In this document: piece after piece, positions 1-43,318 of the stretch
How positions within the stretch are numbered: position 1 is the stretch's first letter
Layout: every line of letters starts with the position of its first letter
Assembly (NCBI GenBank): GCA_964600985.1
Contig: CAZRJR010000001.1
Coordinates: 1 to 43,318, forward strand
DNA: 43,318 nt
Origin: an uncultured Candidatus Saccharibacteria bacterium
GTDB taxonomy: Bacteria > Patescibacteriota > Saccharimonadia > CAILAD01 > JADZBC01
Reading direction: 5' to 3'
Program-made: the position numbers and the translations under genes
Notes under the pieces: generated by a model
The model's database searches: none
What the model was told of the DNA's origin: nothing
What the model saw: the letters and a program-made list of their open reading frames with translations, nothing else

Positions 1-2
1 TC

Positions 3-767
3 GTGCGCCACTCGCTTTTGCCGCTAGCAGCCACTATGGAGTCGGACTTTTATGGTAGCTACCTAGCGTCGCTCGACCGACTCGAGGCGCTGAACGGCTC
101 AATCGAGAGCCACATAGAGCAGCTACTGCGTTATTTAGACGACGGCAGCGAAGGCGATACATTACGGCTTAGTCGAACTGGCTTTGGTAAGCTCAGTCCC
201 GTAGTACAGCTCAATGTTTTGGTTCACTTGGCTCGCAAGCTCTGCCCAGGGATTGGGCTGTCGAACGCAAACTTAAGTGAGGCACAGAAGTTCTTAGTGA
301 CGGCCAAAACTGGATCTCGCAAGGTGATCGGCGGAGTACTAGAGTTAAAACGCGAATACAATAGACTGATCTTTAGTCCGGTAGCCCTCGACAGCGAAAG
401 GCAACAGCGAAGCGAGGGGAATATGACGCCACTGGGTGCTGGTGGGCACGAGTTTGGTCGCTTCTTAATTAGTATACAGCCCCAGGCGGGTGAGCAAACC
501 TATGCTGAAGCTCGGCTGATCCCCCAGCGATATTATGTACGAAACTGGCTCAAAGGTGATAGAATATACCCTATTGGCCTAAGTGGATCCAAAAAGCTCA
601 GCGACATCTTTATAGATAAAAAAGTTCCGCGAGATGAACGAACGAGCTGGCCGGTAGTTGTAAGCGCCCAGAACGAAGTTGCGTGGGTGCCTGGCTTAGC
701 GCTTGATCGGCGCTTTGCGGCCGGTGCAAGCCAAGACCATTATTATGTAACCTGCGAGGTAATATGA
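3..767 (+). CDS. tilS: tRNA(Ile)-lysidine synthase, C-terminal portion (5' end outside window)
   Basis: The ORF is open at the window edge. It has a TilS C-terminal-type motif, KKLSDIFIDKKVPRDERTSWPVVV..EVAWVPGLALD. Its stop overlaps the ftsH start (ATGA at 764-767), the usual tilS-ftsH neighbourhood. Confidence 0.7.
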   Translation: MRHSLLPLAATMESDFYGSYLASLDRLEALNGSIESHIEQLLRYLDDGSEGDTLRLSRTGFGKLSPVVQLNVLVHLARKLCPGIGLSNANLSEAQKFLVTAKTGSRKVIGGVLELKREYNRLIFSPVALDSERQQRSEGNMTPLGAGGHEFGRFLISIQPQAGEQTYAEARLIPQRYYVRNWLKGDRIYPIGLSGSKKLSDIFIDKKVPRDERTSWPVVVSAQNEVAWVPGLALDRRFAAGASQDHYYVTCEVI

Positions 768-2587
768 AGAAGATACCCAAGAATATACTCTACTCAATCG
801 TAGCTATAGTTGTGCTACTCGTGGCAGTGGTGGCGTTCTCGAACACTACACCAAAGCCAACCGAAGTGTCGCTGAGTAAGGCCATAGAGCAAGTTTCCAA
901 GGGTCAGGTTGATCGAATCGACGTATCGGGTGACAAGCTGATCATAACCCTTAAGGACGGTAGCAAGGAGGCAAGTGTAAAGGAATCTGGTACAAGTCTC
1001 AAGGATTACGGCCTGGACTACACCAAAGTGCGCGTGGTGGTAGAAAACCCCAATAATGATTCTGGCAAGTGGCTCGACATAATTCTCACCGTGCTACCGG
1101 TAGCCTTGATCATTGGCTTCTTCTACTTCATGATGCGCCAGGCTCAGGGTTCCAATAACCAGGCTATGAGCTTTGGCAAGAGTCGCGCGCGGGTGTTTGG
1201 CCTCGAGAAGGGCAAGTTCTTGTTTAAGGACGTAGCGGGTGCAATTGAAGCCAAGCAGGAGTTGCAAGAGATCGTAGAGTTCTTAAAGTACCCCGCTAAA
1301 TTCGAGGCTTTGGGTGCCAAAATTCCCAAGGGCGTACTGCTGTTTGGTAGCCCGGGTACCGGTAAGACTTTGCTGGCTCGCGCTGTAGCTGGTGAGGCCG
1401 ATGTGCCGTTCTTTAGCATTTCTGGCTCGGAGTTCGTAGAGATGTTTGTGGGCGTGGGTGCGAGCCGCGTACGCGACTTGTTTGCCAAGGCCAAAAAGAA
1501 CGCCCCATGCATTATATTTATCGACGAGATTGATGCCGTTGGCCGACAGCGTGGTACTGGTATGGGCGGTGGACACGACGAACGTGAACAGACCCTAAAC
1601 CAGATATTAGTTGAAATGGATGGCTTCGAGCAGGGTACAAATGTGATTGTTATGGCTGCCACCAACCGCCCAGATGTGCTGGACCCAGCATTACTGCGAC
1701 CTGGTCGATTTGATCGCCGCGTGACGCTCGACAAGCCAGACATGAAGGCGCGCGAGGAAATCTTGGGTGTGCATACTGCCAAGAAGCCACTGGCGGCCGA
1801 TGTGGACCTCAAGCAAATAGCGGCCAAGACTCCAGGGGTTTCCGGAGCTGACCTGGCCAACATTGCCAACGAAGCAGCTATTTATGCCGCGCGCCACGAT
1901 CGCAAGAAGATCACCCAATATGATTTAAATGAAGCCGTTGAAAAGATTGCCCTAGGCCCAGAGCGTAAGAGCCACATACTAAACGACAAAGAAAAAGAAG
2001 TTACCGCCTATCACGAGGCTGGCCATGCGCTCCTGTCGCACCTACTACCGTTGTGTGACCCAGTCCACAAAGTCTCGATCGTGTCGCGTGGTATGGCCGG
2101 TGGAGTTACCTGGAGCTTGCCACTCGAAGACAAGCATTATCATTCGGTCGCAGACTTTAAGGACCAAATGGCAATGGCACTTGGGGGCCGAACTGCCGAA
2201 GAAGTGATCTTTGGCGACATTACTACTGGAGCGGAGAGTGATCTTAAGCAAGTTAATGCCATAGCGCATGCCATGGTGACCGAATACGGCATGAGCCCTA
2301 AGCTTTCAAACCGAGTATTTGATAGTTCACAAGGTTCACCATTCTTGGGCCGTAGTTTTGGCGAAGGTCGAAATTACTCGGAAGCAATGGCAGCCGAGAT
2401 CGATGCAGAAGTTGCTAAGTTGGTAGATGAAGCCACTAAGACTGCCCGCAGAGTAATTACCGAGAACAAGCGCCAGTTAGAAAAGATTGCCAAGAAGTTA
2501 ATCGAAGTCGAGACGCTCGAGGGCTCGGCATTTGCTAAGCTGTTCGAGGAAGTCGACGCAAAGGCACCCAAGAAAGCACGTAAGTAA
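764..2587 (+). CDS. ftsH: ATP-dependent zinc metalloprotease FtsH
   Basis: It has an N-terminal TM segment, Walker [18 protein letters not shown], Walker [10 protein letters not shown], and the zinc motif HEAGHAL. It encodes 607 aa. Confidence 0.97.
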
Positions 2588-2590
2588 AAA

Positions 2591-3469
2591 TTAAAAAGTA
2601 ACTATGGTTACTTTCTTATCTCGAAAGTCTGGATAAGCGTGCGCAAAGTCGGCCACCCGAGCTGCTTGCCCAGGAGTTGGCTTAGCCTGACCGTTTTTTA
2701 AAGCTGGTCTGGGATAGTATGGTAGTAAGTCCATTTGCAAGAAGAGGCGCTCTAGAGGTTGCCAAATTTTTGCTTGGGTATGCCAAGTAAGGCTATCGAA
2801 TCGAAACAAAATGAGCATTAGCATACTGGCTGCGGTTGAAAGCAAACAGATTACCATGAATGCAATAGGGTCCTGAACGTTAAAACTCAATATAAAGTAG
2901 AGTGTAACAATGTATAGTCCACCTAACGTGGCCCATTCAGATGTAGAAATTCTTTCCTGGAGTAGATTTTGAAGATGATAACGGTCCTCTTGCTCAGGCT
3001 GAAGCAAATCTACAATCTTATCTTTTGCAAACTTTGCCTTCTCGGTTTTTGCCTCAATGCCGAGACAGTATTTGGTAAGTGCAGTGTAGGAGTTGTCGGT
3101 GTTAGCATAATCTGCTAGTACATAGTCAATCTGCTCTACTAGATAATTATCGATAAGCTTTTGGATCTGTTTATGATCTTTTTCGGGTAGTTCAAGCGAG
3201 AGCATATATATAGAGTAAAGCATGCTTGATTCACTTCGGTTCACATCGAATAAATTGTTGTATCTCGTTCTTTGGTTATTTAGGCTAAAGCCAATGAATA
3301 TACTGAATAGAAAGGAAGCTACGCTAAAGAGCGCATTCTGGCCGGGCGTAAGTCCTTTGCCAGGAAAATAATGAACGAACGTCGCAAAGAATATAAGTAT
3401 CACACCGACTTGGATAGTTAGTCGTATATTTGTGATTTTCTCAAATACTCGGACTGCTTTTCTTTTCAT
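2591..3469 (-). CDS. Hypothetical multi-pass membrane protein (2 TM + soluble region + 2 TM; DUF4239-like layout, unverified)
   Basis: This is a long minus-strand ORF. The start was trimmed to the ATG at 3469 (MKRKAVRV) so it does not overrun the murJ start. Four hydrophobic helices are visible. The gene looks visibly AT-richer than its neighbours. Confidence 0.5.
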   Translation of the reverse strand: MKRKAVRVFEKITNIRLTIQVGVILIFFATFVHYFPGKGLTPGQNALFSVASFLFSIFIGFSLNNQRTRYNNLFDVNRSESSMLYSIYMLSLELPEKDHKQIQKLIDNYLVEQIDYVLADYANTDNSYTALTKYCLGIEAKTEKAKFAKDKIVDLLQPEQEDRYHLQNLLQERISTSEWATLGGLYIVTLYFILSFNVQDPIAFMVICLLSTAASMLMLILFRFDSLTWHTQAKIWQPLERLFLQMDLLPYYPRPALKNGQAKPTPGQAARVADFAHAYPDFRDKKVTIVTF

Positions 3470-3547
3470 GCTATGAGTATATACGGTTGGTCTGCGCCGG
3501 TAAACTACAACTGATATCAAGGGTGTTTCCTGGTATAATACGTAACA

Positions 3548-5134
3548 ATGAAGAACATCATTCGTCGGTTTAATAAGCAGCAAACACTCGGGGTAGCTGC
3601 CTTTCTTATCTCGCTCTCGTACTTGCTGAGCCGTGTGCTCGGCTTGGTGAGGGACCGTTTGTTAGCTAGTAACTTTGGTATTGGCCCGGCGACCGATGCA
3701 TATACTGCAGCTTTCCGCATTCCTGACTTGCTCTTTACACTACTTGTGTCTGGTGCGTTTGCTGTGGCATTTATACCGGTGTTTGTAGGCTACCTAGAGA
3801 AGGAGAAACAAAAGGAAGCCTGGGAAGTCGCTAACATAATTGTAAACGGCATTATTTTGGTTACTACCATTTTAGGCATCGTGGCCTGGGTGTTTGCCGT
3901 GCCGTTGGTTAAGGTGATCGCGCCTGGGTTTAACAACGAACAAATTCAACTTACTGCCAGTCTTACGCGGATTATGTTGGCCACGCCGCTGTTGTTTGGG
4001 TTGGCTAACGTGTTTGGGGCTATACAGCAGTCGTTTAATCGGTTCTTAGTTTTTGCCCTCGCGAGCGTGTTTTATAATCTCGGGATTATCTTTGGTATTG
4101 TATTCCTATCCAAGCTATTTACACCATCCATATACGGCGTGGCATGGGGCGTGGTAGCTGGCACTGGCTTGCAGGCACTAGTGCAGTTCGGTGGTGTGTT
4201 GGCACTTGGCTATCGTTATAGTTTCAATGTGCGCTTTCGCCACCCGGCCATAAAGCGCATTGTACTACTTATGATCCCGCGTTCAATTGATCTCGGCATT
4301 GACCAATTTAACGTAATTATCGAAACAGCCATTGGTTCGCATTTGGCAGCTGGTAGCCTCACCTCGTACTACTATGCTAACAACCTACGTAATGTTCCTA
4401 TGGGATTGTTTGGTGGCGCTATTGCTACTGCGGCATTCCCGCGATTAATTCGTGCAGCCAAGTCCAAAGATAAGTCCAAGCTACCATCGGCAATTGTGCG
4501 CAACATTGGTTTAATCGTGTTCCTAACTGTGCCAGCCGCGGCGATCGCCATAATTATGCGCGGCTATATAGTACGCTTACTCTTTGGCTTTGGCGATCAA
4601 ATAACGGCTGATGCTCTGGGTTGGCTGGCGCTTTCGATTGTGGCTCAGAGTGTGTTCTTCTTGGTTGCGCGCGTATTCTACTCACTGGAAGACACCAAAA
4701 CACCACTCTTTACTAGCTTGGCTTCGATTGTGATTAATATAGTGCTTTCTATTACGTTGTCTAAAATATACGGCGTGTCGGGGCTTGCCATGGCGCTCTC
4801 GATTACTACGACCACTGAGCTGCTAATACTAATGTTTATGCTACGGCGCAAAATCGGTGACTATGGCGTTAAGTCCATCTTTGCACAACTTCTAAAAGTT
4901 ACCCTCGCCTCATTGGTAATGGGTGGTGTCATGTACTACTTAGTCAGCCAAGTACTCCCGCTTCTAAAAGGTGATGCGGGCTTTATGGTGGTGGGCACTA
5001 AGTTTGCGATTATATCCGCCGGGGGACTCATGGTGTACTTGCTGGTTGCACGAGTGCTTCGAATTGGTGAGACCGACATAGCCTTCCGCTCACTTAGGCG
5101 GTTAAAATCTAAGGTATTTGCGCTCCATGGATAA
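3548..5134 (+). CDS. murJ: Lipid II flippase MurJ (MviN family)
   Basis: It encodes 528 aa and is polytopic. The N-terminus LSRVLGLVRDRLLASNFG..TDAYTAAFRIPD is typical of MurJ. An extended -10 (TGGTATAAT, 3531-3539) sits 8 nt upstream of the ATG. Confidence 0.9.
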   Translation: MKNIIRRFNKQQTLGVAAFLISLSYLLSRVLGLVRDRLLASNFGIGPATDAYTAAFRIPDLLFTLLVSGAFAVAFIPVFVGYLEKEKQKEAWEVANIIVNGIILVTTILGIVAWVFAVPLVKVIAPGFNNEQIQLTASLTRIMLATPLLFGLANVFGAIQQSFNRFLVFALASVFYNLGIIFGIVFLSKLFTPSIYGVAWGVVAGTGLQALVQFGGVLALGYRYSFNVRFRHPAIKRIVLLMIPRSIDLGIDQFNVIIETAIGSHLAAGSLTSYYYANNLRNVPMGLFGGAIATAAFPRLIRAAKSKDKSKLPSAIVRNIGLIVFLTVPAAAIAIIMRGYIVRLLFGFGDQITADALGWLALSIVAQSVFFLVARVFYSLEDTKTPLFTSLASIVINIVLSITLSKIYGVSGLAMALSITTTTELLILMFMLRRKIGDYGVKSIFAQLLKVTLASLVMGGVMYYLVSQVLPLLKGDAGFMVVGTKFAIISAGGLMVYLLVARVLRIGETDIAFRSLRRLKSKVFALHG

Positions 5135-6902
5135 GACTCGCAACTTTTGTATTATTGCCCACATCGATCATGGCAAGAGCACACTGGCTGATCGTTTAAT
5201 TGAACTTACAGGCACTGTACAGCGGCGCGATATGCAGGCTCAATTGCTCGATAGCATGGAATTGGAGCGTGAAAAAGGAATAACCATTAAGCTGCAGCCG
5301 GTGCGCATGCAGTGGCATGAATACACTCTAAACCTCATAGACACCCCGGGCCACGTGGACTTTAGCTATGAAGTGTCGCGGAGTTTGGCAGCTTGCGAAG
5401 GCGCGCTCTTGGTAGTGGATGCGGCCCAGGGGATTCAGGCGCAGACGCTTGCCAATGTGTACCTCGCGATTGAAGCCAACCTAGCGATTATTCCAGTACT
5501 CAATAAGATTGATTTGCCAGCGGCGGAGCCGGAGCGAGTAGCGGCCGAAATTTCATCGTTAATTGGTTGCGAACCAGATGAAATTATTCGTGTTTCTGCC
5601 AAAGACGGCACGAATGTAGAGCAGGTGCTCGATGCAGTGGTGGCACAAGTACCGGCGCCGAAAGGTAGGGAGGAAGAGCCATTGCGTGCCCTTATATTTG
5701 ACTCGGTATACGATGAATACCGGGGTGTAATTCTCTATATTCGAGTGGTGGACGGTGCACTGGCCGGCGGTCAAACTCTGAGCCTCATGCGCAACGGTAA
5801 GCAAGCTTTGGCCATTGAGACCGGCTACTTTAGTCCCCACAAAATTGCAGCGCCCAGTATAGACTGCGGCAACATTGGCTACGTGGTCACGAATCTTAAA
5901 TCGATTTCTGATGCGCGGGTAGGTGACACGGTTACACTGGCTCGCGAGTCAGCCACTGAGCCACTTCCTGGGTACAAAAAGGTTCGGCCATTTGTGTACG
6001 CCGGTGTGTTTCCTGCTTCGGGCGAGGATTACCCTGCATTACGTGACGCACTCGAGAAGCTCAAGCTAAACGACTCAGCGCTCGAATACACTCCCGAAAC
6101 CTCGGCTGTACTTGGCTTTGGTTTTCGGCTTGGTTTTTTGGGCTTGTTGCATCTTGAGATTGTGCAGGAACGCTTGGAGCGTGAATACAACTTAAGTCTG
6201 GTAATCACAAATCCGTCGGTGGACTACGAGGTGACTACCACCTCAGGCGAGGAGTTGGTGGTAAAAAACGCTGCTGATTTGCCCGATGTCAGCCGCATTA
6301 GCGAAATTCGCGAACCGTGGATTGCTGGCGAAATAGTGGTGCCAAGCCAATACCTAGGCTCGGTCTTGCAGTTAATTAATGCTGCACGGGGTATGCAGAA
6401 GAACCTAAATTATATCGAGGAAATGCTGTGCCTTGTAAGCTTCGAGGCCCCACTGGCAAATGTGCTAACTGACTTTTATGACTCGCTCAAAAGCATTACC
6501 TCGGGCTACGGATCGTTTAACTACGAGGTGAGCGATTATCGCGCCGAGAAGTTGGTAAAGGTAGATGTACTAGTCGGAGGCGAGCTGGTTGATAGCCTAA
6601 GCCTGATCGTACACCGCACGGAAGCTGAGCGCTTGGGGCGTACTATGGTCGAGAAACTCAAAGAAGTAATTCCGCGTCAGCTGTTTGTTATTAGCTTGCA
6701 AGCGGCAATTGGTGGCAAGGTGATTGCCCGCGAGGATGTAAGGGCGATGGGCAAGAATGTGACCGCTAAGCTCTACGGCGGCGATGTAACACGCAAAAAC
6801 AAGCTGCTGGATAAGCAAAAGAAGGGCAAGAAGCGTATGAAGAAGATTGGTAAAGTCGACATCCCGCCAGAAGCATTTATGGTACTAGTAAAGCGCGATT
6901 AG
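5127..6902 (+). CDS. lepA: Elongation factor 4 (LepA)
   Basis: MDKTRNFCIIAHIDHGKSTLADRL, the G-domain DTPGH and NKID motifs, and a LepA-type C-terminus are present. The start was placed at the second in-frame ATG (5127); 5118 is also possible. Confidence 0.95.
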   Translation: MDKTRNFCIIAHIDHGKSTLADRLIELTGTVQRRDMQAQLLDSMELEREKGITIKLQPVRMQWHEYTLNLIDTPGHVDFSYEVSRSLAACEGALLVVDAAQGIQAQTLANVYLAIEANLAIIPVLNKIDLPAAEPERVAAEISSLIGCEPDEIIRVSAKDGTNVEQVLDAVVAQVPAPKGREEEPLRALIFDSVYDEYRGVILYIRVVDGALAGGQTLSLMRNGKQALAIETGYFSPHKIAAPSIDCGNIGYVVTNLKSISDARVGDTVTLARESATEPLPGYKKVRPFVYAGVFPASGEDYPALRDALEKLKLNDSALEYTPETSAVLGFGFRLGFLGLLHLEIVQERLEREYNLSLVITNPSVDYEVTTTSGEELVVKNAADLPDVSRISEIREPWIAGEIVVPSQYLGSVLQLINAARGMQKNLNYIEEMLCLVSFEAPLANVLTDFYDSLKSITSGYGSFNYEVSDYRAEKLVKVDVLVGGELVDSLSLIVHRTEAERLGRTMVEKLKEVIPRQLFVISLQAAIGGKVIAREDVRAMGKNVTAKLYGGDVTRKNKLLDKQKKGKKRMKKIGKVDIPPEAFMVLVKRD

Positions 6903-7073
6903 TCCTTAGGCTTGCCGAATAATTCTTGATGTGTCACAATACCACTCGTCCTAGTTTGCGCACAGAATAGAGAATAGATGGCAGTTGATAGTGAAGGTAA
7001 CGAGGAAGAGTTGATTCTTGACCTGCCCGGAACGCTTCGAAGTAGTTCACGAGGCAGTCTTCCGAGCAGTCGA

Positions 7074-7331
7074 GGAGGGTGCTGTTTCGAAGGGATTGAT
7101 GGCACAGCGTGGGCTCAGGCGGTGAAGTCGAAGACTGCTGCCGAAGTGCAACCCAAGCACAATGGCTGACAACGAGTTATGTGGTTGCCCCAAGTGCAGC
7201 TGCGTAACAGTCGAAGAGTGCCTCGATCCTCGCTCGCGGTGCGAGCATCATGGCGCGTGCCATCGTAGTGATGCGGTGCGTACCGCAGATCATTACGTGG
7301 CATTGGAAACGGTTGATCCGTTCACCCTCCA
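7074..7331 (+). ncRNA. Unclassified structured-RNA candidate with some tmRNA-like traits; class not established
   Basis: No SD-preceded ORF is present in any frame. An 8-bp end pairing joins GGAGGGTG (7074-7081) to CACCCTCC (7323-7330). Local hairpins lie at 7229-7245, 7250-7263 and 7273-7286. The 5' end TTTCGAAGGGATTGATGG resembles a tmRNA 5' region, and a short frame ends GCA GCT GCG TAA (7196-7207). Arguing against tmRNA, position 3 pairs A-U rather than G-U, and the T-arm-like hairpin has only a 5-nt loop. Confidence 0.25.
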
Positions 7332-7340
7332 GCCAGTCCA

Positions 7341-7406
7341 GGGGTGAGGCGCTCAAGGGCGCCTCACCCCTCCGGCCCCAGGATTTCCTGGGGTTCTTTG
7401 ATTCTT
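7341..7406 (+). terminator. Tandem intrinsic terminators
   Basis: A perfect 12-bp hairpin, GGGGTGAGGCGC-tcaagg-GCGCCTCACCCC, spans 7341-7370. It is followed by CCCCAGG-attt-CCTGGGG (7376-7393) and then TTCTTTGATTCTT. Confidence 0.65.
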
Positions 7407-7455
7407 GAAAATCCGTCATCTTAAGCTTATGCTTATAGCATAACTAGGAAGTACC

Positions 7456-8103
7456 ATGGTAACACAGAAGCCCAAAGAACCGATTACAAAAACCCAAGAG
7501 CAAGAGGGCCAGTCGAAGGGAGAGAACGTTGGCAAGATAGTTATCATTTCTCTTATAGTAACTTTGCTGGTGGTACTTCCGGCATTGGGCACATGGTATT
7601 GGCAATCAACAAATGCTAAGCGCGAACAGGCAGTTCTGCAAAAGAAAATCGACCAGCTTACGATGGACAAACAAGCCTTAGAGGAAGCTGCCAAGAAGAC
7701 TCAATCGGCTAAGGTTGCGGCGGCTCCAGTCTGCCCGAGCCTAACCAGCACCCAGATTAATAACATACATGCGGCTATAGAGAGCGGCAACACGGCTGCG
7801 CTGGATAGTCTTATGACCAGTTCAGTTAGCTTCGACGCTGCGGCCAGTGGCAAAACAGGTAGCGAAACCAAGGTCGCTGCCATAAGTGATCTCTCCAGCT
7901 TCTTGGTTGGCGTGAATGCGAGCTGGGACTGGAATATCACCTCGCCAACACTAGCCGCCTATAAGAATGGTAGCTATAAGCTGTACTTAGCCGACGACAC
8001 AATTTATGGTGCAAGCATCGACAAGCACTTTATAAGTATGCGTGTCACTTGTGGCAAAATTGACCAAATCTTTGTGGCTGCGAACACTGATTTACTGCCA
8101 TAG
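7456..8103 (+). CDS. Hypothetical membrane-anchored protein (N-terminal TM, coiled-coil stretch, C-terminal globular part)
   Basis: An AGGAAG SD lies upstream of the ATG. The TM helix is IVIISLIVTLLVVLPALGTWYW. No family was recognised. Confidence 0.55.
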   Translation: MVTQKPKEPITKTQEQEGQSKGENVGKIVIISLIVTLLVVLPALGTWYWQSTNAKREQAVLQKKIDQLTMDKQALEEAAKKTQSAKVAAAPVCPSLTSTQINNIHAAIESGNTAALDSLMTSSVSFDAAASGKTGSETKVAAISDLSSFLVGVNASWDWNITSPTLAAYKNGSYKLYLADDTIYGASIDKHFISMRVTCGKIDQIFVAANTDLLP

Positions 8104-8177
8104 TAGCGGTTGATTATCGCAGTTTACTTCTGGAATCCGCCATGATACGATGTAGGATAAGTAAGGAGTGAGGTGAA

Positions 8178-8354
8178 ATGGAAATTTTTGGACTTGGCAT
8201 GGGTGAACTAATTGTTATCGCCATCATACTCGTTCTACTTGTGGGTGCGAAAAAGCTACCTGAGCTTGGTCGAAGCATTGGTATGTTTGGTAGGGAAGTC
8301 AAAAAGGGTCTTGGCCCAGAGGATGACACAGATAAGAAAAAACAAGACAAGTAA
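8178..8354 (+). CDS. tatA: Sec-independent translocase subunit TatA/E (58 aa; too short for the supplied ORF track)
   Basis: Hand translation gives MEIFGLGMGELIVIAIILVLLVGAKKLPELGRSIGMFGREVKKGLGPEDDTDKKKQDK. An AAGGAGTGAGG SD lies upstream. The gene sits directly before tatC. Confidence 0.85.
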   Translation: MEIFGLGMGELIVIAIILVLLVGAKKLPELGRSIGMFGREVKKGLGPEDDTDKKKQDK

Positions 8355-8412
8355 TTGTCTGTAGGTATGGGCTAAGATTAGCCTATACAAAAAGAGGGTG
8401 GCAAAAGTCAGC

Positions 8413-9483
8413 ATGTCTAAGGCGGATAATGATATCAAGACTATACGGGAGCACTTAACTGAGCTTAGGAGTAGGTTGTTTTGGGTTGCGCTCGTATTCG
8501 GTATTGGTGCAGCCATTGGGTTTGTCGCGAACCACACCATTACTTCGTGGCTCATACGTCCACTCGGGCAATCACTATACTTTTCGACTCCATCTGGCGG
8601 CCTCGACTTTATTGTGTCGATTTCTTGTATTGTGGGCCTGGTGGTGGCGCTACCAATTATTATTTACCAAGTAGTAGAGTTTATTCGACCAGCTCATCCG
8701 GGCCTCCAAGACTTGCGTCCGTTCAGGATTGTGCTGTTGGCGAGTGTGTGTGCGGCCTCAGGCATAACCTATGCCTACTACTTTGGTATTCCGGCTGCTT
8801 TGCACTTTTTGATCAACTTTGCTGGCCAAGACGTGAAGCCACTCCTGAATGCTAGCTCGTACATGAACTTCGTGATCATGTATTTAGCGGGCGCTGCTTT
8901 GGTGTTTCAGATCCCACTTTTAATTGGCATTAGCAACAAGATCACGCCACTCAAGCCGGGTAGTCTGTCCAAGCTGCAACGGCCGGTAATACTCGGAGCA
9001 GTAATTGTAGCTGGAATTATTACTCCTACGCCAGATCCTGTAAACCAAATGCTCTTAGCACTACCGCTGATTGCATTGTTTGAGTGTACGGCTTTCTACT
9101 TCTGGCAAAAGCGGCTAAGTAGTGAGCGAAAGGCCCGTCGCAGAATGGCGAAACAAATCTCTCAGTCTCCTGAGCCAACATCGCCCTTGCCGAACATTGA
9201 GTTTAATCCTGCCCCTGCACAAACCTACGACCCACCGATAACTGTTGCTCCTGTGCGGCAGCCAGTTGTTGAGTCGTCATTACAGCCTGCTCCTGTAGAG
9301 ACGGTAGAATTTATACCGCCATCGTCCGATTCGATTCGTCGTGTGCGACCCAGTATACTGCGATTGGCCGAAGATACAGCGGCAAGTAATGCAGCTTACG
9401 AGAAACAAAAGCTGACGCAGTCAAGCCAACCAGAGAAAAGTGTTTTTTACGACGTCCGTCCTCCACTTCAGCCAGCCAGCTGA
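8413..9483 (+). CDS. tatC: Sec-independent translocase TatC with a long Pro-rich C-terminal extension
   Basis: The N-terminus REHLTELRSRLFWV and six TM segments are typical of TatC. The start is either ATG 8413 or GTG 8398. A tail of roughly 120 aa, rich in P/S/Q, follows the last TM. Confidence 0.85.
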   Translation: MSKADNDIKTIREHLTELRSRLFWVALVFGIGAAIGFVANHTITSWLIRPLGQSLYFSTPSGGLDFIVSISCIVGLVVALPIIIYQVVEFIRPAHPGLQDLRPFRIVLLASVCAASGITYAYYFGIPAALHFLINFAGQDVKPLLNASSYMNFVIMYLAGAALVFQIPLLIGISNKITPLKPGSLSKLQRPVILGAVIVAGIITPTPDPVNQMLLALPLIALFECTAFYFWQKRLSSERKARRRMAKQISQSPEPTSPLPNIEFNPAPAQTYDPPITVAPVRQPVVESSLQPAPVETVEFIPPSSDSIRRVRPSILRLAEDTAASNAAYEKQKLTQSSQPEKSVFYDVRPPLQPAS

Positions 9484-9486
9484 AAT

Positions 9487-9514
9487 TTGATTGTACTTAT
9501 GGTTGTGCTATAAT
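9487..9514 (+). promoter_or_regulatory. Sigma70-like promoter TTGATT-N16-TATAAT
   Basis: The hexamers lie at 9487-9492 and 9509-9514, upstream of the SD-led ORF at 9538. Confidence 0.5.
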
Positions 9515-9537
9515 AGGCTCAATCTGAGGAGGGTTTT

Positions 9538-9741
9538 ATGTTGAAGAGTATATCGTCAGAAATCGACGCTGTATTTGAAAAGAAAGTGAGTCGTAAGGGT
9601 TTCTTACAGCATGTGGGGGTTGCTGCCTTGGGCGTACTGGGTGTGCAGTCACTGCTGTCTTCGATTCTTCAGCCAGCGTCGTCAAAAAGTAAGGCAACAA
9701 AACAAGACAATAGCTACGGTGGTAGTAGTTACGGGGGCTAG
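9538..9741 (+). CDS. Small (67 aa) protein with a Tat-like signal peptide (SRKGFLQ, RK variant)
   Basis: A strong SD (GAGGAGGG) precedes the ATG. The motif VSRKGFLQHVGVAALGVLGV resembles S/T-R-R-x-F-L-K plus an h-region. The predicted mature part is only about 20 aa, ending GGSSYGG. Confidence 0.6.
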   Translation: MLKSISSEIDAVFEKKVSRKGFLQHVGVAALGVLGVQSLLSSILQPASSKSKATKQDNSYGGSSYGG

Positions 9742-9832
9742 AGAGTTTGCTTACTCCCAAGTATTCAGCAAACTTATTTGAATACCTGCTCATGCTGTAT
9801 AAGTATAAAACAGAATTACAGGAGGGGCGGTA

Positions 9833-10804
9833 GTGTCACGTCTTCCTACACCGGGTGGAGACAATGGTACTTGGGGAACTATCCTAAATGACTATCTGGA
9901 AGTTTCCCACGATAGTGCCGGCGCTCTTAAAGCTTCCGCTGTTACTTCCGCGGGTGCAGAGGTTACTACTAACAAGGATACCGACGGCACTCTGGCCGCC
10001 AATAGCGACACGAAGTATCCCTCGCAGAAGGCTGTCAAAACGTACGCAGACACTAAGCAGCCTCTCGATAGTGAACTTACGGCGCTATCGGGGCTTACAT
10101 CAGCTGCCAACAAGATACCATATTTTACAGGTTCAGGTACGGCGTCTTTACTTGATCACGATACAGATACATCGCTCACGGCCAATTCTGATACTGCACT
10201 AGCAACCCAAAAAGCCGTAAAGACGTATGTGGACGCTCGAGTTTCTTTTTTGCCTAAGATAGCTAAGGAAACAGGGCAATGGTATTCGCAATCAGGACAA
10301 ACAGGTGCTGTTGCATCAACTCTAACCGGAGCAGGTGCATTAACAGCTCATCCAGTATATTTGCCAGCCGGCACACTTGATCGAATTGCCGTTTCAACAA
10401 CAGGGGCAGCAGTATCTACGTGGCGACTAGGTATATATACGGCTGATGCTACCACTGGTCTTCCTCATGGACGGAGCCCACTTCTGGATGCTGGCACGGT
10501 GAATATGAACAATACTGCTGGACTACAGTCCATTACTATTAATCAAGTGGTGAGTGAAGGGCTGTACTGGTTCGCTATTGTTTGTGATTCTTACACAGCG
10601 AACCCAACGGTCCACAGTATTAATTACGCCAATAACACACAGTCTCAAATATTTGGTTTACCGACCAATATGTCGAGCTTAGGCCGATACATGGTTGGTT
10701 ACCTGTATGGCACAACTGTTACGCCTGGGTCCATGCCAACATTTCCTTCTAATAGCTTGAGCTGGACTGGAACTGTACCTAGGGTTGCGGTTAGGTACGC
10801 CTAG
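9833..10804 (+). CDS. Phage tail-fibre-like repeat protein
   Basis: A GGAGG SD lies 7 nt before GTG 9833. The N-terminus LPTPGGDNGTWGTILNDYL resembles phage fibre N-termini. Two copies of D.(T/S)L(A/T)ANSD....(S/T)QKAVKTY span aa 48-72 and 109-134. Confidence 0.6.
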   Translation: MSRLPTPGGDNGTWGTILNDYLEVSHDSAGALKASAVTSAGAEVTTNKDTDGTLAANSDTKYPSQKAVKTYADTKQPLDSELTALSGLTSAANKIPYFTGSGTASLLDHDTDTSLTANSDTALATQKAVKTYVDARVSFLPKIAKETGQWYSQSGQTGAVASTLTGAGALTAHPVYLPAGTLDRIAVSTTGAAVSTWRLGIYTADATTGLPHGRSPLLDAGTVNMNNTAGLQSITINQVVSEGLYWFAIVCDSYTANPTVHSINYANNTQSQIFGLPTNMSSLGRYMVGYLYGTTVTPGSMPTFPSNSLSWTGTVPRVAVRYA

Positions 10805-10806
10805 AT

Positions 10807-11082
10807 ATGAACGAAGTTACCCAAGATGGTCAGGGCAATATACTCGAGGAGATTGTTGATCATCAGAATGGAACCGGCACCAGGCGGGTGTTTGACCAAG
10901 ACGGCAGCGTAGTCTTCGAAGGGGTAGTGGACCGCCCGATTCCACCAACCGAAGAGCGGGCCAGAAGATCTGTATCTAGTGAAGCTCTCCAAAAGCTTAA
11001 ACATCAATTAGGTGACCCCGAGCTTACTTCCATAAGTGAACTCAAGTCGGTACTTAAAGACTTTATAGATAGTATTGAATAA
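10807..11082 (+). CDS. Hypothetical 91-aa protein, abuts the fibre-like gene
   Basis: The ATG lies 2 nt after the upstream stop. The protein is acidic and hydrophilic. No family was recognised. Confidence 0.45.
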   Translation: MNEVTQDGQGNILEEIVDHQNGTGTRRVFDQDGSVVFEGVVDRPIPPTEERARRSVSSEALQKLKHQLGDPELTSISELKSVLKDFIDSIE

Positions 11083-11091
11083 GGCCAATCA

Positions 11092-11120
11092 TTGATAGCT
11101 GCAATAGAAACACCTATACT
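11092..11120 (+). promoter_or_regulatory. Sigma70-like promoter TTGATA-N17-TATACT
   Basis: The hexamers lie at 11092-11097 and 11115-11120, ahead of the three-gene surface locus. Confidence 0.45.
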
Positions 11121-11156
11121 AGTAAGCATAAGATAAATCACTATCGCAAGTACGCA

Positions 11157-11753
11157 ATGAAACGAACTCATAAATATATCCTTTATACTGCAGCTATCCT
11201 AAGCATCCTTCTGGCCCCTGCATTATCTGGAGCAGCTACTGAAGACACGACTATTAGCTCCGTGGTTAGCTCAGTAATTAGTGTTTTTACCACCAGTGGA
11301 ACGGTAAATGTTGATGTAATACCTTCCGGCGCTGGTGCGCAGACCATTGCCAGTGACACAATTACCATTAGCACCAACAATCCTACCGGTTATACGCTGA
11401 AGATTGCCGAATCAACGGCTTCATCTGACTTGGTCTCGGGCGGCGACACTATACCAGCGTCGGCCGGCACCCAGGCAAGTCCTGTAGTGGCGAGCGCGAA
11501 TACTTGGGGGTATCGAGTGGATGGAGTGGGTGGTTTTGGTGCTGGGCCAACTAGCTCAGCTAGCAATGCTGCCATCAGCGGGAGTATTAAGTTTGCAGCT
11601 GTGCCCGCTACAGGTAGTCCCAATACAATCAAGACCACCTCGGCGCCAGCCAGCAACGATACTACTACAGTTTGGTATGGAGTGGCTGCCAATACCTCAA
11701 CTCCACCTGGTACCTATACGAATATTGTGCTTTACACCGCGGTCACAAACTAA
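11157..11753 (+). CDS. Secreted S/T/A-rich beta protein, paralogue A (WxL-domain-like, unverified)
   Basis: The signal peptide is ILYTAAILSILLAPALSGA. It shares sequence blocks with the gene at 12685-13317: GYTLK, IPASAGTQASP, NTWGYRVDGVGGFGAGPTS, TTTVWY, GTYTNIVLYTAVTN. Confidence 0.6.
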   Translation: MKRTHKYILYTAAILSILLAPALSGAATEDTTISSVVSSVISVFTTSGTVNVDVIPSGAGAQTIASDTITISTNNPTGYTLKIAESTASSDLVSGGDTIPASAGTQASPVVASANTWGYRVDGVGGFGAGPTSSASNAAISGSIKFAAVPATGSPNTIKTTSAPASNDTTTVWYGVAANTSTPPGTYTNIVLYTAVTN

Positions 11754-12695
11754 ATGGGGCTAAGGGGGCTGAGTTTTAAGAAGGTTGCTGGACTTCTGCT
11801 AGCCAGTATGGTGATAGCTGGTCTATGGCAACCAAACCCCGCTCGGGCGGACCAGAGCGTAGCGGTTACCCCGACCTCTTCTGAATACAAGGTTGACCCC
11901 GGTGGCCAGACTAAGGGCACTATCCAAGTCCTAAACCAGGCAAACACGCCATTTAGTTACAAAGTGTATGTGACGCCTTATAGTGTAACGGGTGAGGACT
12001 ACGACCCAAGCTTTAGCCCTACGTCTGGCGCTACCAATGTAGCTGACTGGATTAAGTTATCGTCTGCCACTGGCTCGCTCAGGGCTTATAGTGGCTCGCC
12101 AATCGAATACACCATTAACGTGCCGGCAAACGCTAAACCTGGATCGTATTATGGGGTTATCTTTGCTGAAACTGAGTCCAAGGTTGAAGGAAGTGGCGTA
12201 GCAACGCTCAAGCGAGTTGGGACCGTTCTCTATATTCGTGTAAATGGACCGGTGGTAGAGGCGGGCGCGCTGGCGAGTTGGCAAGTGCCATGGCTGCAGA
12301 AGCCCGATCTTACCCAGATCCTACGGCTAGCCAACACGGGTTCGGTTTATTACAACGCCGAAGTTCACACAGAGGTGCGGGACGTGTTTGGCGGTAAAAA
12401 GTTTAGCTACGAACAGAAGCGCAAAGTCCTACCTGAAAAGATCCGACGGATTACTATAACTTGGCCCGACACGCCGCCATTTGGGCTATTTGTAGTTAGT
12501 GGCAAGGTTGGATTTCTGGGTCAAACTGTACCGTTGTCGAATCAGTATGTATTAGTAATGACCGACGAAATACGTAGAATAATTGTTATAGCGTTCTGTG
12601 TAGCGGTTGTAATAATACTACTACGACTATGGCGCAAGCGGCGCAAAAAGAAGCGCGCACAAAAACAAGCGGGTGATCAGGGCCATGAAGCGTAG
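11754..12695 (+). CDS. Membrane-anchored surface protein, DUF916/DUF3324 (WxL-interacting protein)-like
   Basis: It starts 1 nt after the upstream stop and has a signal peptide. Motifs YKVDPGGQTKGTIQVLNQ and INVPANAKPGSYYGVIFAETE are present. The C-terminus has a TM helix followed by a KRRKKKR tail. Confidence 0.55.
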   Translation: MGLRGLSFKKVAGLLLASMVIAGLWQPNPARADQSVAVTPTSSEYKVDPGGQTKGTIQVLNQANTPFSYKVYVTPYSVTGEDYDPSFSPTSGATNVADWIKLSSATGSLRAYSGSPIEYTINVPANAKPGSYYGVIFAETESKVEGSGVATLKRVGTVLYIRVNGPVVEAGALASWQVPWLQKPDLTQILRLANTGSVYYNAEVHTEVRDVFGGKKFSYEQKRKVLPEKIRRITITWPDTPPFGLFVVSGKVGFLGQTVPLSNQYVLVMTDEIRRIIVIAFCVAVVIILLRLWRKRRKKKRAQKQAGDQGHEA

Positions 12696-13317
12696 GTTTT
12701 CACGCAGAGCGATCGTAATCTTATTAACTTTTCTCGGCGCTACATTGGCCCCAATGGCTATTCAAGCGGATACCACCACGACTAACACGAGCTATGGTGT
12801 TGGTGATTACGGCACTTGTAGTTACGAAACTTGCCCCATTACTCTCTCGAGCAGTGGGGCCGTAAGTATCGATATATCCACACCAACTCCATCGGGAAGC
12901 TGTACCGTGCAGAGTGATTCGGTCTCGGTTCTAACCAGCAATTCTGCTGGCTATACACTCCAGGTTGCCAATAGCTCAACCAATACCGCTATGACGAGTG
13001 GAGCAAATTCAATCCCTGCCTCGAGTGGCACAAGCGCTAGTCCGACCGCTTTGAACGCCAATGCTTGGGGATATAGGGTCGACAGTTATGGCGGCTTTGG
13101 TTCTGGGCCAACCTCAGCCCAGTCCGGCATAAGCGCGCCAATCTCGAGTTTTGCTGGCGTACCGGCAAGTAACGCCACACCGGCTACCATTGCGAATACT
13201 TCGGTGGCTGCTAACCCTGCTGTAACCACCACGGTATGGTATGCACTTTGTGCCAACAGTGCTCTTTCGAGCGGCACCTACACTACAACCGTTACATATA
13301 CGGCTACTACTAACTAG
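12685..13317 (+). CDS. Secreted S/T/A-rich beta protein, paralogue B (WxL-domain-like, unverified)
   Basis: It overlaps the upstream gene end; the start is ATG 12685 or GTG 12673. The signal peptide ends AIQA. It is a paralogue of 11157-11753. Confidence 0.6.
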   Translation: MKRRFSRRAIVILLTFLGATLAPMAIQADTTTTNTSYGVGDYGTCSYETCPITLSSSGAVSIDISTPTPSGSCTVQSDSVSVLTSNSAGYTLQVANSSTNTAMTSGANSIPASSGTSASPTALNANAWGYRVDSYGGFGSGPTSAQSGISAPISSFAGVPASNATPATIANTSVAANPAVTTTVWYALCANSALSSGTYTTTVTYTATTN

Positions 13318-13679
13318 CTTGTCTGCGGATGAACCCTTAAGATTGTCGCCATAATTCTATCTAAGATTGACCTGTTCTTGGCGGGTTTACTGTACACAAT
13401 CCCGTAGGAGCTCTTACTTACCTCGCGCATAATCTGTTCGTAATTTGCCCTGATCGTTGGGTCGAGCTTTACTCTCTGACCGCTGGTTGCCATTTGTACT
13501 GTAGGGGTAACATCGGCTTTTGTATTGCTTTGAATCTGAATTATTTCGTGTTTACTATTGAGTGTGATGATTCGCACCGGTGCTATAGTAGCCGAGATTA
13601 TGGTGCTGTTTGCTTGAGCAGCTGTTGGCATGCCAAGCACGAGCGTGGCAAGTACAGCACTAGCAAGTAGATTTTTCAC
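13314..13679 (-). CDS. Small secreted hypothetical protein (121 aa)
   Basis: An AGGAGA SD lies 5 nt before the GTG start. The signal peptide is MKNLLASAVLATLVLGMPTAAQA. Its stop shares the palindrome CTAG with the convergent gene. Confidence 0.55.
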   Translation of the reverse strand: MKNLLASAVLATLVLGMPTAAQANSTIISATIAPVRIITLNSKHEIIQIQSNTKADVTPTVQMATSGQRVKLDPTIRANYEQIMREVSKSSYGIVYSKPAKNRSILDRIMATILRVHPQTS

Positions 13680-13770
13680 AAGGGTCTCCTAGCCACCCTC
13701 CGTTGTGATTTCTCTTAATGCTACTATATTTGCTAGCTTTGATAGCTTCAAGCATAAGCAGGAAAAGTAA

Positions 13771-13797
13771 TTGGCACTCTTGACAGCCGAGTGCTAG
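13771..13797 (+). promoter_or_regulatory. CIRCE operator copy 1
   Basis: The sequence TTGGCACTC-N9-GAGTGCTAG compares with the consensus TTAGCACTC-N9-GAGTGCTAA. It overlaps the -35 box. Confidence 0.8.
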
Positions 13798-13809
13798 TTA
13801 TACTACAAT
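13780..13809 (+). promoter_or_regulatory. hrcA-dnaK operon promoter TTGACA-N18-TACAAT
   Basis: The hexamers lie at 13780-13785 and 13804-13809. Confidence 0.55.
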
Positions 13810-13816
13810 AAATACA

Positions 13817-13843
13817 TTAGCACTGGTTGCTAGCAAGTGCTAA
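13817..13843 (+). promoter_or_regulatory. CIRCE operator copy 2
   Basis: The sequence is TTAGCACTG-N9-AAGTGCTAA, located just downstream of the -10 box. Confidence 0.75.
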
Positions 13844-13878
13844 AATATAAGCATAGATATGGAGCACACTCCTACACG

Positions 13879-14592
13879 ATGGAACGTATTACTGAGCGAC
13901 AATTCGAAATCTTGAGCAAAATCGTGCAGCATTATGCCGGGACTGCCGAACCGGTTGGGTCACTGGCGCTGGCTGACTACTTTGAGCTTAGTCCGGCCAC
14001 TATTCGTGCCGAAATGGGTGCACTCGAGCAGGCTGGTTACATCTACCAACCACATATTTCGGCAGGTCGCGTACCAACCGATAGTGGGTATCGACTCTAT
14101 GTAAATAGTCTTGGTTCGAGTCATGAAAGACCGCAATCGCGTAGTGCCCAGACGATTTCGAAGCGCGTTACAAGTCTTAAGGATCGCACCGACGCAGCTA
14201 TTAAAATTGCTGCTGAAACACTTAGCGATCTAACTGGCAATACAGCCTTCGCTACCCTAAGTGATACTGTGTATTTCCACGGTTTGCACCAATTGTTTAG
14301 CCAACCGGAATTCATAGACCAGCTTCGCGCAGCTCAAGCTGCTCGCTACCTTGATCAAATGGGGGAATGGCTGTTTGGGCACCGCCTAGGCCAAGATCTG
14401 GATGTGTTCATAGGTAGTGAAAACCCATTCTTGCGTGGTAGTGGCATGACTATGGTCATAAGCCGATTCGAATCGCCCTATAGTGACAGTAGTTATATAG
14501 GTATTGTTGGCCCTACGCGTCAGAACTACGAGAAGGTAACAGGCCTGGTGCGTCTTACGGGCCAGAAGCTAGAGGAGGTATTAAATGGATAA
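13879..14592 (+). CDS. hrcA: Heat-inducible repressor HrcA (short form, 237 aa)
   Basis: The N-terminal winged helix is LTERQFEILSKIVQHYAGTAEPVGSLALA. It lies downstream of the CIRCE sites and upstream of grpE. The start was moved to ATG 13879 because the track's GTG 13837 falls inside CIRCE-2. Confidence 0.8.
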   Translation: MERITERQFEILSKIVQHYAGTAEPVGSLALADYFELSPATIRAEMGALEQAGYIYQPHISAGRVPTDSGYRLYVNSLGSSHERPQSRSAQTISKRVTSLKDRTDAAIKIAAETLSDLTGNTAFATLSDTVYFHGLHQLFSQPEFIDQLRAAQAARYLDQMGEWLFGHRLGQDLDVFIGSENPFLRGSGMTMVISRFESPYSDSSYIGIVGPTRQNYEKVTGLVRLTGQKLEEVLNG

Positions 14593-15130
14593 AACGGATA
14601 AGCCACGCAAGTCAGCTAAGGCGCCGAAGCAGAGCAAAAGGTCGAGCGCACAAGACTACGAGCAGCAAATTGGCGAGCTTACCCAGCACTTACAGCGCTT
14701 GCAAGCGGAGTTCGAGAATTACAAGAAGCGTACCGAAGCCGAGCGCGGGGAGCTTATGAACATGGCTAAGCTCTCGGTATTGACTGAGCTTTTGCCGGCG
14801 CTCGACAACTTTGATCGCGCAGCTACACACTTGCCGCCAGAGTTGCAAGATAACGCCTGGGCTAAGGGCATGAGTTACGTCGGTGCCCAGCTCGAGCAAA
14901 TCCTCGACGGCATGGGCGTACATAAGTACAGTGCACTAAATCAAGCTTTCGATCACAATCGCCACGAAGCCATGGAGTATGTGGAGGGAGCCGGACCGCC
15001 GGACGTGGTGGTCGAGGAGTTAACGCCGGGCTATGAGATTAACGGCAAAGTGGTACGCCCGGCTACTGTGAAGGTAAGTAAACCAATCAATGACGAGGCG
15101 AGTGAAGAACAGTTAAAGGAAGAGGAGTAA
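14585..15130 (+). CDS. grpE: Nucleotide exchange factor GrpE
   Basis: The motif [15 protein letters not shown] is present, along with a GrpE C-terminal beta domain. Operon position supports the call. Confidence 0.9.
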
Positions 15131-15134
15131 CAAT

Positions 15135-17039
15135 ATGAGTAAGATTATCGGAATCGATTTAGGGACAACCAACAGCGCCATGGCGGTAATGGAAGGTGGC
15201 GACGCCACAGTAATTACCAATATAGAGGGTGCTCGTACTACGCCATCGATCGTGGCAGTGAACAAAAATGGCGAGCGTTTGGTAGGCCAAGTGGCTAAGC
15301 GCCAGGCTGTAATTAACCCTGATAACACCATCTTTTCGGTTAAGCGTTTAATCGGTCGCACCTTCGATGACCCTGAAGTGCAGCGGGATCTCGAGCTTAT
15401 GCCGTATAAGATCGAAAAGGCTGACGGTCATGTAAAGGTAAAGATGGGCGACAAGAGCTACACGGCCGAGGAAATCAGCGCCATGATTCTAGGTAAGCTC
15501 AAGGCTGATGCCGAGAAGTACCTAGGTCAGCCAGTTACTGAAGCTGTCATTACTGTCCCAGCGTACTTTAACGATGCACAGCGTCAGGCCACTAAGGACG
15601 CAGGTAAGATCGCTGGGCTCGAGGTAAAGCGCATCATTAACGAGCCTACGGCTGCCGCTCTAGCTTATGGTTTGGACAAGAAGAAGGAAGAAAAGATCGT
15701 AGTTTACGACCTAGGTGGTGGTACGTTTGACGTATCAGTGCTTGAGCTGGGCGACGGTGTGTTCGAGGTTAAGTCGACCAATGGTGACACGCACCTTGGT
15801 GGCGATGACTTCGATCTAACCATTATTAACCATCTGATAGAAGAGTTCAAAAAGGATCAAGGCATTGACCTCAAACAGGATAAAGCCGCCATGCAGCGAC
15901 TCAAAGAAGCTGCCGAGAAGGCTAAGATTGAGCTTTCGACTACCAATGAAACCAGCGTGAACATCCCGTTTGTAACCGCCGATGCTAGTGGTCCAAAGCA
16001 TATGGATATGAACCTAACTCGCTCGGAGTTTGAAAAAATCGTAGGCGAATTGGTAGACAAGACCATGAAGCCATGCGAAGCTGCGCTCAAGGATGCTGGT
16101 CTCAAAGCCAGTGACATTGACGAAGTAATTTTGGTTGGTGGTATGACTCGTATGCCACTGGTACAGAAGAAGGTCGAGGAGTTCTTTGGCAAAAAGCCAC
16201 TTCAGGGGGTAAACCCAGACGAGGTAGTGGCTGTAGGTGCTGCCATTCAAGGTGGCGTGCTTGGTGGGGACGTAAAGGACGTACTGCTTCTAGACGTAAC
16301 TCCCCTTTCGCTCTCGATCGAGACTATGGGTGGCGTAGCTACACGTATGATTGAGCGCAATACCACCATTCCTACCAGCAAGAGCCAAACTTACTCCACA
16401 GCTGCTGATAACCAGACTTCGGTAGAGATCAACGTGCTGCAGGGTGAGCGCGAGATGGCTAGTGACAACAAATCACTAGGTCGGTTCATACTCGACGGCA
16501 TTCCGCCAGCACCACGTGGTGTACCGCAAATTGAGGTAAGCTTTAACATCGACGCCAATGGTATTGTGAATGTTTCAGCCAAGGACAAAGCCACCGGCAA
16601 GGAGCAAAAGATTACCATTACCGGCGGCGGTAGCTTGAGCGAAGACGACATTAAGAAAATGCAGGCCGATGCCGAAGCGCACGCTGACGAGGACAAGAAG
16701 AAGAAGGAAGCTGCCGAAGCTCGTAACCACGCCGACACCATGATTTACACGGCCGAAAAGTCACTTAAAGACGCGGGTGACAAAGCCCCCGAAGAAGACA
16801 AGAAGGCTGTCGAGGAGGCCATTAAGACACTCCGTGACAAGCTCGATAGTGGCGATGTAGAGGAGATGAAGAAGTTGACAGAGGACCTCAGCACCAAGCT
16901 AACCAAGGTAGGTGAGGCCATGTACAAAGAAGCTGAAGCCGAACAGAAGGCTGAAGACGCTAGCTCAGAAGGCAAGGAAGACAAGAAAGAAGCTGACGCC
17001 GAAGAGGGCGAAGTAGTAGATAAAGAAGACAGCAAGTAA
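15135..17039 (+). CDS. dnaK: Chaperone DnaK (Hsp70)
   Basis: [17 protein letters not shown] and [11 protein letters not shown] motifs are present. It encodes 634 aa. Confidence 0.98.
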
Positions 17040-17516
17040 ATGAGAACGGCCGACTCGGTTGAGTTCAGGGAATTTCTAGACTTCGTAGGAAAGTCTGGCT
17101 ACGCTGACTCTAAAGCTCCCATAACTCAACTCGAGGATGGCTCACATAACCTCGTTCTCGAAAACAACGGATTTCGATTTCACGACAACTGGTTTGGTGG
17201 CGAACCGTATGGCGGACGAGAGGTAATATCTAAAGACGGTAAAGTATTCTGGATGATGGTTTACTATGGTGAGATTAAACAAGATGCGGGTACACCAGCC
17301 GAGGTATATGGAATTACCTTGAAAGAGGCTTTACGCCAACCAGATACCGAACTGCCTGTTCGGGGACCCAAAGTATTCAAGGCAAGTAATGGTTGTACCT
17401 ATAGTTTTGAGTGGACAGGTAATTTGGACAGGTTTACTGGTGAAGAAATGATTAAGGACCCCAAAGGCAAGGTTGTTTATACGGCCGAGATGAGCGGAGG
17501 GCTTGTAGATTTATGA
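17040..17516 (+). CDS. Conserved hypothetical protein, DUF5680-like (unverified)
   Basis: The ATG immediately follows the dnaK stop. The motif GFRFHDNWFGGEPYGGREVISKDGKVFWMMVYYG fits my recollection of that family. Confidence 0.5.
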   Translation: MRTADSVEFREFLDFVGKSGYADSKAPITQLEDGSHNLVLENNGFRFHDNWFGGEPYGGREVISKDGKVFWMMVYYGEIKQDAGTPAEVYGITLKEALRQPDTELPVRGPKVFKASNGCTYSFEWTGNLDRFTGEEMIKDPKGKVVYTAEMSGGLVDL

Positions 17517-18154
17517 AAACAGTAATCTTCATCGACGGCGAGAACATGATGCACCAGGTGCGCGATGTGCTATATAGGCGTCGCTTGATCCGCAATCGTG
17601 ACGAGCTGGTGGACTACGACATTCGAGCCCTCTTGGCTACTGCATTAGCAGACTTGGAAGACGTAGATATGCAGCGCGTACGAATTCGCTACTACTCTAC
17701 CAAGGTACACATAAGCGATCAGAGCAATTCATTGCGTGAGCGCACCGAAGCCATCGCGCGCTGGGGCGAAAAGCAGCGCGAACAGCTCGAAAAGCAACGA
17801 ATCGACTTTGTAGAAGCTGGCCATTTGCTCGTACGCGAAGGCAAGCGCTGTGTAGAGTGTGGCCATCGCGAGCCAGTGCTCATGGAAAAAGGCCTCGATG
17901 TACAGCTTGCAGTTGACCTTATACGCACCTCGGGTGAAAACGTACGACTCGTACTTCTAAGCTCAGATGGCGACCTTACTCCAGCCGTAGTAGAGGCGCG
18001 GCAGCGTGGATCCGAGATGGTGTATGTAGGCTTCCGTGGGGTGAGTAATGCTACACTTGGTCATGCGGCTGGTCAGCGCTTCACCATTAACGCCAAGCAA
18101 GTAGTTGCGGCTTACCAAAAAGGCTTAAAGCAGCGAGAGAACGAGAATGAATAA
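17513..18154 (+). CDS. NYN-domain (LabA/PIN-like) putative ribonuclease
   Basis: [21 protein letters not shown] and [12 protein letters not shown] are present. It overlaps the upstream stop with ATGA. Confidence 0.7.
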
Positions 18155-19058
18155 ACGAGATTATTACGAGGTATTAGGGGTGTCAAAGTCGGCTAGCGCC
18201 GATGAAATCAAGCGTGCCTTTCGCAAAAAGGCGGTAGAGCTCCACCCCGATCGCGGCGGAGACGAAGAGAAGTTCAAGGAAGTTAACGAAGCCTACGAGG
18301 TACTGAAGGATGAGAAGAAAAAGGCCGCCTACGACCAGTTTGGTCATGCTGCCAATGCTCAGCAGGCAGGTGGCGGTGGTTACCAGGGCAATCCATTTGG
18401 CGGCGGCCAAGGCTTCGAAGGCTTTGACTTCTCGCAGTTTAGTGGTGGCGGAGGCTTCGGTGGGTTCGAGGACTTGTTCAGCGCCTTCTTTACTGGTGCG
18501 CAGAATCGTCCTCGGGACGTTGAAATTGCGATGACTATAGATTTTAAGGAAGCGATCTTTGGCGCTGAAAAGGAAATCACGCTGCGTGTAGCTGATAATC
18601 AAAAAGGCGAGCGCAAGCAGGAGTCGGTAAAGGTCAAAATCCCTGCCGGTATAGACGACGGCCAATCAATTCGCCTGAGTGGCAAGGGCGAAGTAAGCGC
18701 CAACGGCGCTAAGGGCGACCTATATGTCCATATACGGGTACGACCAGATCATAACTTTGAACGTCAAGGCTCACACATTGTGTCCCACATAAAAGTCGAC
18801 ATGGTGGACGCTGCGCTTGGTACTACGGCCGAGGTGAACACACTCGATGGCAAAGTGAAGGTCAAGATCCCGGCTGGTTCACAGCATGGCAAAGTACTCA
18901 AGCTAAGTGGTAAGGGCGTACCTATAGTACACAGTACCCGCCGGGGTGATCATTTAATCGAGGTGCTTGTAGAGGTACCTCACAAGCTAAGCAGTAAGCA
19001 AAAGAAGCTACTCGAAGAATACCGCGCCACTGAGGGCAAAAAGAAGCTCTGGCACTAG
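18147..19058 (+). CDS. dnaJ: J-domain co-chaperone, class B/CbpA-like (no zinc-finger domain)
   Basis: The J domain is [12 protein letters not shown], followed by a G/F-rich linker and C-terminal substrate-binding domains. The 303-aa product contains no cysteine at all. Confidence 0.85.
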
Positions 19059-19116
19059 CTACTTGCGGGAGTTTACGCCCGAGCGCTATACTTAAAGCAT
19101 AAACGGTAAGCTGTCT

Positions 19117-19617
19117 GTGCCCCACTTAAACCTAAGCTTTAATATGATGATACTCGCTAGTTTAGGCGCTGGCTTGGTGCTGGCATTCGTGGCTGGCGAG
19201 GGTAGAGTAAAGAAGCTAGCAACCGGGAGCTTGGTCGGGTTTTTGGTAGCTACGCAGTTAGGAGAGTTGGTGCACGCTCAGCTGGCCAAAGTAAGCTTTA
19301 TGCCAGATTGGAGCTTGGCTACGGTTCAGCTCGTACTATTTGCTGTAGGTACCTTACTCTTTAACTTGGGCAAGGTGCACCATGTGGAGGGGCGGCAACG
19401 AGTAAATGCTGTGTCAATTGCTGTGGCGGTTATTACCATGGCGTTTATATTTGCTTCTGTTTTAGGATTCTTGACCGACTCTACGCGCGCGAGGCTGCTG
19501 AACGACTACAACCTTGCCGCTATGCTCTACAACTGGCATTTGGTACTCTTAGGCCTCACCGCAGCAGGTCTCATAATCCTCGAGATCATGGGTGCGAACA
19601 CCAAGAAGCCTCGATAA
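19117..19617 (+). CDS. Hypothetical membrane protein
   Basis: It has 4-5 hydrophobic segments. The start is uncertain (GTG 19117 or ATG 19144). Confidence 0.45.
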   Translation: MPHLNLSFNMMILASLGAGLVLAFVAGEGRVKKLATGSLVGFLVATQLGELVHAQLAKVSFMPDWSLATVQLVLFAVGTLLFNLGKVHHVEGRQRVNAVSIAVAVITMAFIFASVLGFLTDSTRARLLNDYNLAAMLYNWHLVLLGLTAAGLIILEIMGANTKKPR

Positions 19618-19640
19618 TAATTACTTCAAATCTAAAACCA

Positions 19641-19669
19641 TTGAACATAACCTCCTCATATTATATAAT
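19641..19669 (+). promoter_or_regulatory. Sigma70-like promoter TTGAAC-N17-TATAAT
   Basis: The hexamers lie at 19641-19646 and 19664-19669, in an AT-rich spacer ahead of the ATP-grasp block. Confidence 0.5.
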
Positions 19670-19704
19670 ATGTAATCTACGGGTGATTTAATAAGGATAG
19701 TAGT

Positions 19705-22008
19705 TTGGAAAATGAAGTTACAATAATCTCTAAAAAAGAATCAGGCTGGCACGTCGACCAGTTAATTCAGTCTGCCAACAAGTATGGCCTGAAGGCTAAT
19801 GTAATGAACTTTGAGAATGCCAATATGCTTAGAGGTGACTTGTCAGAGATTGGGGATATTGTTATTTGGAGGGCCTCTTCTTTAGACACTCAGTCAGAAA
19901 GAACCGCTGTGGGCACATTGCTTCGTGGTCGCCATCTAATTAACCGCACCATCTTCACCGCACCATATACGCCCTATAAATATTATCAGCAAATAGCGGC
20001 CTCTAAGCCCACTAAAATTAAAGACATACCGACCTATCGCTACAAGACATTGGCAGCTTTGGAAGCGGCTCTAAATGAGGGTGTATTAAGCTATCCGTTT
20101 ATTGCCAAGCCCAACCTTGGATCGCAGGGTAAGGGCGTGCTCCTAGTTGAGCAGGCGTCCCAACTTAATGAGCTTTCTGATAGGATGGAGAGCTATATCT
20201 TTCAGAATTTCATCAAGAACGATGGTGATTGGCGGGCAATTGTCGTAGGGGGTAGAGTTCTTGGAGTTATAAAAAGAAAGTCTAGTGGCGGAAGCCATCT
20301 TAATAACATATCTCAAGGTGGAACCGCTAGCTTGGAAACCGATCAAAAGGCATTACTTAAAATCTCAAAACTAGCGCTTTATGTGGCATCTTTTTTTGAC
20401 TATACCTACTGCGGCGTAGATATTATTCAAGATGCAGAGACGGGCAAATACTACTTTTTAGAGGTAAACTCTGCTCCTGAGTGGGATGGCGAACAAGGCT
20501 TTCAGGCAATCACTGGTGTTAACGTGGCGGATGAACTTATGCAGCATTGTGCGAGGTTGCTTACTCGAAGCTCTAAGCCAACTACAGAGCTTGTTCGGGA
20601 GTACTATGACGCCAATATTGATCGACTAATTGATAAGGACTTCCATTACTGTTCCAGGATGTATCTCTGGACCGGAGAACAAGAATACAAGCAAGTTCTA
20701 GATGAACTTCAACAAGATTACATTGGGCTGGACGGCGCTAGTACTAAAAAGATTGTAGAATCTATTATCATACCTAGAAAAGGTAGCTATACTACGCCGG
20801 ACGCAAATCGGCAGGAATATTTTAGCAAATATCCCAAGCTAAGAAGCTACAATAGTATTCTCTTTAAAGTGTTGTTCGCAGAAACGATTTATGGACGAGA
20901 CATTAGGCCGATTGTTCGTAAGTTGGTTCCAGATCAGGAGTTTATTGGGCTCTATAACGCTCTTAGGAATGACAAACGGGCTGTGATGGTATTATCAACT
21001 CACGCTATTAATTATTTCTATAACCTTGCTCACTACTTTAGCGGTATCAAGGGGTGTGAAGATCTTATTAATCTGGACCCTGATTATTATTTGCAATTGG
21101 CTCAGGGCTACGACCAAGATATGGATGGCATAGGTATCGATAGAGTAAGAAAATACCAGGTTTATTTACTGACACATGCGGTTATTGGTGCGTCCAAATT
21201 CTACTCGCGACGCGTAACGGGCTCGGTTTATGTGGAGATGATGCGACTAGGTGAGCAAGTAATTGAAGAGTCATACACTAAGGTTTCACTTGATAACAAG
21301 TTGGAGTATTTGGTTTGCGCTAAGCTCTGCGGCTATAAGTCTTCGTTAGAAACGCTTATTCTAGGAGAGGCAGCAGCCTCACTGTCCTACACCGGAAATT
21401 TCATTATCGATACTCTTAACGAAACCAGAACATCCATGAGCACGAGCAATAATATATGCACATCGGAGCACCGCAACGTCCTGTACTTAATGGCCACTCG
21501 GCCCTATATAGGCAGCAGCCAGGAGCCTCAGCCAAACATATTGCCACAGGTAGGCTCTTTAACGAAGTCTGGTTTCGATCTGACCGAGATTGGGAGAAAA
21601 GCCTTCATTAATATACCCGATGCTGGGCTACAAGAAGTGTTGGTTCGTGTAGACACAGGGGCATATTATAGTACTATCGATGCTCACGATATTCGTGTAA
21701 TCTCGGACAAGGAAGGGCAGTCTAAACAGCTCTCATTTACCATTAGAGGGTCTTCTAAGCCAATCATCACTTCGGAATTTAAGCAGGTGAATGTTAGAAG
21801 TACTACTGGAGAACAAGACAAACGTTATATAGTGATGTTAACGATTGAACACCAGGGGGTGGCTTACAAGACGGCCTTTAGCTTAGCCGATCGATCCATG
21901 ATGCGGTTCTCGGGCTTACTTGGCAGAAGGTTTCTAAAAAGAGGCTTCTTGGTCAATCCAGCTAAAAATATCATTAACAGCACCAAGCATAAGGGAGAAG
22001 GCGTATGA
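19705..22008 (+). CDS. Fusion protein: RimK-like ATP-grasp ligase + unknown middle region + RimB/PF05618-like retropepsin-type (DTGA) domain
   Basis: An AAGGA SD lies 8 nt before the TTG start. ATP-grasp motifs are KPNLGSQGKGV, QNFI, DWRAIVVGGRVLG, NISQGGTA and YFLEVNSAPE. The C-terminus has VRVDTGAYYS...LLGRRFLKRGFLVNP (nt 21589-22008). Confidence 0.7.
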   Translation: MENEVTIISKKESGWHVDQLIQSANKYGLKANVMNFENANMLRGDLSEIGDIVIWRASSLDTQSERTAVGTLLRGRHLINRTIFTAPYTPYKYYQQIAASKPTKIKDIPTYRYKTLAALEAALNEGVLSYPFIAKPNLGSQGKGVLLVEQASQLNELSDRMESYIFQNFIKNDGDWRAIVVGGRVLGVIKRKSSGGSHLNNISQGGTASLETDQKALLKISKLALYVASFFDYTYCGVDIIQDAETGKYYFLEVNSAPEWDGEQGFQAITGVNVADELMQHCARLLTRSSKPTTELVREYYDANIDRLIDKDFHYCSRMYLWTGEQEYKQVLDELQQDYIGLDGASTKKIVESIIIPRKGSYTTPDANRQEYFSKYPKLRSYNSILFKVLFAETIYGRDIRPIVRKLVPDQEFIGLYNALRNDKRAVMVLSTHAINYFYNLAHYFSGIKGCEDLINLDPDYYLQLAQGYDQDMDGIGIDRVRKYQVYLLTHAVIGASKFYSRRVTGSVYVEMMRLGEQVIEESYTKVSLDNKLEYLVCAKLCGYKSSLETLILGEAAASLSYTGNFIIDTLNETRTSMSTSNNICTSEHRNVLYLMATRPYIGSSQEPQPNILPQVGSLTKSGFDLTEIGRKAFINIPDAGLQEVLVRVDTGAYYSTIDAHDIRVISDKEGQSKQLSFTIRGSSKPIITSEFKQVNVRSTTGEQDKRYIVMLTIEHQGVAYKTAFSLADRSMMRFSGLLGRRFLKRGFLVNPAKNIINSTKHKGEGV

Positions 22009-22910
22009 AGATAGCAGTGTTATCAATCGGACCTGGTAACTATACTACCAAACGGCTCATGGAAGCTATTGAGCAGCGTGGCCATGAGGGGGTGCGCATT
22101 AGTTATAAAGAGGCCTATATGAAGATCGAGTCCAATCATACAAGCGTGCACGCTGACGGCTCGATGGTACAAGACGTGAATGCAATCATTCCACGAATCG
22201 CGGCTTCTTATACATCATATGGTGCGGCGGTGGTACGGCAGTTTGAAATGGGTCGTGTGTATAGCTCAGTATCTTCCCTCGCGCTGGTCCGATCACGGGA
22301 TAAGTTACGTAGCATGCAATTACTAGCTCGTGCTGGTATTGGTATTCCAAAGACGGTGTTCGCAAATGCCGCAACCGATTCTGATAGTCTTTTAGAATTA
22401 ATAGGTGGCTCACCGGCAGTTGTTAAGCTTGTTTCCAGCACGCATGGCAAAGGAGTAGTGTTGGCTGAAACTAAGAAAGCAGCTAAATCGGTGATCGAAG
22501 CCTTTAACTCCCTGGGTGCAAACTTTATTGTCCAAGAATTTATCGAGGAGGCTAATGGGGCTGACATCAGGGCTATAGTGGTGGGAGACAAGGTGGTTGG
22601 GGCTATGTTGCGCCAGGGGGCCGATGGCGAGTTTAGAAGTAATTTGCATCGTGGTGGTAGCTCGTCGCCGGTTGAGCTTACGCGCAAAGAACAGAACCTA
22701 GCAGTTAAGGCGGCTAAAACCCTTGGCCTGGCTATAGCGGGGGTGGATATTCTGCGTTCCAAGCGCGGCCCACTTATTTTGGAGGTTAATTCTTCACCAG
22801 GAATCCAAGGAACAGAGCGTGAAACCGGCTTTGACGTAGCTGGTGCCATGATTGACTTCGTGGTAGAGAAGGCTGGTGGTAAGAGGCGCAAAGATCGTAT
22901 TGGTGCTTAA
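22005..22910 (+). CDS. rimK: RimK-family alpha-L-glutamate ligase (ATP-grasp)
   Basis: It encodes 301 aa. Motifs are VVKLVSSTHGKGVVL, VQEFIEEANGADIRAIVVG, RSNLHRGG and ILEVNSSPG. It overlaps the upstream stop with ATGA. Confidence 0.85.
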   Translation: MKIAVLSIGPGNYTTKRLMEAIEQRGHEGVRISYKEAYMKIESNHTSVHADGSMVQDVNAIIPRIAASYTSYGAAVVRQFEMGRVYSSVSSLALVRSRDKLRSMQLLARAGIGIPKTVFANAATDSDSLLELIGGSPAVVKLVSSTHGKGVVLAETKKAAKSVIEAFNSLGANFIVQEFIEEANGADIRAIVVGDKVVGAMLRQGADGEFRSNLHRGGSSSPVELTRKEQNLAVKAAKTLGLAIAGVDILRSKRGPLILEVNSSPGIQGTERETGFDVAGAMIDFVVEKAGGKRRKDRIGA

Positions 22911-22921
22911 ATAATAAGAAG

Positions 22922-22950
22922 TTTACTGCTCTTAGCATAAGTACTATGAT
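22922..22950 (+). promoter_or_regulatory. Promoter TTTACT-N17-TATGAT, 6 nt before ATG 22957 (leaderless layout)
   Basis: The hexamers lie at 22922-22927 and 22945-22950. No SD is present. Confidence 0.45.
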
Positions 22951-22956
22951 GTATTT

Positions 22957-24147
22957 ATGACAGAGCCCAATTATGATGCTAGTTCAATACTGAGTTTTTC
23001 AGACAAGAATACTGACAAATCAATCAAGGGCGAAGGTTATCGTAGGGTTGTTGAAGAACTTGAGGGTCAAGGGGTGGAGCCGCTGGTGACACGGGGCCAG
23101 CTTGAACAGCACGACATAGAGAGTGGCTTAGTACAACCCGGAGTATTAAGAGTGGTTGAGATGGATGGCGAAAGAAGGCTTACCACGGAACCTCTATCTG
23201 TCGATAGAGAGCTGGGAGCCACTTCTGTACGGGCTTATTACTCTAAGCTTGCAGAAGGCGTTGAGCTTACTGGAGCCCATGTTATTAACACCGTTCGTGT
23301 TCGGGAGTTGGACAAAAAGACGGAAGCTTACCGGCTCATTCATCAGTATCAGCCAGGGACACAGTTGGTCCAGCCAAATGCATTTGGTGAGCAAGTGGCG
23401 ACTATGCGCACAGACAGAGTGGTACTCAAGCCCGTCAAAAGTGCTGATAGTAGAGGGCTTGTTATTCTGACAAAAGATGACTTGTATGATCCTACTAAGT
23501 TTGCTCTCAGCCACGATGAAGATGGTGGCTTGTCGCTCATTGGGCTTGATGGCTCACTTACTATAGATTTAACTGCAGGCGAGGGCTACCTTTTGCAGGA
23601 GATGATTGATACTACCAAACCGTATCCGTCGGGTATCAAAATCATTTCCGCTTGCCAGCAAGAATATGAAGCAAAAAAACAGTACCCAAAGGAAGTGCGC
23701 CTTATGGTCTATTGGGACAAAACGCGTGCTGATAAGCAACTCATAATACCTTATGGACGCATATTTACTCCACTTACAGGAGAAAGCGTTCGCACGAAGG
23801 CCAATCACGACGACGATTGGTTGCTACTGGATATTCAAAACGGCCTCCCTCATGATTTAGATGGCCTAGCTGCCGATGTAGTGGCTAGGATACTGGATTA
23901 CGGGCACGTAGATTACCTGCATGGTGCAATTGACGTCGCCTGGGATGGCAATAGGTGGTACGTAATGGAGCTCAATATGTGGTTTCCGGCGCCTCCATCT
24001 TATAAGCTTGCTGAATCACACGGGGTAGTGGAGCTAGCCGATATCCATCGCAGGGAGATGGCTAGTTTATTGGCCAATAGCGCCAAAGATGCCAAAGCAA
24101 AGCATGGTCAGATGCCTCAATACCCAGATTTAAATGTAGAGCATTAA
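22957..24147 (+). CDS. Divergent ATP-grasp-like protein (396 aa)
   Basis: VVLKPVKSADSRGLVI, YLLQEMID, VRLMVYWD and DVAWDGNRWYVMELNMWFP occur in the expected ATP-grasp order. Confidence 0.55.
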   Translation: MTEPNYDASSILSFSDKNTDKSIKGEGYRRVVEELEGQGVEPLVTRGQLEQHDIESGLVQPGVLRVVEMDGERRLTTEPLSVDRELGATSVRAYYSKLAEGVELTGAHVINTVRVRELDKKTEAYRLIHQYQPGTQLVQPNAFGEQVATMRTDRVVLKPVKSADSRGLVILTKDDLYDPTKFALSHDEDGGLSLIGLDGSLTIDLTAGEGYLLQEMIDTTKPYPSGIKIISACQQEYEAKKQYPKEVRLMVYWDKTRADKQLIIPYGRIFTPLTGESVRTKANHDDDWLLLDIQNGLPHDLDGLAADVVARILDYGHVDYLHGAIDVAWDGNRWYVMELNMWFPAPPSYKLAESHGVVELADIHRREMASLLANSAKDAKAKHGQMPQYPDLNVEH

Positions 24148-24177
24148 TTGACTCTTAGCCTCAATCTGGCATAAAAT
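24148..24177 (+). promoter_or_regulatory. tRNA-Lys promoter TTGACT-N18-TAAAAT
   Basis: The hexamers lie at 24148-24153 and 24172-24177. Confidence 0.45.
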
Positions 24178-24208
24178 ATACAAGTTCAAAGCCCCACAAA
24201 AACTTCGT

Positions 24209-24285
24209 GGGCCTGTAGCTCAGCTGGTTAGAGCACCTGCCTTTTAAGCAGGGTGTCATGGGTTCGAGTCCCATCAGGCCCTCCA
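24209..24285 (+). tRNA. tRNA-Lys (anticodon TTT), CCA encoded
   Basis: The cloverleaf reads GGGCCTG/TA/GCTC-AGCTGGTTA-GAGC/A/CCTGC-CTTTTAA-GCAGG/GTGTC/ATGGG-TTCGAGT-CCCAT/CAGGCCC/T/CCA. Confidence 0.95.
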
Positions 24286-24293
24286 ATGAAAGT

Positions 24294-24316
24294 GCCTCGC
24301 GTTAGTGAGGCTTTTT
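24294..24316 (+). terminator. Intrinsic terminator after tRNA-Lys
   Basis: The hairpin GCCTC-gcgttagt-GAGGC is followed by TTTTT. Confidence 0.6.
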
Positions 24317-24345
24317 CATTGGACGAGTGAACTCAAGCCCATGAC

Positions 24346-24456
24346 GTAGCTGCAAAGCAGGTGCCAGTCATGAGTTCGATAACAACGAACGCGCGCAGGA
24401 ATGTATTTCGAGCACGTGAGGAAGTTATACACTTAGTAGTCCCATCGGGCCCTCCA
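24346..24456 (+). pseudogene. Decayed partial copy of tRNA-Lys (interrupted)
   Basis: AAGCAGGTGCCAGTCATGAGTTCGA (24355-24379) matches the anticodon-stem/T-arm region of the tRNA. GTCCCATCGGGCCCTCCA (24439-24456) matches the tRNA 3' end (24268-24285) at 17/18 positions. About 60 nt of unrelated sequence lies between the two pieces. Confidence 0.6.
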
Positions 24457-24470
24457 TTCCTGACTCCTTT

Positions 24471-24492
24471 AAGACGCGAAAGCGTCTTTTTG
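24471..24492 (+). terminator. Intrinsic terminator
   Basis: The hairpin AAGACGC-gaaa-GCGTCTT is followed by TTTG. Confidence 0.6.
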
Positions 24493-24505
24493 TTATACTT
24501 AAGCC

Positions 24506-25051
24506 ATGAAGTCGAGAAGAGAAAATAATTCTGGGTGGCTTTGGCTTGCTTTACTGATTGTTGCAATTGTAATTACAGGCATCAGTTATTTAGCTTTCTG
24601 GCCAAAGAGTAAAAAAAGTCAAACAGCTGCTAATAAAGATACCAAATTAGAACAGCCCTCGGCTCAACCCGAAGTAAAAGCCAATGAGGCTCCTACAGGA
24701 ACTGTTATTAAGACTGGCAATAGTCAATATGGCCCGATGCTTTTTGATAGCAGGGGACAGGCGATATACATCTGGCAGTTAGAAGATTCATCAACGGCTG
24801 AATGTTATGGCAACTGTGCCGAAGAATGGCCGCCCGTACTTACCAATGGTACACCAATTGCAGCCGGCGATGTAAAGAGTGAATTACTTGCAACTACCAC
24901 GCGCACCGATGGTGCTACTCAGGTGACCTATAATGGCCATCCGCTATACTTTTATGCGCACGAAGGAGTGGGTCAAGTCGAGTGTCATAATGTCAAAACG
25001 CACGGCGGTTTGTGGTGGGTAATTCAACCAAATGGTATGCGCGCACCGTGA
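24506..25051 (+). CDS. Secreted/lipoprotein, COG4315-type (PF03640 'secreted repeat') family
   Basis: It has an N-terminal TM/signal segment. Two repeats are present: YGPMLFDSRGQAIYIWQLED...CYGNCAEEWPP and ATQVTYNGHPLYFYAHEG. An extended -10 (TGTTATACT) ends 6 nt before the ATG. Confidence 0.7.
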   Translation: MKSRRENNSGWLWLALLIVAIVITGISYLAFWPKSKKSQTAANKDTKLEQPSAQPEVKANEAPTGTVIKTGNSQYGPMLFDSRGQAIYIWQLEDSSTAECYGNCAEEWPPVLTNGTPIAAGDVKSELLATTTRTDGATQVTYNGHPLYFYAHEGVGQVECHNVKTHGGLWWVIQPNGMRAP

Positions 25052-25175
25052 TAGTGGGCTATCGATAGAGCCTATCGGCACGAAGGTAGCTTCACCGCAG
25101 CTCATGGTGGTCATCTATATCCCCTTTACTTAAAGACTCCTTCTCGGGAGACCTTATGGTTGGTATGATTAAGCA

Positions 25176-25823
25176 ATGAATGCGAACTACAAAAAAGCAT
25201 TACAAGAGCTCAATAAGACAGTAGATGGGGTTGGGCTGGGTGTAGATTCCGGCATTAAACACAGTGTAGCTGCCTTTAATTCGGTTGGCTTTAAAACCTC
25301 TGCTTCTTGCGAAGGCCACACTGATCACGGCCATCCATTTCCGTGGGTTGATTTTGGTACGAGTGATTTTGCAGGCGAACTAGAGCAGCCGCCAGCTTTT
25401 CTAGGATCTTTTGTGGCAGACCTTCATCAGTTCACTATAGACCACGATATAGAAGCAGACTTTGGGCTCCATGCATACATAGATAAGGATGATAAACGAT
25501 ACGTTATTGTGTCCGGGTCGGATGGCCATAGGCGACTTTATTTGGAGGATGTAAGTAAGAATGCCGCCGAACTAATTGAGCAAGTAAACAAAACTCAGGC
25601 CGAGAAGATGCTGGGCATACTACAAGAATTCTACGCCAGCAACCCCACTCCTTATGGCCCAATGCTATCAATGCAGTTTCGGGCTGACTATATGTTTCGA
25701 TTGCAGCCTAATGATGCCGAAGTTATGGCGGGCTTACCGGCATCAAAAAGAACACAGAAGCACACAGAATATCTCGATCACTTTAATAAACTTGCAGATT
25801 ATTTACTAGTAAAGTTTTCGTAA
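25176..25823 (+). CDS. Hypothetical protein (215 aa), CEGHTDHGH motif
   Basis: This is a clean ORF. An extended -10 (TGGTATGAT) ends 6 nt before the ATG. No family was recognised. Confidence 0.5.
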   Translation: MNANYKKALQELNKTVDGVGLGVDSGIKHSVAAFNSVGFKTSASCEGHTDHGHPFPWVDFGTSDFAGELEQPPAFLGSFVADLHQFTIDHDIEADFGLHAYIDKDDKRYVIVSGSDGHRRLYLEDVSKNAAELIEQVNKTQAEKMLGILQEFYASNPTPYGPMLSMQFRADYMFRLQPNDAEVMAGLPASKRTQKHTEYLDHFNKLADYLLVKFS

Positions 25824-25900
25824 CTTTCACAGGGGCCCTCTAAGTTAAGAGCTCGACTTCGTGCCAGGCTTTTACTTGGCAAGTTTGGTATACTCAAATC

Positions 25901-26326
25901 ATGAAGAACCAATGGCGATATAGTCATACCGAAACCACTAAGGCCGAACCTGCTGCTATTTGGCAACGCTGGACTAATGTGGCCGGCTGGCCGAAGGAAG
26001 ACCAGAATCTTGAGAAGGCTGAACTGGTTGGTGAGTTTAAAGTAGGTAATACGATCGCAATCAAGCCTAAGGGCTCACCAAAGTCCAGAGTAGTTATTAC
26101 TGAAGTTACGCCAAATCAATCATTTGCGACCCAGGGTAGCATTCCACTTGGTAAACTCATCGTTGCTCACAAGGTAGAGAAAGGTGGAGCGCAAACAAAC
26201 TTTACCCACACCATTACTGTGACGGGTCCATTACGCAAGTTGTTTGTGAAGATGGTGGTACAAAAGTTGGCTAATGATTTACCCCAGAAGATGCAAAACA
26301 TTGCTCGCCTAGCTGAAGAACTATGA
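25901..26326 (+). CDS. SRPBCC (START/polyketide-cyclase-like) family protein
   Basis: It encodes 141 aa. AEPAAIWQRWTNVAGWPKE is typical of SRPBCC N-termini. An extended -10 (TGGTATACT) ends 6 nt before the ATG. Confidence 0.6.
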   Translation: MKNQWRYSHTETTKAEPAAIWQRWTNVAGWPKEDQNLEKAELVGEFKVGNTIAIKPKGSPKSRVVITEVTPNQSFATQGSIPLGKLIVAHKVEKGGAQTNFTHTITVTGPLRKLFVKMVVQKLANDLPQKMQNIARLAEEL

Positions 26327-27207
26327 ATGGTGTAGTTCGGCATGAAGCGCCATTTAGTTTGCGTAATCAAAACAACTTCTTTGGCGGTTGGCCCGTGGTT
26401 ACAGACATCCCTCATACTTACGCTGTTGCAATTACTTTCCCTGTCGAGGGTTGGCAGAATTCGGCCGCCGTGGTGGTATCGGAACAGAATGGTACACTGA
26501 GTACCGAGGTGTATGGCACAAAGGAGTCAGAAAAAGCTATTTCTCAGACTCTAGCAACGTTATCACTCGACGTTAATGATAGTGGTTGGCAAGAGGTAGG
26601 TAAACGAGACACGGTAATCGCTAATTTGCAAAACAAGTATGGCTACTTACGGCCAATCTTGTTCCACTCGCCCTATGAGGCCGCGGCTGGATTCATTATT
26701 GGTCAGCGCATCTCTGTAAAGCAGCGCCAGGCCATACAGGCCAAAATGGCCGACCAATTGGGGCAAAAGATTATATTGAATGGTGCTGAATACGCTGCCT
26801 TCCCATCCCCGCAAGTACTCTTAGAGCTCAGCGAGTTTCAGGGTTTGAGCGAGGTTAAAGTTCGGCGACTCAAAGGCATTGCGCAAGCTGCTTTGGATGG
26901 CCGGCTAGATCGCAAAAAACTTTTGAGTATGTCGGTAAGCGATGCATTGGAGAGCTTACAATCGTACGATGGCATCGGTCCATTCTGCGCTAGTGGTATT
27001 CTCTACCGTGGTGCTGGGATAGTAGACAATATTACGGACGATGATCTTACCAAATACGCCGTCAAGCACGCTTATGGTTTAGATTTTAGACCGTCACAAA
27101 AGCAGGTTCTGGAGATTGCTGAATTGTGGAGGCCATACAGGATGTGGTGTGAGGTACTGCTACATGTGTGGATGCGCCGAGAGGTTGGTGTGCCAAAACG
27201 GCACTAA
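26323..27207 (+). CDS. HhH-GPD DNA glycosylase, AlkA-like
   Basis: The helix-hairpin-helix LQSYDGIGPFCASGILYRGAG is followed by acidic residues. The size and the N-terminal AlkA_N-like part fit. It overlaps the upstream stop with ATGA. Confidence 0.65.
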   Translation: MNGVVRHEAPFSLRNQNNFFGGWPVVTDIPHTYAVAITFPVEGWQNSAAVVVSEQNGTLSTEVYGTKESEKAISQTLATLSLDVNDSGWQEVGKRDTVIANLQNKYGYLRPILFHSPYEAAAGFIIGQRISVKQRQAIQAKMADQLGQKIILNGAEYAAFPSPQVLLELSEFQGLSEVKVRRLKGIAQAALDGRLDRKKLLSMSVSDALESLQSYDGIGPFCASGILYRGAGIVDNITDDDLTKYAVKHAYGLDFRPSQKQVLEIAELWRPYRMWCEVLLHVWMRREVGVPKRH

Positions 27208-27300
27208 GGTTCCCGAGGTTTACACGAGACTAACTACCATGCAAGTTGTTAGTTACCCTCATGCTTGCAGCCTTGATCCGGCCAGCGGTATTCTGGGTGC

Positions 27301-28740
27301 ATGACGCGCTCCATCCAGATTGTAGTTGTGGCCATTGGATTTTTACTCGGCATAGTGGCGGCTGAGCAGTTTAGTTTTGCATTGAATGGCTGGATCGTAG
27401 TGTGGGCGCTGTGTGCAGCCGTTGCTATTTACTACCTGCGCAAAGCCAAACTGGCCTACGTGCTAATTCTTCTTCTAGCACTTGTAGCTGGTGGCGTACG
27501 ACAAGCGCACTTTGTAGCTTCGCAGCCAAGCTCGACGATTAACAAACTACACTACCATAAAGTCGTGGTGAGTGGTCAGGTAGTGGGTGAGCCCTACTGG
27601 GACAGCAAGAAGAACTATGTATTCTTCATGGACAACTTGGTGGTGGAGGGCAAGCCAGTAGCGGGCGAACTACGTGTTAAGTCGTTGGTGGGAAACGCTC
27701 GCGAAGGTTACAGGGTGGCAGTACAAGGTAAAGTACTGCCGAGTTTGGGCAGAGCTAGCAGCGCAGTTAGTTATGCCAGGGTTACTATTTTGTCCACTCA
27801 GCAACCGTGGCTTACGCAAGTTAAAACCGAGTTTAGCAAAGGAGTGCGGCGGGCGCTGCCAGAGCCATCGGCCAGCTTTATGCTTGGCATTATGATCGGA
27901 GCGCGCTCCACGCTGCCCAAACAAATTCAGGACCTGCTAGCAGCGGTTGGGCTTTCGCACATAACCGCCGTGTCGGGCTATAACCTAACCATTATTATCG
28001 TTGCTATGGCTCGGGTATTTGGTAAGAAGTGGCAGTGGGGTGGTCTGGTTGCTTCACTGTGGCTAATAATTGGCTTTGTGGTCCTTACTGGCGCTTCGGC
28101 ATCGATTGTGCGGGCAGGCATAATGTCGAGCGCCTTTTTGCTTGCCCGCTACTATGGCCGCAAGCTAGATATGCTAGCCTGTTTAGGTATAGGTGTGTTG
28201 GTAACCCTATCATGGAGTCCGAGCTATCTGCACGACCTTGGTTGGCAATTATCGTTCTTAGCCTTAACCGGGATTATCCTGCTTACCCCTGTGTTCATAG
28301 CTGTTATTCCCAAACGGTTTGGTGTGCTAGGCGAGGTGGTGGCAGTTTCGTTAGCGGCTCAGCTAGCTACTTTGCCGCTGATTGCCTTTACCTTTGGCAC
28401 TGTAGCCTTGGTGTCGCCGTTGGCAAATGCCCTTATATTGCCGCTTGTTCCACCACTTATGCTGCTCGGCTTTGTGTTGGGCATACTGGGTATGTTGGTG
28501 CCAGGTGGGGTAGCCGTATTGGCGAGTCCGGTAACGCTCTTGGTTAACGGACTGATTGACTTCATTCGCTACCTCGCTACCTTGCCGCACGCCACGATTG
28601 CCAACAGTGCACCGTCGTTACCACTTTTGATCAGCTTTTACTCCATCCTACTTGTCTTGGTTGGTTTTGGTCGGCGTAGTTTGGGTGAAGTGCCTACAAC
28701 TGCTATAATTACAGGTATAGGAGATAGCAAACCAGTATGA
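27301..28740 (+). CDS. comEC: DNA internalisation channel ComEC/Rec2 (membrane core only, no metallo-beta-lactamase domain)
   Basis: An OB/DUF4131-like N-terminus is followed by the competence domain LGIMIGARSTLPKQIQDLLAAVGLSHITAVSGYNLTII. It encodes 479 aa. Confidence 0.8.
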   Translation: MTRSIQIVVVAIGFLLGIVAAEQFSFALNGWIVVWALCAAVAIYYLRKAKLAYVLILLLALVAGGVRQAHFVASQPSSTINKLHYHKVVVSGQVVGEPYWDSKKNYVFFMDNLVVEGKPVAGELRVKSLVGNAREGYRVAVQGKVLPSLGRASSAVSYARVTILSTQQPWLTQVKTEFSKGVRRALPEPSASFMLGIMIGARSTLPKQIQDLLAAVGLSHITAVSGYNLTIIIVAMARVFGKKWQWGGLVASLWLIIGFVVLTGASASIVRAGIMSSAFLLARYYGRKLDMLACLGIGVLVTLSWSPSYLHDLGWQLSFLALTGIILLTPVFIAVIPKRFGVLGEVVAVSLAAQLATLPLIAFTFGTVALVSPLANALILPLVPPLMLLGFVLGILGMLVPGGVAVLASPVTLLVNGLIDFIRYLATLPHATIANSAPSLPLLISFYSILLVLVGFGRRSLGEVPTTAIITGIGDSKPV

Positions 28741-29474
28741 GCGGACACAGTAAATGGCACTCTATTAAGCACAAAAAAGGCGCAGCCGATGCTAAGCGTG
28801 GCAAGATCTTTACTAAGGTCGCGGCCGAAATCGCTGTAGCAGCCAAAGACGGCGCTGACCCAGACATGAACTTTAAGCTGCGCTTGGCTATCCAAAAAGC
28901 CAAAGCTGTTAATATGCCAGCTACCAACATTGATCGTGCCATTGCTCGTGGTGCCGGCACGGCTGGTGGGGCCGCACTCGAGGAGCTCATGTACGAGGGG
29001 TATGGTCCAAGTGGCGTGGCGGTGATGGTAAGTGCGCTAACCGACAATCGCAATAGAACCGGCCCAGAGGTAAAGTCGGCCTTCGCGAAGTATGGTGGTA
29101 ACCTGGGTGCGCCAGGTTCGGTGAGTTACTTGTTTGAACAAAAAGGCGTATTAGTTTGCAAGTCAGGTGCCGACAAGGAGGCCATGGAGCTCGTCGCAAT
29201 AGACGCTGGGGCTACTGACATAGATGACAGCGGCGAACAATTGATTGTCTACACGGCACCACATGACGTAGAGAAGATGCGTGAGGCGTTGGGGCCGGAC
29301 AACGTAGAGAGTGCAGAGGTAGAGAAGATTGCCAGTCAAACCATTCTCGTAGATGATGAAAAGAAGGCCAGTAGCTTGATGAAGATGATCGATACGCTCG
29401 AGGAGTCTGATGATGTGATTGAAGTCGCGGCCAACTACGACATACCTGACGAGATTATGGAAAAGTTAGGCTAG
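28737..29474 (+). CDS. yebC: YebC/PmpR family transcriptional regulator
   Basis: The N-terminus is MSGHSKWHSIKHKKGAADAKRGKIFTK. It encodes 245 aa. Confidence 0.93.
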   Translation: MSGHSKWHSIKHKKGAADAKRGKIFTKVAAEIAVAAKDGADPDMNFKLRLAIQKAKAVNMPATNIDRAIARGAGTAGGAALEELMYEGYGPSGVAVMVSALTDNRNRTGPEVKSAFAKYGGNLGAPGSVSYLFEQKGVLVCKSGADKEAMELVAIDAGATDIDDSGEQLIVYTAPHDVEKMREALGPDNVESAEVEKIASQTILVDDEKKASSLMKMIDTLEESDDVIEVAANYDIPDEIMEKLG

Positions 29475-29945
29475 CTTCTCGTGCCACAGAATCTTATCAA
29501 CACTTCGTTTGGTCTTGCCCTCTGGTGGGTAATCACGAAACAACCAATCGTACTCTGCAGGTGAGTGGGTTCGAAGGCTTGTACTGATTGCCCTCTCGTT
29601 ACCAACGTAAAAACCGATGTGTGTGAAGCTGCCTTCTGCTCCAAAGTCCTGTGGCTCCCAGATTAGAATGGCGCCCTCGCGGGGCTTGGTTATTTCTACC
29701 CAGCCACTTTCTTCAAGGTCTTTGATCGTACTGTTGACCGTCATGTGGATTGACTTACTTAGTCCAAACATAGTGGTAATAGAGGATACGAAGTATGCAC
29801 AGGACACGTCGCCGTCGTTTAGCACGTCTCGCTCGATACCTTGCTCCCTAACATAGAAGTTACGCCAGGTGTTAGCTCCCTTGCTGTTTTGAATGGCGGC
29901 CAAGTAGCTTCTAAGTATGAGTCTGGTGATGTTCGGGTCTGCCAT
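29466..29945 (-). CDS. NlpC/P60-like cysteine peptidase (no signal peptide seen)
   Basis: The candidate nucleophile lies in GDVSCAYFVSSI and the candidate His in GAILIWE...FTHIGFYVGNERAIS. The start was trimmed to ATG 29945. Confidence 0.5.
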   Translation of the reverse strand: MADPNITRLILRSYLAAIQNSKGANTWRNFYVREQGIERDVLNDGDVSCAYFVSSITTMFGLSKSIHMTVNSTIKDLEESGWVEITKPREGAILIWEPQDFGAEGSFTHIGFYVGNERAISTSLRTHSPAEYDWLFRDYPPEGKTKRSVDKILWHEKLA

Positions 29946-29977
29946 ACATGTATTATACACCTGCTACAATGGGTAGT

Positions 29978-30460
29978 ATGAAGATCCTTGGAATTGACCC
30001 TGGCACTGCTACGACTGGCTTTGCTGTGTTGGAAGTACAAAATAATTCACGAAGTGTATTGGATTGCGGAGTGATATCTACGCCGGCTGATTGGGGCATG
30101 CCTAAGCGCCTACAGACGATCTATGACGACTTATCTGAGTTAGTACGTCACCACCAGCCTAACTGTATTGTGATCGAGCAGCTCTTTTTTACCAATAACA
30201 TTACTACGGGGATTTCGGTTGGTCAGGCACGTGGGGTTGTTATGTTGGTTGGCGCTCAGCACAATCTAGTATTTGCCGAATATACACCATTGCAGGTTAA
30301 ACAAGCAGTAACTGGTTATGGTAAAGCTACGAAGCAACAAGTACAGCAAATGGTTAAAACCATTCTGGGGCTCAAATCTATACCAAAGCCGGATGATGCT
30401 GCCGATGCACTCGCCATTGCAATCTGCCACGCCGCTACCCTCAAGCCTGCCACGATCTGA
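29978..30460 (+). CDS. ruvC: Holliday junction resolvase RuvC
   Basis: MKILGIDPGTATTGFAVLE is present, with DAADALAIAICH at the C-terminus. An extended -10 (TGCTACAAT) ends 7 nt before this ATG. Confidence 0.9.
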   Translation: MKILGIDPGTATTGFAVLEVQNNSRSVLDCGVISTPADWGMPKRLQTIYDDLSELVRHHQPNCIVIEQLFFTNNITTGISVGQARGVVMLVGAQHNLVFAEYTPLQVKQAVTGYGKATKQQVQQMVKTILGLKSIPKPDDAADALAIAICHAATLKPATI

Positions 30461-30472
30461 TATAATCGGTAT

Positions 30473-31030
30473 ATGATCGCATTACTTCGAGGTAGGGTGG
30501 CGCATAAGGATGTCGAGCACATTGTGCTGGATGTAGGCGGTGTGGGCTACGGAGTGTACGTAACACCACAAGCCATGCATGATATCAGCCTCGAGAGTGA
30601 GGCCACTCTACACATCGCTGAGAGTATTAAAGAAGATAGCTATACCTTGTATGGCTTTTTGGAAGCCGAACAAAAGCAACTGTATACGAGGTTCTTAAGT
30701 GTGAATGGTGTAGGCCCCAAGGTAGCCATGGCAATTCTAGCTAGCAGTGACACGTCTCGCCTGATAGAGGCAATTCGCCATGGGAATGTAGCGGTGTTTT
30801 CTACCGTAAGTGGGGTGGGAGCAAAAACAGCCCAGCGAATTGTATTGGAGCTTAAAGGTAAAATTGACCTCAACAGCCCTGTGGTTGCTGCAGGAGAAGA
30901 TCCGGCCCACCAGGCACTTGTGAGTCTTGGCTACTCACAGCAGCAGGCTGCCGAGGCATTACGCGAGGTGAGTGGTGATATACCAACTGCCGATCGAGTA
31001 AAAGCGGCACTCAAGGGTCTCAGGCGATGA
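30473..31030 (+). CDS. ruvA: Holliday junction helicase subunit RuvA
   Basis: [17 protein letters not shown] is present, with the HhH motifs [13 protein letters not shown] and [12 protein letters not shown]. Confidence 0.92.
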
Positions 31031-32064
31031 TAGAGCGCCATGAAGATATTAGCGACGCCAAAGAAGAGTCGTTAACGCCCGACGAACAGCAGTTCGAAGA
31101 AAAGCTTCGACCAGCAAAGTTCAGCGAATATATTGGCCAGGAGCAGATTAAGTCAAGCCTGGGCTTAGCAATTGCTGCAGCTAAAAAGCGCAGCGAGGCA
31201 TTGGACCATGTGCTGCTCTATGGTCCACCAGGGCTTGGTAAAACTACTCTGGCGCACGTGATTGCAAACGAGATGGGTAAGTCGGTCAAGGTAACCAGTG
31301 GCCCGGCTATAGAACGGGCGGGTGACCTCGCCTCGATCCTTACCAACATGGCCGAGGGGGATATACTATTTATCGACGAAATCCATCGCTTGCCACGCAC
31401 GGTCGAAGAAGTCCTTTACCCAGCCATGGAGGACTATGCGCTCGATATTATGCTCGGTAAGGGTCCCTCGGCTCAGAGTTTGCGCCTCGATTTACCACGG
31501 TTTACTATTATTGGCGCTACCACACGGTTTGGAGCGTTGTCGGGACCACTTCGCGATCGGTTTGGCTTAATCCATCGACTTGAGTACTACCAGCCCGATG
31601 AAATCGCCAGTATATTGGCCCGCTCGGCTCGCCTCATGGATATTCCCACAAGCCCAGATGTATTGAATGTAATGGCGGCTCGTTCACGGCTAACACCGCG
31701 GATTGCGAACCGGCTCATACGACGCGTGCGTGACTATGCTCAGGTGCATGGTGACGGATCGCTTAGTAGTGACTCGCTTGATCGTACGCTTGAGCTATTG
31801 GACATAGATGAATTCGGTTTGGACCGCAGCGATCGGCGCATACTCAATACGATAATAAACAACTATAGGGGTGGCCCAGTTGGTGTTGCCGCTATTGCAG
31901 CAGCAGCAGGCGAGGAGCCACTTACTATAGAAGACGTTTATGAACCATATTTAATCCAAATTGGTTTCTTGGAGCGTACCCATAGAGGCCGACAGGTTAC
32001 CCCCAAGGCGTATGTGCATCTTGGCATTGAGCCCCCGGCCGATTCCCACACGAAGCTTTTGTAA
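31027..32064 (+). CDS. ruvB: Holliday junction helicase subunit RuvB
   Basis: [13 protein letters not shown], Walker [12 protein letters not shown], and Walker [10 protein letters not shown] are present. Confidence 0.96.
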
Positions 32065-32091
32065 CCATTCAAGGTAGGGTAAACTATAGTT

Positions 32092-32739
32092 ATGAAGCCA
32101 ACTGATCCAGCTCGATGTAGATACCCTGGTCAACCCGAGGAAGAGGTAACTAAGCAGGTTTTTTACAAGTCGTTTGTGATGGTTTTGCCGGTAGTGGTGG
32201 CGGGGCTTATTCTGGGCGCTTTGGCCTTTCTTGGTATGTCGTATGGTGCTGCTCACCCCGAGATTAGGCTGGATCAGTACCTGCCGGTCATTAACGGCTC
32301 GGCCTTTGCTATGTTTTGCCTTTTGGCATTTGTATTGACTGGCTTGCTCATGTTTGGTGCGATCTGGATCTGGCGCAATAACCGTATACTCGTTACCAAT
32401 GAACATATTGTAGATATCGATCAGGTTACGTTGTTTCGCCGGAGCGTGGCCACGCTTACTCTTAGTCGGATTCAAGATGTGAGTGCCGAGATTGCGGGGC
32501 CAGTTCAGACCGTTTTTCAATACGGCACAGTAGTTATTCAGACTGCTGGCCAACAAGAAAAGTTCAAATTTGACTATCTGCCGCACCCTTATGATGTGGA
32601 GCAATATGTGCTTGAGGTGCACAAAGAGTATTTGGCTGAACATGGTGAGACTGATGGTTTAGTGGAGCGCCAAGGGCTGAGATCAAACACGGGTGATACG
32701 CCCGGCGCAACAATTAATCAAAACCCACTCGAGCAGTAA
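32092..32739 (+). CDS. Membrane protein with bacterial PH domain (bPH_2/YdbT-like)
   Basis: Two TM helices are followed by ILVTNEHIVDIDQVTLFRRSVATLTLSRIQDV...YGTVVIQTAG. Confidence 0.6.
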   Translation: MKPTDPARCRYPGQPEEEVTKQVFYKSFVMVLPVVVAGLILGALAFLGMSYGAAHPEIRLDQYLPVINGSAFAMFCLLAFVLTGLLMFGAIWIWRNNRILVTNEHIVDIDQVTLFRRSVATLTLSRIQDVSAEIAGPVQTVFQYGTVVIQTAGQQEKFKFDYLPHPYDVEQYVLEVHKEYLAEHGETDGLVERQGLRSNTGDTPGATINQNPLEQ

Positions 32740-32780
32740 CTAGCTACCCTCATAGCTTATGAGTAGTTGATGAGCGGGAG

Positions 32781-33227
32781 CTAATTTGCGCTCAAGATCT
32801 CGTAGGTGTCTGCCGTACCTTTCTTAATGTCCTTATCCTTAGAGTTCTCTAGGTGTACCTGTAGAACATAAGAGCTAGCGGGATTACCCGAAGTAGAGTA
32901 GGTATATTGCACCTTGGTTTTAGGGTCTGTTGGGAGCGGTGGCTTGAGGTATGGCGTAGCTCCCTCTACGAGTACTGTCAGGGTTGCTGGATAGTTACCG
33001 TTCTCTTGGTAATAGCTTTCGAGAGCACTTTGGATCTTGGCCATATCTTGCTTGCGGTCAGCGTCACGTGCATTAATTGGACCAGCTACAAGCCGCGGGT
33101 ACAGCACAAAGGCAAGTAGGCTCACGAGCACAATTACCACCAGTAATTCGAGGAGTGTAAAGCCTTTTTGGCTAGTAAATTTTTGGCGAGCTATAAGTTT
33201 CATTGCTTCCGTGTGCTTATTGCTCAT
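32781..33227 (-). CDS. Type IV pilin / pseudopilin (prepilin-type N-terminal cleavage-methylation signal)
   Basis: The class III signal KG-FTLLELLVVIVLVSLLA is present. It encodes 148 aa. Confidence 0.85.
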   Translation of the reverse strand: MSNKHTEAMKLIARQKFTSQKGFTLLELLVVIVLVSLLAFVLYPRLVAGPINARDADRKQDMAKIQSALESYYQENGNYPATLTVLVEGATPYLKPPLPTDPKTKVQYTYSTSGNPASSYVLQVHLENSKDKDIKKGTADTYEILSAN

Positions 33228-33325
33228 ATTGTATGACTTTTATGCTTATGGCGCAAGACGGCTCGTTTTGCGTGGTAGTTTCGCTTACGCTTTACTTTCG
33301 GTTTTTTGTTTCATAGAATGGCTCT

Positions 33326-34618
33326 ATGAAGCGTTGCGCAACATTCATTTTGGTAGGGTTAGTGATGAGCATGGGGTTGAATTGTTTTGTTGCCGTGCGG
33401 GCTCAGGCTGTTTCCGGCAGTATGGTACTAAGCGAGGTGCTACCAGGCAGTACAGATTCTCAGAGTAACGAATTTATTGAACTCTATAATAATTCCGATC
33501 AGCCAGTAGCGCTATCTGGCTGGACGGCAGAATACAAGTCGGCTACTGGCAAATCGTGGTCCAAGCGGGCAACGCTGGCGCAGAGCGACAGTGTTCAGGG
33601 CCATGAGTATATCGTACTCAGTACCGAGGCTACGGATTCCCTTCGCCTCAGTAGTGGTATGGCTCAGGGTGGCGGTAACGTGCGCTTGCGAGACGCTAGT
33701 GGGAATGTGGTGGATCAGTTGGCTTGGGGTGACGGCGATAGTGCCGAGGATCAGTCAGTGTCAGCTCCACCTCTTGGTCAAAGCATGGCTCGGGCTCTTA
33801 GTGGCGATACTACGCTTCTCGTGGATAGCGATAACAACGCCAGTGACTTTCATATAGCTACGGCGCCAACTCCCGGAGCATCCCCTATAAATGACCAAGT
33901 GCCGGTGCCGGTTGTACTGCCTCCCGGTTCGACGGGTGGCGATGTGATTCTCAGCGAGCTTTTACCAGATCCTCAGAGTCCACTGAGTGATACGAAGGAC
34001 GAATATATAGAGCTTTATAATCAGGGTGACAGCGATGCTAGCCTTGAAGGCTGGAGCTTACGAGACAAAACGGGCCACATATACAGGTTTGGGCCACTAA
34101 GTATTCCGGCCAATAGCTATATGGTATTCAAAAGTGCCATAACCAAGATTAGCCTAAATAATGATGGTGACGAAATATCCCTACTCGATGCCTCGGACGT
34201 GGTGGTGGATAGCTCGCCAAACTATGGCAGTGCCAAGCCTGGTCTTACGTGGGGCGTAAGCGATGGTGTATGGGCCTGGCTGAGCGAACCTACCCCCGGA
34301 TCTTCTAATGCAGCTCCACTTCCGCCCGAAGCTCAAGCGGCCGCCAAGGCAACGAGTAAAAAGACCACTACCAAATCACCTACGAAGAAGTCCTCGGCCT
34401 CTGCTAAGAAAGCTAAAAAGACCAGCGCCATTGCTAAAAAGGCGAGCGCAGCGAGCCCTACATCTTACGCAGCTACCGAAGTTGCGCAGAATCCAAAGCT
34501 CTGGTCTTGGTTGCTGATCTTCCTAGGACTCGGTACTATAGGTTATGGAATCTATGCATACAGACCAGAAATTACACATATTATCCACCAGCTCCGAGCA
34601 AAGCTTGGCCATCGGTAA
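33326..34618 (+). CDS. Surface protein with two lamin-tail domains, Lys-rich linker and C-terminal TM anchor
   Basis: It has a signal peptide. The LTD signatures appear twice: SEVLPG...NEFIELYNNSDQPVALSGW and SELLPDP...DEYIELYNQGDSDASLEGWSL. A KKxxxK-rich stretch precedes a TM helix. Confidence 0.8.
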   Translation: MKRCATFILVGLVMSMGLNCFVAVRAQAVSGSMVLSEVLPGSTDSQSNEFIELYNNSDQPVALSGWTAEYKSATGKSWSKRATLAQSDSVQGHEYIVLSTEATDSLRLSSGMAQGGGNVRLRDASGNVVDQLAWGDGDSAEDQSVSAPPLGQSMARALSGDTTLLVDSDNNASDFHIATAPTPGASPINDQVPVPVVLPPGSTGGDVILSELLPDPQSPLSDTKDEYIELYNQGDSDASLEGWSLRDKTGHIYRFGPLSIPANSYMVFKSAITKISLNNDGDEISLLDASDVVVDSSPNYGSAKPGLTWGVSDGVWAWLSEPTPGSSNAAPLPPEAQAAAKATSKKTTTKSPTKKSSASAKKAKKTSAIAKKASAASPTSYAATEVAQNPKLWSWLLIFLGLGTIGYGIYAYRPEITHIIHQLRAKLGHR

Positions 34619-35027
34619 AAAGATCGGCCAGCATATTCGAGCAGGTCAGCTCATAGAATTAATCGGTGATTTAGGAGGTGGTAAAACCACTCTTACAAAA
34701 GGTATTGCTGCCGGACTTGGCGTACACAAGACTATCACTAGCCCTACGTTTAGTATTCAGCGCAGCTATGAGTTGCCCAAAGGGGGTATGCTCGAGCATT
34801 TTGATCTTTATCGTTTAGAGTCGGCTGACACGGTTGCCCAAGAATTGGCGGAATGCCTACAGGATGAATCGAGTATCGTAGTTATAGAGTGGACCAAGCC
34901 ATTTGTGGCCTCATTGCGGTCCGACCGGTTGGTTATAGACTTGCAATGGAAGTCGGATAATGAGCGCAATATAGTGCTGCGAGCTACTGGGCCGGTGGGC
35001 AAGAGAGTCTTGGAGGCTGTAGCGTGA
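34545..35027 (+). CDS. tsaE: t6A biosynthesis ATPase TsaE
   Basis: The P-loop GDLGGGKTTLTKGIAAGLG and the motif FDLYRL are present. The only plausible starts (34545/34554) overlap the upstream gene by 65-74 nt. Confidence 0.85.
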   Translation: MESMHTDQKLHILSTSSEQSLAIGKKIGQHIRAGQLIELIGDLGGGKTTLTKGIAAGLGVHKTITSPTFSIQRSYELPKGGMLEHFDLYRLESADTVAQELAECLQDESSIVVIEWTKPFVASLRSDRLVIDLQWKSDNERNIVLRATGPVGKRVLEAVA

Positions 35028-35404
35028 TATTGGCTGTAAAAACCGACAACCCAGTGGCTGAGCTGTATATCCTCAACCACGACGGCACTGTTCAATCCGA
35101 ATACCGTTGGCAAGCTGGTCGTCAACTCGCCGCGTCTCTTTTAGCCACTATAAACGACTTTTTAAAACGCAACTCACTGGGCTTAGGCGGTCTGACGGGT
35201 ATTGTGGTTTACAGCGGAGGCGGATCCTTTACTGGTTTGCGGATTGGTACGAGTGTGGCCAACGCCCTGGCGTACAGTTTAAACATTCCCGTTGCCAAAT
35301 CGACCGGCGAGGACTGGCTAAACGATGCTGCCAAGCTGGTATCGCAATCCAAGCTCGGTAGCTATGTGCGCCCCGACTATAGCGGCGCGCCAAACATTAC
35401 TTAA
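35024..35404 (+). CDS. tsaB: TsaB-like protein, N-terminal half only (126 aa)
   Basis: ILAVKTDNPVAELYIL and GIVVYSGGGSFTGLRIGTSVANALAYSLNIP are present. The GTG start overlaps the tsaE stop. Confidence 0.7.
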   Translation: MILAVKTDNPVAELYILNHDGTVQSEYRWQAGRQLAASLLATINDFLKRNSLGLGGLTGIVVYSGGGSFTGLRIGTSVANALAYSLNIPVAKSTGEDWLNDAAKLVSQSKLGSYVRPDYSGAPNIT

Positions 35405-35533
35405 ACTTACTCACATTTTTGGTCGGCTTGACGCCTGGTTAGTAAAGGCATTTAATAAAGATAGGTAGTTTATTATTCTGTTACGCGGCTACTATATTTA
35501 CTCACTCAACACTAACGACTTAGAGGTACGGCC

Positions 35534-37051
35534 ATGGAACTCATTGTAATTGTGATCGCAGCGATCGTGGGCGCTGGCGCTGGTTTTGAAACAAAGACTC
35601 TTTTAGCTAAACAAAGGAGTGACAAAGCCGAAGCAAAAAGTAAGAAGCTGGTTGACGACGCCAGGGCTGAAGCCAAGGAAGTTGTGCTCAAGGCCAAAGA
35701 AGATGCCATTAAGTTGGCAGAGGCTGCAAAATCAGAGGATAGTGCACGGCGCAAACGTCTCGACGAGCAAGAGCAACGCTTGCATCAACGCGAGTCACAT
35801 CTAGACAGTAAGCTCGAAAACTTAGAACGCAAGACCGACGCTCTAGCTGAGAGTGAAGCCGACATAGCCGCTATTAAAGAAGAGCTCAAGGCAATTCGTG
35901 CACGTCAGCAAGAAAACCTTGAGAAGATCGCCAGGCTGAGTCGCGACGAAGCCCGCGATAAGCTCTTGCAAATGACCGAAAAGGACATGAGGGCTGACAT
36001 GGTTAGCTATATTGCTAAGCGCCAAGACGAAGCCCGCGAAAAGGCCGACGCTATGGCTCGTGAGATTATGGCTGATGCGATGGCGCGTCTGGCAACCGAG
36101 GCATCCGGCGAACGAACTATTACGACTGTGAAGATTCCCGATGATGACATGAAGGGTCGGATCATTGGCAAAGAAGGCCGTAATATTCAGGCTCTAGAGC
36201 GTGCCACCGGGGTCGATGTGCTGGTGGATGAAACACCAGGTGTGGTAGTGCTTTCCAGCTTCGATCCTATTCGCAGACAGATAGCCAGGGTAGCAATCGA
36301 GCAGTTGGTGTCGGACGGACGAATCCACCCGGCTCGAATTGAAGAAGTAGTGCAAAAGGCCGAAAAGGAAATTGATGCCGAAATCAAGAAGGCCGGCGAG
36401 GATGCCGCAAGAGAGGCCAAGGTATTGGGTTTACCACCCGAGATTAATAAGACCATGGGAATGCTCAAATTCCGCACGAGTTATTCGCAGAATGTACTGC
36501 ACCATAGTATAGAAATGGCTCACTTGGCTGCTATGATTGCAAGCGAGATTGGTGCAAACCCACAAGTAGCGCGGGCTGCTGCTTATCTCCATGACCTCGG
36601 TAAGGCAGTTACGCACGAAGTTGACGGTAACCACCACCACATTACAGGTGAAATGTGCCGTAAGTATGGTCTGGACGAAGCCATTTGTCACGCGGCCGAA
36701 GCACACCACGACGATATTGAGGCGACTACTCCTGAGGCCATGATTGTGCGAGCGGTAGATGGCCTAAGCGGCGGTCGACCAGGCGCGCGCGGTGATACGC
36801 TCGAACGCTTTGCAGATCGCATGAAAGACCTTGAGAATCTAGCCAAGACATTCCCAGGAATTCAGAAAACGTTTGCCATGAGCGCTGGGCGTGAAATTCG
36901 AATATTTGTGAGACCAAGCGAAGTTGACGACCTAAGCGCCATTAAGCTCGCCCGCGATATTGCCAATAAGGTTGAGGCTACGCTAAAATATCCAGGCACT
37001 ATTAAAGTTAATGTAATCCGCGAAACACGAGCAGAGGAGTATGCCAAATGA
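35534..37051 (+). CDS. rny: Ribonuclease Y
   Basis: It has an N-terminal TM segment and a coiled coil. The KH domain is GRIIGKEGRNIQALE and the HD domain is HSIEMAHLAA...LHDLGKA. Confidence 0.95.
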   Translation: MELIVIVIAAIVGAGAGFETKTLLAKQRSDKAEAKSKKLVDDARAEAKEVVLKAKEDAIKLAEAAKSEDSARRKRLDEQEQRLHQRESHLDSKLENLERKTDALAESEADIAAIKEELKAIRARQQENLEKIARLSRDEARDKLLQMTEKDMRADMVSYIAKRQDEAREKADAMAREIMADAMARLATEASGERTITTVKIPDDDMKGRIIGKEGRNIQALERATGVDVLVDETPGVVVLSSFDPIRRQIARVAIEQLVSDGRIHPARIEEVVQKAEKEIDAEIKKAGEDAAREAKVLGLPPEINKTMGMLKFRTSYSQNVLHHSIEMAHLAAMIASEIGANPQVARAAAYLHDLGKAVTHEVDGNHHHITGEMCRKYGLDEAICHAAEAHHDDIEATTPEAMIVRAVDGLSGGRPGARGDTLERFADRMKDLENLAKTFPGIQKTFAMSAGREIRIFVRPSEVDDLSAIKLARDIANKVEATLKYPGTIKVNVIRETRAEEYAK

Positions 37052-37365
37052 GCCCAACAGCAAGCAGCAAACAGTCCGGCATGAGCCGTAAAGAAATTGT
37101 ACAAATCCTCGCACGCAAGAACGGTCTTACCAAACGTTCAACTGCCGAAGTGCTCAGTAGTCTCGAGCTATTAATTGCAGACGAGATATTGGCTGGCCGA
37201 ACTGTTACACTAACTGGCTTCGGTACGTTTTATGCTGCTACGCGCCAGGCACGTCGTGGCATTAATCCAAACACCATGGAGTCACTCGACATTCCTGGTA
37301 TGTTGACACCACGGTTCCGTGCTGGCTCTACACTCAAGGCCCGCCTACGCGGCAGCACAAAGTAG
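37048..37365 (+). CDS. hup: HU/IHF-family DNA-binding protein
   Basis: The sequence reads KEIVQILARKNGLTK...GFGTFYAATRQARRGINPNTMESLDIPGMLTPRFRAGSTLK. The start is ATG 37048 or ATG 37081. Confidence 0.85.
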   Translation: MSPTASSKQSGMSRKEIVQILARKNGLTKRSTAEVLSSLELLIADEILAGRTVTLTGFGTFYAATRQARRGINPNTMESLDIPGMLTPRFRAGSTLKARLRGSTK

Positions 37366-37372
37366 CGTAGGC

Positions 37373-38479
37373 ATGGTGGATCGCTTGAATCAAGCACTTC
37401 CCAGGGTCAAACGTGATCTTACACTCGATATTTTACGCGGCTACTTCTTATTTGTAATCATCATTGACCATCTAGGTAGCTTCCCCTCGCTCTTTGAGCC
37501 ACTGACTGGCGGCGGTATGTTGCTGGTCTCGGCTGCAGAGGGCTTCTTTTTTCTCTCAGGTCTGCTCGTAGGTCGGCTACGTGGCAATGACGTGCGGCAC
37601 GGTCACATGGCAAAGGCTAATAGATGGCTCCTGCATCGTGCGGCGGTGCTTTATAGCATAAGCGTTGTGCTGACCCTCAGCTTTACCTTGGTGGCTCGAA
37701 GCCTTAACTACTTCCCGCGCGTTACGTTGGGCGTAAGTCACGCTGGCTGGCTGGAGACTATTCTGCGTACAATTACGTTCCAGTACAGCTTTGGCTTGGC
37801 CGATATGCTACCTCTCTATGCTGTCTACATGCTTATTTCTATTGGAGCACTTTACTGGTTGGCCAAGGGCAAGTGGCGTGCGGTTCTGGTAGTATCTTTT
37901 ATAGTATGGGCCCTTAGCCTTGCATTAGCAGCGCCCTTTCGTCCGATTGGTACATATTTTTCAGCTACATCTTGGCAGCTTCTGTTCTTTGGTGGGCTCG
38001 TCTTAGGTTATCATAATCAGGCAGTACAGGATTGGTGGACAGGCCTGGGCCGAAGATTGCGTTTACAAATATTGAGCTTGGTTGCTACTGTGGCGGTTGC
38101 CGGCATAGCGCTGAGTTGGGCATTGCGACTTGTACGCGGGTTGTACGATAACTATAAGTTTTTCTTAGAACCAAGCTTTGATACTATTAAGCTTGGACCA
38201 GGCAGAGTTTTACTCTTTGCAGCCTGCATCGTGGTGGCGTATCACGGCGTAAAACACTTCGAAGCTACCATTAATCGCTGGGTGGGATGGTTCTTTGTCC
38301 CACTTGGTCAGCACTCATTGTTTGTCTACACGCTTCATAGTTTGCTAGTGTTTGGGTTTATTGGTCATCCTGTTAAGCAATTCTGGCCAGCGACGTTTCT
38401 TGGTTTAGGAATGGTAACGCTTATATACGGTATAACACTTCTATATAGCAAAGTCCCTTCCAAACATAAGTACTTATAG
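37373..38479 (+). CDS. OpgC-like / acyltransferase-3-like polytopic membrane protein
   Basis: The N-terminal motif is RDLTLDILRGYFLFVIIIDHL, followed by about 10 TM segments. The start was trimmed to ATG 37373, after the hup stop. Confidence 0.6.
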   Translation: MVDRLNQALPRVKRDLTLDILRGYFLFVIIIDHLGSFPSLFEPLTGGGMLLVSAAEGFFFLSGLLVGRLRGNDVRHGHMAKANRWLLHRAAVLYSISVVLTLSFTLVARSLNYFPRVTLGVSHAGWLETILRTITFQYSFGLADMLPLYAVYMLISIGALYWLAKGKWRAVLVVSFIVWALSLALAAPFRPIGTYFSATSWQLLFFGGLVLGYHNQAVQDWWTGLGRRLRLQILSLVATVAVAGIALSWALRLVRGLYDNYKFFLEPSFDTIKLGPGRVLLFAACIVVAYHGVKHFEATINRWVGWFFVPLGQHSLFVYTLHSLLVFGFIGHPVKQFWPATFLGLGMVTLIYGITLLYSKVPSKHKYL

Positions 38480-38492
38480 CTATAATCACTGT

Positions 38493-39827
38493 ATGGAAGA
38501 ACAGGCCAAAAAGGTCCAGCAAGTTGTCGAGAAGGAGGTGATCAAAGAACTCACGCCCAGTCGCTGGGTTAAGTTTGTACGACACCTTGGGCCTGGACTC
38601 GTAACTGGTGCTGCCGATGACGACCCCTCGGGTATAGGCACATACACACAGGTGGGTTCCGCATTTGGCTACTCACTTGCTTGGATGATGCCTTTCATGC
38701 TACCAATGATGATCGCGGTCCAAGAAATGGCTGGCCGCATAGGATTGGTAACGGGTCGCGGCCTCGCGTCCGTTATGAAGGAGAACTACAGTCGCTGGTT
38801 CCTCTATGCCGCAGTGTTCTTTTTGGTGTTTGCCAACACGGTTAATATAGGTGCCGACATTGGTGCGATGGCGGCTTCGGCTCAACTACTTATTAATCTC
38901 CCGTTTGTGTGGTGGACACTATTCTTTACTCTTGCCATTGTGCTCTTAGAATTGATTGTTCCATACAGGCAGTATGCGAAAATTCTTAAATGGCTTTGTC
39001 TCTCCCTGTTTGCCTACGTAATTACAGCATTTATGGTAAATATGCCTTGGCGTGATGTATTGCATAAGACTCTTATTCCGCACTTCCAATTCGACCCTGC
39101 TTTTATCTTGGCAATCGTAGCTCTGCTCGGCACAACGATTTCTCCATACTTATTTTTTTGGGAGCCTAGTCATATAGTCGAGGAGCAAGTTGCGCATCGT
39201 TGGCGTAAAGAGGGTGACGGTGCACCACTCGTGACCGACCACCGCATCAAAGATTTTCGTAAAGACAATGCTGCTGGTATGCTGCTTTCGCAAATCGTCG
39301 CCTTCTTTATTCTGATTACGGCGGCGGCCACCTTGCACGCCGCAGGTATATTTAATGTGTCGTCGGCCTCCGAAGCCGCCAAGGCACTAGAGCCACTCGT
39401 AAAGGGATTTCCTAACGCCGGGTTTGTCGCCAAGTTATTATTTGCATTGGGGATTATTGGCACTGGCATGCTAGCCATCCCTATACTGGCTGGCTCGGCC
39501 GGGTATGCGGTTAGTGAAGCACTTGATCTGAAAGAGGGATTATTCCGCAAGGTTTCTAAAGCCAAGGGGTTCTATGCGGTAATTGCTGGCTCTACGCTTA
39601 CTGGGCTACTTATTAACTTCGCTGGCATCGATCCAATCAAGGCCCTCTACTACGCCGCCATTATTAATGGGGTCATGGCCGTACCACTCATATTCGTAAT
39701 CATCCGCATTGGTAACAACAAAAAGATTATGGGTGAGCGCAAGAACTCTAAGCTTTCTAATGCAGTTGGTATATTTACGCTGGTAGTTATGCTGGCCGCA
39801 ACGCTTGGCATGGTGTTTGTACATTAG
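38493..39827 (+). CDS. mntH: NRAMP-family divalent metal transporter
   Basis: GPGLVTGAADDDPSGIGTYTQVGSAFGY is present, with 11 or more TM segments. A TATAAT box (38481-38486) ends 6 nt before the ATG. Confidence 0.8.
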   Translation: MEEQAKKVQQVVEKEVIKELTPSRWVKFVRHLGPGLVTGAADDDPSGIGTYTQVGSAFGYSLAWMMPFMLPMMIAVQEMAGRIGLVTGRGLASVMKENYSRWFLYAAVFFLVFANTVNIGADIGAMAASAQLLINLPFVWWTLFFTLAIVLLELIVPYRQYAKILKWLCLSLFAYVITAFMVNMPWRDVLHKTLIPHFQFDPAFILAIVALLGTTISPYLFFWEPSHIVEEQVAHRWRKEGDGAPLVTDHRIKDFRKDNAAGMLLSQIVAFFILITAAATLHAAGIFNVSSASEAAKALEPLVKGFPNAGFVAKLLFALGIIGTGMLAIPILAGSAGYAVSEALDLKEGLFRKVSKAKGFYAVIAGSTLTGLLINFAGIDPIKALYYAAIINGVMAVPLIFVIIRIGNNKKIMGERKNSKLSNAVGIFTLVVMLAATLGMVFVH

Positions 39828-39860
39828 AAGCTAGCCTCGAGTCAGTAACTAGCCAAAGTT

Positions 39861-39889
39861 TTGCAATATACTTATGCTCGGATTATAAT
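39861..39889 (+). promoter_or_regulatory. Near-consensus promoter TTGCAA-N17-TATAAT
   Basis: The hexamers lie at 39861-39866 and 39884-39889. Confidence 0.6.
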
Positions 39890-39895
39890 CAAAGT

Positions 39896-39976
39896 ATGAT
39901 ACTAAGTCACAAGCTCACAACCTGGTCGTCATTTATTTCCTACTCACCAGTAAACGGATCGAGGAGCCAGGGTTAG
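39896..39976 (+). other. Leaderless 26-codon ORF (MILSHKLTTWSSFISYSPVNGSRSQG) or about 130-nt sRNA
   Basis: The ATG lies exactly 6 nt after the -10 box, as at nine annotated genes in this window. The unit ends at a strong terminator. Confidence 0.35.
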
Positions 39977-39998
39977 ATTAGTCCAAAAGTTATCTTCT

Positions 39999-40030
39999 AA
40001 AACTGCCTTCTCGGGCAGTTTTTTTGTTTT
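39999..40030 (+). terminator. Intrinsic terminator
   Basis: The hairpin AACTGCC-ttctcg-GGCAGTT is followed by a T-run (TTTTTTTGTTTT). Confidence 0.75.
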
Positions 40031-40083
40031 AGTTAATTTGTCCGAGAGTACCTACAAATCCAAATACGTTCTAGGAGGCAGTT

Positions 40084-40317
40084 GTGGTTGTGTTGCTCGA
40101 ATACTTCAATGCTCACCCGGTAGGCGTTTGCGAGCACAGGGTGCGTTTGTGCCCGGTGTGTGGCCGACCGTTCGAGGAGGGTCAGGTGAAGCTCGGTTAC
40201 TTCGATCGAGCTACCAGTGGCTACTACGAAGTCCACGACGGCTGTGAGGTCGGCTTGCCGAGCTTTATTGAGAACCAGGAGGTGGACTGTGACGGAGATC
40301 TTTCGTTCGCATGTTGA
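40084..40317 (+). CDS. Small Cys/His-rich protein (77 aa), putative zinc-binding
   Basis: An AGGAGG SD lies 5 nt before GTG 40084. CPVCGRPF and HDGC motifs are present. The gene is GC-rich relative to its flanks. Confidence 0.5.
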   Translation: MVVLLEYFNAHPVGVCEHRVRLCPVCGRPFEEGQVKLGYFDRATSGYYEVHDGCEVGLPSFIENQEVDCDGDLSFAC

Positions 40318-40921
40318 TTTTCAGGAGCTCCTTGGTGAAGTCGCACGTCGAGGCTTTGCGTTTGAGGCCGAAGGAGTTTGTCTGGATTTCTGTCGAGAAC
40401 TTGTCGAATCTGTCGACTCAGTTGAGCTGACGCGCTACTTCAGACAGACCGATAGCATCTGTGTGAAGACCGAGGCGTTGGTGTTGCGGACGGATCAGGA
40501 CATCATTCCTGTTCCAATCCGATTGCTGTACGAAAAGGTCACGCAGCGAGTGAGGATGTCGGCGCCGCGGTGCAAGCCGAGCCTCAAGCAATGGCTACCA
40601 AACGAGATTACCATACAGCGATTCAGTGAGCATGATGATCAAATATCGCGACATCAGGATTTTTCGCCTGATCGTGAGCTGATCATCATCTTTACCATCG
40701 AGGGCGCAGGGCCGTTTAGGATGTATGAGGCGAGGCACAGTGCTGAGCCCACGCACGCATTCGAGACGGCATCGGGCAGCATAGGCCTGCTCATTGCACC
40801 TGCACTAGATGGCGCAGATCATAGGGTCGACATTCGTCCAGTCCACTCTGCAGATCCAGCTCACGTGCTGCCCCGCACTACCATTACCTTTCGGATGGTA
40901 GTGGGGAGTAAGCCAGGGTGA
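40289..40921 (+). CDS. AlkB-like Fe(II)/2-oxoglutarate dioxygenase (210 aa)
   Basis: An AGGAGG SD lies 7 nt before GTG 40289. PNEITIQRFSEHDDQISRHQDF compares with E. coli AlkB PDACLINRYAPGAKLSLHQDK. A distal His lies in IRPVHSA, and RTTITFR compares with RYNLTFR. It overlaps the upstream ORF by 29 nt. Confidence 0.55.
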   Translation: MTEIFRSHVDFQELLGEVARRGFAFEAEGVCLDFCRELVESVDSVELTRYFRQTDSICVKTEALVLRTDQDIIPVPIRLLYEKVTQRVRMSAPRCKPSLKQWLPNEITIQRFSEHDDQISRHQDFSPDRELIIIFTIEGAGPFRMYEARHSAEPTHAFETASGSIGLLIAPALDGADHRVDIRPVHSADPAHVLPRTTITFRMVVGSKPG

Positions 40922-40942
40922 GCATGAACGTATCCGAACTAA

Positions 40943-40972
40943 GAACCCCCGTGGCATGTGCTGCGGGGGTTC
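40943..40972 (+). terminator. Stem-loop closing the GC-rich islet (no T-run)
   Basis: The hairpin is GAACCCCCG-N12-CGGGGGTTC, with a 9-bp stem. Confidence 0.35.
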
Positions 40973-40985
40973 ATAACGTGGTACC

Positions 40986-42752
40986 ATGAGTCTTATGAAG
41001 TTCAAGCAGGGGTGGGATAATTGGGCTTTCCCAGTCATAGGGGTGGGTTATGGAGTTATGGCGCTAGCCGATTATTACTTCCTCGGTTTTTCGTGGCACA
41101 TGTTTGGACTCTGGCTTGGTAGTATTGGGATTTTTGGTTGGCATTTCTTTGCAGTGAGACAAGTTGGGTGGGCTAAACCGAATGTTACTCGGCTGGATTT
41201 TGCAGTAATACTTGGACTTATTTTGGCTTTCGTGCCACTCTACTTGTGGCGTTTACATCAGTTACCCGTACAAGTTAATACCGACGAGATCATCCTTATG
41301 GGATATTTTCAACGGCTCGCACATGCTGCGTGGGTTGATCCTTTTAGTATTATGGGTGACTACTTTGGCTTACCTTCGGGCATCTTTGTGGTTTTTGGTA
41401 AATTAATAGGTCTTTTGGGAGGCATAACCCTATACCATACTCGCATCATTCACGCGCTGTCTGGGCTGGCCATAATTGCAGCGGGTTTTTGCTTGTTTCG
41501 GCAGCTTTTAAGTAGATGGTGGGCAATAGTTGCGACAATCGTGATGGGGGTAAATCACTCACTGGTTATGATTAGCCGTATGGCTATGCGTGACAACACA
41601 GGCTTATTAGTTGAGCTGCTAGCACTTAACTTCTTGGTGTTTGGCTTGAGGCGTCGAAGTCTGTTTTGGACCTTTGTAGGTGGAGCAGTCGCTGGGTTAT
41701 CTGTTTACACTTACTACCCGGTCAGAATATTACTGCCGTTATGGTTACTCATGCTTAGCATAGATTGGCTTGCTCGCAAGTCGCAGCGCTCAATTCGTGA
41801 AATTGCAGCAATGGCTGGTGTTACAATTCTTGGCTGGTTCCTAGTGGCTGCACCCGGTTTAGTCTCGAGCATAGGCTCATTCAGCCTAACTATGCCGTTC
41901 CAGCGTGAACAATTCTTGTTTACTCATGAAGGTCGCCAGGCGCAAATGCAATGGGTGGGAGCTAACACCGAGACCGAAGGTATACGCAGGAACATTATAC
42001 AAGGGCTCGGTGTGTTTAATGCTCAGACGGTTGACCATGGCTGGATCTATCCAAACTACGGCCACGGCTTCGTCGATCCAATAACTGGCTGTCTTGTTTG
42101 GGTTGGATTGATAGCATCGTTGGTATGTATAGTACGCCGGCGTGGTTCGCCGGGGGACACAATCGGCGTGGTTGGCCTGCTTGCACTTTTGTTCTCATTT
42201 TCGTTTGTAATCACTAAAGCCCCAGATTATACACGCCTACTTATTATCTTGCCATTCGTGGCTTATTTGGTGGCAAGGGGACTCATGGCCCTCTATGGCT
42301 TATTGCCTAAGCGCTGGGCTAGTGCGGGTAGTGTCGGCGTTACTCTAGCAGTCGGAATTATAGTTGTGGCGAATTTGCTCATTGCCCGCGACTTTGTGGT
42401 AGCTGGTCAGCGCAATGGTAATAACGTAGGCTCTACACTACGTTATGTAGAGGGTTTGCCGCACAAGCCGGATTACACTCTCCTGCTAGCCGCCGATAAT
42501 ACACATCCATACTATAGCTGGGGTAACGAAAGCGCGTGGCTGAGTTGGCTGAGCTTTGGTAATCAGGAAGCTCGTGCAAGGGTAGTAATGCCAAGCCGGC
42601 TACTAGATACTTTGCCACCAAGCCACTTTAGTATATTTATGAATCAATTAGTTTGGTTGCAAAATGGCCGTATATTGTACAGCATATACCCACAAGGGAA
42701 GCTTACTCAGCTGACTTCTGCTCCAATTCTCTATGTGTTTACTGTTAAGTAG
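40986..42752 (+). CDS. GT-C fold glycosyltransferase (family 39 / ArnT-PMT-like)
   Basis: It encodes 588 aa with about 12 TM segments. An acidic first-loop motif (VNTDEII) is present, and there is a large C-terminal extracytoplasmic domain. Confidence 0.6.
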   Translation: MSLMKFKQGWDNWAFPVIGVGYGVMALADYYFLGFSWHMFGLWLGSIGIFGWHFFAVRQVGWAKPNVTRLDFAVILGLILAFVPLYLWRLHQLPVQVNTDEIILMGYFQRLAHAAWVDPFSIMGDYFGLPSGIFVVFGKLIGLLGGITLYHTRIIHALSGLAIIAAGFCLFRQLLSRWWAIVATIVMGVNHSLVMISRMAMRDNTGLLVELLALNFLVFGLRRRSLFWTFVGGAVAGLSVYTYYPVRILLPLWLLMLSIDWLARKSQRSIREIAAMAGVTILGWFLVAAPGLVSSIGSFSLTMPFQREQFLFTHEGRQAQMQWVGANTETEGIRRNIIQGLGVFNAQTVDHGWIYPNYGHGFVDPITGCLVWVGLIASLVCIVRRRGSPGDTIGVVGLLALLFSFSFVITKAPDYTRLLIILPFVAYLVARGLMALYGLLPKRWASAGSVGVTLAVGIIVVANLLIARDFVVAGQRNGNNVGSTLRYVEGLPHKPDYTLLLAADNTHPYYSWGNESAWLSWLSFGNQEARARVVMPSRLLDTLPPSHFSIFMNQLVWLQNGRILYSIYPQGKLTQLTSAPILYVFTVK

Positions 42753-42800
42753 TGGATACTCCTGGGTGTGCAAAATAGCCGTAATTGGCTCTTGCATAGT

Positions 42801-42831
42801 AAAGCAAAAACAGCCGCTTTAACGACTGTTT
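42801..42831 (-). terminator. Terminator of the minus-strand tRNA cluster
   Basis: On the minus strand the hairpin AAACAGTCG-ttaaag-CGGCTGTTT is followed by TTTGCTTT. Confidence 0.5.
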
Positions 42832-42839
42832 CTACACAA

Positions 42840-42917
42840 TGGGGTGAGTGATGGGTCTCGAACCCACGACCTCTTGGACCACAACCAAGCGCTCTAACCA
42901 ACTGAGCTACACCCACC
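42840..42917 (-). tRNA. tRNA-His (anticodon GTG) with encoded G-1 and CCA
   Basis: The minus strand reads G-GTGGGTG-TA-GCTC-AGTTGGTTA-GAGC-G-CTTGG-TTGTGGT-CCAAG-AGGTC-GTGGG-TTCGAGA-CCCAT-CACTCAC-C-CCA. Confidence 0.92.
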
Positions 42918-43034
42918 GTAATGTAATAAGCTGAGCACCGTGGAGGCCGCCACATAAGAGCCTAGGGCTCGCCGCATTGGTCGTCACAAGTGCTCATCTC
43001 GACTAAACCACGGCTTAAGCAAGATGAACATTCA

Positions 43035-43111
43035 TGGTGTCCCCGGTTGGATTTGAACCAACGACCTACAGCTTAGAAGGCTGTTGCTCTATCCAGCTGA
43101 GCTACGGGGAC
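43035..43111 (-). tRNA. tRNA-Arg (anticodon TCT), CCA encoded
   Basis: The minus strand reads GTCCCCG-TA-GCTC-AGCTGGATA-GAGC-A-ACAGC-CTTCTAA-GCTGT-AGGTC-GTTGG-TTCAAAT-CCAAC-CGGGGAC-A-CCA. Confidence 0.93.
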
Positions 43112-43134
43112 TTGGTGTAGGTCGGGGATAACTT

Positions 43135-43148
43135 TGGAGCGGGTAGCG
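43135..43148 (-). repeat. 14-nt direct repeat of the 3' end of the partial tRNA at the window edge
   Basis: TGGAGCGGGTAGCG at 43135-43148 is identical to 43302-43315. Confidence 0.7.
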
Positions 43149-43301
43149 TTGAAGGTAGCAAGCCACCTCTGCAACGTGCTTGGTGCCTATTCGAGCAAGC
43201 TCGGCTACCACGCTGCGCGCGTTGCTCCACCAAACCCTACGGGCTTAATACCTGGTATCTTTCCAGGAGCCAGCCTCTGACTTGCGTTAGGGTCTAGCTC
43301 C

Positions 43302-43318
43302 TGGAGCGGGTAGCGGGA
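43302..43318 (-). tRNA. 3' end of a tRNA truncated by the window edge (Gly-like acceptor, anticodon not visible)
   Basis: The minus strand reads ..TCCCGC-TACCCGC-T-CCA. A GCGGGTA acceptor with discriminator U is typical of tRNA-Gly. Confidence 0.45.

What the first reader, a model, noticed from the sequence alone, without database searches (positions are those of the whole stretch)
19641..24147. Block of three ATP-grasp ligases, the first fused to a DTGA retropepsin-like (RimB/PF05618-type) domain
Seen in sequence: the 767-aa product of 19705-22008 starts with about 290 aa carrying RimK-type ATP-grasp motifs. About 330 aa follow in which I recognise no motif. The last ~140 aa (nt 21589-22008) read VRVDTGAYYS...LLGRRFLKRGFLVNP, the signature of the so-called ATP-dependent zinc protease / RimB family. 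Its stop overlaps (ATGA) a canonical 301-aa RimK. A third, very divergent ATP-grasp-like gene starts 46 nt after that, from its own promoter in a leaderless layout. Established knowledge: RimK adds poly-Glu tails to ribosomal protein S6, and in Pseudomonas a separate RimB protease trims them; stand-alone RimK plus PF05618 pairs are common. Inference: a covalent ligase-protease fusion plus two more ligases looks like a self-contained system that writes and trims peptide tails, or makes a short poly-amino-acid. It does not look like a plain rimK locus. Two spot-counted 60-nt lines of the block have 23 and 30 G+C, against 30 in a dnaK line. The block also abuts a tRNA-Lys carrying an integration-like scar, so it may have been acquired.
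Basis: partly seen in the sequence, partly recalled or inferred. Interest (0 to 1): 0.7.

Follow-up and report, generated by a model that had tools for sequence, protein, structure and literature searches.

The report
Expanded RimK/RimB ligase–protease gene cluster
Three adjacent genes in a probable Saccharibacteria genome encode a standard RimK glutamate ligase, a 767-residue fusion of a second ligase, an uncharacterised helical domain and a RimB-type protease, and a third very divergent ligase; together they form a larger, lineage-wide version of a known system that adds and trims glutamate tails.

Summary
ORF 19705-22008 (767 aa) has three domains: a RimK/LysX-family ATP-grasp (aa 1-290), a conserved all-alpha domain I call MID (aa 286-605), and a PF05618 retropepsin-like domain with DTGA (aa 636-759). 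Its stop overlaps (ATGA) a canonical RimK, which is 56% identical to P. aeruginosa RimK. The 396-aa product 46 nt downstream matches no profile but is predicted to have an ATP-grasp fold. The fusion is real. The identical protein occurs on two other assemblies, and about 40 full-length homologues exist.

Not in the finding: the same parts (second ATP-grasp, MID, RimB, RimK) are separate neighbouring genes in most Saccharimonadia. They are fused in other combinations across Patescibacteria. 43 of 46 species loci that carry MID also have a PF05618 domain within 5 kb. MID has no match among solved structures and only sub-threshold similarity to DUF3541.

The "acquired island" idea fails. The order hrcA-grpE-dnaK-dnaJ-cluster-tRNA-Lys-comEC-yebC is collinear across the class, the tRNA scar lies on the far side of the tRNA, and the low GC is intrinsic to the gene.

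Best reading: an expanded RimK/RimB-type system that writes and trims glutamate tails. The roles of MID and the extra ligases, and the target (RpsF?), were not determined. This is a new variant of a known kind, of moderate interest.

The parts
19641..19669 (+). Promoter-like site (TTGAAC-17-TATAAT) upstream of the cluster; an AAGGA ribosome-binding site lies at 19693-19697
   Evidence: 10 of 12 matches. The number of such sites in the region equals the shuffle expectation, so this is only suggestive. The AAGGA was read.
19705..22008 (+). 767-aa tri-domain gene: ATP-grasp2, MID and a RimB-like retropepsin domain
   Evidence: Homologue N-termini support the TTG start (consensus).
19705..20574 (+). 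Domain 1 (aa 1-290): RimK/LysX-family ATP-grasp ligase (ATP-grasp2), distinct from canonical RimK
   Evidence: PF08443 E 3e-20; TIGR00768 104 bits, below its cut-off. About 40 bits to ArgX 3vpb and to RimK structures. Lys, Asp, Glu and Asn of the KPN..GS.G, CGVDII and LEVN motifs are at least 90% conserved.
20560..21519 (+). Domain 2 (aa 286-605): MID, a conserved all-alpha domain of unknown function, distantly DUF3541-like
   Evidence: AlphaFold2 pLDDT 90, about 17 helices. No fold neighbour in PDB or BFVD and no PDB sequence hit. DUF3541 matched below threshold in 30 of 40 members. 637 representative clusters at 50% identity in the 1.84-billion-protein library. Invariant H314, R318, R369, H491, Y500, D530, K532, E534, E588, H589, R590.
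21520..21609 (+). Flexible linker (aa 606-635) between MID and the protease domain
   Evidence: pLDDT below 50 for residues 329-347 of the model. Poorly conserved.
21610..21981 (+). Domain 3 (aa 636-759): PF05618 retropepsin-like aspartic peptidase (RimB/RloA type); catalytic DTGA at nt 21652-21663 (D650)
   Evidence: PF05618 45 bits, above its cut-off of 27. RimB NF052261 43 bits, below its cut-off of 200. Aligns to RloA structures 9g59 and 9g58 with DTGA on DTGA. D[TS]GA is invariant in 23 fusion homologues.
22005..22910 (+). Canonical rimK (301 aa); its start overlaps the stop of the fusion gene (ATGA)
   Evidence: NF007764 345 bits, above its cut-off of 331. 333 bits and 56% identity to P. 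aeruginosa RimK 7qyr; 303 bits to E. coli RimK.
22922..22950 (+). Promoter-like site (TTTACT-17-TATGAT) ending 6 nt before the ATG of the third gene
   Evidence: 9 of 12 matches, not above chance for the region.
22957..24147 (+). 396-aa orphan ATP-grasp ligase (ORPH)
   Evidence: No Pfam or NCBIfam hit. Only 12 homologue clusters among 5.8 billion proteins. AlphaFold2 pLDDT 86; Foldseek probability 1.0 to GshB, Ddl, PPIP5K2, RimK, PsnB and ArgX. Invariant K158, Q214-E215, R248, D326, E338, N340.

Best explanation
The block is an expanded, cytoplasmic RimK/RimB-type system that writes and trims peptide tails. It has been inherited vertically in Saccharimonadia.

Shown:
- The genes encode a canonical RimK alpha-L-glutamate ligase and a RimB-type retropepsin domain with an intact catalytic DTGA.
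- They also encode two further ATP-grasp ligases whose Mg/ATP residues are intact.
- The ordered pair of RimB followed by RimK, with overlapping stop and start, is kept whether RimB is free or fused.

Inferred from Pseudomonas RimABK biochemistry:
- RimK adds alpha-linked glutamates to a protein C-terminus (RpsF by default) or makes free poly-alpha-glutamate.
- The RimB domain must dimerise to form its active site. It cuts those tails back and stimulates RimK.

Inferred from the repeated, independent fusions: the second ligase and MID work in the same complex. Either they add or prime a residue on the same substrate, or MID recognises the acceptor or regulates the ligases. In the window they are tethered to the protease, so one 767-aa dimer plus RimK would carry the writer, eraser and accessory functions. 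The orphan third ligase is a clade-specific add-on, probably adding a further residue.
For: - Domain and fold assignments.
- Catalytic motifs are conserved.
- Census of 80 species-level Patescibacteria loci found with the MID profile: 43 of 46 loci with enough flanking sequence have a PF05618 domain within 5 kb, 40 of 46 have at least two ATP-grasp genes, and 29 of 46 have a canonical RimK.
- The components occur in several arrangements: ATP-grasp2-MID-RimB (window type, about 10 loci); separate ATP-grasp2, MID, RimB and RimK genes (about 40 Saccharimonadales loci); ATP-grasp2-MID (about 590 aa); ATP-grasp-RimB without MID (L004, L029); RimB-RimK (L043, L060, L063, L067).
- The four-nucleotide RimB-stop/RimK-start overlap is seen in the window and in many relatives.
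- Biochemistry of RimK, RimB and the RimBK hybrid: PMC11957791.
- Collinear synteny next to the dnaK operon.
Against: - No rpsF gene is in the window or in any fetched locus, so the acceptor C-terminus was not checked.
- The D. psychrophila RimBK hybrid did not glutamylate RpsF in vitro (PMC11957791).
- ATP-grasp2 and the RimB-like domain score far below the NCBIfam equivalog cut-offs, so their specificities may differ from RimK and RimB.
- Moranbacteria-type clusters keep ATP-grasp2-MID but replace RimK/RimB. They carry an RloC-like-PF05618 fusion and an ATP-grasp resembling the G domain of cyanophycin synthetase. This fits polymer or peptide synthesis at least as well as ribosome modification.
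- MID has no known function.
- rimK and the PF05618 gene are non-essential in Southlakia epibionticum co-culture (PMC10633639 supplement).
- There are no experimental data for any of these proteins.
Confidence: 0.55

Rival explanations
1. The cluster is a ribosome-independent multi-ligase pathway that builds a free short peptide or poly-amino-acid. Candidate roles for the product are storage, osmolyte or cell-envelope polymer. Each ATP-grasp adds one kind of residue. The retropepsin domain sizes or recycles the product. MID is a second catalytic or primer-binding domain.
For: - Three to four different ATP-grasp ligases occur per cluster.
- The Moranbacteria version has an ATP-grasp like the cyanophycin synthetase G domain (TIGR02068, 177 bits) and an RloC-like ligase instead of RimK.
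- RimK itself makes free poly-alpha-Glu, and RimB stimulates this (PMC11957791).
- MID has invariant His, Asp, Glu, Arg and Lys residues, as an active site would.
Against: - The window RimK passes the equivalog cut-off for S6--glutamate ligase and is 56% identical to Pseudomonas RimK.
- No exporter, cell-wall gene or amidotransferase lies in the cluster.
- No product is known.
Confidence: 0.27
2. The block is an ordinary set of rimK paralogues that happen to lie side by side. The ligases act on unrelated substrates, as MptN and CofF do on cofactors, and the fusion has no functional meaning.
For: - ATP-grasp2 scores about as well against MptN (101 bits) and LysX (81 bits) as against rimK_fam.
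- RimK homologues with cofactor roles exist in archaea (cited in PMC11957791).
Against: - Independent fusions of the same parts in several combinations, and 93% co-occurrence of MID with PF05618, argue for functional coupling.
- From general knowledge, methanopterin and F420 pathways are not expected in Patescibacteria.
- No LysW-like carrier gene lies in the cluster.
Confidence: 0.08
3. The block is a recently acquired island that integrated at tRNA-Lys.
For: - The fusion gene has GC 43.4% against 48.9% for the window.
- tRNA-Lys is adjacent, and its last 19 nt are repeated.
Against: - The same cluster lies in the same place, between dnaJ and tRNA-Lys/comEC/yebC, in distant relatives.
- The repeat is 3' of the tRNA, bordering a different window-specific 3-kb segment.
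- The GC dip is shared by the orthologous genes in 13 relatives.
- No integrase or mobile-element gene is present, and there is no PADLOC hit.
Confidence: 0.03

Closest known systems
RimABK module of Pseudomonas (RimK ligase, RimB retropepsin-like protease, RimA EAL phosphodiesterase); PMC11957791, PMC7343187
   Same: A canonical RimK (56% identical to P. aeruginosa RimK). A PF05618 DTG protease is encoded immediately upstream of rimK, with translational coupling. The system is cytoplasmic.
   Different: There is no RimA. The protease is the C-terminal domain of a 767-aa protein that also carries a second ATP-grasp and the MID domain. A third ATP-grasp gene follows. The protease domain scores only 43 bits on the RimB equivalog model (cut-off 200).
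RimBK hybrid (Desulfotalea psychrophila DP2392; Flavobacteriales, Rhodobacterales); PMC11957791
   Same: A RimB-type protease is covalently fused to an ATP-grasp ligase. True RimB-RimK hybrids also occur in related Saccharimonadales loci (L043, L060, L063, L067).
   Different: In RimBK the protease is N-terminal and is fused directly to canonical RimK (about 470 aa). Here the protease is C-terminal, the fused ligase is a different RimK/LysX-family paralogue, a 320-aa domain intervenes, and canonical RimK remains a separate gene.
RloABC operon of P. aeruginosa (secreted retropepsin RloA, 7TM inactive transglutaminase RloB, ATP-grasp RloC); PMC12239564
   Same: A PF05618 protease is paired with an ATP-grasp ligase plus a third component of unknown role. 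The window protease domain aligns to RloA crystal structures (9g59, 9g58). Moranbacteria relatives of the cluster carry an RloC-like (TIGR02291)-PF05618 fusion.
   Different: The protease has no signal peptide and is internal to a cytoplasmic fusion. There is no RloB-like transglutaminase or 7TM protein. The window ligases are not of the ATPgrasp_ST/RloC type.
LysX/ArgX-LysW amino-group carrier protein ligases
   Same: The best solved-structure hit for ATP-grasp2 is ArgX (3vpb, 41 bits). It belongs to the same RimK/LysX superfamily, whose members acylate a protein C-terminal carboxylate.
   Different: There is no LysW-like carrier and no lysine or arginine biosynthesis gene nearby. TIGR02144 scores 81 bits against a cut-off of 276.
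DUF3541 (PF12060)
   Same: 30 of 40 MID sequences give a sub-threshold match to the C-terminal half of the model (best E 3e-6).
   Different: All matches are below the gathering score (window: 17 bits against 28.2). DUF3541 itself is uncharacterised, and no paper mentions it.

Membership tests
RimK (30S ribosomal protein S6--L-glutamate ligase, NF007764) | Rimk_N pre-ATP-grasp plus RimK ATP-grasp domains; score above the equivalog cut-off | tested here: met
   For the 301-aa product: PF18030 E 2e-30, PF08443 E 5e-64, NF007764 345.3 bits against a cut-off of 331. 56% identity to 7qyr.
RimK (30S ribosomal protein S6--L-glutamate ligase, NF007764) | An RpsF acceptor ending in Glu-Glu in the same genome | not testable with these tools
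   rpsF is absent from the window and from all 87 fetched loci.
RimK (30S ribosomal protein S6--L-glutamate ligase, NF007764) | The same criteria applied to the N-terminal ATP-grasp of the 767-aa protein | tested here: not met
   NF007764 41 bits against 331; TIGR00768 104 bits against 143; no Rimk_N hit. It belongs to the RimK/LysX superfamily but is not RimK.
RimB / PF05618 retropepsin-like aspartic peptidase | PF05618 domain above the gathering score, with the catalytic D-T/S-G motif | tested here: met
   45.1 bits against 27. DTGA at aa 650-653. The motif is invariant in 23 fusion homologues. DTGA aligns with DTGA of RloA 9g59.
RimB / PF05618 retropepsin-like aspartic peptidase | Equivalog-level similarity to RimB (NF052261) | tested here: not met
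   43.5 bits against a cut-off of 200; RloA3 41 bits against 210.
RimB / PF05618 retropepsin-like aspartic peptidase | Encoded directly upstream of rimK and co-transcribed with it | tested here: met
   ATGA overlap at 22005-22008. The same order and overlap are seen in relatives with free RimB.
RimB / PF05618 retropepsin-like aspartic peptidase | Cleaves poly-Glu tails; active as a homodimer | not testable with these tools
   Biochemistry is known only for the Pseudomonas and Desulfotalea enzymes (PMC11957791).
RimBK hybrid | One polypeptide with an N-terminal RimB domain fused directly to canonical RimK | tested here: not met
   The window protein has the order ATP-grasp2, MID, RimB, and RimK is a separate gene. 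True RimBK is present in L043 (RimB aa 3-136, RimK aa 169-459).
RloABC system | Secreted RloA, an RloB (7TM plus inactive transglutaminase), and an RloC ATPgrasp_ST ligase | tested here: not met
   None of the three window proteins is an RloC-type ligase: ATPgrasp_ST (PF14397) is below its cut-off in the fusion (15.2 bits against 31.4), reaches 45 bits in the canonical RimK only as a secondary match far below its RimK hit (215.8 bits), and is absent from the orphan. The upstream 166-aa membrane protein has no Pfam hit. The protease domain is internal to the protein.
DUF3541 (PF12060) | Score above the Pfam gathering threshold | tested here: inconclusive
   Window MID scores 17 bits against 28.2. 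30 of 40 family members give weak hits to the same region of the model, best E 3.4e-6.
ATP-grasp superfamily (for the 396-aa product) | Three-domain ATP-grasp fold with the Lys, Gln-Glu hinge and Asp/Glu/Asn Mg ligands | tested here: met
   Foldseek probability 1.0, E 5e-10 to 1e-8 against GshB, Ddl, RimK, ArgX and PsnB. Invariant K158, Q214, E215, D326, E338, N340. Sequence-profile methods alone fail.
LysX/ArgX-LysW carrier system | A LysW-type carrier protein and biosynthetic neighbours | tested here: not met
   There is no small carrier ORF and no lys or arg gene in the cluster. TIGR02144 scores 81 bits against 276.

The most novel reading that the evidence does not exclude
ATP-grasp2 plus MID is the constant core of a previously undescribed machine found across Patescibacteria. 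It would write peptide tails or synthesise a poly-amino-acid. Interchangeable ligase-retropepsin pairs plug into this core: RimK/RimB in Saccharimonadia, and RloC-like/RloA-like plus a cyanophycin-synthetase-like ligase in Moranbacteria and Parcubacteria. MID would be a new enzyme or acceptor-recognition fold, and the target or product would be specific to these ultrasmall episymbionts rather than the classical RpsF tail.
Probability: 0.3. Interest if true: 0.75.

Novelty: new variant of a known kind. Interest (0 to 1): 0.55.

Why it matters
RimK/RimB is one of the few known bacterial systems that remodel the proteome by reversibly modifying a ribosomal protein, and it has been studied only in Proteobacteria. 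This locus shows that Patescibacteria, whose genomes are under 1 Mb, keep a larger version of it at a fixed position next to the chaperone operon. Their version adds a second (and sometimes third or fourth) ligase and a conserved domain that has no solved-structure relative and no literature. The repeated fusions identify which proteins to test together, and they give the uncharacterised MID/DUF3541-like family a first functional context. If the target is not RpsF, the system would point to a new post-translational modification or polymer in these episymbionts.

Tried and rejected
- Sequence searches for the 396-aa protein against Pfam, NCBIfam and PDB, and a profile-profile comparison with the ATP-grasp family, gave nothing significant. 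Only the predicted fold identified it.
- MID has no PDB sequence hit apart from a spurious spidroin match, no Foldseek hit in PDB or BFVD and no NCBIfam hit.
- I considered GrpE as an alternative acceptor because the window GrpE ends in KEEE. I rejected this because relatives' GrpE lack an acidic end.
- I considered MID as its own acceptor and rejected it because MID C-termini are not acidic.
- No run of four or more Glu occurs in any window ORF.
- The defence-system check found no PADLOC hit.
- Rfam found only the three tRNAs.
- CIRCE operators lie only upstream of hrcA (13771-13797 and 13817-13843), not before the cluster.
- A jackhmmer attempt to define a 'third ATP-grasp' orthologue group drifted into generic RimK-like hits and was abandoned.
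- PMC3268129 (Iyer et al. 2009, on amidoligases) is not held in the library.

Full report
**1. Observation**

The first stop and second start share ATGA, and the second gap is 46 nt.

Pfam and NCBIfam show the following.
- The 767-aa protein has a RimK-type ATP-grasp domain. PF08443 gives E 3e-20; TIGR00768 covers aa 9-281 at 104 bits, below its cut-off.
- The same protein has a PF05618 domain at aa 636-759 (45 bits, cut-off 27). VRVDTGAYYS is at aa 647-656.
- The 301-aa protein is a canonical RimK: NF007764 at 345 bits (cut-off 331), 333 bits and 56% identity to P. aeruginosa RimK 7qyr, and 303 bits to E. coli RimK.
- The 396-aa protein matches no profile in Pfam, NCBIfam or PDB sequences. 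Its alignment with 12 homologues shows ATP-grasp-like invariant residues K158, Q214-E215, R248, D326, E338 and N340. Its AlphaFold2 model (pLDDT 86) matches GshB, Ddl, PPIP5K2, RimK, ArgX and PsnB with Foldseek probability 1.0 and E down to 5e-10.

**2. The fusion is real**

The identical 767-aa protein, followed by the same RimK and 396-aa genes, is on two independent read-set assemblies. About 40 clusters of full-length homologues (740-790 aa, 37-46% identical) carry the same three parts. Most are labelled Saccharibacteria. D-[TS]-G-A and the LLGR motif are invariant in the 23 fusion C-termini aligned. The protease domain aligns DTGA-to-DTGA with the RloA crystal structures 9g59 and 9g58.

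**3. The middle 330 aa are a discrete domain (MID)**

- More than 80 further homologues of about 590 aa have ATP-grasp plus the middle region but no PF05618.
- An AlphaFold2 model of aa 286-642 is confident (pLDDT 90, pTM 0.86) and all-alpha with about 17 helices. It is followed by a disordered linker.
- Foldseek finds nothing in PDB (best E 0.15, TM no higher than 0.35) or in BFVD. A profile search of PDB sequences and NCBIfam also find nothing.
- Pfam DUF3541 is hit below threshold by 30 of 40 members, best E 3e-6. No paper mentions DUF3541.
- Invariant residues in protein numbering are H314, R318, R369, H491, Y500, D530, K532, E534, E588, H589 and R590. This pattern looks more like a binding or catalytic pocket than a spacer.
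- An exhaustive profile search of 1.84 billion representatives finds 637 clusters at E no greater than 1e-3 and 332 at E no greater than 1e-30. They occur as stand-alone proteins of about 310 aa, ATP-grasp-MID of about 590 aa, and tri-domain proteins of about 760 aa. Named members are all 'hypothetical'.

**4. Gene neighbourhoods**

A scan of one genome per GTDB species with the MID profile returned 80 loci. All are Patescibacteria by title, apart from a few with evidently placeholder names. I called ORFs and scored them with HMMs built from the window family and with Pfam and NCBIfam. Three layouts recur.

- **Layout A, the window type.** [ATP-grasp2-MID-RimB] followed by RimK, in about 10 loci. 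The 396-aa orphan follows only in the window's own small clade (L001, L002, L004, L033, L035). An extra ATP-grasp2 paralogue sometimes lies upstream.
- **Layout B, about 40 Saccharimonadales loci.** The same parts are separate genes in the same order: ATP-grasp2 (about 300 aa), MID (about 310 aa, on the opposite strand), RimB (about 160 aa) and RimK. The RimB stop overlaps the RimK start. In L043, L060, L063 and L067, RimB and RimK are fused, which is the published RimBK architecture.
- **Layout C, Moranbacteria, Parcubacteria and Minisyncoccota.** An RloC-like (TIGR02291, 292 bits)-PF05618 fusion of about 467 aa, a 313-aa ATP-grasp resembling the cyanophycin synthetase G domain (177 bits), and ATP-grasp2-MID (about 590 aa).

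L004 and L029 carry ATP-grasp-RimB fusions without MID.

Of 46 loci with at least 3.5 kb on both sides of MID, 43 have a PF05618 domain within 5 kb, 40 have at least two ATP-grasp genes and 29 have a canonical RimK. Independent fusions of the same partners in different combinations are classic evidence that the proteins act together.

**5. Not an acquired island**

In the window and in relatives whose proteins are only 30-50% identical, the order is hrcA-grpE-dnaK-(NYN)-dnaJ-(small membrane protein)-cluster-tRNA-Lys-comEC-yebC-ruvCAB.
- The tRNA-Lys is itself conserved at that spot.
- The 19-nt repeat of its 3' end (24267-24285 and 24438-24456, 18/19 identical) lies downstream. It borders a window-specific segment of about 3 kb (24286-27300) that relatives lack.
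- The fusion gene's lower GC (43.4% against 48.9%) is seen for the orthologous genes in all 13 relatives examined. It is therefore a property of the genes.
- No integrase, defence-system hit or Rfam element is present.
- CIRCE operators precede only hrcA.
- A 10/12 promoter-like site precedes the cluster and a 9/12 site ends 6 nt before the third ATG. However, the number of such sites equals the shuffle expectation.

**6. Mechanism**

Established knowledge (PMC11957791, PMC7343187, PMC12239564):
- RimK adds alpha-linked Glu to the C-terminus of RpsF and makes free poly-alpha-Glu.
- RimB is a homodimeric retropepsin-like endopeptidase. It cuts poly-Glu tails and stimulates RimK.
- A RimB-RimK hybrid is proteolytically active.

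Shown here: the window encodes a near-canonical RimK, translationally coupled to a RimB-type domain with an intact catalytic Asp, plus two more ligases with intact Mg/ATP ligands.

Inferred:
- The 767-aa protein dimerises through its protease domain and docks on RimK.
- RimK writes Glu tails or polymer, and the protease trims them.
- ATP-grasp2-MID acts on the same substrate by priming, capping or recognising the acceptor, or it regulates the pair.

I put this at about 0.55. The main rival, at about 0.27, is a ribosome-independent multi-ligase pathway that makes a peptide or poly-amino-acid. It is favoured by layout C, which lacks RimK but keeps ATP-grasp2-MID, and by the fact that RimBK failed to glutamylate RpsF in vitro.

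The RpsF acceptor could not be checked, because no rpsF is in the window or in any locus. In Southlakia epibionticum, which has only rimK plus the PF05618 gene next to dnaJ, both are non-essential in co-culture (PMC10633639 supplement).

**7. Comparison and novelty**

The 301-aa protein is a RimK. The C-terminal domain is a member of PF05618 but not an equivalog of RimB (43 bits against a cut-off of 200). The 767-aa architecture is not the published RimBK: the domain order is reversed, the partner ligase is different, and there is an extra domain. Nor is it the Rlo system: there is no signal peptide, no RloB and no RloC-type ligase.

It works like a Rim module but is a new variant of one. The new elements are the MID domain, the second and third ligases, and their conservation across the phylum. 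I found no paper linking RimK to Saccharibacteria or Patescibacteria.

Interest is moderate at 0.55. The domain calls are solid, and the conserved, repeatedly fused module gives an uncharacterised family a functional context. However, the core chemistry is probably that of a known system, and the function of the new parts remains unknown.

Noticed in passing
window 24209-27300: The last 19 nt of tRNA-Lys(UUU) (24267-24285) recur 18/19 at 24438-24456. Each copy is followed by a terminator-like hairpin (24294-24311 and 24471-24488). Relatives L001 and L002 run from tRNA-Lys straight into comEC. The window instead has about 3 kb of extra genes there: a Lipoprotein_15-repeat protein, a 215-aa orphan, an SRPBCC protein and an HhH-GPD-like protein. 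L004 has a different gene at that position. This looks like a variable integration spot at the tRNA 3' end, with no integrase left.
   Followed up: partly
window 17040-18154: A DUF5680 gene (17040-17516) and a NYN-domain gene (17513-18154) sit between dnaK and dnaJ inside the heat-shock operon. The NYN gene is conserved there in L001, L004, L008 and L033. The DUF5680 gene was seen only in the window.
   Followed up: partly
window 13771-13843: Two CIRCE-like inverted repeats (13771-13797 and 13817-13843, 2 mismatches each; 0.02 expected by chance) lie just upstream of and overlapping the hrcA start. None precedes the ATP-grasp cluster.
   Followed up: yes
window 14585-15130: GrpE ends in ...SEEQLKEEE. 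It is the only window ORF with an acidic Glu-Glu C-terminus of the kind RimK extends. GrpE of 24 related loci lacks this tail, so it is probably incidental.
   Followed up: yes
window 19117-19617: A 166-aa multi-pass membrane protein with no Pfam family lies between dnaJ and the cluster. It is conserved at that position in the closest relatives (L001, L004, L008, L033, L035). Southlakia has a large DUF2339 membrane protein at the equivalent place. A possible link to the cluster was not examined.
   Followed up: no
L015:4799-7150 and similar loci (L011, L013, L016, L023-L028, L078): Moranbacteria and Parcubacteria versions of the cluster encode an RloC-like (TIGR02291) ligase fused to a PF05618 protease. 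Next to it is a 313-aa ATP-grasp resembling the G domain of cyanophycin synthetase, upstream of ATP-grasp2-MID.
   Followed up: partly
L043:6525-7931, L060, L063, L067: These Saccharimonadales loci carry true RimB-RimK (RimBK) hybrids of about 470 aa. That extends this published architecture beyond Flavobacteriales, Rhodobacterales and Desulfotalea.
   Followed up: partly
L055 (Gracilibacteria) 7311-8774: Only short ORF fragments of ATP-grasp2 and MID are called under genetic code 11, probably because UGA is read as an amino acid in this lineage. Several MAGs titled 'Bdellovibrionales' or 'Pseudomonadales' (L011, L016, L024, L032, L034, L049, L052, L061) carry the Patescibacteria-type cluster, so their titles look like misassignments.
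   Followed up: no

Follow-up and report, generated by a model that had tools for sequence, protein, structure and literature searches.

The window, by which we mean the whole stretch of DNA that was analyzed (43,318 nt), carries two overlapping genes preceded by a short leader region, and we lean towards reading 39861-40972 as one self-contained operon that has long been conserved within one order of Candidatus Saccharibacteria (Table 1). The listed ORF at 40084-40317 on the forward strand starts with GTG and encodes 77 aa, and an in-frame GTG at 40289 inside the listed ORF 40217-40921 gives a 210-aa product, so that the two genes overlap by 29 nt (40289-40317). A sequence-only reading of this DNA had described both GTG ORFs with their AGGAGG sites and overlap, the motifs CPVCGRPF and HDGC in the 77-aa product and IQRF, ISRHQDF and RTTITFR in the 210-aa product, and a hairpin on each side of the pair, namely an upstream terminator and the stem-loop at 40943-40972. 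All of these were found. It had also called the small protein a translationally coupled partner of the dioxygenase, and a small ORF did adjoin the oxygenase gene in 22 of 25 related loci of the order, lying directly upstream and ending at or overlapping the oxygenase start. Judged by this arrangement, the two genes are a pair and are translationally coupled.

Table 1. Features of the operon and its leader region (positions in the window)
Feature	Position	Strand	Remarks
Promoter-like site, TTGCAA, 17 nt, TATAAT	39861-39889	+	hexamers match 10/12
Leader-peptide ORF, 26 codons and TAG, MILSHKLTTWSSFISYSPVNGSRSQG	39896-39976	+	in 22/25 related loci
Region 2, 5' arm of the predicted anti-terminator	39961-39974	+	pairs with 39999-40012; overlaps the last leader codons and the first stop-codon base
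Predicted intrinsic terminator, stem 39999-40022, loop UCUC, T-run	39999-40030	+	the attenuator's own terminator
Region 5, CCGAGAG	40042-40048	+	complementary to the terminator loop and first 3'-arm bases
AGGAGG Shine-Dalgarno, small gene	40073-40078	+	5 nt before the first GTG; read in the sequence
77-aa acidic CxxC...HxxC predicted zinc-binding protein, treble-clef-like	40084-40317	+	
AGGAGG Shine-Dalgarno, dioxygenase gene	40277-40282	+	inside the small gene; 6 nt before the second GTG; read in the sequence
210-aa predicted 2OG/Fe(II) dioxygenase, between AlkB and PHD subfamilies	40289-40921	+	
GC-rich hairpin at the operon end	40943-40972	+	no T-run

At the upstream end, 6 nt separate the end of the predicted -10 hexamer from the ATG of the leader, and a -10-like hexamer (TATAAT, TATACT or TATTAT) was found at this distance from the ATG in all five loci of the genus. 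Because of this short gap the transcript would be leaderless or nearly so. At the downstream end, the hairpin had a predicted energy of -26.2 kcal/mol (z -4.5), and none of 200 shuffled sequences folded as well. It lacks a T-run, and the terminator scan did not call it a terminator. A strong hairpin in which a C-run pairs with a G-run followed the oxygenase gene in five of five loci of the genus.

The leader peptide begins MILSHKLTTWSSF. Of the three loci among the 25 that lacked its ORF, one lay at a contig start, one at a contig end, and the third had a broken gene. Codons 8-11 specified Thr, Thr, Trp and Ser without exception while using 4, 3, 1 and 4 different codons, respectively, and codon 12 was Ser in 21 of 22 loci, once through AGT. 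The peptide thus has an invariant core T-T-W-S-S that is mostly followed by F (..HTTWSSF..). Past residue 13 it varies in length, from 19 to 29 aa, with changes of frame within one genus. The leader was also conserved at the nucleotide level, and it gave no match in Pfam or NCBIfam. The synonymous codon variation indicates that the ORF is coding and is probably translated. A pattern built from the leader plus the terminator occurred in 23 of 61 relatives, in one copy each and always within the 25 genomes that carry the oxygenase; it was found in none of the 36 genomes that lack the oxygenase, and the reversed control pattern had no matches. The element is single-copy in this genome as well. 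By this pattern search, the leader element is strictly linked to the oxygenase.

The short ORF lies between the predicted promoter and a predicted intrinsic terminator, as in an attenuator. The terminator stem was paired in 97.7% of cells across 22 sequences, and it was the sole helix that RNAalifold predicted on the leader alignment. The sequence-only reading had taken this terminator, which ends at 40030, as a boundary of the gene pair; a terminator is indeed present there, but it appears to be the expression platform of an attenuator that belongs to the operon. The pairing of region 2 with the 5' arm of the terminator was intact in 85.1% of cells in the 22 sequences, compared to 40-53% when the partner was slid, with 17 cells changed on both sides and none of 500 shuffles reaching the score. 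Alignment pair 70-129 was AU in 12 sequences and GC in 10, and pair 69-130 was AU in 15, CG in 5 and GU in 2. In the aligned leaders the anti-terminator is thus supported by covariation, and it is mutually exclusive with the terminator. Downstream of the terminator, region 5 was paired in 92.8% of cells compared to 25-62% when slid, with nine cells changed on both sides and none of 500 shuffles as good, on an alignment that is imperfect in some rows.

The leader stop codon fell between 3 nt before region 2 and 12 nt past its end in all 22 loci; it was past the end in 16 loci, and in 14 of these by only 1-2 nt. The Trp codon lay 32-36 nt upstream of region 2. When the first 49 nt were masked, 21 of 22 loci folded into the anti-terminator and lacked the terminator, and the anti-terminator was not predicted in locus L024. 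With region 2 masked, the terminator was predicted in 22 of 22 loci. For the naked full-length RNA, the anti-terminator was the predicted fold in 12 of 22 loci. Support from the shuffles and from folding is overstated because the structure was derived from the same related sequences and the mask position was chosen. The textbook three-hairpin attenuator model needs a helix between regions 1 and 2; such a helix, taken from the minimum-energy fold of the window, did not covary across the order and was paired in 66% of cells, not above shuffles. A search of 39600-40300 against Rfam returned sub-threshold matches on the terminator hairpin only, the best being Phe_leader (E 0.43, 21.8 bits compared to a cut-off of 55). 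Taken together, a leader-peptide switch that had been overlooked before appears to control the genes for the zinc protein and the dioxygenase.

The AlphaFold model of the 210-aa protein (pLDDT 95.5, pTM 0.92) showed the double-stranded beta-helix fold of the 2OG/Fe(II) dioxygenase superfamily. The HxD/E...H triad and the basic residue that binds the C5 carboxylate of 2OG were present as H122, D124, H186 and R196, all invariant in 61 relatives, and R202 was conserved in at least 90%. We therefore confidently predict a 2OG/Fe(II) dioxygenase with a complete set of Fe- and 2OG-binding residues. In Pfam the protein itself had no match at E ≤ 1 and did not reach the PF13532 gathering threshold. Among the 61 relatives, 28 matched PF13532 (E ≤ 0.1; best E 2.6e-7), one inspected relative scoring 26.7 bits, below the cut-off of 31.2, while nine matched PF03171 and none matched PF13640 (P4H) at E ≤ 0.1. 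Profile searches gave weak PDB matches, 24 of 27 to AlkB, ALKBH or NMAD-type demethylases. The AlkB family is defined by the last-strand motif R-x-(N/S)-x-T-x-R, to which we assigned RTTITFR with its two Arg six apart; HMMER aligned this Arg pair with those in ALKBH6 (RVSLTIR) and ALKBH2 (RVNLTFR). The closest structural neighbors were, marginally, prolyl hydroxylases of the PHD/P4H type, at a sequence identity of 10-15%. Weak sequence profiles thus place the enzyme nearest to AlkB and the predicted structure places it slightly nearer to PHD prolyl hydroxylases, and the subfamily is not settled. Of the earlier description as an AlkB-like dioxygenase, the 2OG/Fe(II) dioxygenase with its HxD...H...RxxxxxR pattern holds, but the AlkB part is weakened by the missing Pfam match and by the structural comparison. 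The wider relatives comprised 115 representative clusters (E ≤ 0.001) and named loci in Actinomycetota. In the ESM Atlas the oxygenase query returned clusters of hypothetical proteins, mostly from Actinomycetota and Pseudomonadota, one of which had PF13532 on 11% of its members.

In the 77-aa protein, C23 and C26 (in CPVCGRPF) and H51 and C54 (in HDGC) were the only residues invariant in 30 family sequences with a mean column identity of 22%. These four residues form a zinc-ligand pattern, and zinc binding is predicted. Treble-clef zinc fingers were the sole structural neighbors found. The protein has a pI of 4.5 in this genome, and the pI was below 7 in 28 of the 30 members, which weakens the nucleic-acid-binding role that had been suggested for it. 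No zinc-protein match was found at E ≤ 1 in the oxygenase-bearing genomes G034, G030 and G008, for which the profile was possibly too weak; the oxygenase may therefore act without the zinc protein. Fusions of the two proteins gave no match among proteins of 369-2000 aa (E ≤ 0.001), which is weak evidence, and no CxxC...HxxC pattern was present in the N-terminal extensions of seven longer oxygenase representatives. A predicted complex of the two proteins had scores of 0.02 and 0.00, where the mark was 0.32, and this carries no weight either way.

The architecture of the leader, and the conservation of amino-acid identity rather than codon, would also fit a classical amino-acid attenuator that senses charged tRNA for Thr, Trp and Ser, with the oxygenase acting in the metabolism or salvage of these amino acids, for instance by hydroxylating a free amino acid. 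We consider this quite unlikely. Codons for Thr and Ser occur only twice each in the core of the leader and that for Trp once, so there is no run of one amino acid of the kind that amino-acid attenuators have, and none is repeated more than twice. Leader positions 2-7 were semi-conserved too, which points to a role for the sequence of the peptide. In addition, nothing linked the enzyme to Thr, Trp or Ser, and structural neighbors acting on free amino acids scored below those acting on proteins or nucleic acids.

The sequence-only reading had instead proposed a horizontally acquired, GC-rich islet, and one explanation along these lines is a recent foreign cassette of an AlkB-type DNA/RNA demethylase with a nucleic-acid-binding zinc-ribbon subunit. 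The GC content of the pair was indeed raised (0.549 compared to 0.493 for the genome), with a GC3 of 0.675 for the small gene and 0.576 for the big gene. However, among 7713 windows of 838 bp across the genome 4.6% equaled or exceeded the pair in GC content, GC3 was this high in 3.5% (small gene) and 11.2% (big gene) of 490 ORFs of at least 200 aa, and 500-bp bins elsewhere in the window reached 0.548 and 0.564. By these comparisons "GC-rich" is real yet modest. A foreign cassette would also agree with a unit that has its own promoter and end hairpin, with the AlkB-leaning profile matches, with the conserved R(x5)R motif and with the lack of any other PF13532 match in the genome at E ≤ 0.01. 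Distant homologues adjoin genes of one-carbon metabolism or DNA repair (MTHFR_2, FolE and, in one case, a UDG-family gene), which points the same way, although these loci were found through one peptide pattern from a narrow alignment, so the choice of homologues is biased. The distant homologues in Actinomycetota and other Patescibacteria had neither the partner nor the leader, which tells against the operon reading that we favor below.

Against a recent foreign origin, the oxygenase occurred within this order of Saccharibacteria in 25 of 61 genomes and 9 of 25 genera, and the leader, present in 23 of the 61, was conserved at the nucleotide level. The GC content of the pair followed that of the host genome from 0.41 to 0.56, and it was slightly above the flanks in 20 of 22 loci. 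In a tree that took in 17 of 23 eligible loci of the order (L011, L019 and L021-L024 were below the length cut), the oxygenases of the order grouped apart from the Actinomycetota homologues sampled. Recent horizontal acquisition is thus not supported, and the pair is old and conserved rather than recent foreign DNA. The acidity of the partner and of the enzyme (pI 5.8 in this genome), which is unusual for nucleic-acid binders, and the slightly closer structural resemblance to prolyl hydroxylases further argue against the cassette, to which we assign little probability.

The explanation that we favor on balance for the locus as a whole is an operon switched by ribosome stalling whose two products act on a translation-linked target. 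The order of elements would be the promoter, a leaderless 26-codon leader ORF, the anti-terminator/terminator, the 77-aa CCHC protein, the overlapping 210-aa dioxygenase and the end hairpin. A ribosome that translates the leader to its stop codon would cover region 2, so that the terminator forms and the operon is off. A ribosome stalled on the Thr-Thr-Trp-Ser-Ser(-Phe) codons would instead leave region 2 to pair with the 5' arm of the terminator, and transcription would read through into both genes. The acidic zinc-finger protein and the oxygenase would then jointly oxidize a translation-linked target by hydroxylation or oxidative demethylation. The operon is probably induced by stalling, and the pair probably modifies a component of translation. 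That both products are acidic was counted as a basis for this assignment of the target. Among possible targets, a translation-apparatus protein is a reasonable but tentative candidate, RNA or DNA bases modified in an AlkB-like manner are somewhat doubtful, a small molecule is unlikely and the leader peptide itself is very unlikely.

A more specific version holds that the leader is a nascent-chain sensor rather than a sensor of tRNA supply. It would stall on a ribosome-directed compound or damage met on the actinobacterial host, and the pair would be an inducible protection of a new kind that oxidizes a translation component (a ribosomal protein, EF-Tu, tRNA or rRNA) or the compound. This is improbable as it stands; if it were true, the operon would be the 2OG-oxygenase equivalent of the erm, cat or tlrB systems, which are likewise under the control of leaders. 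More improbable still is a RiPP-like module in which the 26-aa peptide is both regulator and substrate, hydroxylated by the oxygenase and recognized by the zinc protein, with the hairpin setting only the peptide:enzyme ratio: synonymous codon change with retained amino acids, a peptide always just upstream of the enzyme genes, a small partner that has no other known role and a terminator between precursor and enzyme genes, a common layout in peptide natural-product clusters, agree with it, but the covarying anti-terminator at the stop codon of the peptide in every locus points to ribosome-dependent switching that a stoichiometry hairpin does not need, the peptide varies in length and frame past residue 13, no RiPP precursor model in NCBIfam or Pfam matched, and the ORF list shows neither a transporter gene nor a protease gene within the unit.

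Saccharibacteria are epibionts of ultrasmall size whose genomes measure about 0.8 Mb, and to our knowledge their gene regulation is almost unstudied. In such genomes, an operon that 9 of the 25 genera sampled have kept, together with its own predicted ribosome-sensing switch, is probably not dispensable. If the target does lie in the translation apparatus, the operon would represent an oxygen- and 2OG-dependent modification tied to translational stress in a minimal bacterium. The literature listings contained nothing on leader-peptide attenuation in Patescibacteria and, judged by titles and abstract openings, no relevant work on a 2-oxoglutarate dioxygenase of Saccharibacteria, and AlkB did not occur in the entries shown for leader-peptide attenuators.

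Compared to known leader attenuators (trpL, thrL and pheL, and the nascent-peptide sensors tnaC, ermCL and cat), the element shares the 5' short ORF, the terminator, the mutually exclusive anti-terminator and a stop codon placed so that a terminating ribosome would mask the anti-terminator. In contrast to them, it has the core TTWSS in place of a run of one regulatory amino acid, the genes downstream are neither biosynthetic nor known resistance genes, it matched no Rfam family above threshold and it carries the additional covarying region 5 downstream of the terminator. It thus supplies a well-defined and tractable putative attenuator outside the amino-acid-run rule. The small protein resembles treble-clef zinc fingers (C1 domains, RING, PARP-1) in its CxxC knuckle, beta-hairpin and His/Cys at a helix start, and it adds an orphan CCHC zinc protein with a genetic tie to a 2OG oxygenase. 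With the AlkB family (PF13532; E. coli AlkB, human ALKBH2/3/6/7) the oxygenase has in common the HxD...H triad, the two Arg six apart, an (N/Q)-R-(Y/F) ten residues before HxD and a size of about 200 aa. It differs in being acidic, in the sub-threshold Pfam scores of its relatives, and in two features that we do not know of at alkB loci, a seemingly obligate gene for a CCHC partner and a leader-peptide attenuator. The order of the N-terminal helices and strands before the beta-helix is shared with PHD-type prolyl 4-hydroxylases (the EF-Tu-hydroxylating PPHD of P. putida, human PHD2, and the Trichoplax and Dictyostelium PHDs), and the oxygenase has an Arg ten residues after the distal His, which we take to be a PHD-like spacing. 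In contrast to PHD, the family had no PF13640 matches, the identity is low, and the second conserved Arg, R202, is presumably an AlkB-type feature. The oxygenase represents a distinct clade that lies between AlkB demethylases and PHD prolyl hydroxylases and whose wider relatives are uncharacterized.

The stretch from the upstream Nramp gene to the gene pair (a 77-aa CCHC small-protein gene, CxxC...HxxC, and an overlapping 210-aa oxygenase gene) showed nucleotide-level conservation even where protein identity was 25-35%. It held a short leader ORF, which was found at 22/25 loci; the three loci without it were one contig start, one contig end and one broken gene. At each of the five loci from the genus, the promoter-like site had a -10 hexamer that ended 6 nt before the ATG. 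Across the 22 leaders, Thr8, Thr9, Trp10 and Ser11 were invariant and used 4, 3, 1 and 4 codons, respectively, Ser12 was kept in 21/22, once via AGT, and position 13 was Phe in 18/22. The leader Trp codon lay 32-36 nt upstream of region 2, the 5′ arm of the anti-terminator. At every locus the leader stop codon fell between 3 nt before region 2 and 12 nt beyond its end; it was beyond region 2 in 16 loci, by only 1-2 nt in 14 of them. The leader-terminator pattern occurred in 23/61 genomes sampled from the order, one copy per genome, as also in the source genome of the window, and all 23 were among the 25 with the oxygenase. The 36 genomes lacking the oxygenase gave no match, nor did a reversed control pattern, and Rfam had no family for the element.

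Features of the operon and its leader in the window
Feature	Position	Strand	Remarks
Promoter-like site	39861-39889		TTGCAA-17-TATAAT; predicted from sequence
Leader ORF	39896-39976		encodes MILSHKLTTWSSFISYSPVNGSRSQG
Anti-terminator	39961-39974		pairs with 39999-40012
Upstream terminator	39999-40022		stem, then T-run
Region 5	40042-40048		CCGAGAG; covaries with terminator loop and first 3′-arm bases, 40008-40014
SD of small gene	40073-40078	+	AGGAGG, 5 nt 5′ of GTG
77-aa small-protein gene	40084-40317	+	GTG start
SD of 210-aa gene	40277-40282	+	AGGAGG, 6 nt 5′ of GTG
210-aa oxygenase gene	40289-40921	+	in-frame GTG within listed ORF 40217-40921
Downstream hairpin	40943-40972		-26.2 kcal/mol, z -4.5; without T-run

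The sequence-only reading had described two GTG-start genes with AGGAGG SDs, a 29-nt overlap and flanking hairpins, and all were present in the sequence; none of 200 shuffles folded as well as the downstream hairpin. The terminator that was said to bound the pair at 40030 was also there, but as part of a conserved leader/anti-terminator element. Among the 22 loci, 97.7% of the terminator cells were paired. For the anti-terminator, derived from the same, related sequences that were used to test it, 85.1% of cells were paired compared to 40-53% with slid partners, two pairs swapped AU for GC or CG in 10 and 5 sequences, and 0/500 shuffles equalled the observed covariation. A 1:2 helix was predicted within the genus and had no support across the order. 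When the first 49 nt were masked, representing a ribosome on codons 8-13, the anti-terminator formed without the terminator in 21/22 loci, and when region 2 was masked, representing a ribosome at the stop codon, the terminator formed in 22/22. This predicted folding agrees with a switch set by the ribosome. The naked full-length leader RNA adopted the anti-terminator fold in 12/22 loci, and in those lineages the switch may be 'on' by default, going off only when a ribosome gets to the stop codon.

We propose that the locus is a ribosome-mediated attenuator, in which stalling of leader translation at TTWSS(F) would switch on the zinc-finger/oxygenase pair. Because the leader has no run of any one amino acid and its positions 2-7 are semi-conserved, a nascent-peptide effect is no less likely than a sensor of tRNA charging. 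Region 5 was 92.8% paired across 22 loci, with 9 compensatory cells and 0/500 shuffles scoring as high; it might affect how stable the mRNA is or how well the first gene is translated. A conserved ACCT-containing stretch followed region 5, just 5′ of the small gene's SD.

The first gene of the pair was conserved with the second, since a small homologous ORF ended at or overlapped the oxygenase start in 22/25 loci of the order. An alignment of 30 small proteins had a mean column identity of 22%; only C23, C26, H51 and C54 were invariant, and R42, Y48 and L58 were at least 90% conserved. No family could be assigned, the sole Pfam match being a sub-cut-off Rad50_zn_hook. In five lineages the protein carried an N-terminal Cys-rich extension of about 90 aa; these long forms (161-193 aa; loci L008, L009, L010, L011 and L017) had further Cys/His clusters (CPYDNT..CQNGHEW..RCEG..CxWCG), and the extension had no match in Pfam or NCBIfam. 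The pI was below 7 in 28/30 members and the core region was acidic in 30/30 (pI 4.5 and net charge -8 for the 77-aa protein itself). This acidity argues against the nucleic-acid-binding role proposed earlier for the small protein.

The 210-aa protein itself had no match in Pfam or NCBIfam. Scanning 1.84 billion representatives in full with HMMER gave 115 relatives (E ≤ 0.001), mostly about 190-230 aa long. In the 61 that were aligned, H122, D124, G139, H186 and R196 were invariant and Y112, T136, G163, L168, R183 and R202 at least 90% conserved, so that the HxD...H iron triad is complete and is accompanied by R(x5)R. The AlkB-type family PF13532 was matched by 28/61 (best E 2.6e-7), PF03171 by 9/61 and the P4H family PF13640 by none of the 61. 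Against PDB sequences the profile returned 27 chains, every one at E ≥ 0.031, of which 24 were AlkB, ALKBH or N6-adenine demethylases. The AlphaFold model, which was confident (pLDDT 95.5, pTM 0.92), ranked ALKBH2 first in Foldseek (E 3.3e-10), with the best TM-scores for P. putida prolyl hydroxylase (0.65/0.73). Structural-neighbour scores were 17.4-18.1 for PPHD, 17.0 for PasI and Trichoplax PHD, 16.3-17.7 for PHD2, 16.2 for ALKBH6, 16.1 for PolD, 15.3 for ALKBH3, 15.0 for ALKBH7, 14.9 for E. coli AlkB and 14.2 for ALKBH2. We regard the predicted oxygenase fold and the cofactor site as settled. The source genome had no second PF13532 match at E ≤ 0.01; E. coli, Caulobacter and Corynebacterium all gave matches in the same search. 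An 'AlkA-like glycosylase' at 26323-27207 had an HhH-GPD match (E 3.6e-4), but below threshold (21.3 bits, cut-off 26.2).

The pair had been read as a horizontally acquired, GC-rich islet. Its GC content was indeed raised, but only modestly, at 0.549 where the 774-kb genome as a whole has 0.493; among 7713 genome windows of the same length, 4.6% were at least as rich, and GC3 was 0.675 and 0.576 for the 77-aa and 210-aa genes. Across loci, pair GC ranged from 0.41 to 0.56, tracking each host genome, and exceeded its own flanks in 20/22 loci (mean excess 0.041). The slight excess is thus a trait that the genes show wherever they are sited, and not a sign that they reached this genome recently. 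The oxygenase was found in 25/61 genomes and 9/25 genera of the order. In a midpoint-rooted FastTree phylogeny of 114/122 sequences, those under 150 aa being dropped, the pair-associated Saccharibacteria proteins that remained (17/23 eligible order loci; L011, L019 and L021-L024 were too short) sat apart from the Actinomycetota clade. Of the sequence-only reading, the dioxygenase and its conserved partner were supported and horizontal acquisition was not.

An even sample of the phylum had the oxygenase in 7/401 genomes, counting the source genome, and the small ORF was absent from the other six. A pattern-limited scan with one genome per species gave 30 oxygenase loci. Of these, 26 belonged to Actinomycetota, chiefly to Pseudonocardiaceae, and 4 to Saccharibacteria; a CCHC ORF lay upstream in 0/26 and 3/4, respectively. 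A conserved gene of about 300 aa preceded the oxygenase in 21/26 actinobacterial loci; the one copy tested was a mycobacterial-type MTHFR (PF19345, E 1e-156). Leader and partner were both absent at these distant homologues (L036-L061) and at L027-L029, 65%-GC loci of the phylum sample where the oxygenase homologue followed GTP cyclohydrolase I (FolE). One distant locus (L046) had a UDG-family gene as neighbour.

The upstream genes varied, so the operon's neighbours differ within one genus: in the window (37319-39827) an Nramp gene separated the operon from an OpgC-like acyltransferase gene, a 344-aa protein, OpgC-like by eye, was directly upstream in L002, and three other genomes had a DUF4185 gene there. 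Two genomes from a single genus, L006 (887-1549, - strand) and, at the corresponding position, L007, had a gene for an MTS-type SAM methyltransferase of 221 aa (PF05175 E 2.6e-14; PrmA 1.2e-8) that overlapped the oxygenase 3′ end on the same strand, possibly as a third operon gene in that genus. Two genomes, L016 (2833-3240, - strand) and L015 (oriented coordinates 491-934), encoded a protein of 136-147 aa whose C-terminus was coiled-coil-like and which had no family above cut-off; its gene came after the leader/terminator and before that of the zinc protein. Further along the window, tRNA-His (GTG) and tRNA-Arg (TCT) genes (- strand, 42840-42916 and 43035-43111) lay just downstream of a PMT_2-type glycosyltransferase gene.

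As the target of the oxygenase we tentatively favour a protein of the translation apparatus, because the locus is tied to translation, both products are acidic (pI 5.8 for the oxygenase) and the best structural neighbour is the P. putida prolyl hydroxylase, which hydroxylates EF-Tu. AlkB-like action on RNA or DNA seems somewhat less likely, with the sequence profile, the R(x5)R motif and the one-carbon or repair genes adjoining distant homologues (MTHFR_2, FolE and, once, a UDG-family gene) in its favour. A small-molecule target is less likely still, and the leader peptide itself would be an improbable substrate.

The chief additions made here are the proposed attenuator and the conservation of the operon with its three parts. 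The combination of a leader attenuator, an orphan CCHC protein and an AlkB/PHD-like oxygenase was undescribed in the literature searched, as judged by titles and the starts of abstracts. The regulatory device is of a known type, except that its leader is atypical, and the oxygenase is a new, unnamed clade within a known superfamily, leaning by sequence profile towards the AlkB family and by structure, slightly, towards the PHD prolyl hydroxylases.
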